A DNA stretch of 64,000 bases from Macrostomum hystrix (GCA_950097015.1 CATNEN010000012.1:1798001-1862000), one strand, 5' to 3'. Positions 1 to 64,000 are shown, counted from the first letter of the stretch. Notes: generated by a model from the sequence alone, not told the origin. Made by a program: numbers and translations.

Positions 1-335
1 CTATGCTCAGCGAAGGGTGAAGTAAGCACTCGGTGAAGCGCACAGTACTCTCAGACGAGCAGGTGAGATTTTGTAGTCGAAGAAGTGAAAAAAGGAAGCG
101 CAAGGCTAGGCCTGAGCCTAGGAAACGTGATGAACGGCTGTGACATTGTTTTGCTTTCTCGCCTGGTCAGCCTCTTTGAAGCAGGAGGTAGACTTGCGCT
201 GAATCAATGCTAGCCACCGCAATCATCTCAGCTTTGTTTCTGCTTCATTCGAACTGACTCATGTTTGAGCAGTAAATTATAGGCCTTGTGGCCTATGAAA
301 CAAGCGAAATTCGCAACAATGAAAGCAATCGATTA

Positions 336-3421
<3,086 letters not shown>

Positions 3422-4374
3422 GATTTCGGTCGAGTTTCAGAGCTAAGTATCAGCGAGTAGACATAGCAACAGAATGCTTAGATTATATGCACTATTAATA
3501 TATGGGTTTTAGAGTTCGAAGCACGAGCTAATCAATTAATTACCGCAAGCCCAATGTAGTGCACAACTGCAAATCGGAAATAAAAAAAGCTAATTTGTGT
3601 TCCTGGCAAAAAAACTAGCTTACGAGCAGAAAAGCGTGTCTTTTTCTGTGCTGCCGATGATAGACGCTTCTAGGAAAGATCGATTTTTGAATCAGGCGCG
3701 AAAAAAGGCAGTGAAACAAATGACACCGTCTCCAACGAGTTTGAAAAGCTAGAATATTTTTTTTGCAATTAACTTATTTTAATTAGCACATTTCTATTCT
3801 AATTTCAATTAACAATATAGTAAGCGAATCCATATACATATTCATAGAAAAAATCCTCAAATTAACAATAACGGAAAAACGGAAAAAGCACTAGCACGTG
3901 CTCTAACAGGTAAGCGATGGTGGATTTGAGACTCAGAGTTCGGATTATTAAATTACATTTTCGAATTCGCTATGCAGTGCTTTTTGTATATTCCGTAAGA
4001 ACTGAGAAATTAAGCACATGAAACACAAACTAAAAATTGCCTTAAAAGGAGTTTGATAGTCTATGAATAATAATGTGTTAATCCAATGTATATATATGAA
4101 TACATCTGCGTATCTAAAAATAAGTACGTATTTTCTCTATGCTTTATTTTCTAATTTGTGTACGTATAATGTATATTCTTTTTCAGTAAAACTGATAATG
4201 TTGTTGAATTCATAAGTGAAGTCGACATAAAATACTTTTTTAAACATAAATTTATCACTGGAGTGCTCTTTGCTTGATGTATTTATTGTACGTTTGACAC
4301 ATTTAGTACGAACCAACACCATACGTCCAGACAGCCTCCACTTCCCACACACACAATCGATCTCTACCTAGGTG

Positions 4375-4620
4375 CTGCACCAACCACCTTATCTCTCTGC
4401 CCCAGCTGCTCCACCCACCACCCCATTTTTCTGCCCAGCTGCTGCCCCACCAGCCCATCTCTCCGCCCAGCTGCTGCCCCACCACCCCATTTCTCTGTCC
4501 AGCTGCTGCACCCACCACCCCATTTCTCTGTCCAGCTGCTGCACCCACCCCATTTCTCTGACCAGCTGCTGCACCCACCACCTCATTTCTCTGATCAGCT
4601 GCTGCACTCACCACCTCAAA
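4375..4620. repeat. 33-bp minisatellite (CAGCTGCTGCACCCACCACCCCATTTCTCTGTC), locus 1
   Basis: About 7 units; the same unit occurs at 8587-9000. Confidence 0.95.
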
Positions 4621-5379
4621 TTCTCGCCATGAACAAAAAATAATTTTTAATAAACGCAACAAAAAACGTTTCAGCTAACTATTTATATTCACACTGTAAA
4701 TTTATTATAATAGTGCCAATTCTGAAAGCAGGATAGTCGGCTGATCGATTGGATCACCCAATGACTTGATCATTCAACCAAAGATCCAATACACAGTCAC
4801 TTTAAATTAATTTGACATATTGAAATCAAACTTAGAATTTGCTTAGAATGAACTGTAATTTCATAAATTATAGTCACAAGCCAGTATAACTAACAAGCAA
4901 AGCGCTAGGATGAAATTAAAAATCTACAGTAACTTAAGAGGAGTTTCGGCGAGTACTGATTGATTGTGCTGAATGATAAAAATAAGAACAGCAACACTAA
5001 GAAAATGAAATAGGCCGGCATAATCTGAATGTATTCAAACATATTATGCATAGCTAGGAACCAAAGTAGTATAAGGACAAATAAATGATAAATATCTCTT
5101 AGAAGTAGGTGTGCAAAGTTATAGCCAAATTAGTGCGGACCTAATAGCAACTTCTATGCCGCATAATATAAGTTTATTTAAGGTATATAAAAAATAGAAT
5201 GAAGAACACTGTTATAATACAGGTATTACTAATAACAGTACCTGCGATTGAGTGGAGGAGAAACTGTGGATTGCTGAATGAGTCTAAACTAGAATACCCA
5301 TGTGATAATACGATCCTCAAATTAGAAAAACTGTTTAGTATACAATGGTGGCTTGAATGCTCAAATAACCGAGGGTTCA

Positions 5380-6925
5380 ATGACCTATCTTGGAATCTGT
5401 AGGGATAATGACCTATCTAGGAAACTGTAGGGATAATGACCTATCTAGGAAACTGTAGGGATAATGACCTATCTAGGAAACTGTAGGGATAATGACCGAT
5501 CTAGGAAACTGTAGGGATAATGACCGATCTTATAATGACCGATCTAGGAAACTGTAGGGATAATGACCGATCTAGGAAACTGTAGGGATAATGACCTATC
5601 TAGGAAACTGTAGGGATAATGACCTATCTAGGAAACTGTAGGGATAATGACCGATCTAGGAAACTGTAGGGATAATGACCGATCTTATAATGACCGATCT
5701 AGGAAACTGTAGGGATAATGACCGATCTAGGAAACTGTAGGGATAATGACCTATCTTGGAATCTGTAGGGATAATGACCAATCTAGGAAACTGTAGGGAT
5801 AATGACCTATCTTGGAATCTGTAGGGATAATGACCTATCTTGGAATCTGTAGGGATAATGACCGATCTAGGAAACTGTAGGGATAATGACCGATCTTGGA
5901 ATCTGTAGGGATAATGACCTATCTTGGAAACTGTAGGGATAATGACCAATCTAGGAAACTGTAGGGATAATGACCGATCTAAGAAACTGTAGGGATAATG
6001 ACCGATCTAGGAAACTGTAGGGATAATGACCGATCTAAGAAACTGTAGGGATAATGACCAATCTAAGAAACTGTAGGGATAATGACCGATCTAAGAAACT
6101 GTAGGGATAATGACCAATCTAGGAAACTGTAGGGATAATGACCGATCTAGGAAACTGTAGGGATAATGACCGATCTAGGAAACTGTAGGGATAATGACCA
6201 ATCTAGGAAACTGTAGGGATAATGACCGATCTAAGAAACTGTAGGGATAATGACCAATCTAAGAAACTGTAGGGATAATGACCGATCTAAGAAACTGTAG
6301 GGATAATGACCAATCTAGGAAACTGTAGGGATAATGACCGATCTAGGAAACTGTAGGGATAATGACCGATCTAGGAAACTGTAGGGATAATGACCAATCT
6401 AGGAAACTGTAGGGATAATGACCGATCTAAGAAACTGTAGGGATAATGACCGATCTAGGAAACTGTAGGGATAATGACCGATCTAGGAAACTGTAGGGAT
6501 AATGACCGATCTAAGAAACTGTAGGGATAATGACCGATCTAGGAAACTGTAGGGATAATGACCGATCTAAGAAACTGTAGGGATAATGACCGATCTAAGA
6601 AACTGTAGGGATAATGACCGATCTAGGAAACTGTAGGGATAATGACCTATCTAGGAAACTGAAGGTATAATGACCGATTTAGGAAACTGTAGGGATAATG
6701 ACCGATCTAAGAAACTGTAGGGATAATGACCGATCTAGGAAACTGTAGGGATAATGACCGATCTAGGAAACTGTAGGGATAATGACCGATCTAAGAAACT
6801 GTAGGGATAATGACCGATCTAAGAAACTGTAGGGATAATGACCGATCTAAGAAACTGTAGGGATAATGACCTATCTAGGAAACTGAAGGTATAATGACCG
6901 ATTTAGGAAACTGTAGGGGAAATGA
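5380..6925. repeat. 28-bp minisatellite (TCTAGGAAACTGTAGGGATAATGACCGA)
   Basis: About 55 tandem units. Confidence 0.97.
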
Positions 6926-7524
6926 CCGCCAAAGTAGGGTTCCTTAAAAAAATTCGACTCTAAAAAAAGCAATCAAGTAGCAGTTTCAAGGTTAAATTGC
7001 ACCAACTTTTTCAACTAGGGCCTACGCACGAAAAAACTAAATAAAATGTTTACATATATCATCTAGTCATAAATTATTATTTAACGAACTGTGCATGAAG
7101 AATAAAAGAATAACTGATTGCTATAAATTTCAGATTATTCAGAAAAAAACTGCAATTGTATGGCACGTCAGACAACGCTAGTCATAATTGACCAGACGAT
7201 TGTCCGAACAATGCGATTTATTATCGACTGTGAGACAACAGCAGACTACTGCAAGTAGCATTCAGCAAAAATGCTGCACCACCTGCCTAACAAAGTAACG
7301 GGTGAGCATTCTCTCTAACATGTGTCTAATGGAACGCAACAGTATTAAATTTTGAGAAATGTGGATACAATGGAAACAATCAAGGATAAATTAGCACAAA
7401 AACTAAGCTTCTGAACTTAAAAAGCGTTGGATAAAATAGAAACAAAAATAGCTTTCATCGAAATATTAAAATACAATCGAATGATGATCACCGTATCCCG
7501 CTTGCGAAGTAGCCCCTGCACCTG

Positions 7525-8120
7525 AGGCTGTAACTAAGGACAATTGACCAACTCTGAGACTGTAACTAAGGACAATTGACCAACTCTGAGACTGTAACTA
7601 AGGACAATTGACCAACTCTGGGGCTGTAACTAAGGACAATTGACCAACTCTGGGGCTGTAACTATGTATGACCTACTCTGGGGCTGTAACTATGTATGAC
7701 CTACTCTGGGGCTGTAACTATGTATGACCTACTCTGGGGCTGTAACTATGTATGACCTACTCTGGGGCTGTAACTATGTATGACCTACTCTGGGGCTGTA
7801 ACTATGTATGACCTACTCTGGGGCTGTAACTATGTATGACCTACTCTGGGGCTGTAACTATGTATGACCTACTCTGGGGCTGTAACTATGTATGACCTAC
7901 TCTGGGGCTGTAACTATGTATGACCTACTCTGGGGCTGTAACTATGTATGACCTACTCTGGGGCTGTAACTAAGGACAATTGACCAACTCTGAGGCTGTA
8001 ACTATGTATGACCTACTCTGGGGCTGTAACTATGTATGACCTACTCTGGGGCTGTAACTATGTATGACCTACTCTGGGGCTGTAACTATGTATGACCTAC
8101 TCTGGGGCTGTAACTAAGGA
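7525..8120. repeat. 28/32-bp minisatellite (CTCTGGGGCTGTAACTATGTATGACCTA and a 32-bp variant)
   Basis: About 20 units of two interspersed unit types. Confidence 0.97.
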
Positions 8121-8586
8121 TAATAGAAATAAAAAGCTAGCAAAGCAGACGATAGTGCCAGCGGATTATGCGAGGAGAACAGGTAAAAATAATCTTCACA
8201 GATAGATTCGGGTAAGAATATGGTGTACTGCATGAGATGAATAATTTAACAAGAAATTAGTATTATTAATTAGTGACGTTCCTACTGACAGACAATAGAA
8301 TAAAAAGTAGGACAATAGGAGTTACTGAAAATAAACGATGAGCCAAAGTAGAAGCTTAATTGCGATTTTTATTTTTAAAAAGCCCAAAATCAAATTAAAA
8401 AACCAAAACATTAGTACCAGTCATTTCAATAAAGAAATTCATCACAGTTTGGTGCCAATGCAAGATGGGGAACAATCCACAGGTGGGAAAAAAGTAGAAA
8501 ATTGGAGCGAAAAAATACATGCATCCCATATTTATATAAAAAACAACTCACTGGACGGCCGACGAAAACATATGACAAGACTCTAA

Positions 8587-9000
8587 GTGCAGCTGCACCC
8601 ACTACCCAATTTCTCTGTCCAGCTGCTGCACCCGCCACACCATTTCTCTGTCCAGCTGCTGCATCCACCACCCCATTTCTCTGACCAGCTGCTGCACCCA
8701 CCACTCCATTTCTCTGTCCAGCTGCTGCATCCACCACCCCATTTCTCTGACCAGCTGCTGCACCCACCACCCCATTTCTCTGACCAGCTGCTGCACCCAC
8801 CACCCCATTTCTCTGTCCAGCTGCTGCACCAACCACCCCATTTCTCTGTCCAGCTGCTGCACCCACCACCCCATTTCTCTGTCCAGCTGCTGCACTTAAC
8901 ATCTCATTTTTCTGACCAGCAGCCTCAGCCACCACCCCAATTTCTCTGTCCGGCAGCTGCACCCAGCACCCCATTTCTCTGTCGAGTTGCTGCTCCCACA
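8587..9000. repeat. 33-bp minisatellite, locus 2
   Basis: About 12 units. Confidence 0.95.
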
Positions 9001-9611
9001 ACATGATTTTATCGATCAAGCCGCTGCGTCAAACTTATTTAATTTGGCCGCTTCGCAACAAGTACTAAATTGCGAAGGCCTAGGTATTTTCAGTAGCCCA
9101 TCCAGTGGTGTTAGCATTGGTTGCGTAGAATTTTGCAAACTAAAATTCTAAATACCAACCAAATGGAGTTAGATAGACACTAATTCGAAAAAATTCCCTA
9201 GTGTGTCAATGGTGATAGATAAATTAAAATAAACAGCAAATAAATTAAGTGTTTAAGACGGAACTAGAACTTATAACTATGGGATCTAAAATTAATATAA
9301 TAAAAAGTCTTAAAACACAAGAATATAATAGCATAATTTCTGACTGGTGCAGTAGACTGGAGTGCATTGAATTTACAAGTGATCAATTGACGGCAACAGA
9401 AGCTGAGGATGTGAAAGTCGAAAATCAGAAAGAGGACAAAATAAAAGCCGGCAATATAAGAAGCGCATGCTGGGTAAAGATTATAAAACAATTCTAACTA
9501 TCAGTAAGTTGATGATTGTGCAATCGAATAATTTAGAGTAGTCTTAAATTAACAAATGAATAGCTACTACGAAAATAGGATCAATATATATCAATAGAAT
9601 CAATATGTAGC

Positions 9612-10262
9612 TCAGGCTGGCTCCACATAATTGGCCGGGTAGAGACCAACCCGGGCGTCCTTGCGACCCTTACACCAGCCTTGCTCGTCTTCGTCGTCAA
9701 GCTTCTCGAAAACGTCGCCTAAATGGAATAAGAAAATCGAAATCAGAATACATTTTTAATTTAGGCAATTTATAAAGCAGTTAAGTTAGTGCAAAAACTC
9801 CTTATTATACTACTTATGATTCCTGTTAAGTAGCACGCATAGAAAATCACTACTATAATTTGTGCTAAACTCACCGGCCATGAAGGATAGTTCATCCTCC
9901 TCTGTACCCGCGTAGTCGTACAGAGCTCGCACCGGTACGCCGTGCCGACCGTCATCTTCCAGGGCGCCTGAAGCTGAGCCGTCAGCTGCCTGCGGCGGCA
10001 TCTCGTCGTCGAACGGATTGGAACTGGCAAATCGGTGAGGAAATTTGTTAGAATGAGAGTATATATTAGAGAGAGTTGGAATGAAATATATAAAACGAGC
10101 GAAATATTGAATCTAAAAATCAGCAGCCTCATAAAGGATTATCTAAAACATTAGATTAGAAGAATAAGAACTGTTAGAAATTAGAAAATAGGTTTCGTTA
10201 TTAGTTGTTATTAGATTAGGAGTCACCAATGGCAGAGAAATAATACAGAAAAACAGACGGGC

Positions 10263-10358
<96 letters not shown>

Positions 10359-13300
10359 TGCTATTGCATTATTGCAACTGCTATTACAGACGAACGATTA
10401 ACCGTTTTAGCACGCCAATGTTGTCAAAAACTCGCGTACATAAATGAATTAGCAAATTGAAATTAAAACTGGGTTACAAAATCAAGTCGAATTGTCCGCA
10501 TACCAAAGCAAAAAGCGAATAATCAGATTCAGATAAAAGCACAGCAGGTTAATTAATGAACACCGTTTGCATAAATCTCATACATACTAAATATTTGGAA
10601 TCGTTAATTAACAATAGGACTAATCAAGCCATTTTACCGCCCATTTTTATACTAAGGGGGATTTCCCCAGACATTTCTTGGCAGCGCCCGAATGCTAACA
10701 GCGTTGGGTGGTGACTGATTGGCTGACAGACTAGGCGATGGTGTCCTGTGTTTGAGCTGCGCCTAATATTTAGACTTGATCAGGGAAATTGGAGAAATTT
10801 GCGTAGGGTGTCCATAGTGGCCTAGTTTCACCTGTTGCAGCCCTTGAAGGTCCAGCAGTCCGTCTAGATAAAGGTAGGTGACCACCGAAGACGGAGATGA
10901 TGCAGGCACATTCGGGTGACATGCTGATCAATTTTGAAGGCCTGGCAAGGCCGCACTGAAGCGCAGTGCTAATTTGTGTATAGGGGTGTATGAAATACAC
11001 TAGCTCTTATGGGAAAAATCTGACCTTCGGCCAGAAACATTGAATATCTCGACGGTCTGAAGAGCTGGCGACTTGGTTCTTGTTTCAGAAGATGCGCAAC
11101 AAAAAGTTGGCCCGTGTTCTTGAGTTTCGTGCGCTTGCGTTGCTCTATTCGTGTGCAGCACAACAAATGGTCAGGGGGGAATTCCCCCATTGGTAGTTCT
11201 ACTGATAACAAACAAAGCCGCATAATTTTCTTTGCGAAACCAACAATAAGCATTAAAATTGCTATAGCAATTTTTTGTCTGTTGCTGTTGTTATGGGATT
11301 AAGCTAGTGTGATTAAGCGCAGAACTCTTATAAATCTCTTATACTTGTCTGCAGGTCGTGAATTAGTCGGCTCAGCAAACGGATTCAAACTGTCGCTATA
11401 GGCTGAGGCTGGCCGAGCTTGTTGACTTCGAGTTGGCTGCTGCTGCTGCTGTGATCGCCTTCAGTGCGAAAGAAAACACACAATGCAATGTGACAAGAAA
11501 ATGAAACTAAAATAAAACAAAACAAAAATTAAATTAAACTCAAACTGAGGATTTAGGATTGGGGAATTCCAGTGTGGGATTAGGATTGTGGAATTACAAT
11601 GTGGGATAAGGATTGTGGAATTCCAATGTGGGATAAGGATTGTGGAATTACAATGTGGGATTAGGATTGTGGAATTCTAATGTGGAATTAGGATTGTGGA
11701 ACTCCAATGTGGGATTAGGATTGTGGAATTCCAATGTGGGATTAGGATTGTGGAATTCCAATGTGGGATTAGGATTGTGGAATTCTAATGTGGGATTAGG
11801 ATTGTGGAATTCCAATGTGGAATTAGGATTGTGGAATTCCAATGTGGGATTAGGATTGTGGAATTCCAATGTGGAATTAGGATTGTGGAACTCCAATGTG
11901 GGATTAGGATTGTGGAATTCTAATGTGGGATTAGGATTGTGGAATTCCAATGTGGAATTAGGATTGTGGAACTCCAATGTGGGATTAGGATTGTGGAATT
12001 CTAATGTGGGATAAGGATTGTGGAATTACAATGTGGGATAAGGATTGTGGAATTACAATGTGGGATAAGGATTGTGGAATTACAATGTGGGATAAGGATT
12101 GTGGAATTACAATGTGGGATAAGGATTGTGGAATTACAATGTGGGATAAGGATTGTGGAATTACAATGTGGGATAAGGATTGTGGAATTACAATGTGGGA
12201 TAAGGATTGTGGAATTACAATGTGGGATAAGGATTGTGGAATTACAATGTGGGATAAGGATTGTGGAATTACAATGTGGGATAAGGATTGTGGAATTACA
12301 ATGTGGGATAAGGATTGTGGAATTCTAATGTGGGATTAGGATTGTGGAATTACAATGTGGGATAAGGATTGTGGAATTACAATGTGGGATAAGGATTGGG
12401 GATTCCAGTGTGGGATTAGGATTGGGGATTCCAGTGTGGGATTAGGATTGGGGATTCCAGTGTGGGATTAGGATTGGGGATTCCAGTGTGGGATTAGGAT
12501 TGGGGATTCCAGTGTGGGATTAGGATTGGGGATTCCAGTGTGGGATTAGGATTGGGGATTCCAGTGTGGGATTAGCATAGGGCATTCCAATATTGGATCT
12601 ATATCTGGTACACAACGGTCAATTTAACGGTCAACCAAATTTACGAGTGCAGCGCAATGACAACATTTAAATTGAATTGCTAAAAGTACAACATTTTAAT
12701 CCATTAGCAGAAATTCTAAAAAGTAAATAAGCAATTACTATCAGAGTACAACGGAATTGTTATGAAAAACTACCGCGCCCTCTAAATGTCTAGCGATGCA
12801 AGCATTGATGCATTATATATTCAAATAAAACTTGTGCGCATAATCACCTGTAATTATCACCAGTGGGACTATCAGTGTCGTTACTCTGCTGCTGCTGTTG
12901 CAGCTGCTGACCGCTGTTGCGAGCATTGCTGCCGCCCACGCCGCCCCCGCCACGACCAGCTGGTTCGTCGGCAGTTAGACTCGAGCCGCCAGACTTTTTA
13001 CCGCGAACGCTGCCACTGCCGCCGCCGCCGCCTTCGCCAGAGCTGGCGGCGCCGAATTCCTCAAACTGAGGCCACTGGGCGGGCATGCAGTCGCCGTGGT
13101 TCTGGGCCCACCAGCGCAGATCTTGCGTAGCATCGGCGCGTTGAATTGTGTGGAGCAGATTGTCGTAGGTTTCCGGAATGCTGGCGGGTGTTTAGGAAGG
13201 GGGGATTGGCGGAGAGACTATGAGGCTGCGCGAGGTCTAATGACGATTCAAGAGTTGCTTCGAAAATTTCTTGTACTATTATTTAGCGCAACTCTTAGAG

Positions 13301-16300
13301 TTTAAATTTTAAACTATTAGACGATTAACCAGTTTGTTAGACATTGGATAACCTGTTCGACATTGGATAACCTGTTAATTATACATTGGGTAACCTATTT
13401 GTTAGACATTGGGTAACCTGTTAGACATTGGGTAACCTATTTGTTAGACATTGGGCAACCTATTTGTTAGACATTGGGTAACCTGTTCGACATTGGATAA
13501 CCTGTTAGACATTGGGGAACCCTGTGTGTTCGACATTGGGTAACCTGTTAGACATTGGGTAACCTATTTGTTCGACATTGGATAACCTGTTAGACATTGG
13601 GTAACCTGTTCGACATTGGGTAACCCTGTGTGTTCGACATTGGGTAACCTGTTAGACATTGGGTAACCTGTTAGACATTGGGTAACCTGTTAGACATTGG
13701 GAAACATGTTAGACATTGGGTAACCTGTTAGACATTGGATTACCTGTTAGAAATTGGGTACCCTGTCAGACATTACAATTCACAGCTGTAAGACTTAGGG
13801 TAAGTGGCAATACAGAATTAGATTTCGATAATTCCAAAACAGCCAAAGACTCAGAAATTTCTTGAGAATAAATAAAAATAAATCTAATCTGACTGGACTA
13901 TGCTTTAACCTTAATTTAAACACACAATTCATTGAATATGCATAGCAGAGAAAGTACATCGTATAATCTATGAAACTAGTAATCGCATTAATCTAAGATC
14001 CGTAGACAGAGGAGACAGTTCTAACATGCATCATTTCTGAACTGGTATTTGTACGCCCAGGGCAGGAGAGGTCGGACCGGGGAAGCCCTGGGGAAATTTG
14101 TCGCAGAAAGATTCACAGAAAGGCGAGGCATCTAATCCCGCACTAACTCCTGCGTTCAATTCCCTCTTCTACCATATATAGCCGTCACAGAGCCCGCCAC
14201 CTTAGATTGCTCCATTGCTCCAAGGAAGGAAGAACTAGGCTTAAATATATATTTCAATCTATCAAAGAATTCAAGAATGAGAGGCTAAGACCCTTCAATT
14301 ATCAATTGTATAGCTGCGCTGGACTCACTTTCACTGCTCACTGTGCGATTTGATGAGCATTGTAGCTGACATTGTGAGATGGTAGGGTCAGACGGTAGAC
14401 AGTGAGATAGTAGACAGTGAGACGGTAGACAGTGAGATAGTAGACAGTGAGATAGTAGACAGTGAGATAGTAGACAGTGAGACGGTAGACAGTGAGACGG
14501 TAGACAGTGAGACGGTAGACAGTGAGACGGTAGACAGTGAGACGGTAGACAGTGAGACGGTAGACAGTGAGACGGTAGACAGTGAGACGGTAGGCAGTGA
14601 GACGGTAGACAGTGACACGGTAGACAGTGAGACGGTAGACAGTGAGACTGTCTGGTCAATGGCTTGAATGATTGGTCAAGAGAGGAGTATATAGATAGAA
14701 ATTAAACCTAGTCGAGACATTGGTGGGTCCAGATCACACGCACCCAAATTACTAAACAACTAGTCCTGATAGCCATTTTACACCTGGGTGGAGATAAGCA
14801 CAAGGGAATTTAGTGTCTGTTCTACGACGCAAATCGTCTCCCTTGAGATTCGAACTTCTGACCTCCTCTCGGTGAGAAGTCCAAAGCTCTACCCCGGCTG
14901 GGCTACAACCTACAAGCTCCCAAGGTAGATAATTGAGCAAAGAAATGGCTGAGCTCAGCTCAGAGCAGCGGTGGCAGCTGACTAGAGCAATTATCATGCA
15001 ATCAGCTGACACAGGGGGAGAGCCAGTAAACTAAGGGGAAGGTGGGGATAAAAGAAAATAGCCGGCCAGTGTGTTCTAGCTGTAAAGTAAGGAGGATAGA
15101 AAACTGCGACACAACACGCACACACGCCCTGGCAAACACACACACACACGACAGGCCAGGCCAACTAAAGCAAAGCAAGGAAACTGCAGAGAGAGAGGAG
15201 GCGTGGCGAAGCAAGCAGAGAGGGAGGACAAGGGAAAGAAAAAATGGGAAGAATAGTGCAGAGAGAGAGATGGGAGATGGGTGAGACTTCTAGCTAAAGA
15301 AGCGAGGAGTGCAGAGTGTGAATGTGTGTGTGTCTGTGGTCAAAGAGGCAAAGACTTTTGAGTAGTTATGTGGGTTTAGCCGGGGAATCGAGGCGGCAGC
15401 GGAGGCTCAGAAAGTCCAGCAGACAGAGGTGCGCGGGTGCCTATGGGGAGGGGATCGAGACACAGGGAGCACGGGGAGCTGCTGCGTATCCGGCTATGGA
15501 AAAAGTAGAGAAAAGTAAGCGCGATGGAAGCCGAGCATGCGTCCCGACAACCAAATCGACTGGATCAAGTTTGATTGGCTAGCTATGTAGTCAATTGGGC
15601 CATAGACTATGCATTAAAAAAGATAACTCCTTAGTTTTAACATTGTTAGACTACAGCGATTATTATATAAGCGATTATTATAGTAATAGTAATATTAATA
15701 ATAATTGTTTACACCTGCGAGAGTTAGGCCATGTGCAAGCGCAGCTATTGCGCGGCGCATCTGAATGCTGCGTACGGCTGTTTTATTTCATGGACTGGGG
15801 GACGCCACACCCAGCTAATGCTGGTAGACATTGAATAGCTGGGTAAGATGAAACAGAGTTAAGCATCTTGCTAAAGGACACACCATTTTTTCAGTGAAAT
15901 TAAGAACCGAATCACTGACCTTCAAGTCGTGAGTCTGAAGCTTTTCGCAACGACCTCTACAAGATAGCTAGATAAGTATCTAGGTAGGCGCAGGTAGGCA
16001 GCTAACCAATACAACTAGGCCAGATAGACAGAGGCGGAGAGACCAGCAGAGATGTGGACAGACAAGCAGAGATGTGGACAGACAAGCAGAGATGTGGACA
16101 GACAAGCAGAGAGACAGACAGACAAGCAGAGATGTGGACAGACAAGCAGAGATGTGGACAGACAAGCAGAGAGGTGGACAGACAAGCAGAGAGGTGGACA
16201 GACAAGCAGAGATGTGGACAGACAAGCAGAGAGGTGGACAGACAAGCAGAGAGGTGGACAGACAAGCAGAGAGGTGGACAGACAAGCAGAGAGGTGGACA

Positions 16301-19300
16301 GACAAGAAGAGAGGTAGACAGACAAGCAGAGAGGTGGAAAGACAAGCAGAGAGACAGACAGACAAGCAGAGAGGTGGACAGACCAGCAGAGATGTGGACA
16401 GACAAGCAGAGAGGTGGACAGACCAGAAGAGATGTGGACAGACAAGCAGTGAGGTGGACAGACCAGCAGAGATGTGGACAGACAAGCAGAGATGTGGACA
16501 GACCAGCAGAGATGTGGACAGACCAGAAGAGATGTGGACAGACAAGCAGAGATGTGGACAGACAAGCAGAGATGTGGACAGACAAGCAGAGAGGTAGACA
16601 GACAAGCAGAGAGACAGACAGACAAGCAGAGAGGTGGACAGACAAGCAGAGATGTGGACAGACAAGCAGAGAGGTGGACAGACAAGCAGAGAGGTGGACA
16701 GACAAGCAGAGATGTGGACAGACAAGCAGAGAGGTGGACAGACAAGCAGAGAGGTGGACAGACAAGCAGAGAGGTGGACAGACAAGCAGAGAGGTGGACA
16801 GACAAGAAGAGAGGTAGACAGACAAGCAGAGAGGTGGAAAGACAAGCAGAGAGACAGACAGACAAGCAGAGAGGTGGACAGACCAGCAGAGATGTGGACA
16901 GACAAGCAGAGAGGTGGACAGACCAGAAGAGATGTGGACAGACAAGCAGTGAGGTGGACAGACCAGCAGAGATGTGGACAGACAAGCAGAGATGTGGACA
17001 GACAAGCAGAGATGTGGACAGACCAGAAGAGATGTGGACAGACAAGCAGAGAGGTGGACAGACAAGCAGAGAGGTGGACAGACAAGCAGAGAGGTGGACA
17101 GACAAGCAGAGAGACAGACAGACAAGCAGAGAGGTGGACAGACAAGCAGAGATGTGGACAGACCAGCAGAGATGTGGACAGACAAGCAGAGAGGTGGACA
17201 GACCAGAAGAGATGTGGACAGACAAGCAGTGAGGCGGACAGACCAGCAGAGATGTGGACAGACAAGCAGAGATGTGGACAGACAAGCAGAGATGTGGACA
17301 GACAAGCAGAGATGTGGACAGACAAGCAGAGATGTGGACAGACAAGCAGAGATGTGGACAGACAAGCAGAGATGTGGACAGACAAGCAGAGATGTGGACA
17401 GACAAGCAGAGAGGTGGACAGACAAGCAGAGAGACAGACAGACAAGCAGAGAGGTGGACAGACAAGCAGAGATGTGGACAGACCAGCAGAGATGTGGACA
17501 GACAAGCAGAGAGGTGGACAGACCAGAAGAGATGTGGACAGACAAGCAGAGATGTGGACAGACAAGCAGAGAGGTGGACAGACAAGCAGAGAGGTGGACA
17601 GACAAGCAGAGATGTGGACAGACCAGAAGAGATGTAGACAGACAAGCAGAGATGTGGACAGACCAGCAGAGATGTGGACAGACCAGAAGAGATGTGGACA
17701 GACAAGCAGAGATGTGGACAGACAAGCAGAGATGTGGACAGACAAGCAGAGAGGTGGACAGACAAGAAGAGATGTAGACAGACAAGCAGAGAGGTGGACA
17801 GACCAGAAGAGATGTGGACAGACCAGAAGAGATGTAGACAGACAAGCAGAGATGTGGACAGACCAGCAGAGATGTGGACAGACCAGAAGAGATGTGGACA
17901 GACAAGCAGAGATGTGGACAGACAAGCAGAGATGTGGACAGACAAGCAGAGAGGTGGACAGACAAGCAGAGAGGTGGACAGACAAGCAGAGATGTGGACA
18001 GACAAGCAGAGAGGTGGACAGACAAGCAGAGAGGTGGACAGACAAGCAGAGAGGTGGACAGACAAGCAGAGAGGTGGACAGACAAGCAGAGAGGTGGACA
18101 GACCAGAAGAGATGTAGACAGACAAGCAGAGAGGTGGACAGACCAGAAGAGATGTAGACAGACAAGCAGAGATGTGGACAGACCAGCAGAGATGTGGACA
18201 GACCAGAAGAGATGTAGACAGACAAGCAGAGATGTGGACAGACCAGCAGAGATGTGGACAGACCAGAAGAGATGTGGACAGACAAGCAGAGATGTGGACA
18301 GACAAGCAGAGATGTGGACAGACAAGCAGAGAGGTGGACAGACAAGCAGAGAGGTGGACAGACCAGAAGAGATGTAGACAGACAAGCAGAGAGGTGGACA
18401 GACCAGAAGAGATGTAGACAGACAAGCAGAGATGTGGACAGACCAGCAGAGATGTGGACAGACCAGAAGAGATGTGGACAGACAAGCAGAGATGTGGACA
18501 GACAAGCAGAGATGTGGACAGACAAGCAGAGAGGTGGACAGACCAGAAGAGATGTAGACAGACAAGCAGAGAGGTGGACAGACCAGAAGAGATGTAGACA
18601 GACAAGCAGAGAGGTGGACAGACCAGAAGAGATGTAGACAGACAAGCAGAGAGGTGGACAGACCAGAAGAGATGTAGACAGACAAGCAGAGAGGTGGACA
18701 GACCAGAAGAGATGTAGACAGACAAGCAGAGAGGTGGACGGGTCACAGAGCTCAGCTCACCGCTCCTCATTGGCTATATTAAGCGCCTCGTGCAGGTGTC
18801 CCAGCACTGTCTTGAAGAATTCCATCCGGCCCCTTTCGAAATCCTGCGACTCGGCGAACACGTCCGACATGCCGGAGGTGTAGCCGGCCCGCTGGCCGTC
18901 TAGCTCGGCGATGGCAGTCTCGTAGGCCTGGCGAGACTTGGCCACCTCCTTCTCGGCCTTGCGCAGCTTGTCGGCCAGTTTCTTCGCCTAATGGAATCGA
19001 CAAAATTGTGATGATGTGATGGATGGTCAATGCGAAATTTTAAATCCTATTTTGGGAATTTAAGTTTAAAGACTTAGGCACAGCCTGAAAAGCTAAAATA
19101 ATTCACTTTCTGGTGGGAAATGAAACTGAAGCCTCTGATTTTCTAATCTTTTAATTTCCGCTAATAAAAAAAATACTTTTTTAATACACTCCTAAACCAA
19201 ACCCTCAACCCTCTATCCTCTCTGATCTTGTATGAAAATTCAAACAGGCAAGGGAAATTCCCCCCAAAATGTTTTCATAGTCTAAACTAGCAGCGAATTC

Positions 19301-22055
19301 GCCTAGTACATAATATGTGTGTGCGTGTGTTGTATCGAATGATACATAAACCTGATACACAAGCGGACTGGCTGGACCTGGTTTAACCCGGGAGCAAACT
19401 TGCAACTGTTCAACAAGCTATAAAACAAACCAACTGCTTCCTCTTAATCCTAAGAGTATGAAACTGGCTTTTAAAAGCAGAACTACCAAAGGGGGAATTC
19501 CCCCCTGACCATTTGTTGTGCTGCACACGAATGGAACGACGCAAGCACATGAAACTCAAGAACACGGGCCAACTTTTTGTTGCGCATCTTCTGAAACAAG
19601 GATCAAGTCGCCAGCTCTTCAGACCGTCGAGATATTCTATGGTTCTGGCCGAAGGTCTGATTTTTCCCATAAGAGCTAGTGTATTTCATACACCCCTATA
19701 CACAAATTAGCACTGCGCCTCAGTGCGGCCTTGCCAGGCCTTCAAAATTGATCAGCATGTCACCCGAATGTGACTGTATTATCTTCGTCTTCGGTGGTCA
19801 CCTACCTTTATCTAGACGGACTGCTGGACCTTCAAGGGCTGCAACAGGTGATACTAGGCCACTATGGACACCCTACGCAAATTTCTCCAATTTCACTGAT
19901 CAAGTCTAAATATTAGGCGCAGCTCAAACACAGGACACCATCGACTAGTCTGTCAACCAATCAGTCACCACCCAACGCTGTTAGCATTCGGGCGCTGCCA
20001 AAAACATTTCAGGGGGATTTCTCCTTGGTATAAAAACAGGCGGCAAAAGGGCTTGATAGTCCTATTGTTAAAAGGCTTAAGGTTGGTTATCACGTGACGA
20101 AACTTGTGTGTGCGCGTTGCCAATGGAAACAGCTTAGCAATTAGCAATTTTAGGCTTCGGACTCCTGACCCAGAGAAAGTTGTCTTGGAAGATAAGTCCA
20201 TGGACTGAACAGATTGAGAGCTCCACGCTAATTTCTAGCCAGTGCGGTGTAAGCCTCGAAGTACTAATTAGATGACGAGGCTCCTGACTCAGCAGGAGCA
20301 GAAATAAATATTTTTAGCCCAAAAAAGCCTCACCGCTTCCGGCTGCACCGCACCGTCGGCTTTAGCGGCCGCTTGCTGCTGCTGCAGTCCGGCCTCCAGT
20401 TTGCAAGCGGAGTGATATGCCTTCTTGCAGTCCTGCACCGACTTGTACTGCTTGGCCCACGGCTTCTGAGCCTGCGGTGAGAATTGGGACCCGGCAATAG
20501 AGTTTTCTACTGCTCTACCCCTGCTCTAGTCCTGCTGAATGTCTTGTTCTCTCCTAGTCTGTCTTGTTCTCCCCTAGTCTGTCTTGTACTCCCCTAGTCT
20601 ATATTGTTCTCCCCTAGTCTATATTGTTCTCCCCTAGTCTGTCTTATTCTCCCTCACTAGTCTGTTTTGTTCTCCCCTAGTCTGTCTTGTTCTCCCCTAG
20701 TCTGTCTTGTTCTCCCTCACTAGTCTGTTTTGTTCTCCCCTAGTCTGTCTTGTTCTCCCCTAGTCTGTCTTGTTCTCCCCTAGTCTGTCTTGTTCTCCCC
20801 TAGTCTGTCTTGTTCTCCCCTAGTCTGTCTTGTTCTCCCCTAGTCTGTCTTGTTCTCCCCTAGTCTGTCTTGTTCTCCCCTAGTCTGTATTGTTCTCCCC
20901 CACAATAATTTCTTTTCTCTCTTCTCCCCCTGATCTGTCGGATTGATCTCCCCCTGATCTGTCGGATTGATCTCCCCCTGATCTGTCGGATTGATCTCCC
21001 CCTGATCTGTCGGATTGATCTCCCCCTGATCTGTCGGGTTGATCTCCCCCTGATCTGTCGGGTTGATCTCCCCCTGATCTGTCGGATTGATCTCCCCCTG
21101 ATCTGTCGGGTTGATCTCCCCCTGATCTGTCGGGTTGATCTCCCCCTGATCTGTCGGATTGATCTCCCACTGATCTGTTGGATTGATCTCCCCCTGATCT
21201 GTCGGATTGATCTCCCACTGATCTGTTGGATTGATCTCCCCCTGATCTGTCGGGTTGATCTCCCACTGATCTGTCGGATTGATCTCCCCCTGATCTGTCG
21301 GATTGATCTCCCCCTGATCTGTCGGATTGATCTCCCCCTGATCTGTCGGATTGATCTCCCCCTGATCTGTCGGATCGATCTCCCCCTGATCTGTCGTGTC
21401 TGACGCACCCTTTGAAATTTCTCTTCCAGATCCTTGGAATTCTTAAGTCGCTGAGGCGGCAGGGCTGATTTGTGATAATTCTCCTTCTGCCAGGTTTTTA
21501 GCTCGGCCTAAGAAACAGAACACGAGGCGCGGCATTTTAATATTTCAGCATATACAAAATCAAGACCGGTAGCAAAATTTTGTGTCATAAAACAAACAGG
21601 CAGCAGACCTGGACATTGTCAATCAATCGATTGCGTATGTTGCTGTGAACATCGGAAATGGAGTCAGCCTCCTCAGTGAAGCCAATCCAGGCTGATTTCA
21701 GAGTGCCATACTCAGGTCCTGCGGATGCGATATTAGCCAACTGCTTGCTGCATTGTTCTTATTTGGAATCTAACTTCTGATCTACGAGTCATAATTCTTA
21801 TAACTCAAAACGAACATTTTTGAATAATAGAAAACATTCACTCTTACCCTTGTCAAGGAATGCTTTCCACTTAAGCGACCACTTTTTTAGATTAGACGAG
21901 TAGCCCTTCTCAATGTCGGCCCTCTCCTGTATTAGCTGCATCAGCTTAGTGCACATATCAAAGCTATCGTCTACTCGTTTTACAGTCTTCTTGTACTGGC
22001 CTATCTCCCAGAAGCTGTCGCTAGTGGGCTCCACGTTGTCATCATAGACAGACAT
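9612..22055 (-). CDS. PACSIN: PACSIN/syndapin (F-BAR, NPF motifs, SH3), 9 coding exons, 494 aa
   Basis: Exons 22055-21848, 21718-21609, 21507-21409, 20471-20334, 18987-18761, 13180-12848, 11458-11345, 10023-9875, 9718-9612 total 1485 nt, all GT-AG and in phase. Motifs: [30 protein letters not shown], two NPF motifs, and an SH3 domain ([17 protein letters not shown]...GWCKGR...GLYPANYVE). Confidence 0.95.
10259..10355. repeat. (GACA)n microsatellite
   Basis: About 24 near-perfect units. Confidence 0.98.
10612..11204 (-). mobile_element. TTAA-flanked MITE (piggyBac-like), copy 1, 593 bp
   Basis: Imperfect TIRs CA(G/A)TAG(A/G)ACTA..., flanked by TTAA (10608-10611) and ATAA. High identity to copies at 19475 and 48105. 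No transposase. Confidence 0.8.
11550..12575. repeat. 27-bp minisatellite (GGGATTAGGATTGTGGAATTCCAATGT) with three homogenised sub-blocks
   Basis: About 38 units in PACSIN intron 6. Confidence 0.97.
13335..13790. repeat. 19-bp minisatellite (GTTAGACATTGGGTAACCT)
   Basis: About 22 units in PACSIN intron 5. Confidence 0.95.
14385..14650. repeat. 15-bp minisatellite (GACGGTAGACAGTGA)
   Basis: About 17 units. Confidence 0.96.
14760..14905 (-). mobile_element. Diverged tRNA/CORE-type SINE
   Basis: Minus strand reads GTAGCCCAGCCGGGGTAGAGC (A-box-like), AGTTCGAATCTC (B-box-like) and CCACCCAGGTGTAAAATGG (CORE 3' end). Confidence 0.55.
15790..15957 (-). mobile_element. SINE family B copy
   Basis: Reverse complement shares CACGACTTGAAGGTC, GTGTCCTTTAGCAAGATGCTTAAC and GGTGTGGCGTCCCCCAGTCCATG with the 39062 copy. 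Confidence 0.7.
16022..18738. repeat. 20-bp satellite (GACAAGCAGAGATGTGGACA) with higher-order structure
   Basis: About 135 units in PACSIN intron 5. Confidence 0.98.
19475..20067 (+). mobile_element. TTAA-flanked MITE, copy 2, 593 bp
   Basis: TTAA at 19471-19474 and 20068-20071; same length as copy 1, opposite orientation. Confidence 0.82.
20510..20900. repeat. 20-bp minisatellite (TAGTCTGTCTTGTTCTCCCC)
   Basis: About 18 units in PACSIN intron 3. Confidence 0.96.
20925..21392. repeat. 24-bp minisatellite (CTGATCTGTCGGATTGATCTCCCC)
   Basis: About 19 units, adjacent to the 20-bp array in the same intron. Confidence 0.96.
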
Positions 22056-22542
22056 AACTGGCAGGGCTGATAATGCTAATTCCTGACAAGCTGGGATGCT
22101 TTGAATCTTTATGGACTTTGTTTGAACTGAAATATTATGCATATAAACTTTGTAAAACTTAATGCTTGTTAAAAATTAAGACTTAATTAAATATAAGCTT
22201 TTGGTAACTGGATCTAGTTTTTGTAGATTCACATAAACTTAAATTTAATAGTAGATGAACTTAAAAACTGTTTCTAGTCTTATTTGCTAGTGAGGTACAA
22301 AAATTTGGAAGTTAGGCTAATATCTTAAACCAATAAGACTAAGGCTAACAAGTTAAAGTGCAAATAAACAAAGAAAGCAAACTTTATATGAGAATATCTA
22401 AAAAAGTCTTCAGTAATTTTTGTGTCTGATACAACAACCTGAAGAAATACTTGATCCTGCCTATCCTGCCTAAAGCTCAGGCTAAACATACTCTTAAAAG
22501 CATACCACAACCCATCAGAGCATACTTTGAAACCTTCCATAA

Positions 22543-23258
22543 TATAGCTTTTGCCATTCAATCTCAGTGTTTTGTCATTCATACTCAGCCCCTATAGAAT
22601 TAATCCAGCCAGTTGGCGCAGTTTGGCCCATAAACTATTGCTCTGTGCCATTCAATCTCGGGTTTTGTCATTCAAACTCAGGCTTTATAAGCTCAATCTC
22701 TCAAACGCAGTCCTCCAAAAGACAGCTAAATTACAAATTTCTTCCATTGCATTTGCTTACATGGCCCAACTTACATGGGCCATATGCTTACATGGAGCGC
22801 CTGGGCCACGTTGCACTGGACACTCTGACGCCTCTGAAGGCCGCAAACTGGGAGATTGCCTGCAGCCGACTGTATCCACAGTGCATTATGCAAATTCCTT
22901 TTCTCTGAGTCATTGTTCTGATCCAAGACTTTAACAATTCCGCTCAAATCTGTATGTTCCTCACTATGATGCTAGAGGTGTTTGACTTGTAATGTGTATG
23001 AACTGCATTATGTTTAACAAATTTAACAAGTCTGTTTTTCGGTCCTATGTTACATGAGCCAAGCTGAGGAATAATAACCTGTTCATTCCGTATCCACATT
23101 CCTTCTCCACATTAAAGCCTGAGTTTGAATGACAAAACCCGAGATTGAATGGCACAGAGCGATAGTTTATGGGCCAAACCGCACCAACTGGCTGGATTAA
23201 CTCTATGGGGGGCTGAGTATGAATGACAAAACACTGAGATTGAATGGCAAAAGCTATA
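22543..23258. mobile_element. Foldback element with ~145-bp inverted arms, each holding two ~37-bp direct repeats (IR/DR layout)
   Basis: 22543-22687 is the reverse complement of 23113-23258; ends are TATAGC...GCTATA. The unit TGCCATTCAATCTC(A/G)G...TTTTGTCATTCA(T/A)ACTCAG occurs twice per arm. Confidence 0.75.
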
Positions 23259-24148
23259 GCAAGTCTATGGCAAAACATGTCCCATGCTTTTCAAAGCTGA
23301 GTTTTGCACCAGAGTCTTACATAATAAATAAGTTTAAAGCTTGTGCTTTTGTTAACAATTTTGTTTAAAGTAAAACATTTATTCAGAAAAGATCAGTTGG
23401 GAACCTATACATAGTTTAGCTTTATTGCTGGAACTTAAAAAACTTAGCTAGCTAATTACTAAACTAAACCATAAACATGTAGACTGTAAGGACATGGAGT
23501 ATGATTGACACGAAGTTAGCTAATCATTTGTTTTTTTAATTCAAGCAACTAGCCTATTCTTGAATCCTAAATTAGGCAGATAAAAATACAAAACCTAATC
23601 CTTTCAACTATAGTTGTAGCATTTACTATAGCTGATCACTTTGTCAATTAGCCAACTAGGTCTAGGAGACCTAAAGTTAATGAAGACAAATCCATCCTAG
23701 TAATTTATTCAACTGCCATAGGCCTATTTTGAGATTAAACAGTAACACTCTAGTCAGTTTGTCAACTTATTTAAGGAAATGACAAGCACTCTAAAATCCT
23801 CTTAATTATAACACCAATTTATCATGTTAATTGGCATTTGTGGCAATTCTCTAGTTTGCAGGTTTAATTATTTAAAAAAATATGATGACTTTCCTAATCC
23901 TAAGCAAATACTTAAACTCTTATGTAGTTATGAGTTCTTGAATAATGTAGTAGTATGTAAAATTGGTACAACCCCCTATTTGGCCTTGTGTCTATGGCCA
24001 AAACCAAAAACCAAAAGATAGAAGATAAGGGGCAGGTGAGACTAAGAGAAAAAGATGATCTCAATTTTGCATTGCTAGTTTGCCTTGTTATCTTATTATA
24101 TTAGGCAACATTCTTTTCTGGGTGACATAGTAGTAGCATTGTTTATTC

Positions 24149-24262
24149 AGACACAGGCGCGATACGGCGCTACAGGCTGCTTGGGCCGACTATGCAGCTC
24201 GCAAGCTGACCAGCTATGAGCTCCTACAGCGCTGTGGCAACAGTGCTGTGGCGCTGTCTTAG
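24149..24262 (+). pseudogene. Possible terminal exon remnant of a MULE-type transposase
   Basis: GC-rich island in AT-rich DNA after a TTTATTCAG acceptor. It reads RHRRDTALQAAWADYAARKLTSYELLQRCG..., like the W-xx-Y-(x)6-LL-xx-C C-terminus of invertebrate MULE transposases as I recall it. Confidence 0.35.
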
Positions 24263-24344
24263 GCAAGTGTCTGTTGTGATGAATTACTGCCGAAACAGTT
24301 TTTTGACGTTTTGCTTTGTGACGTTAGTTGTTTTGTGACATTTT

Positions 24345-24600
24345 TACATTTTACATTTTACACTTTGTGCATTTAAGCTACTTGTATTCGTGAATAAATT
24401 GGATTTGAGTTTACATTTTCTGTGCCTACAATTTCGATTGCTCCTTACATTTTACACTTTGTGCATTTAAGCTACTTGTATTCGTGAATAAATTGGATGA
24501 GTTTACATTTTCTGTGCCTACAATTTCGATTGCTCCTTACATTTTACACTTTGTGCATTTAAGCTACTTGTATTCATAAATAAATTGCATATGAGTTTAC
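24345..24600. repeat. ~93-bp tandem triplication containing AATAAA
   Basis: CACTTTGTGC recurs at 24361, 24455 and 24547. Confidence 0.9.
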
Positions 24601-26277
24601 ATACACGAAAAAAAAGAAAGTTGGAAGGAAACTAAACGGTTGGAGATATTTGCTTCTGGCTTTGTGTATTTATATGCAATATATTAGCTCCGGAACTTTC
24701 AGAAAAATCTTAGCATTATAATTAATTATAATTAATAAGACATTTACATTACACTTCCATGCGAAGCTTGATGACATAATTAGTTATTCTGATTTATATA
24801 TTATATATATTGGCAGACGAAATGACCGTCAACCATCTAAATATGCTACTATGACATCTGATTAGCTTTGTAGCTTTGTATTTTTTACTTATATCTATAT
24901 TAGTATATTTGTTAAAGAAGTCTTTTAACAACATGCAAACTATTCAAACATGCAAACTAAAGGATTACCATATTTGCTATCCTTCTTGGAAATAGGCTAT
25001 GCATAGTTTCAATTTGACCTATTAACATTTTTTATTAAATAAACTATTAAATGAGCAATAGATCCTAGCCTAGCCCTAGACATAAAATATCTAGAAGGTA
25101 AAATTATCCACTAATACTAGCCAGCTTTAGCTTCATTTTATGGACTCAAGCTCCACTTCAACTTAAACTAAAATCAAGAAAAATTCATGTGTTTAGTACT
25201 ATACATATACATATTTAAACGTGTTTATCTATAGCTAATTATAGGTCAATAGACAATACATAAAAATTTTACTACTAATGAATCTAACTGCTAATAATAT
25301 GTATGTAACTACATTGCAATTGGTCAATTAGGTCAATGTGGTGCCAGAGTCATTACAAAATCTTACTGGTGAACAATCTATTGGGTCAGATTTACAATCC
25401 ATTGCGCCCAGTTAACACTCTAATTGATTTTTTAGTTCGACAGATTTACGAAAGTAATCAGACATTATGGACAGCTTATAGACATTAATTATAGTTGACT
25501 TACTATTTTAAAAGTAGTTATTTAAATTGTCCGTTAAAAATTGACTTTGAACCCGAATGTACATCAAGCGATTTCCTAGAAAAGAATACTTTAACAACTG
25601 TAATGCGCGCAGTTAAAATTTTAAATTTACAGTTTTTTAATAGGTTTAGAATAATAGAAACATTTATATTTTTAATAAAAAAACACTAGGAATCAGCAGT
25701 TGCAGGCTTGTAGTTTAGTTTACTTTGACTTCAATCATTTTAATTTTGCGAATAACGTTTTTCATTCTTGCTTTATTCCTCCAGTCCCACAAACATTTTA
25801 TTGCTTTTTTATTTTCACCATCAGCACATTGGATTGTTACATTCTTCGAGCCTTATGCACAATTTTAAGTAAATATATTTTTATTTGATTAGACAATTAA
25901 GTTTTTTCTGGTCTGCCAGTTACTAGCTAAAAAACGGCTTGTCCAACTTTCTAACAAATCTGGCCTCTAACAAATGTTGGACGGCAAAAGACTTTTTTTA
26001 AACTCATAATAGGGAATATGACATTTGCCAAAATATATCTTCAACCATAATCTTAGCGTCGATAAAAAAATTGTTGGTTAATCAGTTTTTTATGTGTAAT
26101 AAAATTTTGCCTTGAACGAGCGTACAGTTTACTGGTTTGAGAAGAGGAATAAAATAATCAGGAAATGAAATCGTATTTACAAAACGAAAGCAAGTTAATT
26201 TACTAGATATCTGTCCATAAATGCCCCAAATCTTCATTACTTTCAGCAATCAGGGGTACTGATACTGTCATTTAATT

Positions 26278-29200
26278 ATGCCAGTAAATCAAAGGGATAG
26301 GCAAAGAAAACTACCTCCGACGTGAGTCAATTTCTCCTGTCAGTCGTTTTAGCAATTAAATCGTCACTTGGACTGCTGCCTATGGTGTCAATTTTAATTC
26401 TCTTAATTTTCAGTGGAACAGTGAGATTCAAGTGCTCTCTAACTAACACTATCCTCGATGTTTTGCGCAGCTTGGGTTGGCAAGAAGTTACAGCGTAAGA
26501 TCTTTTCAATTATGTGTGGTCTATACTTCTAGTGCTAACGATTACTCGTATAGCGCAAATATATTTTTTCCCACGCCAAATTACAGGGAAAATGGAGAGT
26601 TTGACTTCTATTGGATTGATGTGACGTTCATGAAAGAGCTCTTTGACCGCGGCTTCCTTGACGAACACGTCCGGATCAGTCATTTCAGAAATCACTATGA
26701 AGTAAGTCTTCATCTCTACTATTAGTAGTGGCTTTTCGTATTTTAAAGTGCAACATGCAAGTAAGTTTGAACTCAACACCTTCCAGCTGTGCAAGAAGAA
26801 TCTGATGGTGAAGAACCTGAAGCGCATGCGAAAGAAGGTGGCAAAAGAGTTAGGCCGAGAAGAGGCAGCAAAGTACGACTTCTTTCCGTGCACTTTTGAG
26901 TTGCCCGTAAGTCAAGCTCCATATTATCAGTTTTGCAAAACTTTAGAAATACTTTTTTCTCTGATGAGGGAGCATTACTTCTGAAAACTCTAACCTAATA
27001 CCTTGTCAATTTTAATTTAAAAAGTCAGTTAAAATTTCGTCTGTATTATGAGAAAATAGTTTATGTTTGTATTTGCGTTGAATTCATAATAACCCGCCGA
27101 CTTGGTCCGATGCATGATGACGCAACAATTTCTGCGCAGTCCGAATACCACATGTTCGTGGAGGAGTTCAAGAAGTCGCCGGGCACCACTTGGATAATGA
27201 AGCCAGCTGGCAAGGCCCAGGGCAAGGGCATCTTCCTGTTCAGGCGCATTCGCGACATCGAAGCCTGGAAGAAGTCGTCCGAGTACACGCCGGGCCCGCC
27301 GGACCCAAACAAGGAGGTGCCGGAGACCTATGTAGTGAGCCGCTACATTGACAACCCTTACCTGATTGGTGGTCGCAAGTTTGACTTGCGAGTCTACGTC
27401 CTGGTTATGTCGGTGAGTACAAGCTCAATCTGGATGACGCTCTTGGCTTCCAGTTAATATTAATACACTCTTTAAACGCTTATCTATAAATATAAAGAAA
27501 CAGGATAACAGCTCTGTAGTAACCAATCAGCAGACCGCTAATCCATTCTGCAGATAATCCTGAGGACAGAGGCCAATCTATAGATTATGCACACGATATA
27601 GGCCAATCTATAGATTATGCACACGATATAGGCCAATCTATAGATTATGCACACGATATAGGCCAATCTATAGATTATGCACACGATATAGGCCAATCTA
27701 TAGATTATGCACACGATATAGGCCAATCTATAGATTATGCACACGATATAGGCCAATCTATAGATTATGCACACGATATAGGCCAATCTATAGATTATGC
27801 ACACGATATAGGCCAATCTATAGATTATGCACACGATATAGGCCAATCTATAGATTATGCACACGATATAGGCCAATCTATAGATTATGCACACGATATA
27901 GGCCAATCTATAGATTATGCACACGATATAGGCCAATCTATAGATTATGCACACGATATAGGCCAATCTATAGATTATGCACACGATATAGGCCAATCTA
28001 TAGATTATGCACACGATATAGGCCAATCTATAGATTATGCACACGATATAGGCCAATCTATAGATTATGCACACGATATAGGCCAATCTATAGATTATGC
28101 ACACGATATAGGCCAATCTATAGATTATGCACACGATATAGGCCAATCTATAGATTATGCACACGATATAGGCCAATCTATAGATTATGCACACGATATA
28201 GGCCAATCTATAGACTATGCACACGATATAGGCCAATCTATAGATTATGCACACGATATAGGCCAATCTATAGATTATGCACACGATATAGGCCAATCTA
28301 TAGATTATGCACACGATATAGGCCAATCTATAGATTATGCACACGATATAGGCCAATCTAAAGATTATGCACACGATATAGGCCAATCTATAGATTATGC
28401 ACATGATATAGGCCAATCTAATGATTATGCACACGATATAGGCCTATTTATAGATTATGCACACGATATAGGCCAATCTATAGATTATACACACGATACA
28501 GGCCAATCTATAGACTATGCACACGATATAGGCCAATCTAAAGATTATGCACACGATATAGGCCAATCTATAGATTATGCACACGATATAGGCCAATTTA
28601 TAGATTATGCACACGATATAGGTTAATCTAAAGATTATGCACAGGATATAGGCCAATATATAGATTATGCACACGATATAGGCCAATCTATAGATTATGC
28701 ACACGATATAGGTTAATCTAAAGATTATGCACACGATATAGGCCAATCTATAGATTATGCACACGATATAGGTTAATCTAAAGATTATGCACACGATATA
28801 GGCCAATCTATAGATTATGCACACGATAGAGGCCAATCTAAAGATTATGCACACGATATAGGCCAATCTATAGATTATGCACACGATATAGGCCAATCTA
28901 AAGATTATGCACACGATATAGGCCAATCTATAGATTATGCACACGATAGAGGCCAATTTATAGATTATGCACACGATATAGGCCAATCTATTGATTAGGC
29001 ACACGATATAGGCCAATCTAAAGATTATGCACACGATATAGGCCAATCTATAGATTATGCACACGATAGAGGCCAATTTATAGATTATGCACACGATATA
29101 GGCCAATCTATTGATTAGGCACAAGATTGAGGCCAATCTATAGATGATTACAGAATTGAGTCCGATCGGCAGATAGATAAGCTGCAGTGTTGTCACTGGA

Positions 29201-31685
29201 ATAGACTCAAGCATTTAACATTCTCTTTAGACAGCATCAGGTAGTTGTAAATCACGAAGTCGTGCTGAAAATCTCCAAGACTTCAAAAGTGCAATAGAAA
29301 TGGTTTCATCACCTTAAAACTCTAAATTTGCAGTACATCCCAATGAAGGTGTTTCTCTATCGGGACGGCTTTGCTCGCTTCTCCAACACGAGATATACAA
29401 GCGACTCCATTGAGGACACGTGTGAGAACTCAGCCTTAGAATCGACTGTGTTTGGCTTGCATTGAACTCAGAACTTTTTGTAGAATTCTACTAAGATGAC
29501 ACTAGGTGTCACATAATGAGAGGGGCTGTCTAGACAACAGAAAGGAAATGTGGCTTCTCAGACGACAGGAAATTGTTATTGGGAATAAGTTTGCTAAGGA
29601 TTTTTTAAGTAGCCCATATGAGTATAGCTCTTATGAGTCTGAGTTGAGGAACTTCGCGAGATAATAAACGACCCTATGGATTTGATTATCCAGGTCGGAA
29701 GGGGAAATAATTATCACGAAAGCAGGTGGGGCTATGAGATTGCATTTCTTTGCTACAATAATCCTGTCTGCGGGGGTGACTGACTGCTTGGCGGAAGAGG
29801 CGAAGCGAGAGTTGCCGATGCGGGAAAGGAAAGCAGCTTTTTAATTAGTCTTCTGCCTCGCAAGACTGCAATGGAGAAATCTCACTTAGATTTCGTCAGC
29901 CTAAGCGAAGTTTTTGATTCCCTGTTGAGGTGCAATTCGAAGCTTGTTAAGAAGAACCGCGTGAACCTTGGTGACAGTAGATCTGCAGACCTGTGAACAC
30001 AACCGCACAGATACCATGGGCGGACACACAGGTGTGTACACCTGCCCTGACTTTCTTATCGTCAGGCAGTGTACACTTAACTGTGCCTTGGAGGTTGGCC
30101 CTCAAGAGCGTAAATTGCACGTCAAGCCCCCAAGCCTTCTCTCCGCGTCTGCGCCCCAAATGAATGTGGCCTCGCCGCGGAATCGAGCTCAGGGACCTTG
30201 GCGCGAGAGGCAAACGCGTTAATTGCTCTGCCACTTTGCGAAAGGGGTAGAAAATGAAGGCCGTTTTCCTTTTTTACTTTTTTAATTGGATGCTAATTGG
30301 GTTAATTAAAAATGTATTTAAAAGTTTTTTCGAGCCTAGTTTTAAACTTCTGAAGTGCCCGTACCTTTTGTGAATCCAGGAACAAAGAATTATTTAATAA
30401 TGGCATTCAATGGATATTTCACGAACACTAGCCAAGAAACATTAGAAAAACACTGGGAAAACACTGCTAGTCTTTACCAGTTTAGCCCAAGAGATTCGAG
30501 CATCGGACGTAAGAAAACTATGCCACAACTGTTTTCAGACATTCACCTGACCAACGTGGCTGTCCAGAAGACTGCTCCGGACTATGACCCGGACAAGGGC
30601 GCCAAGTGGTCCATCATTAAGCTGCGGGAGTACCTCACAGCCAAGCATGGCGTAGAGCGCGTAAGTGATAAAAGCGATCACAAACACAAACTCGCAAGGG
30701 TTGAGCTTGAGCTCTGTGTTTTGGAAGTTGGCCCTCAAGGGCGTGAATTGAACGAAAAGCCCCCAAGCCTTCTCTCCGCGGCTGCACCCCAAGTAAATGT
30801 GGCCTCGCCGCGGAATCGAGCTAATGGACCTTGGTTCGAGAGGCAAACGCGTTAACCGCTCTGCCACTCACTCCCCAATAGCCATCTTTAGAGCTGTGCA
30901 AAAGTTCGACCTACTCGTACAAGGCGAAATGAAATAAAAAAACTGCGGGTGGCGCAAGTGAGGTCGGTTCGAATGTCCTTAATCTAATCTTCACGATGTA
31001 TTTCGATTCATCATAAACGAAATTAATAAAATCTGTGCGACGGATGTGACCCGATGAAAGGAAAAACCACTTGAAACGAAATGCAGGTCGAAAAGGTGTT
31101 CAGAGACATGGACAACATCTTCCTGAAGAGTTTGCAGAGCGTGCAGAAGATCATGATCAACGACAAGCACTGCTTCGAGCTGTACGGCTATGACATCCTG
31201 CTGGACTCGGATCTCCAGCCCTGGCTCATCGAAGTGAACGCCTCGCCATCGCTGACTGCCTCGTCCAAAGAGGACTACGACTTGAAATTCGGACTGCTGG
31301 AGGACACCCTCGCCATTGTTGACATGGAGGGAAAGTGAGTCTATCGTCTATATTGGGAATAGTTATTTTAAGTTCCTATCTCTACCACAGTACAAGACGG
31401 TTGTCACAGGCCAACCCCTGTAACAGACGGTTGTCACAGACCCACCGCTCCACACCTGAACTCTCCCGCAGGCTGACTGGCCGTGAGAGACGAGTCGGTG
31501 GCTTCGACCTGATCTACTGGGAGGACGCTCCAGTTGACGTGGACGATCCAACGAAGCTGGAGGGCATGGAACGGATGTACTCGAATATCTATTCTAACAA
31601 TTCATTCCTAGGCTGCTACAATGACCGAGTCCAACAGCTGCAGTTGCTTCACAGGGAGCTGGCAGCCGCGAGCAAGTCCAAATGA
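26278..31685 (+). CDS. TTLL9: Tubulin polyglutamylase TTLL9, 9 exons, 434 aa
   Basis: Exons 26278-26321, 26414-26494, 26587-26701, 26787-26906, 27140-27412, 29334-29421, 30539-30660, 31087-31334, 31472-31685 total 1305 nt and are in phase. Motifs: [80 protein letters not shown]. Exon 1 is the least certain. Confidence 0.93.
27560..29140. repeat. 30-bp minisatellite (GGCCAATCTATAGATTATGCACACGATATA)
   Basis: About 52 units in TTLL9 intron 5. Confidence 0.98.
29962..30238 (-). mobile_element. SINE family A, copy 2 (internal deletion near the 3' end)
   Basis: A box TGGCAGAGCAA and B-box-like GAGCTCGATTCC on the minus strand; shared body; lies in a TTLL9 intron. Confidence 0.85.
30712..30870 (-). 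mobile_element. SINE family A, copy 3 (5' half only)
   Basis: A box TGGCAGAGCGG, B-box-like GCTCGATTCC and shared body up to CCAACTTCCAA. Confidence 0.8.
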
Positions 31686-32094
31686 TAATGCTATTAGGAC
31701 ATTGGATGCAGGCTAAATTAGATATAGCTTCAGTTGTAAAGTTATATTATTCTATTAATTAACATGTTTCGATGTTAATTAGCACAATCGTGCTAATTAT
31801 TCTAGGTATCTACGTATCGATCTTATCAGCTAACCTATGCTTGCAGTCTAATCGCAGGTAAAATAAAATACAATTGTAAACATTTTTTGCTCATTCTTTA
31901 AAAAAGTTTCAATTAGTCGTATATTTTTGTTATGTTTCAAATCGCACTAGCCAGTACTTAAAATTGCCTATATGGCCCGTACGAACGAACAGCTCGTACG
32001 AGGATTCTTGGTAGAAGACTGCATCATCGACAGCAGTTTTTTGCGAGTTTCTGATCAAACACGCTTGACCAGAAAGGTAACACGTACAGTTGCG

Positions 32095-32390
32095 CGTCAA
32101 GTGATCAGCTTCGGCACAATGTTTACAAGCATACAGATTCAGGTCACGTGATCAGCTTCGGCGCTATGTTTAAAAGTATACAGATTCAGGTCACGTGATC
32201 AGCTTCGGCACAATGTTTACAAGCATACAGATTCAGGTCACGTGATCAGCTTCGGCGCTATGTTTAAAAGTATACAGATTCAGGTCACGTGATCAGCTTC
32301 GGCGCTATGTTTAAAAGTATACAGATTCAGGTCACGTGATCAGCTTCGGCACAATGTTTAAATGCATTCATATTCGGGTCACATGATGCG
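32095..32390. repeat. 47-bp tandem repeat carrying GTCACGTGA
   Basis: About 6 units between TTLL9 and the SLC35F gene. Confidence 0.93.
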
Positions 32391-32726
32391 CACTTTCGTA
32401 TGTTACGTTCATCCAATGAATCCACCGCAAGTGAGAAAGGGATGAGCTGCACATAGAAGAGAAATTTTAACTAACCAGCGTGCCTACATGATCAAATGAC
32501 TTCACTGCTCATTAGAGTAAAGAAAAGTTGCTATGGCACCCTCCGCGTACAGGATTGCCCCTAATTGACACTGAGCACACTACAATAAGTTTCCTGCACC
32601 TAGTAGGAAGTGTATCACCTCAATCCAGCTCCTTCCTATTTATAATTTAGTATGTATTTGTCAAAGGCATCGAGCCAAAGCAAAAAATGTATATAGACAT
32701 TGGCAAATTAGAAATATGGAGCATTG

Positions 32727-32727
<1 letters not shown>

Positions 32728-32765
<38 letters not shown>

Positions 32766-32780
32766 GTGTGTGTGCGTGCG
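32728..32780. repeat. (TG)n microsatellite
   Basis: Direct reading of the sequence. Confidence 0.97.
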
Positions 32781-33457
32781 TGTTTGCGAGCGCCAATCGG
32801 AGCGGAACGAAGCGAAGCCACTCTCGGGAGTCTCTCGGGAGTGAGGTCTCAGTTTGGCTGCAGAGCGCACAGGACGGGAGGTGGGTGGTGAAGTCGAGCG
32901 TCCAGGAGAGGAGGCTCCGCTGATCGAGGCGCGGCCCAGAATCGAGTCGAGCCTTCTCTGTACCTTCGCCAGCCCTAGCCACCTCCGAGTCGGCCTCCTC
33001 TCGCGTCTCTTAATTCTCATCCCCCGCAGCCTGTTTTCGTTCCCATCTTTTACCGCCGATCCCAGATATTGCCGCGCTCGACCCAATCCTCGCGGTGTTG
33101 CTGGGGAGGCAGAGAAGACGCGAGAGAGAGAGAGAAAACGAATTCTGAACAGCCACGCCTCGAAAATTATCCCGGCAATCCGCGACCACGGAGTTCGATC
33201 TCTTCCCAATTTTCCACGATCCGTCCGGCTTTAATACACCGATTGTGGCGGGATAATTTGGCATCCCTTCAACCAGATACGACAAGGCGAGACCGCACTA
33301 GTCAGAGCTTCCAGAACTGAGGATCGGCGCTAGCCTAGCAGCGGAGGCGCCGGTTGGCCTGACCAGCGGGTCCAAGCTGACTGTCGCTGGTGCCAATAAT
33401 CTGGAGCTGGGCACGGCGCTGCAGGAGTTCGCGCGGAGACGGTCCAGCATTCTCGGC

Positions 33458-36400
33458 ATGCACGAGGGTACGCCTAATAGGGGATGCAGGAGCTTTTCGT
33501 TCAATTTACGCCTACGAGGGCCAACCCAAGAGTCACAGGGAGAGTGAGGAAAATCAGGCCACAAGTACACAACTGTGCTCGGGGGTCAGCGCTGTCAGGG
33601 CTGGAGGTCCCTCTGAGAAGGCCTGGCTCAGTCAGGGCACTGATTTCAACCCGCAGGCGAGCCGGCGAGCTTCTCGGAGACCCTGGGCTCGAGTTATGCC
33701 AGTTTGCGAAGCTCCGGCTACCTGCAGCAGCATCGTAACTCGCAGTTCTCCAGCCGGCCGCCCAGCCGGGACAACAACCGGTCGCGAGTGTCCAACAACC
33801 TGCCCGGGGCCGCTCCGACGGCCGCTCCGCCCGACGAATCGAGCTTCAGCGCCTCCGCGGCCTGCATAGCCCTGAGAAAGCTGTCCTACGGGCTGCTGCT
33901 GAGCTGCGCCGTCTGCTGCCTGTGGATTGTCTGCGTCAACAGCGTCTTCCAACTGTATGGCCTGGCCAGCGGCTCAGCCAGCCCAGTTGGCGGTGGTTCA
34001 CTGCCGGGTTGCGCCGGCCCTAATTCTACTGCGAACTGCTCCGAAGCAGCATCGGCAACTGCACCGACAGTGAGCGCCGCCGGCGCCCCTGTCGTAGCCA
34101 CGCCGGTGCGGCTGCCGTTCCTGCTAACATACCTGTCTGGCGGGCTGCTCACTCTCTGCTATCCAATCTACATGGCCTTCTGCGCTTGCTGGCTGGCTGC
34201 TGACCTGACCCAGCTGAGGGACTTGCACAGGTGCTAATCGCTGATTGCTTTCTGAAATGTTTTATATTTTTAGCTTCTACCCTCTTATTCTCATTTCTTT
34301 CTATCTAGTGATAGCTTGCCTGCCATTATCAAAGTGCTTTTCATTTTTCAGGTATTGCGAATGGACCAGTCTCATTGTCATATTTGACTTATTATCTGCT
34401 CATTGCACTGGCGAGCTAGTCGATAACTTATTAATACCTCAGAAAGTTCTCGATTGCTCTTCTCTGATTGGCTGGAATCTTCTAAAAATAACCAATTGAA
34501 TGTTTTCACCCATCGCACGCACATCAGGCTTTCTCTCTGCCCCTTCTTCTTCTCTCATTGGCTGATAATAGCTGTACTTTCTGCTTAGCCTAACCACTTG
34601 GCCCTCTACCCCTTTCTCTTCTCTCATTGGCTCACAGCATATCAGATTCGGGTTTTAAGTCAAAGATAACTAACAAACATTGCAGGCTAAACATGGTGAT
34701 TATGTACGGCGAGCTGAGCAAGGCGAAGATGTTTGCACTCAGAGCAAGCGTGTTCACCCTAATCTGGGATTTCATGCTCTACTGCATCTACAGATCGCTG
34801 ACAATGATACCAGGCTTAGATTTGATCACAATGTTCGCCGTCAGTCCGTCATTCACCTATCTGCTTAGCTGGGTAGTTTTGCAGAGAAAATTTCTCGGTA
34901 TTCGGGTGAGTATTTTTGAGTACAATTGATTCGAAAGTGCTCAATTGCAATTGATCAAAGAGTTTGCTCTTTCAGATCATCGCGTTTCTACTGGGAACAA
35001 GCGGCGTGATCCTGCTAGTGTACATCAACCAGAGCACCATGTGGCTGAGAACTCTGGCGGCGTTCTCCGCTGGCACCTTTGCCATCTTTCGGGTCGGCAG
35101 TTTTCTTTGATCTGTTGCCAGACTATCACTATTCGATATTAGACGTTTAAAACGTAGCTCAACATTTTTATTGGATCAATGGTGATCGCTTCGATTTTTG
35201 TGACATAATTTTCAGACTGTGCTAGACCGCACTCTGGTGCCCTACATCCCACACCTGGGCCAGGTGATGCTCGTGCTGTCTGTCATCGGTGAGTGACTCG
35301 CGACGAGGTGTCAGAGAGAGAATTAGGATGGGAAGAGAGAAAACGAAGGGGATAAATAAAGGCTAGGAAATGAAGCGTAGGAAATAAATTCTATGAAACA
35401 AAGGGTAGGAACAAAGGTAGAAATTAAGGAAATGAAGGGTAGGAAATGAAGGGTAGGAAATGAAGGGTAGGAAATGAAGGGTAGGAAATGAAGGGTAGGA
35501 AACAAAGGGTAGGAAATGAAGGGTAGGAAATGAAGGGTAGGAAATGAAGGGTAGGAAATGAAGGGTAGGAAACAAAGGGTAGGAAATGAAGGGTAGGAAA
35601 TGAAGGGTAGGAAACAAAGGGTAGGAAATGAAGGGTAGGAAATGAAGGGTAGAAAATGAAGGGTAGGAAATGAAGGGTAGGAAACAAAGGGTAGGAAATG
35701 AAGGGTAGGAAATGAAGGGTAGGAAATGAAGGGTAGGAAATGAAGGATAGAAAGCGAATAGTAGGAAACGAAGTCGGAAAATGGAAAAGTAAGAAATGAG
35801 GAGTAAGAGTTAAAAATAAACAAATGTAAGAAATGAGGGGTGAAAAAGGGAGGGTATGAAATAAGATAAGTATAGAATTAGCCTCCATTAGTACCCCTTC
35901 TTCCGTGAACTTGCTCAGGCGTGAGCACTCTGCTAGTCCTGTGGCCGGGGGTGCTGCTGCTGTCCGTGTGGTTCCGGATTGAGCCCGGACTGTCCGCAGC
36001 CACGCCCTGGCAGTTCGTATTCGGCGCGGCCGGCTCCAACTGCCTGCTATTCGTCATGCTGCACCTTGGCAATTTCTTTACCTACCACCTGCTGGTCAGC
36101 TTCGGCCTCCTGCTGGCCATTGTGGTGGAGCTGTGTGAGTACCGAGCTAGGATATATGTCATGTGGATTCTATGGCTGATTCTCTTTCGGTTTCCAGTGG
36201 ATTCTATGGCAGATTCATTTTAGGTTTCCGGTGGATTCTATAGCAGATTCATTTTAGGTTTCCGGTGGATTCTATGGCTGATTCATTTTAGGTTTCCGGT
36301 GGATTCTATGGCTGATTCATTTTAGGTTTCCGGTGGATTCTATGGCTGATTCTCTTTCGGTTTCCAGTGGATTCTATGGCTGATTCATTTTAGGTTTCCG

Positions 36401-37496
36401 GTGGATTCTATGGCTGATTCATTTTAGGTTTCCGGTGGATTCAATGGCTCATTCTCTTTCTGTTTCCGGTGGATTCTATGGCTGATTCTCATTCGGTTTC
36501 CCGTGGATTCTATGGCTGATAGATCTTTCGGTTTCCGGTGGATTCTATGGCTCATTCTCATTCGGTTTCCGGTGGATTCTATGGCTCATTCTCATTCGGT
36601 TTCCGGTGGATTCTATGGCTCATTCTCATTCTGTTTCCGGTGGATTCTATGGCTCATTCTCTTTCTGTTTCCGGTGGATTCTATGGCTGATACTCATTCG
36701 GTTTCCGGTGGATTCTATGGCTGATTCTCATTCGGTTTCCGGTGGATTCTATGGCTGATAGGTACCTAGTTAATCTATTGTCTGATAGGACATTATCATT
36801 TATCTTGCCAACTCATTCACTGATAAAGAAGAGACTAGCATCGACCCGTTGCTAAATCAGATGCATGCCTCCTGTCAGATGTAGTCTATTGGATAGGCTG
36901 GCTTCCAATATCAGAAAAGTGCTCAACTCTTCAGGCTGGCTCCGGCTAATCCTCTTTGAGTCTTTGAGATAAAAATGAAACAGGAGCAGTCCCAATCCCA
37001 TCTGAATCAGATTTTCCCATCGATGTTTGAGGATTATTCAGCCGTCGGGCTTTGCGAAAAAAACTGACGCATTATTTCAAGTCAATTTTCTGATCTAATG
37101 CAGTCAGTGTAAAATATTAATAAGCTCGGCTGATTATTTCATGTCGAATGAAATTAATATTTGACATTGAGTTTTTCTGGCTAGAAAATCTAAATATGAT
37201 AGTAGTAAGTTGGCGCCAGTGTTCGGAGTGACAAAATAAAAGTACAAATCACAAAAGTGCAAAATACTTTACTCGCAGTTCTACACGTATTCTGGCTGGA
37301 GACGCTGCGATTTGGCACCTTTGTCGGCGGCGACTACGGAGACTTTCCGCCGATGCGCATCGCCGGCATTGTGGTGGTGTCTGTGGCATTCATGCTCACC
37401 TTTGTGCCAGAGGGCTGGCAGAAGCGGCTGGCCAGGCTGTGCCACCTGGACCAGTACAGTGCCGACTCGCGCAAAGCCAGACGGCTGGTCAAATGA
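33458..37496 (+). CDS. SLC35F3/4: SLC35F3/F4-like (DMT/EamA superfamily) transporter, about 475 aa; 5' end uncertain
   Basis: Exons 33458-33467 (tentative start; the frame is open back to 33302), 33657-34230, 34686-34905, 34976-35092, 35216-35288, 35919-36134, 37279-37496, all in phase. About ten hydrophobic segments. FTYLLSWVVLQRKFLGIR, TPWQFVFG, TYHLLVSFGLLL and RIAGIVVV...VPEGW match SLC35F3/F4 segments as I recall them. Confidence 0.8.
35360..35750. repeat. 14-bp minisatellite (GGGTAGGAAATGAA)
   Basis: About 25 units in an SLC35F intron. Confidence 0.95.
36160..36762. repeat. 34-bp minisatellite (GTGGATTCTATGGCTGATTCATTTTAGGTTTCCG)
   Basis: About 17 units in the last SLC35F intron. Confidence 0.96.
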
Positions 37497-37554
37497 CCAA
37501 CTGGAGTGCTGCTGGAGTGACGGAAGTGATCTGAAGTGATCGGATGGTCGATCA

Positions 37555-38480
37555 GACGAGGAGTGACGGACAGTCATATTAGGAGTGACGGACAGTCATA
37601 ATAGGAGTGACGGACAGTCATATTAGGAGTGACGGACAGTCATAATAGGAGTGACGGACAGTCATAATAGGAGTGACGGACAGTCATAATAGGAGTGATG
37701 GACAGTCATAATATGAGTGACGGACAGTCATAATAGGAGTGACGGACAGTTGTATTAGGAGTGACGGACAGTCATAATAGGAGTGACGGACAGTTGTATT
37801 AGGAGTGACGGACAGTCATAATATGAGTGACGGACAGTCATATTAGGAGTGACGGACAGTCATAATAGGAGTGACGGACAGTTGTATTAGGAGTGACGGA
37901 CAGTCATAATAGGAGTGACGGACAGTCATATTAGGAGTGACGGACAGTCATATTAGGAGTGACGGACAGTCATATTAGGAGTGAAAGACAGTTATACTAA
38001 ATAATAATAAAAATAATAATTGCAGGGGGGCTGCGGGCAGTGGCGCATCATTTGGTGACACTAGACCCGCAGCCAGCGAGGAGGCAATTCTGCCCATTTC
38101 GCTGACTCTTGAGCACACACGCAGATACTGTACGCAGGCACACGCTCACACAGGTGTGTACATCTGCCCTGACTTTCTCATCGTCAGGCATTGTACATTT
38201 CACTGTGCCTTGGAGGTTGGCCCTTAAGGGCGTAAATTGCACGACAAGCCCCCAAGCCTTCTCTCCGCGGCTGCGCCCCAAATAAATGTGGCCTCGCCGT
38301 GGAATCGAACTTAGGGACCGTGGTAGAAACGCGATAACCGCTCTGCCACCGACCCCCCCTGGACAGTCATATTAGGAGTGAGAGACAGTCAGGTTAGGAG
38401 TGACGGACAATCGTATTAAAAGTGACGGACAATCAGTCAAGGAGTGACAGACAATCAGTCAAGGAGTGACAGACAATCAA
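37555..38480. repeat. 22-bp minisatellite (AGGAGTGACGGACAGTCATATT) split by a SINE
   Basis: About 20 units at 37555-37990; degenerate units resume after 38355. Confidence 0.93.
37995..38352 (-). mobile_element. SINE family A, copy 4 (full length, (ATT)n tail)
   Basis: A box GGTGGCAGAGCGG, B box GTTCGATTCC, complete body and ATT tail; interrupts a 22-bp minisatellite. Confidence 0.9.
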
Positions 38481-38821
38481 AGCATCTGAATATTAATCTC
38501 ACTGTTGAAAAAATGTCGTGATAGTTAGGGTAGTTAGTTATTTAAAATTATTAATGTTAATAATTCTGAGCAGTGTTTGCTGGCCGTAGTGAGAGACAGT
38601 CAGGTTAGGAGTGACGGACAATCGTATTAAAAGTGACGGACAATCAGTCAAGGAGTGACAGACAATCAGTCAAGGAGTGACAGACAATCAGTCAAGGAGT
38701 GACAGACAATCAAAGCATCTGAATATTAATCTCACTGTTGAAAAAATGTCGTGATAGTTAGGGTAGTTAGTTATTTAAAATTATTAATGTTAATAATTCT
38801 GAGCAGTGTTTGCTGGCCGTA
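38377..38821. repeat. Tandem duplication of ~212/233 bp
   Basis: 38377-38588 is repeated at 38589-38821, with one extra internal unit in the second copy. Confidence 0.9.
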
Positions 38822-39061
38822 CTTTAACTAAACACTTGAAATTTTATCCTTCTGCGCTAATTTCTTTGTGATGCACAAATACCCTTTTGACTCTACTAAG
38901 TAAGCGTTTGTGTCAGTAGTATCAGTGTTAATACCGGTTTTATGCCATCATGTACGAAGTCTTGACGAGCAAATCGATAGTTTTTTCTTTGAATGCACGA
39001 AAATTATTTGACTAAATGCTACCGATTTTTAATAGTTTTCAGAAAAAAAACTGCTTCGTTT

Positions 39062-39250
39062 TCATAGTAGATTTGTGGTTCGAGCATTGGACGCACGACT
39101 TGAAGGTCGGAGGTTCGATTCCTGACCCCATTGGAAAATTGTTGTCCTTTAGCAAGACACTCAACTCTGCATTGCAGCTTATACCCAGATGTAAAATGGG
39201 TAGCAGCATCAGCTGGGGGTAATTTATGGTGGGTGTGGCGTCTCCCCCAG
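39062..39250 (+). mobile_element. tRNA-derived CORE-type SINE family B
   Basis: tRNA-like head with B box GGTTCGATTCC, followed by TGTCCTTTAGCAAGACACTCAAC...CCCAGATGTAAAATGGG, which resembles the MIR/CORE domain. Confidence 0.7.
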
Positions 39251-39872
39251 TCCATGGACTGTACTGCCATACACAGCCTTCAGATGCTGCGGCTGTGCTG
39301 TCGGCGCACATCTGGCTCAATTGGATCTGGTGTAATAAACTATTTCTATTATTTATCAATACAATACAGAATTCCTAGAACTGAAATTAAAAGTATGAGT
39401 CGAAGTTTTTTTATTGGCTTAATGCACTACACGCCAAGGAAATCCGAATTATTGTGAAATCTCGCCAACCGAATTGTAGTCATGTCCTCGACAAAAAATG
39501 TAATGAATGTAGCGATCTGAAGACGAATGCTCCAATTGAGTTTCACAGTCAGTTGAAGGGCCTGAGCAATTTTAATTTTGATAAGAGATCGCAGCGCCAG
39601 TTTTGTTGATCATTGGACTGCAGAAGCAGAGATTGTGCGTGCAAAAGAGTCCCCGCCCCACTCAATGAACTTTCTGCGTCACGAAAGAATCTCTAAAACC
39701 TCACCGAGCACAGCAGAGCTCCTGTTGCTAGGGACCGGGTGAGTGGTAAATATTGCAAAAGCCTAGCTGTTAGCCACTGGCTCCACCCAATAAATGTCGG
39801 CAGATAAGGCTGCGGTACCTGCAAGCGGCGGCTGCTGTGAAAAAAGCAAAGTAGCAACCAGCAGGAGAAGCA

Positions 39873-42800
39873 ATGCGGCGACTGCTCATATCTGTGAGCT
39901 CTCTGCTCCTAGTGGTGGCTGCGGGACTCGGCAGCGCACAGCAGATTAGCGTCTCGGTCCAGAAAGAGATTGAAGTCCGGTATCAAAATGCGTCCTTCAC
40001 TGGGCTGGAGCTGCTGCTGGTTGACAACAGCACCGACTACAAACTGTTCCGCTTCCTTTCCATCGGCTACGCGCAGCCTCCGATTGGGCAACTTCGCTTC
40101 GCCGAGCCGCAGCCGTTAAGCTTCAGCGATGAGCAGCTGATGATCAATGCCACCGAGCAGCCGCCGGCTTGTCCGTCCGCCGGGGACAGGTCTAACGACT
40201 CCAGTCGGTACTCGGAGGACTGTCTGTACTTGAGCATCCGAGCTGGCGATCTCGAGCGCAGAAGCCCCGTGCTCATTCTTCTAGCCAACTCCGAGGTCGG
40301 CGTCACTGACGGCGACGCGTTTAGCGCCATAAACGACGTTGTCATAGCAACGATCCAGTCTCGCCAGAGCGTCCTCGGATACTTAAAATTAGACGGAATT
40401 GCCGAAAATTTGGGCCTTCGCGATCAGCAACTAGCGATTCTGTTTCTTGACGACGCTCTCGCCAGCTTCGGCGGCGACAGAACTCGAGTGACCCTGGCAG
40501 GGCACGGAGACGCTGCGGCCGCCGCCGGCCTCCTGGCCGTGCTGGCTGGTGGCGCCTTCGGGCGAGTCGCCATGCTCGGCGGCTCCATTGCTTCGCCGCT
40601 GGCCTGGTCCAACTCACTGACTGGGGCGCAGAGCCTGAGCCTTGAGCTGGTGCGACGACTCGACTGCCAGCGGGCGAGCACCGAGGCGTCACTGGACTGC
40701 CTGCGCGGTCTCAGCTCCGAGGAGCTCCTGCTGTCGGCGGTCTCACTCTCACCGGGCGCATTCGTGCCACTCGGCGCTGGCGAGTTTTTCCCGAACGGCA
40801 CAGGCGACCCGCTGGAGCGCTGGAGAGCCGGCGCCTTCGCCGGAGCCCTGCTGACTGGCGCCACCGTCAGTCCCGGAGTAGCGACAGCGCAGGCAGCGCT
40901 GATGGGCCTGCCGTGGGAGGAAGTCAACCAGAGCGTGTTCGACTCGGTGAGACCGGGTTCAATCAGACAACTGATCAAATGAAATGAAAATCAATCAATC
41001 AATCAATCAATCATTAAACTGGTTGATAAATCAATTAATCAGTCAATAATCCGATTAACTGATCAATCAATAAATGGGTTGACAAGTAAATTAATAAATT
41101 AATAAACTGATCAACCAATCAGTTCATGAGCTGATCGATAAAACTGAATATTCAATAATTAAACTAGTAAATCAATAAATCAATTTATCTATCAATCGGC
41201 GGTCGGTGGCATAGTGGTTAATGCGTTTTCCTCTGGCACCAATGTCCCTACGTTCGATTCCGCGGCGAGGCCACATTTATTAGGGGCGCAGGCGCGGAGA
41301 GAAGGCTTGGGGATGCAATTTACTCCCCTTGAGATCCAACCTCCAAGGCACAGTGAGAGTGTACACTGCCTGACAATGAGAAAGTCAGGGCAGATGTACA
41401 TTCCATGTGTGAGCGTATGCCTGCGAACGGTATCTGTGTGCGTGTGTGCTCAGGAGTCAGCGAAATGGGCAGAATTGCCTCTTCGCTGGCTGCGGGCCTA
41501 GTGTCACCAAATGATTATTATTTAACGCAGCTTCGCTTCCATTTTCATGCGCAGGTGATTGGCCGCGAGTTCGCTTACTATCCCAGGCTACACACCGAGT
41601 CCACTGCCTGCGGCCGCGACTTCCTTCGTGTCTCGCTGGCCGACTGGCCGGATCGACGCTACGGCAGCGCCGTTCGGCCCCAGCTGACGGAGGCGATAGG
41701 CGACTATCGTTACACCTGCCCGGTCTGGGAGGCGACCGGCGACCTCCTGGGTGCGTCGGCTGGACCCGCCTACGTCTACCTGGTCAACGTCACGGATCTG
41801 GACGGTCAAGACCACGCAGCCGACGCCTGGTACTTTCTCGGCGAGCCGCTCGTGCGAGAAGGTTATTCAGAGTATCACAGCGACTTGGCCAGGCGTATGA
41901 TGACCGAGCTGCGACTCTTCGTCAACAATGAAGGTCAGATGCTCAGTTGAGTACCTGATCAGCGATCTTTTGCAGATTCCAGATTCGTCGATTCTAATTT
42001 CGCCGATTCCAGATTCGCCGATTCCAGATTCGTCGATTCCAGATTCGTCGATTCCAGATTCTTCGATTCTAATTTCGCCCATTCCAGATTCGTCGATTCC
42101 AGTTTCGCTGATTTCAGATTCGCCTATCAATAAAATCTTGTGAAACCCGCCCTGATTCTCGCAGATCTCGACGCCACCTGGCCAAAAATCGGAGCTAAAG
42201 GATCCGAGTTCAGGTACTACATGGCAACTAATGATTCCTACGATGTCGGCAATAGAGACAACGGCTTCGGTCTGGAGCCTGGCCGCTGTTCGATGTGGAA
42301 GCACGAGCTGCCGTTTCACAGCGCCCAGTGCGGTTCGGACAGCGTAGACTTTGCAGCGAGAGTTGAACCAGCTCCGGCTTCTGCTGGCTGGCCTGCCAAA
42401 CTGGCTGCAGCACCCAGGCCGCAAAACATGGACTACACTGTGCTGAGAGATTTCCCGATCAACGTTATTGGCCTAGGAAATATTGTCGGCCAGACCATAC
42501 TCACAGAGGCGGGTGTCACAATGAGCCAGTTTCTGGGCCTGCCGTATGCCGAGCCTCCGGTGGGAGCCCTTCGGTTCGCCAATCCGGTTGCCAAAAGGAA
42601 TCTAGTCCGTAAGCTGCTCATAGTTTTATTGATATATTAGGCAATTTGATTGGGCAAATGCTTGTCGTGCAATTTAAGCCAACCTTAAGGGACAACCTCC
42701 AAGGCACAATGAGAGTGTACACCGCCTGACGATTAAAAAATCAGGGCAGATGTACACACCTGTGTGAGTGTGTGCTCAGGAGTCAGCCGAATGGGCAGAA

Positions 42801-45800
42801 TTGCCTCCTCGCTGGCTGCGGGTCTACACTCACCAGAGCATTCAATTTCCAGCCGTAAATGTTTTCTTCATTGAATGAAAATTTCCAGGAAGATGTTCGA
42901 CCTGTGAAAGTCCACTCGGGCCCTCACGACCAGACCTTATTCCTTCAGCTTCGGGGGGGCTATTGTTAATAAATCCTCGCCTGACACCTCGCAGATTATG
43001 AAGCCAAGCAGATGCCCCTGCCGTGCATGCAGCGCAGCGAGTACGCACAGGAGATGTCGGAGGACTGTCTATACCTGAACATCTGGACTCCCATCAGCAG
43101 TGAGAGCTCCGAGCGAGACCTTCCAGTTATTGTCTTCCTGCACGGCGGCTTCTTTCAGTTCGACTCCATAGCGGCCTGGAGAGGCCACTGGATGCTGAAC
43201 CAGGCCAAGGTGGTGCTGGTCACCGTTGCCTACCGGCTCGGAGCCTTTGGCTTCCTCTCTCTAGACGACACCTCCGTGCCGGGAAATTTCGGCTTGCGCG
43301 ATCAGGAACTGGCGCTGGCCTGGGTGCGGCGGTACATCTCACGCTTCAGTGGCGCCAGTAATAAGGTCACCCTGATGGGCGTGGAGGCGGGCGCTGTGTC
43401 CGTGACTTACCACATGACCCGGCCCCAGGCCAACTTCCAGCAGGCCGTCATCTTGACAGGATCGGCCTACCTGGACTATCCCGTATCGAATGACACCTCC
43501 AGCGTTCGACTAATTAACAGAGTATTCGCTGAGAATGTGCTCAACTGTGACTCTGCGGACACTCTGGTCTGTCTGAGAGGGCTGAACGCCAGCTTGATCA
43601 ATGAGAAGACGCGTGACTTCAATAGGCTTTATCCCGGTATTGAGTTCCCGCCAGTCATCGACGGGGACTTCATCCGGTCGGACCCGCTGGCCATGGACGC
43701 GTCCCAGTTCGCCAAGCTGCCCGTTCTGGTTGGCGGCGTGGACGGGCCTGGCAACTCGCTGGTTGAGAGACTTCGAATCGGAGAAAACTTCACTCACGAG
43801 CTGTTCCTCAAGGTAAGTATTGGACTCTGTTGGTATCACCCAACTGCTAATATGGACACTAGAAAGCACACTAGAAATCTCTCCCTATTCTCTATTTCCT
43901 AGGAGCTGCTAGAGAGCATCGCTCATTATCCCAGATTTCCACTGGAGCCATCTGGAAAGGTAAAGAAGGCGCTGGAGCTTCACTACGCAGACTACAGTGG
44001 CCGCAATAATTCCGTTCGCGACTCTGAAATTCTGGCCAGAGCCATCAGTAGTCGGCAGTTCACGTGCGCAAATCAGAAGTTTTTGGATGAAATTGCGGTC
44101 GACGACTTGCGACCAGTGTATCACTTCCGATTCGAGGAGAAGTTCGGCTCAGTGGATTTATCCCTGCCCGGTGCCTACCTGTGTGAGTTGCTAACTACCA
44201 TTTTATATTAGCAATCTCTTTGTCCCTTGACAAACAACCTCCGTTTCACCGCTGCACCCTTCCAATTCAGCCCCACTATTTCACACCTACCGCTGCACCC
44301 TTCCAATTCAGCCCCACTATTTCACACCTACCGCTGCACCCTTCCAATTCAGCCCCACTATTTCACACCTACCGCTGCACCCTTCCAATTCAGCCTCACT
44401 ATTTCACACCTACCGCTGCACCCTTCCAATTCAGCCTCACTATTTCACACCTACCACTGCACACCCTTCCAATTCAGCCTCACTATTTCACACCTACCAC
44501 TGCACCCTTCCAATTCAGCCCCAATATTTCACACCTACCGCTGCACCCTTCCAATTCAGCCCCACTATTTCACACCTACCGCTGCACCCTTCCAATTCAG
44601 CCCCAATATTTCACACCTACCGCTGCACCCTTCCAATTCAGCCCCACTATTTCACACCTACCGCTGCACCCTTCCAATTCAGCCCCACTATTTCACACCT
44701 ACCGCTGCACCCTTCCAATTCAGCCTCACTATTTCACACCTACCGCTGCACCCTTCCAATTCAGCCTCACTATTTCACACCTACCGATACACCCTTTCAA
44801 TTCAGCCTCACTATTTCACACCTACCGCTGCACCCTTCCAATTCAGCCCCACTATTTCACACCTACCGCTGCACCCTTCCAATTCAGCCTCACTATTTCA
44901 CACCTACCGATACACCCTTTCAATTCAGCCTCACTATTTCACACCTACCGCTGCACCCTTCCAATTCAGCCCCACTATTTCACACCTACCGCTGCACCCT
45001 TCCAATTCAGCCCCACTATTTCACACCTACCGCTGCACCCTTCCAATTCAGCCCCACTATTTCACACCTACCGATACACCCTTCCAATTCAGCCCCACTA
45101 TTTCACACCTACCGATACACCCTTCCAATTCAGCCCCACTATTTCACACCTACCGCTGCACCCTTCCAATTCAGCCCCACTATTTCACACCTACCGCTGC
45201 ACCCTTCCAATTCAGCCCCACTATTTCACACCTACCGCTGCACCCTTCCAATTCAGCCCCACTATTTCACACCTACCGCTGCACCCCCTTCCAATTCAGC
45301 CCCACTATTTCACACCTACCGCTGCACCCCCTTCCAATTCAGCCCCACTATTTCACACCTACCGCTGCACCCTTCCAATTCAGCCCCACTATTTCACACC
45401 TACCGCAGCACCCCCTTCCAATTCAGCCCCACTATTTCACACCTACTGCTGCACCCCCTTCCAATTCAGCCCCAATATTTCACACCTACCGCTGCACCCT
45501 TCCAATTCAGCCCCACTGTTTCACACCTACCGCTGCACCCTTCCAATTCAGCCCCAATATTTCACACCTACCGCTGCACCCTTCCAATTCAGCCCTACTG
45601 TTTCACACCTACCGCTGCACCCTTCCAATTCAGCCCCACTGTTTCACACCTACCGATACACCCTTCCAATTCAGCCCCACTATTTCACACCTACCGCTGC
45701 ACCCTTCCAATTCAGCCCCACTGTTTCACACCTACCGATACACCCTTCCAATTCAGCCCCACTATTTCACACCTACCGCTGCACCCTTTCAATTCAGCCC

Positions 45801-47030
45801 CACTATTTCACACCTACCGCTGCACCCTTCCAATTCAGCCCCACTATTTCACACCTACCGCTGCACCCCCTTCCAATTCAGCCCCACTATTTCACACCTA
45901 CCGCTGCACCCTTCCAATTCAGCCCCACTATTTCACACCTACCGCTGCACCCTTCCAATTCAGCCCCACTATTTTACACATAGGACCACACCCTTCCGAT
46001 TCAGCCCCTGCTTAACATCTCTGAGATAAATCGATCCGATGAGACTGTACTGTACTAAATACCGTTTTCCTTTCAATCACTGAGCATCTATGATGGACCA
46101 TTTATGTCATCCAAATCTAAAAACCGTTGCGCAGTCTACGACGCATTCTACGCTTTCGGCTTTCCGACATCCTCGAGGATGCCGCACTCGCGCGAGCGAA
46201 TCGAACTATCCAAGACTCTTGTTCAAAGCATCGTGGACTTTGCCAGAAATGGACAGCCCAGCTGGTCCCGACCTTGGCCTCGATATCACCGCGACAGGCG
46301 AGCCACCCTCGCCATGCGTGCTGGCAGCTTGGACCAGCTAGAGCCGACGGCTGAAGTCTTCATGAATCGCGACTGCAACTTCTGGGAATCGGTTCTGCCG
46401 TGCGTCATGACTGGAAACTGCTTCCCCCCGCCCCAGTCGACACCGGGAACGACGGCAACTACACAAGAAGGTATTTCGGGGACAACAGAGCCTACTGGCT
46501 TTACTGAAACGGCTTCAGAAGTGACTACAGATTCAACGACAACCGCTTCTGACATCTCGCCTGGAGCAAATACAACTTCTACGGAGGTCACACCTGGCTC
46601 AAGTACAACTTCTACGGAGGTCACACCTGGCTCAAGTACAACTTCTACGGAGGTCACACCTGGCTCAAGTACAACTTCTTCGAAGGTCACACCTGGCTCA
46701 AGTACAACTTCTACGGAGGTCACACCTGGCTCGACTACAACCTCTTCAAAGGCCACACCTGAATCCACAACAATCGACACGGAAACAGGGACTAAGCCGA
46801 CGGATTCTAAAACTCCACCTACGGGCACAACAACAACAACGACAACAACCACTGCAACAACTGTGACAAGCACATTAGACGTCACGACCAGCCGTCCACC
46901 GATCGGCCCCGAGCCCGCATTCATTGCCGTGGCCGTTGCTGTGCCAATAGTTAGCGTCGGAATTATAGGCTCTGCGGTCTTCGTCATCGTGAAGCTGGCT
47001 TTTCAGGGTCCCACCGTCAGCCCAGTTTGA
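39873..47030 (+). CDS. Type I membrane protein with two tandem non-catalytic carboxylesterase/cholinesterase-like domains, Ser/Thr-rich stalk, TM helix and short PDZ-type tail (~1310 aa)
   Basis: Exons 39873-40946, 41555-41933, 42165-42608, 42995-43812, 43903-44180/44182, ~46085-47030. Signal peptide [22 protein letters not shown]. Carboxylesterase type B motifs occur twice (FLSIGYAQPPIGQLRF / FLGLPYAEPPVGALRF; SEDCLYL twice; NLGLRDQ / NFGLRDQ). Nucleophile elbows read GHGDA and GVEAG, so neither has Ser. TM is FIAVAVAVPIVSVGIIGSAVFVIV and the C-terminus is ...TVSPV. The last junction is not cleanly resolved. Confidence 0.85.
41198..41525 (+). mobile_element. SINE family A, copy 5
   Basis: A box TGGCATAGTGG, B box GTTCGATTCC and ATT tail; lies in intron 1 of the esterase-like gene. 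Confidence 0.9.
41965..42125. repeat. 15-bp minisatellite (GATTCCAGATTCGTC)
   Basis: About 10 units filling intron 2 of the esterase-like gene. Confidence 0.9.
42660..42835 (+). mobile_element. SINE family A, copy 6 (5'-truncated)
   Basis: Body and 3' region only; lies in intron 3 of the esterase-like gene. Confidence 0.8.
44240..45975. repeat. 41-bp minisatellite (CCGCTGCACCCTTCCAATTCAGCCCCACTATTTCACACCTA)
   Basis: About 42 units filling the last intron of the esterase-like gene. Confidence 0.98.
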
Positions 47031-47414
47031 GCCTGATGCTCAGACTTGACCCCTGGTGTCACTCATAGCGGGACTTTTTTCCTTAAATTCAATATTGAAA
47101 CTTTCGAAGAAGCATGCGTAAAATATTTTTACTCTAGATAAAAATGTCTGCCATGGCCACAGATTCTAACTGAATAATTCTTGTGTTCTTCATAAGGCAA
47201 CCAATTTTATAACCCAAGCATCAAAGCCCAGATACCAAACAGAGGCTAAATATTTTTTACACAATGCTCGTCGAGAAAATATAGTTTAATAGAGAATTCC
47301 TTGAAATTTACTCATCCGTGCTACGTGATAAAAATTGGGTCCTGTTTTATAAACGAGCTGTCGTGCTTTAAAAAAACTAATTTTCGCAGCAAGTTCATCC
47401 GGTCAGTGATAATT

Positions 47415-47625
47415 AAGACTGGGAGTGACGTTATCCGGTAGAGATCTATTTTTAGAGCCATGGTCGTCTGGCACGTGATGCATGAGACAGGGAGTGACGT
47501 CATCCAGTAGAGATCTATTTTTAGAGCCAAGGTCGTCTGGCACGTGATGCATGAGACAGGGAATGACGTCATCCAGTAGAGATCTATTTTAAGAGCCAAG
47601 GTCGTCTGGCACGTGATGCATTAGA
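47415..47625. repeat. 69-bp tandem triplication with E-box and CRE motifs
   Basis: GAGATCTATTT recurs at 47441, 47510 and 47579. Confidence 0.92.
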
Positions 47626-48104
47626 CGGAGCCTATTCCGATCAAGTAGACGTTCGATGGATTTTAGAAGGAATACTGCATCTTTTATTTAATGTGTGACA
47701 CTATAAAACAAAAAAAAAATTCTGCTATTTAGCAGATCTACCTAATTTCTAACAAATGAGCAGTTCTCCTGCCTCTCTATTGGCCGGGACGTGACTGGCA
47801 TTAGCCGGCTCAACCAATCCAACGGAAATTTAAATCTGTCGCTGAGGTATCTAATAAGCAGCATCTACGGAATCAAAGCCAACAAAATAGATTAATTTGA
47901 TTTCAGATTTCAGTGTTGGGTTTTCAGAATGTCATCGGATTTTAAGTTAAATCGACTCACTTTTTGGTGCTGCACCTTAGCGCTAATACTAACTGAGGGT
48001 AAGTACGTGCTTCTTTGGAACCCCTAGACTAGACTAATTACTGGTTGAAGCCGCAGAATATTTTATCTATAGCTAAGTTGAAAATAAATGAAAATACATC
48101 TTAA

Positions 48105-48669
48105 CAGTAGGACTATCAAGCCATTTTGCCGCCCGTCTTTATACTCCAGACATTTTTTGGCACCGCCCGAATGCTAACAGCGTTGGGTGGTGACTGATTG
48201 GTTGACAGACTAGGCGATGGTGTACTGTGGTTGAGCTGCGCCTAATATTTAGGCTTGATCAGTGAAATTGGAGAAATTCGCGTCAGAGTGTCTATAGTGA
48301 CCTAGTATCACCTGTTGCAACCCTTGAAGGTCCAGCAGTCCGTCTAGATAAAGGTAGGTGAACACCGAAGATGGAGATGATGCAGGCACATTCGAGTGAC
48401 ATGCTGATCAATTTTGAAGGCCTGGCAAGGCCGCACTGAGGCGCAGTGCTAATGCGTGTATAGGGGTGAATGAAATACACTAACGCTTATGGGAAAAATC
48501 CGACCTTCGGCCAGAACCATTGAATATCTCGACGGTCTGAAGAGCTGGCGACTTAAATATTGTTTCAGAAGATGCGCAACAAAAAGTTGGCCCGAAATTC
48601 TTGATTTTCGGGTGCAGCACAAAAAATGTACAGGGAGTAAATTCCCTCCCCACCTTGGCAGTTCAACTG
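48105..48669 (-). mobile_element. TTAA-flanked MITE, copy 3, 565 bp
   Basis: TTAA|CAGTAGGACTATCAAG ... CTTGGCAGTTCAACTG|TTAA; internal sequence shared with copies 1 and 2. Confidence 0.82.
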
Positions 48670-48829
48670 TTAAGGAACAAATTCGTAACCAATTTGTAAC
48701 CGACCAGAGCTAATTAGATTAAAAACGGAGGATAACATTCTAACTAATGGAATTCGAATACAAATTTGTACATTCGAATCGAAGGAATGGCAACCAAACA
48801 GATGGAAAATAATCGTAAGGACACAAATT

Positions 48830-48905
48830 GTTCCAGTGGAGTCGGGAATCGAACCCCCGACCTTCAAGTCGTGAGTCTGACACTCTAATCACTAGGCTAC
48901 AAGCC
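48830..48905 (-). mobile_element. SINE family B tRNA-like head (fragment)
   Basis: GTAGCCTAGTGATTAGAGTGTCAGACTCACGACTTGAAGGTCGGGGGTTCGATTCCCGACTCCA, with the same core as the 39062 head. Confidence 0.6.
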
Positions 48906-49081
48906 CCTTGTATTGACCCACCTGAGGGGAAAACATACAAATATTAACTTGTGGAACTTTTGTTCAGAGCGTGGCATTCTGGGGTTAAGAGAGTTCTGTG
49001 GAAACTTTAGACGACCATTTGTGATCAGCCAGAAGGGGCTTTTATTGCTAATTTACATTTACTGAATCCTTAACTGATACT

Positions 49082-51589
49082 ATGCGCTATCTCGTCTTCT
49101 GCCATTGCTTCTGTCTAGCATGTTCTTTTTCCGGAGACAGTCCGCAATCTGCACTCACCTTCTTAATCAACCCCCAGCCTCTGCACTCCAAGCATGTCAT
49201 TAATCGCAGCCTGCCGCTTTACCCAAATAACAAGCTCAACCGTATGATTAATTTATGACTCAGTTGTCAGCCAGAGGGCGGAGACTCGGAGAGGGCCAGT
49301 TGGATAGGATGTTGGAAGGGCTAGAATACGCGAGGGCAAATGACTGACCTAAAATCCTTGCCGCAGTTCCACTCAATATAGGAGGGAGCTATTTGATGAC
49401 GGAAGCTTGAAGAGTAGCAGAAAATCTGGGTCAGTCATTCCTCCTGCTTCCAGGCCAGTCGTCTTACAGACAACAAATACATGAGCATGTTTTCTTATTT
49501 TCATCAGTTCTAATGGTTTACTTACTCGCCTCAACTCTGAAGCACGCTCTGTGACGCCTTGTCTTTTGCATTGGCTGCTTGATATTGTTGCTGTTGTTGT
49601 CGCATCTTCCCGAAACTTAAAGCCTTTCTCGATCGATATTGTCATTAACTAAACCACATTCTGCGGCCACCTCACTCCCTGCCCTCTCAGTTCTGCGGCC
49701 ACCTCACTCCCTGCCCTCTCAGTTCTGCAGTCACCTCACTCCCTGCTGTCTCAGTTCTGCGGCCACCTCAATCCCTGCTGTCTCAGTTCTGCGGCCACCT
49801 CACTTCCTGCCCTCTCAGTTCTGCAGCCACCTCACTCCCTGCCCTCTCAGTTCTGCAGTCACCTCACTCCCTGCCCTCTCAGTTCTGCGGCCACCTCACT
49901 TCCTGCCCTCTCAGTTCTGCAGCCACCTCACTCCCTGCCCTCTCAGTTCTGCAGTCACCTCACTCCCTGCCCTCTCAGTTCTGCGGCCACCTCACTCCCT
50001 GCCCTCTCAGTTCTGCAGTCACCTCACTCCTGCCCTCTCAGTTCTACAGCTACCTCACTCCCTGCTATCTCAGTTCTGCAGCCACCTCACTCCCTGATGT
50101 CTCGGTTCTGCAGCCACCTCACTCCTGCAGACCAATAGCAAACTAAGCTAAATAAACCATCTTCCTGCTCGCAAAAAACTCAGGAGTGGCGGCGCTAGGC
50201 TGTTTCAAATGCACATCGGTCAACAACTCCGAGCCCCAGTGCGAGGACTCATTCAACAACACTGGCGGCTTCTTTCAGCCAAGCTGTCAAGCTGCCCGGG
50301 TTGGCCGGGAAGGCCTGTTCCCTGCCACCGAGTGTCTGAAGATCAAGTTCACGGATCGTGAGTACCTGTCAATGTACATGTGCAACTATTGCAAATACAA
50401 CAAGCAGGGGAGAGTGCAGCAAAATTGGTTGGTTCATTAAATTGTGCTCAGACGAAAAAAGTTAGGGCATTTACTGTCTCCGGCGCTAAGGAGTCTCTAA
50501 ATTTTCGAGGAACTCTAGTTCGCATTGCTGCGAAAGCCGTTCCCGCTTTGAATTCAGAAACCAACGCCGCAGCCTCCATAATCTCATCCTGACCAAGTCC
50601 TGCCTACTCCCACCTGCCCATTGGGAATTTAAGAGCTCAATTTGAGTCGCCGTTTTCCCTTCCTGTGCAGTCTCGCTCATTTCGGTTGGTTTCACTTCGA
50701 TCCCCTCGAAATTGGCTCGCCGAATTCCCGCCCCCCGGGGGCGGCCTCTTGAGTAGCGACCAGCTTCAAAGCACCCCCGTTAATAGGGCGAGGAGAAAGA
50801 AAAAATAGATTGCGGTCGGCGGAGAGATAAAGAACTAGGAGGATGCAGGAGAGAGAAGAGTGTGGTTGCTATGGCAACGTCACGGAATCTCCCATTTCAA
50901 ACTGTTAAAGAACTGTTTAGCCTTAATGACTGAAATCCCACTTTTATTGTTTACTTCTGAACAAATACCTTAAACTAACTCAAACTCAAAGAAGTGAATT
51001 AGATTGACAAAAGGATCAGGATCTGGGTCAGTTTGGCACCAAGTCTGCTTTTTCACAAAGTCTACTCAGCTTCCTATCTGAGAACCGTACTCAAAGCTCT
51101 AATTAAACATTGAATTTAGGAACCCGTAGGGGAATATAGAATAGAAAGCAGCCAGCGGCACAGCCGCAGCTGTCGCTCTTCCAAAGGCTGTGCACAGCTA
51201 ATCGCTCCAGACTCGCCCTCTTTGATTTCCATCTGCTACTTTAATGCTATTATACTACTTACTAAACAGTTTTATAAGTAGTGCGTGCACAAACAATAGA
51301 ATGAAAATACATTCCAGCCGGCACAAAGATCAGTACTGTGGTTCGAACCTGCGTTGTGGACAACGGCGGCAACTCGGACAACACTGAGATCGGGCGGCGA
51401 ACCCATTGCGGCCCGCACCAGCAGCTTGTCTGGCAGAACAGACAGGTCACAGGCTGTGTGCTCACCTGCAAAACTGATGGCTGCAATAGGGGCGACTGTG
51501 TTCAGCCCGAGTACTGGATCCTGTCCGGATTCCTGATCACAATGGCGCTAGTCAACCAGCCACTCTTCCTTATTGCAGACACTGATTAG
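49082..51589 (+). CDS. Ly6/uPAR (three-finger, Quiver/Crooked-like) probable GPI-anchored protein
   Basis: Exons 50184-50357 (CFKCTSVNNSEPQCEDSFNN...GREGLFPATECLKI) and 51318-51589 (VVRTC...HCG...GCVLTCKTDGCN followed by a hydrophobic tail) give 10 Cys and a terminal CN. The first exon 49082-49241 is an in-phase candidate only. Confidence 0.8.
49650..50130. repeat. 32-bp minisatellite (CTCAGTTCTGCGGCCACCTCACTCCCTGCCCT)
   Basis: About 15 units just upstream of the first certain Ly6 exon. Confidence 0.95.
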
Positions 51590-51591
51590 TG

Positions 51592-51915
51592 TTACTGTCC
51601 GCTGTGTACTGTCCACTGTGTACTGTCCACTGTGTACTGTCCACTGTGTACTGTCCACTGTGTACTATCCACGGTGTAATGTCTACTGTGTGCTGTATAC
51701 TGTGTACTGTTTACTGTGTACTGTTCACTGTATACTGTCTACTGTGTACTCTCTACTGTGTACTGTCTATTGTGTACTATGTACTTTTCCCTGTCTGCTG
51801 TCCTCTTTCTACTCTTCGATGTGTACTTTCCACTGTGTACTATCTACTGTGTACTGTCGTCTATTTTGTACTGCCCACCGCGTACTGTTGTCTACTGTGT
51901 ACTGCCGGATGTGTA
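51592..51915. repeat. Degenerate 14-bp repeat (TGTACTGTCCACTG)
   Basis: Starts immediately after the Ly6 stop codon. Confidence 0.88.
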
Positions 51916-52544
51916 CGGTTCCCTGTGTAGGACCAGGTGTGTACCGTTTAATATGTTTTGTCCACCTAGTATGTATCCGCTATATATGTATTGTACGATA
52001 TCAGCCTTTTTTCCTTGAATCGAAAGGAAATGGCACTAATACTGCTGTACATACAGGCACTAACATGTGTAAAAAAATAGACCCAATGATGTCAAAGAGT
52101 AACTGAAACAATATCCTTATTAGTTGCTAAGCAATGCATATTTATTAAGGAACTACGCAATTATTTTTTGTGGAACTAACACGGGTAATATTGATCTTGG
52201 TTTATTTGATCCAAGTACAATCCGAGCTGTGATTTAGTCTATGAAAATGTCCTACAAATATATATAAAAGCTTTGAAATCCTATTAAACAAACAAAATAT
52301 TTTTAACGAACGTAAAAAGAAATCGTTGATCTTTAAAAACAAGCGACAGCTAAATTATCGTTGCTTTGTAATAAAAAATCATGAGTGGGAAATAAGATTT
52401 CTTGGGGTAAAAAGTTTCGTTTCCGGCAGTGTGGCGTTTACAAAAACGGAGTTTTCATACTTTAATTTCAAATTTAAAGGGTTAAAATATTGGGTCCTTT
52501 TCAAGAAGTTTGATAAGCATTGGGAAAGTACGAATATTAGATAC

Positions 52545-53315
52545 CTTATGGTAAGTAGATCCAAATGGTAAAGTAGATCCCTAATGGTAAAGTAGATCCC
52601 TGTTGGGAAGAAGTTATCTATTAGTAAGTAGATCTCTAATGGGAAAGTAGATCCCCAATGGTAAGTAGGTCCCTAATGGGAAAGTGGATCCCTATTAGGA
52701 AAGTAGATCCCTATTAGGAAAGTAGATCCCTATCGGGACAGTAGATCCCTAATAGTAAAGTAGATCCCTATCGGGAAAGTATATCCCTAATGGGAAAGTA
52801 TATCCCTAATGGGAAAGTATATCCCTAATGGGAAAGTATATCCCTAATGGGAAAGTATATCCCTAATGGGAAAGTATATCCCTAATGGGAAAGTAGATCC
52901 CTATTGGGAAAGTAGATCCCTAATGGGAAAGTATATCCCTAATGGGAAAGTAGATCCCTATTGGGAAAGTAGATCCCTAATGGGAAAGTATATCCCTAAT
53001 GGGAAAGTATATCCCTAATGGGAAAGTATATCCCTAATGGGAAAGTATATCCCTAATGGGAAAGTAGATCCCTATTGGGAAAGTAGATCCCTAATGGGAA
53101 AGTGGATCCCTATTAGGAAAGTAGATCCCTAATGGGAAAGTGGATCCCTATTAGGAAAGTAGATCCCTAATGGGAAAGTAGATCCCTATTGGGAAAGTAG
53201 ATCCCTAATGGGAAAGTGGATCCCTATTGGGAAAGTAGATCCCTATTGGGAAAGTAGATCCCTATTGGGAAAGTGGATCCCTATTAGGAAAGTAGATCCC
53301 CAATGAGAAAGTAGA
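52545..53315. repeat. 19-bp minisatellite (GGGAAAGTAGATCCCTAAT)
   Basis: About 40 units. Confidence 0.96.
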
Positions 53316-53536
53316 AAAAACACAGATGATCCTAGATAGGGATCTAGCAAAGTAGATCCCTATAATTTTGACAAGAATACTATAGCTAAAATGGTGCAGA
53401 AGATTATAACAATATGAATTGCATTCATGTAACTAAAAGGAACACTATTCTGCGCCGCGTAGCTAAAGTCAGTCTTTCTCCACCATCAAAATCCAAAATA
53501 TACTAAAATCGCGAATTGGCTCATTGTATTTTGCTT

Positions 53537-53809
53537 TTATTCTCTGGTCTTCCGGCTGCGCCCAGTGACCTTCATGACGCAGGTGACCATGGCCCAGATA
53601 AAGAACAGGATGCTGTACATCACAGGCAGAGCGATGGCCAGGTGGTACCACTGGTTAAATTCGGTTGTGTCGTAGTGAACAAACAGTTTTACGGCATCCG
53701 CGTCAACGTTGGCCCCGCGCAGGGTGACGGCCTGGACCGGGGAGGTCAGCATCTGGCACACGGCTGCAGCAACCAGGGCGGCAAGCCACACTCCAGCACA
53801 AGAAAGCAT
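53537..53809 (-). CDS. Orphan 90-aa single-pass membrane microprotein with signal peptide
   Basis: MLSCAGVWLAALVAAAVCQMLTSPVQA (signal peptide), ~30-aa ectodomain, TM LAIALPVMYSILFFIWAMVTCVM, basic tail KVTGRSRKTRE. A GC-rich coding-like island. A 5' UTR exon ends at 55181 (AG|GTAAGT) with an in-frame upstream stop; the acceptor is at ~53817-53820. Confidence 0.65.
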   Translation of the reverse strand: MLSCAGVWLAALVAAAVCQMLTSPVQAVTLRGANVDADAVKLFVHYDTTEFNQWYHLAIALPVMYSILFFIWAMVTCVMKVTGRSRKTRE

Positions 53810-53904
53810 TGCGATTCTGCTGGCGCATTGTTGAATCGGAAATCACTAATTATGGGTCAGTATCAGCTGCCTCGACTTCATAAACTCATTAACTTGTTAC
53901 ATTC

Positions 53905-55177
53905 GTTAATCTGTTAGACTCATTCACCTGTTAGATTGATTAACCTGTTAGACTCATTCACCTGTTAGATTGATTAACCTGTTATACTCATGTACCTGTT
54001 AGACTCATGTACCTGTTAGACTGATGTACCTGTTAGATTGATTAACCTGTTAGACTCATTTACCTGTTAGATTGATTAACCTGTTATACTCATGTACCTG
54101 TTAGACTCATGTACCTGTTAGACTCATGTACCTGTTAGATTGATTAACCTGTTATACTCATGTACCTGTTAGACTCATGTACCTGTTAGACTCATGTACC
54201 TGTTAGATTGATTAACCTGTTAGACTCATTTACCTGTAGAATTGATTAACCTGTTAGACTGATTAACTTTTTAGACTAATTAACCTGTTAGACTGATTAA
54301 CCTGTTAGACTGTTAACCTGTTAGACTGATTAACCCGTTCGACTCATGTACCTGTTAGACTCATGTACCTGTTAGACTCATGTACCTGTTAGACTCATGT
54401 ACCTGTTAGACTCATGTACCTGTTAGACTCATGTACCTGTTAGACTATTGTACCTGTTAGACTCATGTACCTGTTAGACTCATGTACCTGTTATACTCAT
54501 GTACCTGTTAGACTCATGTACCTGTTAGACTCATGTACCTGTTAGACTCATGTACCTGTTAGACTCATGTACCTGTTAGACTCATGTACCTGTTAGACTC
54601 TTGTACCTGTTAGACTATTGTACCTGTTAGACTCATGTACCTGTTAGACTCATGTACCTGTTAGATTGATTGATCTGTTATACTCATGTACCTGTTAGAC
54701 TCATGTACCTGTTAGACTCATGTACCTGTTAGATTGATTGATCTGTTATACTCATGTACCTGTTAGACTCATGTACCTGTTAGACTCATGTACCTGTTAG
54801 ACTCATGTACCTGTTAGACTCATGTACCTGTTAGATTGATTGATCTGTTATACTCATGTACCTGTTAGACTCATGTACCTGTTAGACTCTTGTACCTGTT
54901 AGACTCATGTACCTGTTAGACTCTTGTACCTGTTAGACTCATGTACCTGTTAGACTCTTGTACCTGTTAGATTGATTGATCTGTTATACTCATGTACCTG
55001 TTAGACTCATGTACCTGTTAGACTCATGTACCTGTTAGACTCATGTACCTGTTAGACTCATGTACCTGTTAGACTCATGTACCTGTTAGACTCATGTACC
55101 TGTTAGACTCATGTACCTGTTAGACTCATGTACCTGTTAGACTCATGTACCTGTTAGACTCATGTACCTGTTAGACT
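53905..55177. repeat. 17-bp minisatellite (GACTCATGTACCTGTTA)
   Basis: About 75 units filling the 5' UTR intron of the microprotein gene. Confidence 0.97.
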
Positions 55178-56619
55178 TACCTTTGAATGAAGACGAGAAG
55201 CAAGCAGATCACAGGTGGGTTTTGTCGTGTTCAGCTTGCCCGACTAGCAAAGTCTCTCTCTTGTCCTTATTTATCGCGAATTGAGCAATGGTGTTTCTTA
55301 TATTCACAGCAGATCCGACTAGGCCGTTGCTCTTGTTTCGCAAGCGAATTTGCCGGTCTGTGAATCAATTATGCTAATTAGGTAGGCATGCGGAACGCGA
55401 ATTTTCCGGGCCAACACTGCAGGAAGCCCGGAATTAGAAATGAGATTTAGCAGTTCCAAAGCAGTGGTAATTCTTCTTCATTGGGCTTCCGCTATTTAAA
55501 AGAAATCTAGCAAAGTCAGTCGTTCGTCTCCACTTTCATTTAGTTGGTTATATTATGCATGCACATTTTTTCGGCACATAGATGCTTAGCGCCTACTGTC
55601 AGTAGAGCGATGCGAAAATGACGAGATAGTGAAAATTTAAAGTGAGCCATGGATGGCCTTCACGGTAATTGAATCCGTGGTGAGGCGGGTACTGTTAGGT
55701 ATCTTAACTGTCGGAGTGACAAAAATATGCTCAAATATTTATTCTCTGATGCAGCCGCACGACTTCAAATAACACAATCGCAGCAATGGTGGAGTAAGAA
55801 TTTGCGGGCACTTCGTGATCAGCAATGTCTTTGCTTAATTGGAAAATACTTCATAGAAAAATCCGGTTAGTGTTACGCAAATGTACGAGCTAAATCATGC
55901 AATTAATTTGAGCAATTGTTGAAAGAATTACGGATTGTAGAGGAAGAAGGGGGGTGGAGAGGGAGTGAGGGGAGGGAGAGGGGAGAGGGAGAGAGAGGGA
56001 GGTAAGGGAGGGAGAGAGGAGAGAGGAGAGGGATATAAGGGAGGGAGAGAGGAGAGGGGAGAGTGGTTTGAAAACTGAGCTGAAGGCTTCAAAAACCAAG
56101 CACAATGCTTTGAGCAGAAGAAGGTATGAGCGCCCAGAAGGCAAGGGAGACGGATGGCAGAGCGAGCGAGACTGAAGTAGACAAAGAACAGAAGGCCAGT
56201 GGGGAGCATTAATTGCCTGTCAAATCAGGCCCCAGAAGCTTTGATTGATGGACAAGATAAGCTTTGCCAAACTGGAAGTCACGCGACGTGCTCCAAGAAA
56301 TAGGCCATTAATTTTTCGTTGTTCAAAGAGCAACAATTATACGGTGTTTGTGGGAAGCAGCAATTTTCCAAGTGGGATTTTTCTGCCGAGATCATTTGTC
56401 TATGGCCCCAATCGAACTCACGCAGTGCGTGTGGCTTTTCTTCATGGACTTCTTTGGCTAGCATCTAGCTGGATGCATGCCAGAAGTAAGATACTAGCTA
56501 CAGAAGTCCATGATAAGAAGATAAGGACGCGAAAAATGCATGGATGAGATAGGAGAGAATTCTAGAAGTCGTCTGAGAATGTCTTTCAAACTATCTGCAT
56601 CCTATCTGCATCTATCAAT

Positions 56620-56995
56620 ATCGTAAAAAGCAAGATCGAGATCTATCAATATCTTAAAAAGCAAGATCTAGATCTATCAATATCGTAAAATGCAAGATCG
56701 AGATCTATCAATATCTTAAAAAGCAAGATCTAGATCTATCAATATCTTAAAAAGCAAGATCTAGATCTACCAATATCTTAAAAAGCAAGATCGAGATCTA
56801 TCAATATCTTAAAAAGCAAGATCTAGATCTATCAATATCTTAAAAAGCAAGATCTAGATCTATCAGTATCTTAAAAAACTAGATCTAGATCTATCAATAT
56901 CTTAAAAAACTAGATCTAGATCTATCAATATCTTAAAAAACTAGATCTAGATCTATCAATATCTTAAAAAGCAAGATCTAGATCTATCAACATAT
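56620..56995. repeat. 31-bp minisatellite (AGATCTATCAATATCTTAAAAAGCAAGATCT)
   Basis: About 12 units. Confidence 0.95.
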
Positions 56996-57710
56996 AAAAA
57001 GTCTAGTCGCGGGAAAGTTCAGACAGTGTCTGGCATCATGTCCAGATGTTTAAGCATGATTGACAATCAGCCTCAAATTACGCAGCCGCTCTTCAGAAGA
57101 TCAGAATACTCGTAGAAGCTAATCGGTGGCTAGGCCGGTAGGCAAGCATGTGGCGAGGCTCTCAGACAAAAATTACCTGAGCAAATAATCCTCATTCGAC
57201 TGCTGCAGCTGAAATTTTTGCCCTAATCGACAGCTTCAAGAACGAGAAATAGAATGAGCAAGCAAGGTCAGAATTTGAATGATTTTTTTATCTATAATCA
57301 AATGTACTTTAGAAGGCCGATATAAACTGTTAGCTGCAGTTTACACATACGCGTGTTGTCGTGCTATCTAGGTTTGTACTTCTACAGCTGCTTATGGATT
57401 GAAGAATTTTCAGATTTTCAGTGGTGAACAACAATGGAGCTGCTGCTTTTAATTGGATGCCACAGAGAATTTCAAGTAGCTGATATCGAGACTGGGTTTA
57501 ACAATTAGTCTGGGCGTCAAACAATGCGACTAAAATTTCTGAGCTCTTCCTCTTGTGGCCCTCCGTTTCCAGGCTTGGAGTTGATTTCCATTCTCCCGAA
57601 CAACCAACCAAACAATCTGCTTGCTGAGGAAATTCAATTAGCCTTGTTGACTAACACATCAGTCTGGCCTTCTGTAACTGGCTCATTGTGCCTCAGTCAG
57701 TAGAAGAAAA

Positions 57711-58220
57711 GAATGGAATTGAATGGAATAGAATGGAATAGAATGGAATAGAATGGAATAGAATGGAATAGAATGGAATAGAATGGAATAGAATGGAATA
57801 GAATGGAATAGAATGGAATAGAATGGAATAGAATGGAATAGAATGGAATAGAATGGAATAGAATGGAATAGAATGGAATAGAATGGAATAGAATGGAATA
57901 GAATGGAATAGAATGGAATAGAATGGAATAGAATGGAATAGAATGGAATAGAATGGAATAGAATGGAATAGAATGGAATAGAATGGAATAGAATGGAATA
58001 GAATGGAATAGAATGGAATAGAATGGAATAGAATGGAATAGAATGGAATAGAATGGAATAGAATGGAATAGAATGGAATAGAATGGAATAGAATGGAATA
58101 GAATGGAATAGAATGGAATAGAATGGAATAGAATGGAATAGAATGGAATAGAATGGAATAGAATGGAATAGAATGGAATAGAATGGAATAGAATGGAATA
58201 GAATGGAATAGAATGGAATA
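57711..58220. repeat. (GAATGGAATA)n simple satellite
   Basis: 51 units, perfect except the first. Confidence 0.99.
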
Positions 58221-59239
58221 GGATTGCTTGGACGGATTTTGTTAGGCAATGAGCTTTTTTGAGGAGGGCCTTGATAAAATGTCGAGGGGAAGAGGGAGAC
58301 AGCATGGAGGGGGTGGCCGTTTGGGAAGGCACATAGCGGACTTGGCGAGATGGGAAGGAGGCTGAGAACCCGGATAGGGAGGAAGGCGTGGGTTGGGTGG
58401 GAGACGGGACAGATTATGTGGGGATCCGACGGGAAGCCTGGAGCCTTTAAAAAGCCTTCCTCACCATTTTCGCTCTCAGCTTTCCTATCTGCCTGCTTGG
58501 CCTTGGAAAATCTTCTGGCAGACACGTTTTCCATAGTTGAAAGAGGAAAAAGGAGAGAATTAACGAATCTAGCCGTGTCTCAACAGTTCTGCTGCGAGTT
58601 TCCGCAACAGCGGCTTGTCTTTTGTTGAAGCAAGGGCTGAGGAAAGTACACAGGAGGTAAGGGATTACGCAAATGCGAGTTCAGTTTTTTGGTTGTCTCT
58701 CATCTTTAAGTTGGTTATTATCAGTGTCTTCTAGTAATTTTCTGTCTTTTCTATTCTTAATCTTAGGGGAGATGAGACATGAGGCATCGGGGCCAACGGA
58801 TAAATATACGCCGGGAGGGGGGTAGACACGGCAAGGGGCAGACAAATCGGCCACAGCCAATCACACGCGCTCAAGGGGTTGGAAAAATGCTGGCGTAAGC
58901 CTCACCCTAGTCGCCCGGGCCAGCCAATCGCGGCCCTGCAAAGCGAGCCACCAAGAGAGAGAAAAATGAGAGAGAGATGAGAGAGAGACAGCACGCAAGA
59001 GGGACAGGCGGACAAAATTCCCATGTATTAATAAAACGAGCACCCATAGGTGGCGTGTGCGTTTTATTAATAATACTCGTATTTGATAATATGTATTTTT
59101 CCTTCTCGCCTCCGCTCTCCTACGCTCGTATCTAGTCTCTCAATTTTTACTTCTGCTTTGTGTGTCTTCTTTCTGCATCCCGTTTTCCCGATCTTTTTTC
59201 TAGCTTGTCGATCCGCAATCCGCCAGTGCCGCAGCTTCA

Positions 59240-62200
59240 ATGCAGCAGCAGCAGCAGCAGCAGCAGTCGGCGGCAGCTGTGGCTTATGTCGCAGCGCAGT
59301 CGGCAGTCTATGGTGGCACCGCTCTGGAGATGACGGAGCGCTCCAAGATACTCAGAAATGCCGACCAGCCCAGGGTGAGCGAAACTCGGAATTCCCAGAT
59401 GAGAAAAATGCCTCGATTCTTCCTAATTTATGACAGGTCTATCTAAAATTTCTTAGCTAGACACACTCCTAGCCTTCCTGGTCAGACACTGATTAACAGC
59501 TCGCAACCAGGGCTGGGGGGGGGAGTTTTTCACAAAAGAAGAATAATTGAAGCAGAACAAGTGCGGAAATTAAAGGGACTGGGACAAAAGAAACTGAGCA
59601 GCAGCAGCAGCAGCGTACGAGAATAAGTGTTCCATATTCTAACACATACGCCGTCAGTCCTTATCGATGCCTCTAGAAAACTTTCCTTCCTATTCAGAGT
59701 ACGGACATAGGGCAGGCCCTCTACAGAAAAAAAAATACTTTGGCTATCGGGGGGGGGTGACGACGGGCACGCTTTACCGGGGATGAAAGGAGGCAAAGGA
59801 AAATGGGATTTCTTATTTATTTTTTGTCGCTTGTAGACAGGAGGAATGAATGCACGGCGACCAGCCAAAGGGGGGGAGGGAGGGTTTGAACTGAGTCGGC
59901 AGACCCGACTCGAGTGCGGAGATATTTGGGAAACGGTTTGGCTCTTGGGGCATTGATCAATAGTGGGACATGTACTGGGCTTGAGTAGGAGAACCGGGCG
60001 CTGCCCTCGGACATTGCTGGCCGCGGCAAGATGGGAAAAAAGGGTGGAAGCAGAAAAATAGGAGGAAAAATATGTTCATCATCAATTCCTTATCCCTGTC
60101 CCCGATAGAAGAAGAAAATGATGGAGGATAAGGCTCTAGGAAAAAAATTTGGTGGTGTCTACCTGTATTGCTATCCACCTGCTGGCCGATCTCTCAAAGC
60201 ATTGGCCTGTACTTGTCTGTAACTCGGGACACCCCTCACTCTCCTGTCTGTATCTGTACCTATCTGTATCTGAGAGAAAAGCTCTTTTAGAAAAAAGATA
60301 AGAGTGTTGACCGGTTTTCCCATTTTGTCTATCAGTCTCTCCGAAAGCTGTTTGCTAAAAAAAAGATTTTTTATACTTATAGTTACATTACGAAGGGCTG
60401 GAAGCAGTCCTCAATGCAGCCATAACCCAGGAGTTGGTAAACTAAGACAGTTTTGGGTCAGCTGAGCACTGCGGACTGCCGCCACGCAAGTTTATCCTAG
60501 ATTGAGTGCAGTTGTATTTACTCGATACACGATGCAGTATTCACTAGCACAAGATCCACTAATGGATTGGGCTGGAGACTCACGAGCCTACAACTGCTGT
60601 ATAGTATTGAATGACTTCAGTAGGACAAGCCATGCAAGTTAGGAACCCAAAAATAATCCCTATTCCCGAGTGGGTATACACACTGTACTTTAATTTTATT
60701 TGATCTTACTGCAAAAAGTTCCTGGGATATCTGAGATGTCAGCGATTTCAGGGATTGAGTCTGTGATGCTGTAGTGACTGATTGATTCTGTAAGACTTAA
60801 ATGACAGGTGTTGAGCCCGCAGTTTAGTATTTCTACAAAAAAGACCGGACACCACACCTGTCACCTCATTGAAGAGCTTCGATACTGGCACCTCGTTGGG
60901 CTCGCCAACCTCATCAGCGGCTCCGGACTGGGATCCGAGCAAAGCGGCGGCTGCGGCGGCGGCAGCAGAGGAAGAAGGCGAGGAACTGCGCTCCAGCCTT
61001 CCGATGACAGCCTTTAACGTCATCAACTCCATCATTGGGTCGGGCATTATAGGTGAGAAAATATAACTCAAACGCAATTTTCCAACTGTAGTTTGAAGGT
61101 TGAGCCCTGTTCAGCTTGGGCTAAGAATTTCGCATATTGGCCTGTTTACTTTGCCGAGCTTACTGACCAATAGGCGTCAAGGGAGAGCCACGGAATCAGG
61201 TGGAGCATTTCTGAGGGGTAGGGAATTTTTTACTTGGCTGTTTACTTTGCCGAGCTAACTGACCAATAGGCGTCAATGGAGGACACGGAGTGAGGTGGTG
61301 CTTATCTAAGGGCAAGATTGGCTTTCTTGTCTATGGTCGAGTGTTTTATGGTTCTATGGCAGTGGCTGCTTCTGCAGTGAATGACTGTATTCTCAACGCG
61401 ATTGACTTTATTCTCAACTTGGCTGACAAAAGGCTATACCACAGAATACAGTGTATTCTGTGGGCTATACTAAATATAAAATAGACAGCACATTCCAAGA
61501 ACTAAAAGCTGTGCAAAGCTGTGCAGTCCCAGCCAAGTTAGCCATAACCCGAAAATTAAGATATAGTCAGCCCTAAGTCTGTTGCTTCAGTCCAATCTAA
61601 AGTATATTGCGATCGGGGGCAAAGTAGGACTACCGGCTGTGAGAACACGCTGGTTGGCCCGCACTGATTAATTGCATTTATGCCGAGGTGCGGGTGCACG
61701 CCACTGTCCCCTCCGCCCTCGCCTGCCTCATCCTCAGCCGGCCGACAACTCCCAGAGTCCCAGCCCATGCATTTTAATTTGCGCCTCCCAGCGACCTCGG
61801 CCCTCCATCGCTGCACTTTACTTATTTATATTATTTATTATCCCACAACTTGCTCTCAATTTGACTCAGATTTTTTACCTAGCTAAGACAAAACGGTGAG
61901 GGATGAGTGGCAGAGCGGTTAAAGCGTTTGCCTCTCGCACCAAGGTCCCTGAGCTCGATTCCGCGGTGAGGCCACATTCATTTGGGGCGCAGACGCGGAG
62001 AGAAGGCTTGGGGGCTTGTCGTGCAATTTAAGCCCCTGAGGGCCAACCTCTAAGGCACAGTGAGAGCGTACACTGCCTGACGATGAGAAAGTCAGGGCAG
62101 ATGTACACACCTGTGTGAGTGTGTGCCTGCGTGTGCTCAGGAGTCAGCGAAATGGGGATAATTGCCTCCTCGCTGGCTGCAGGTCTGGTGTCACCAAATA

Positions 62201-64000
62201 ATGTGCCATTGCCCGCAGCCCTCCTGCAATTATTATTATTAAGACGTTGGGAAATTTTGTCAGGCACGTGTGTAGAATGAGGTGCGCCTGTGACCCCGAT
62301 TAGAGCCTTAAAAGTGCAACGGGGGATATACTGTTTCAGCAGCTCTCTATGCAACAGCTGCCGCATTAGGAATTTGATCCCATTTTTGGCCAAAAGAGGA
62401 TATTTCTACTTTGGCTGGTGTTTTTTTCTAGCTGATGACAACGGGTTCCTCTCCCCTGCCATCCCCTTTCTCCTCTGCGACTAAATCCCCCCCCCGATTT
62501 CTTCATCCCCTCGCCAGCTGCTGCGAGTGTGTTCCCGCTGTTCTCAGGGGACGCTGGGGACTTTTCGGATTGACCTCCCCTACCCGGTCCTCAGCTCTGA
62601 TGGGGCTGTAAATCTGAGCGCCCCGCCATCCGGCTTCTTCTGCAGCTCCCCCCCTCTCCCATCCCCCAATGCCTCAATTCTCCCATCAACTTCAAATTGT
62701 GCCGCTAGGAGGATGAGACGGAATATGCAGAAATCCCCCACACCGATCCCCTCCCTTTGCCCCAATTCACCTACGGCTTCGCCTCGTCCGCGCGCATCCA
62801 CTGAGTGAGGCACGAACTAGGATTGCTAAGGAAGAGGAGCAGGGCAGTAGGAAAACTGGGGATTAGAGTAGCGGGGTATCAGATGGGATTCTGAGGCACG
62901 TATATTATCCCGGCTAGCCAGACTAGCTAGCTATCCTGTAATTTTCTTCGTCTCTTTCAGAAATATTCTTTTCCTAATGCTCGATTTTGATCGCTCCCGG
63001 CCTAGCATTTCAGCAGTGAGTCCTTAGCAGAGAGATGCTAGTAGAATGTTTTAATCTAGTCTTTCCTATCATTTCTAATTCTTCTATATCCGGTTTGTTA
63101 CAAAAATGTAGGCACTGTGTACTCTGGCTAAGAGAGCCTTTGAATTTTTTAACTGTTCTAAAGACTTGATATTTTCCGCTACAGGGTCGAGAGAAAGTGG
63201 GGTGGTGGGTGCCGCTACAGGGTCGAGAGAAAGTGGGGTGGTGGGTGCCGCTACAGGGTCGAGAGAAAGTGGGGTGGTGGGTGCCGCTACAGGGTCGAGA
63301 GAAAGTGGGGTTGTGGGTGCCGCTACAGCGTCGAGAGAAAGTGGGGTGGTGGGTGCCGCTACAGCATCGAGAGAAAGTGGGGTGGTGGGTGCCGTTACAG
63401 CGTCGAGAGAAAGTGGGGTTGTGGGTGCCGCTACAGGGTCGAGAGAAAGTGGGGTGGTGGGTGCCGTTACAGCGTCGAGAGAAAGTGGGGTTGTGGGTGC
63501 CGCTACATGGTCGAGAGAAATTGGGGCGATGTCGAAAAAATGAACAGCTTAATGGTTAGCTTATGTATGTATTTGAAGGGTTTTGATTTCAAGATAATTA
63601 AATTTTGAAATATTTCAGTGCAGCAACTGCATTCTGAATAGGCCTTTCCTCATGAAGCCCTCAATAAACTAATTAGAACGGCACCGGATGCATTTAATCT
63701 AATGCTTTTCTTTAAATCTATTTGCCCGCAAATCCTTTGAAATCACATTTCCGTTTTTTCCTTTCATCCCTATGAATTAGCATGAGATCTACTTCTTCAT
63801 ATAAGTCTTAGGACTCTTGTTGAGATCTGTGCTCACTGTTAATTAAAAGCCTATATTGCGGTCGAATGCATTGTCATATTTCTAACCTGATCCCACGCTC
63901 TCGCAGGTATGCCCTACGCGCTGAAAAGCTCCGGCGTTGGGCTTGGCCTACTACTATTAGTACTAATATCGGTCATCACTGACTATTCAGTCAATCTAAT
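59240..64000 (+). CDS. SLC38A11: Putative sodium-coupled neutral amino acid transporter (SLC38A11-like), exons 1-3; continues beyond the right edge
   Basis: Exons 59240-59374 (MQQQQQQQQSAAAV...), 60875-61052 (...AFNVINSIIGSGII) and 63907-end (GMPYALKSSGVGLGLLLLVLISVITDYSVNL). Phases 0/1 are consistent. FNVINSIIGSGIIGMPY is characteristic of SLC38A11. Confidence 0.85.
61905..62240 (+). mobile_element. SINE family A, copy 7 (full length, (ATT)n tail)
   Basis: A box TGGCAGAGCGG, B-box-like GCTCGATTCC, complete body and tail; lies in an SLC38A11 intron. Confidence 0.9.
63170..63525. repeat. 36-bp minisatellite (GAGAGAAAGTGGGGTGGTGGGTGCCGCTACAGGGTC)
   Basis: About 10 units in an SLC38A11 intron. 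Confidence 0.95.

Follow-up and report, generated by a model that had tools for sequence, protein, structure and literature searches.

A predicted tandem pseudo-esterase of Macrostomum hystrix from an unnamed family of alternating cholinesterase-like domains

Structure of the Gene

The window analysed here is a whole stretch of 64,000 nucleotides from the Macrostomum hystrix assembly (GCA_950097015.1, CATNEN010000012.1:1798001-1862000), and all positions are counted from its first letter. A gene of six exons lies on the + strand at 39873-47030 and codes for two cholinesterase (ChE)-like domains, here called A and B. All five of its introns have GT-AG ends, the phases are consistent in a splice-site and frame check, and the coding total of the six exons is 3888 nt, or 1296 codons. 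The layout is as follows, with the basis of each assignment and the match to the M. lignano protein A0A1I8I8B3 (P0004) in brackets.

Exon 1, 39873..40946, + strand: start codon, signal peptide and core of ChE-like domain A (Pfam COesterase, E = 1e-44, profile 24-322; BChE alignment; hydropathy; codon check; 60% identity to P0004 residues 3-279)
Exon 2, 41555..41933, + strand: the C-terminal half of A; DHAAD contains the retained His, and YTCPVWEA the Cys belonging to the third disulfide (Pfam profile 354-472; splice sites; 57% identity to P0004 281-408)
Exon 3, the junction exon, 42165..42608, + strand: domain A ends here (WPKIG...GRCSMWKHELP) and, after a linker of about 45 aa, domain B starts (LGLPYAEPPVGALRF), all in a single open frame (translation; Pfam profile 7-50 at the 3′ end; 51% identity to P0004 403-532)
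Exon 4, 42995..43812, + strand: core of domain B; HGG is retained, the elbow is GVEAG, and Pro takes the place of the acid (DGPG) (Pfam E = 4e-66, profile 67-323; BChE alignment; 68% identity to P0004 544-788)
Exon 5, 43903..44182, + strand: middle of domain B (FTCANQKF...RPVYHFRFEE...SLPGAYL), with Leu at the catalytic His position (frame and splice sites; 56% identity to P0004 789-881)
Intron 5, 44183..46134, + strand: GT...AG ends; filled by about 43 tandem copies of a 41-bp unit
Exon 6, 46135..47030, + strand: coding from 46135 to 47027, followed by the stop, which ends at 47030; last part of domain B (YDAFYAFGFP...RDCNFWESVLP), Thr/Ser-rich stalk, transmembrane (TM) helix AFIAVAVAVPIVSVGIIGSAVFVIV, tail KLAFQGPTVSPV and stop (Pfam profile 431-515)

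The junctions 41933/42165 and 42608/42995 of the original prediction match this gene model exactly; exon 5, the middle of the second domain, is a small addition to it. The repeat in intron 5 was placed by TRF at 44248-46008 (period 41, 42.7 copies, 95% matches), and it generates long spurious ORFs. An alternative 3′ exon may give a longer tail.

One intact gene encodes both domains. In the translation of exon 3, A runs into B without an intervening stop, signal peptide or TM segment, and the whole protein has one signal peptide and one TM segment. P0004 is collinear with exons 1-6 at 48-68% identity, and the boundaries of its exon matches abut (279/281, 788/789 and 881/883). Exon 3 reads from A into B in one frame and P0004 shows this collinearity; the single spliced gene that had been predicted stands. 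The other reading, that two neighbouring single-domain genes were merged into one by an artefact of the gene model, draws on the fact that gene predictors often fuse tandem esterase genes, and many database proteins with two to four active GESAG domains may be fusions of this kind. For the present locus such a merger is extremely unlikely. One stop-free frame runs from the final conserved elements of A into the initial ones of B, there is a total of one signal peptide and one TM segment, the junction exon is also conserved in paralogues and in M. lignano, and transcript-based models from M. lignano have the identical layout. These models are the two-domain paralogues PAA79323 and PAA79327; the annotation behind them is RNA-seq-based, with transcripts cut at trans-splice and poly(A) sites (PMC5730564). 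The protein of the M. hystrix gene has no match in the protein collections searched for that genome, so its transcript support comes by homology only.

Protein Layout and Fold

The translation reads, in order, signal peptide, ChE-like domain A, ChE-like domain B, Thr/Ser-rich stalk, one TM helix and a tail of 12 aa. All of these elements had been proposed, with both domains dead and the stalk mucin-like, and each was found where it had been placed. Residues 1-21, the signal peptide, are hydrophobic. The stalk is 163 aa long and 52% Ser plus Thr, and it includes an 11-aa repeat in six copies, corresponding to 33 bp × 6 at 46560-46761 (TRF). Hydropathy gives a single hydrophobic segment, AFIAVAVAVPIVSVGIIGSAVFVIV, for the TM helix, and the cytoplasmic tail that follows is KLAFQGPTVSPV. 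A tail of this length leaves little scope for signalling. There are 11 N-glycosylation sequons in the ectodomains and one in the stalk. The signal peptide, the sequons, the Ser/Thr stalk and the single TM helix point to surface display, and we infer that the 1296 residues form a type I membrane glycoprotein. Between the two heads, the linker (about 45 aa) is probably flexible, and the stalk (about 160 aa), if heavily O-glycosylated, would hold the heads off the membrane.

Both domains match Pfam COesterase (PF00135) exon by exon, as the search proposed with the original prediction was expected to find. The profile is covered at 24-322 and 354-472 by A and at 7-50, 67-323 and 431-515 by B. Exons 1-4 each score above the PF00135 cut-off of 27 bits and exon 6 scores 23 bits; for exon 5, domain coverage rests on homology to P0004. 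By motif position, each domain has the three ChE disulfide Cys pairs: PPAC...SEDC, LDC...LDC and YTC...GRC in A, and LPC...SEDC, LNC...LVC and FTC...RDC in B. In both, the omega loop enclosed by the first Cys pair is shortened to 13-16 residues. An AlphaFold2 model of P0004, that is, of the M. lignano homologue rather than the M. hystrix protein, has pLDDT >= 70 in 716 of 1013 residues, and Foldseek matches it to BChE with a target TM of 0.82 (E = 9e-39).

Catalytic Sites

The catalytic positions were called from BChE alignments and from an HMM column read-out. At the nucleophile position of GESAG, domain A has Gly (elbow GHGDA; codon 40506-40508, GGA) and domain B has Glu (elbow GVEAG; codon 43384-43386, GAG). 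Both replacements had been predicted, and the codons are exact. The oxyanion HGG loop of A is lost through a 7-residue deletion relative to BChE, and HGG is present in B. His is retained in A, where hmmalign places QDHAAD at the His column, and is replaced by Leu in B, in the segment GAYL-F-YDAFYAFG that spans the exon 5/exon 6 junction. The alignments thereby confirm that HGG is lost in A and kept in B, and that His is kept in A and absent from B. The acid position is Pro in both domains, in VSPG of A and DGPG of B. Neither domain has the Ser of G-E-S-x-G, and neither has an intact triad. From these residues, A and B are both predicted to be unable to act as serine hydrolases.

A Macrostomum Family of Alternating A and B Domains

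On sequence grounds we assign the gene to an unnamed Macrostomum family with alternating A-B domains, numbering 2, 4 and 8, of which it is a two-domain member. The M. lignano members are A0A1I8I8B3, A0A1I8F227, PAA79323/PAA79327 and A0A1I8G704. In the M. hystrix genome, contig C14 carries the 4- and 8-domain genes of the family, and a further pair lies on C29.

Type A domains carry a GHG elbow and keep His; type B domains carry G-x-E/D-A-G, with the acid replaced by Pro and His by Leu. The two signatures are common to this gene and to M. lignano P0001 (8 domains), P0003 and P0004. For type A, the elbow and His motifs are GHGDA/QDHAAD in this gene, GHGNA/GDHSVD in P0004, and GHGTG/PGHVND and GHGIG/SDHQAD in domains 1 and 7 of P0001. 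For type B, the corresponding motifs are GVEAG/DGPG/GAYLF in this gene, GVEAG/DRPG/ASLFED in domain 5 of P0001 and GAEAG/DSPG/ASLSDD in domain 2 of P0003. A and B alternate strictly along P0001.

All six exons match the C14 paralogues, with best matches running A to A and B to B. Exon 3 is 30-42% identical to six junction exons of the C14 genes, and the stalk-TM segment SRPPIGP...AVFVIVK is homologous to that of the same paralogues. The family also shares with this gene the mucin stalk and a B core split by an intron after the LGxPYAxPPxGxLRF motif. The differences are these. The gene has two domains whereas the C14 genes have 4 or 8; its tail, at 12 aa, is shorter than the roughly 50-90 aa of P0003 and the C14 genes; the HGG loop of A is additionally deleted in its orthologue group, which includes P0004 and P0021; and identity to the A-B paralogues is 30-50%.

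In the tree, the A clade has support of 97/98 and the B clade of 100/97. The internal branching orders of the A and B trees are congruent, and in both clades this gene pairs with P0004, with P0003 as sister. We suggest that the A-B module was duplicated as a unit within the Macrostomum family.

The relatives found are all labelled "uncharacterized", "hypothetical" or "COesterase domain-containing", and phrase searches of the literature found no description of the family or of its architecture. The view that the architecture comes from no named family is therefore upheld, but the gene is not a singleton: it has a Macrostomum family around it and an M. lignano counterpart in UniProt.

Comparison with Active Enzymes and with Echinoderm and Hemichordate Proteins

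With AChE, BChE and the carboxylesterases of PF00135, the protein shares the fold, the three disulfides and many framework motifs, SEDCLYLN and GNxGLxDQ among them, and these enzymes are its best PDB matches in both sequence and structure. It differs from them in that the nucleophile, the acid and the His of B are replaced, the oxyanion loop of A is deleted, and the domains are in tandem and membrane-anchored.

Two-domain ChE-like membrane proteins, all annotated as "uncharacterized", are also present in echinoderms (Acanthaster XP_022079595 and XP_022100211, Lytechinus XP_054767789, Diadema XP_071500051) and hemichordates (Saccoglossus XP_006825066, Glandiceps XP_077983973). Their length is about 1140-1200 aa, and like the present protein they have a signal peptide, two ChE-like domains, a single TM helix and a short tail. 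Unlike it, they have a short stalk in place of the long mucin stalk, their domain 2 is dead with a G-x-G elbow, and in most of them domain 1 keeps Ser-acid-His. In the trees, the ambulacrarian domains 1 and 2 form clades of their own, apart from Macrostomum A and B. An AU test rejects a clade of Macrostomum A with ambulacrarian domain 2 (delta lnL 51.4, p = 0.0011), a group that was named after the tree was seen. The two-domain layout thus appears to have originated independently in Macrostomum and in echinoderms/hemichordates.

Proposed Function and Alternative Explanations

The sequence establishes how the gene is built, which domains it encodes, that their catalytic residues are lost, and where the gene belongs in its family and in the tree. 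The protein would most likely serve, without enzymatic activity, in binding or adhesion at the cell surface. It would then be comparable to neuroligin, gliotactin and neurotactin, but with two different ChE-fold surfaces for binding on one chain; the original prediction of a bivalent adhesion molecule draws on the same analogy. With these proteins and with glutactin, it has in common a non-catalytic ChE-fold ectodomain, one TM helix and a stalk that is predicted to be O-glycosylated. A tandem pseudo-esterase of a Macrostomum family, serving as a non-enzymatic surface binding or adhesion protein, is the best explanation overall, and we regard it as probable.

Two other readings concern what kind of protein this is. 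A residual or non-canonical enzyme, for example one in which the Glu of domain B acts as an acid nucleophile, takes its appeal from the nearest single-domain relatives, sister genes with GLDAG that have Asp at the nucleophile position and retain Glu and His; other α/β-hydrolases, such as haloalkane dehalogenase and epoxide hydrolase, use acid nucleophiles, and the wider clade may have some non-canonical chemistry. In the present protein, such activity is very improbable, with His replaced by Leu and the acid by Pro in B, Gly and Pro at the nucleophile and acid positions of A together with a deleted oxyanion loop, and the omega loops of both domains reduced as described. The second of these readings is a true neuroligin orthologue, synaptic and neurexin-binding, that acquired a second head. 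The Ser to Gly elbow of domain A is a neuroligin feature, as are the stalk, the TM helix and a C-terminal S-x-V, and the original prediction had called the protein neuroligin-like. That label is not specific. BChE and AChE score as high as neuroligins or higher for both domains (exon 4, 127 bits for BChE and 124.5 for NLGN4; exon 1, 98.8 bits for BChE and 78 for NLGN), the top Foldseek matches of the P0004 model are BChE and AChE, and both domains fall in a Macrostomum-only group, in trees that included no bona fide neuroligin sequences. As for the PDZ-type tail that had been proposed, the terminal S-P-V fits the class I PDZ consensus S/T-x-hydrophobic, as the neuroligin C-terminus does, but the ending is absent from the paralogues, whose tails end in TTHL, GYTG and QRHE; the sequence of the M. 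lignano orthologue stops short of its C-terminus. The cytoplasmic domain of neuroligins is about 100 aa or more, against 12 aa here. Having two heads rather than one, a truncated omega (Cys) loop, a very short tail, no preferential similarity to neuroligins in sequence or structure, and a place in a flatworm-specific clade, the protein is very unlikely to be a neuroligin orthologue.

The other two readings concern what the heads do. Cholinesterases, neuroligins and thyroglobulin dimerise through an α3(7,8)/α10 four-helix bundle, and A and B might pack against each other in this way, so that one chain would be the equivalent of a neuroligin-type dimer. The complementary catalytic losses of A and B would then mark specialised halves of one unit. 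Bundle dimerisation is canonical for ChE-fold proteins (PMC5943944), A and B are always duplicated as a pair, as the congruent trees and the strict alternation in P0001 indicate, and the length of the linker permits packing. However, the AlphaFold2 model of P0004 gives no confident inter-domain geometry (pTM 0.55, with pLDDT < 50 at linker residues 411-481); about 80 residues at the N-terminus of A are missing from that model, which was built from 29 sequences only and is thus weak evidence on packing. We consider a built-in pseudo-heterodimer unlikely. Alternatively, the stalk could be the functional part, in a glycocalyx or mucin-type coat for protection, lubrication or anti-adhesion, with the heads as stable, protease-resistant caps that have no specific partner. 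The Ser/Thr content and tandem repeat of the stalk, the highly variable repeat length among paralogues, the very short cytoplasmic tail and the growth of the family to 8-domain giants would all suit a coat. But both heads keep all structural cysteines, and species and paralogues alike retain the A and B signatures, which argues for constraint on the heads themselves. A coat protein of this type is quite unlikely, and the binding or adhesion role proposed above is preferred.

Significance

Neuroligin, gliotactin, neurotactin and the ChEL domain of thyroglobulin are classic cases in which an enzyme scaffold was reused for binding and dimerisation. To our knowledge, the non-catalytic ChE-fold proteins that have been studied all have one such domain per chain. 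Here, one predicted membrane protein carries tandem ChE-fold domains that are inactivated in different ways, and it belongs to a family that is conserved and expanding in a flatworm genus amenable to experiment: transgenesis, RNAi and in situ hybridisation work in M. lignano. If A and B do pair as a pseudo-heterodimer, they would represent a structural principle new to ChE-like adhesion molecules, multiplied into 4- and 8-domain arrays. As the simplest member of the family, the two-domain gene would be the most practical entry point to the questions of what the heads bind, whether A and B pair within the chain, and why the module was multiplied.

The gene and its neighbourhood

Three-frame translation, the boundary DNA and matches to Pfam PF00135 (COesterase) place six open stretches in COesterase order on the + strand between 39873 and 47030. 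Exons 1 to 3 encode the first cholinesterase (ChE)-like domain, domain A, and exons 3 to 6 the second, domain B; both have COesterase matches. All searches and alignments were made exon by exon.

Exons of the gene
39873-40946, +, exon 1; PF00135 profile 24-322, E = 1e-44
41555-41933, +, exon 2; PF00135 profile 354-472
42165-42608, +, exon 3; PF00135 profile 7-50, at the 3' end of the exon
42995-43812, +, exon 4; PF00135 profile 67-323, E = 4e-66
43903-44182, +, exon 5; frames and boundary DNA
46135-47027, +, exon 6, followed by the stop codon; PF00135 profile 431-515

The original prediction, a double-headed neuroligin-like receptor with two dead ChE domains, a mucin stalk and a PDZ-type tail, had the junctions 41933/42165 and 42608/42995 exactly right by frames and boundary DNA, as well as the codons of the two altered nucleophiles (GGA at 40506-40508, the Gly of GHGDA, and GAG at 43384-43386, the Glu of GVEAG), but it overlooked the short exon 5. 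Each of the five introns has GT-AG ends; the donors are GTGAGA, GTCAGA, GTAAGC, GTAAGT and GTGAGT. The codons split at junctions encode D, H and F, and the coding length is 3888 nt, or 1296 codons.

Other features of the window
333-1274, -, ORF with a protein-kinase fragment; Pkinase E = 6.6e-9, profile 120-165
15980-18770, both strands, overlapping long ORFs of up to 922 aa; GC skew 0.39, AT skew 0.69
38500-38588 and 38733-38821, perfect 89-nt direct repeat, 233 nt apart, about 1 kb 5' of the start codon
41327-41516 (intron 1) and 42683-42842 (intron 3), dispersed SINE-like element of about 190 bp, two copies, 86-87% identical
41975-42122, 15-bp tandem repeat GATTCCAGATTCGTC, about 10 copies, within intron 2
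44248-46008, 41-bp tandem repeat, about 43 copies, 95% identity, filling intron 5
47416-47626, 69-bp tandem repeat, 3 copies, 95% identity, about 400 bp 3' of the stop codon

The + strand of the intron 5 repeat is strongly C-rich (GC skew -0.65), and the repeat yields spurious ORFs of 587-600 aa. Upstream of the gene, 39016-39270 has a tRNA/SINE-like look in translation, which is an impression only. A Pfam search of ten ORFs neighbouring the gene matched only the kinase fragment, whose ORF probably represents one exon of an adjacent kinase gene. The ORFs at 15980-18770 have no Pfam match, and the segment is probably low-complexity or tandem-repeat DNA.

One gene spans both domains

A single open frame runs through exon 3: first the conserved end of A, WPKIG...GRCSMWKHELP, with the Cys-x-x-W motif found at the C-terminus of ChE domains, then about 45 linker residues, and finally the start of domain B, namely its first strand and the LGLPYAEPPVGALRF motif. 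The whole model has one signal-peptide-like N-terminus and one TM segment. A profile of exon 3 and paralogous junction exons, run against 1.84 billion protein representatives, retrieved the Macrostomum lignano orthologue A0A1I8I8B3 (P0004; 1013 aa, truncated at its N-terminus). All six exons align in order along this protein, with identities of 48-68%, and their matches abut on it: exon 1 ends at 279 and exon 2 starts at 281, exon 4 ends at 788, exon 5 covers 789-881, and exon 6 starts at 883. The single frame of exon 3, the single signal peptide and TM segment, and the collinearity of P0004 bear out the proposal that one gene runs through both domains.

In M. lignano, two complete paralogues, PAA79323 (P0003) and PAA79327 (P0151), share the order of our gene: signal peptide, A, B, stalk, TM segment. 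Their GenBank models come from an RNA-seq-based annotation in which transcripts were cut at trans-splice and poly(A) sites (PMC5730564). The shared layout thus gives the architecture transcript-level support by homology. The gene's own protein is absent from the collection searched with P0004, where the matches were P0004 itself, the protein P0021 and one distant esterase.

Both domains have lost catalytic residues

Catalytic positions were read from BChE alignments and, at the corresponding columns, from a local ChE HMM.

Catalytic positions of the two domains
Nucleophile elbow (GESAG): domain A, GHGDA, Ser to Gly; domain B, GVEAG, Ser to Glu
Acid: domain A, Pro (VSPG); domain B, Pro (DGPG)
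His: domain A, kept (QDHAAD); domain B, Leu (GAYL/F/YDAFYAFG across exons 5 and 6)
Oxyanion HGG loop: domain A, lost by a 7-residue deletion; domain B, kept

With nucleophile and acid replaced in both domains, and His replaced by Leu in B, the two heads are, judged from their residues, catalytically dead, in agreement with the original prediction. Each domain retains all six structural cysteines, with the omega loop between the first Cys pair reduced in length (A, 16 residues; B, 13 residues), and the ectodomains contain 11 N-glycosylation sequons. Identity between A and B is only about 29%, so their duplication is old.

The nearest single-domain relatives in this genome have a GLDAG elbow, in which Asp replaces Ser. 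Two of them are placed on contigs C41 and C38 of the genome (G000); L numbers denote loci of this genome.

Single-domain GLDAG relatives
G000:C41:912921-915434 (L006:421-2934), +, membrane-anchored; acid Glu and His kept
G000:C38:33367769-33369751 (L007:1269-3251), +, membrane-anchored; acid Glu and His kept
L008:901-2556, +, acid Glu kept; sequence covered stops short of the His column and C-terminus
L012:1154-2884, -, acid Glu kept; sequence covered stops short of the His column and C-terminus

GLDAG could form a triad with an acid nucleophile, or it could be a different way in which activity was lost. B domains probably owe their Glu or Asp to such a GLDAG-type Asp state.

Stalk, membrane anchor and tail

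Domain B is followed by a stalk of 163 aa, 52% Ser+Thr, in which an 11-aa unit, specified by a 33-bp repeat at 46560-46761, occurs six times. The hydrophobic segment AFIAVAVAVPIVSVGIIGSAVFVIV comes next, then KLAFQGPTVSPV and the stop codon. The proposed PDZ-type tail fits in that the C-terminal S-P-V matches the class I PDZ-ligand consensus, but paralogues end differently, in TTHL (the genes on contig C14), GYTG (P0003) or QRHE (P0151). A longer cytoplasmic tail made by splicing was looked for without success: as a donor, the GT at 47008 is poor, and a comparison with the longer paralogue tails matched the TM region only, with no similar exon downstream. Because paralogue ends differ, the orthologue model P0004 ends before its C-terminus, and no exon for a longer tail was found, the PDZ-ligand reading of these residues is weak.

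The likeness to neuroligin appears to be one of general design only. By sequence, the top solved relatives of both domains are BChE and AChE, with BChE ahead of NLGN4 for exon 4 (127 versus 124.5 bits) and of neuroligin for exon 1 (98.8 versus 78 bits), and BChE and AChE are likewise the best structural matches of the P0004 model; the trees contained no bona fide neuroligin sequences. The observation of two dead ChE-like heads, a stalk, a TM segment and a short tail is confirmed, and its interpretation is upheld in part.

A Macrostomum family of A-B proteins

A PF00135 search of this genome finds domains A and B, and no other esterase gene, in the window; further clusters lie on contigs C14 (510-520 kb and 536-560 kb) and C29. 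Exon 4, the core of B, is 45-50% identical to the "split-core" domains of C14 and 35-40% to the other C14 domains. Exon 1, the core of A, best matches the "contiguous-core" domains there (31-33%), and exon 3 is 30-42% identical to six C14 junction exons. The stalk-TM segment SRPPIGP...AVFVIVK is also common to our gene and the C14 paralogues. The elbow motifs of the eight-domain M. lignano paralogue P0001 (3380 aa) alternate between GHG and G-x-E/D-A-G, that is, A-B-A-B.

A maximum likelihood tree built from 49 rows of the common core by careful search under LG+C20, with which a quick tree of 122 rows is concordant, recovers an A clade (support 97/98) and a B clade (100/97). The order within each is the same: the domains of our gene with those of P0004, then P0003 as sister, and the P0001 domains outside. 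It follows that A and B were duplicated together, as one module. On the two-domain branch, our gene stands with genes resembling P0003, among them an inverted pair on C29 (locus L010) found in the PF00135 search and the trees.

Two further two-domain A-B genes, an inverted pair
G000:C29:2608440-2612644, -, two-domain A-B gene
G000:C29:2614587-2618554, +, two-domain A-B gene

The A core of L010 is sister to domain 1 of PAA79323. A and B, with the single-domain membrane-anchored Macrostomum genes, fall on one side of a branch (91/88), opposite all other sampled animals. The gene is a two-domain member, the simplest kind, of a Macrostomum family of non-catalytic ChE-fold surface proteins that is present in public databases yet unstudied. 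Exact-phrase literature searches on tandem or two ChE-like or carboxylesterase domains, Macrostomum esterases and these accessions returned nothing relevant, and no papers on proteins of the family were found.

Two-domain proteins in other animals

Among the 150 best matches, 47 are at least 700 aa long, and at least two ChE domains are present in nearly all of these. Several in which each domain has an active GESAG may have been fused by the gene predictor. The ambulacrarian-type group is clearly real. Its members (P0010, P0038, P0024, P0029, P0047, P0052 and P0005), all labelled "uncharacterized" in the database, form a conserved two-domain single-pass family of echinoderms and hemichordates. 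The proteins of Acanthaster, Lytechinus, Diadema, Saccoglossus and Glandiceps are about 1140-1200 aa, with one signal peptide, a pair of ChE domains, a single TM segment and a short tail. Domain 2 is dead in every case: its elbow is G-x-G, and Phe or Gln stands in place of His. Domains 3 and 4 of a four-domain Styela protein group with domains 1 and 2 of this family.

Could Macrostomum A and the echinoderm/hemichordate domain 2 share an origin? Domains 1 and 2 of that family form separate clades of their own in the 49-row tree, and forcing A to group with domain 2 costs 51 lnL units (AU p = 0.001, on a 49-row subset and for a group picked after the tree was seen). The separate clades and the AU rejection argue that the double-headed layout arose at least twice. 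On this phylogenetic evidence, the echinoderm/hemichordate family is independent of the flatworm one, and the architecture recurs convergently in deuterostomes.

Domain packing and proposed role

The dimer interface of ChE-fold proteins is a four-helix bundle formed by alpha3(7,8) and alpha10 (PMC5943944), which makes a single-chain A-B pseudo-heterodimer attractive. AlphaFold2 was run on the natural P0004 sequence, which is without about 80 N-terminal residues of A, with a shallow alignment of 29 rows. Both domains are well folded in the model, with 716 of 1013 residues at pLDDT >= 70. The linker (411-481) has pLDDT < 50 and pTM is 0.55, so no confident placement of A against B is predicted; with a shallow alignment, part of A missing and no contacts or PAE output, the model neither supports nor refutes the pseudo-heterodimer.

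The dead heads, conserved cysteines, 11 sequons, mucin stalk, single TM segment and minimal tail favour a binding protein. Anatomy and analogy make a non-enzymatic, double-headed role in surface binding or adhesion the best reading: the protein would hold out two unlike ChE-fold surfaces for binding, well away from the membrane, and would work as ChE-like adhesion molecules do. No member of this unstudied family is simpler than this gene, the animal is experimentally tractable, and the architecture recurs convergently in deuterostomes.
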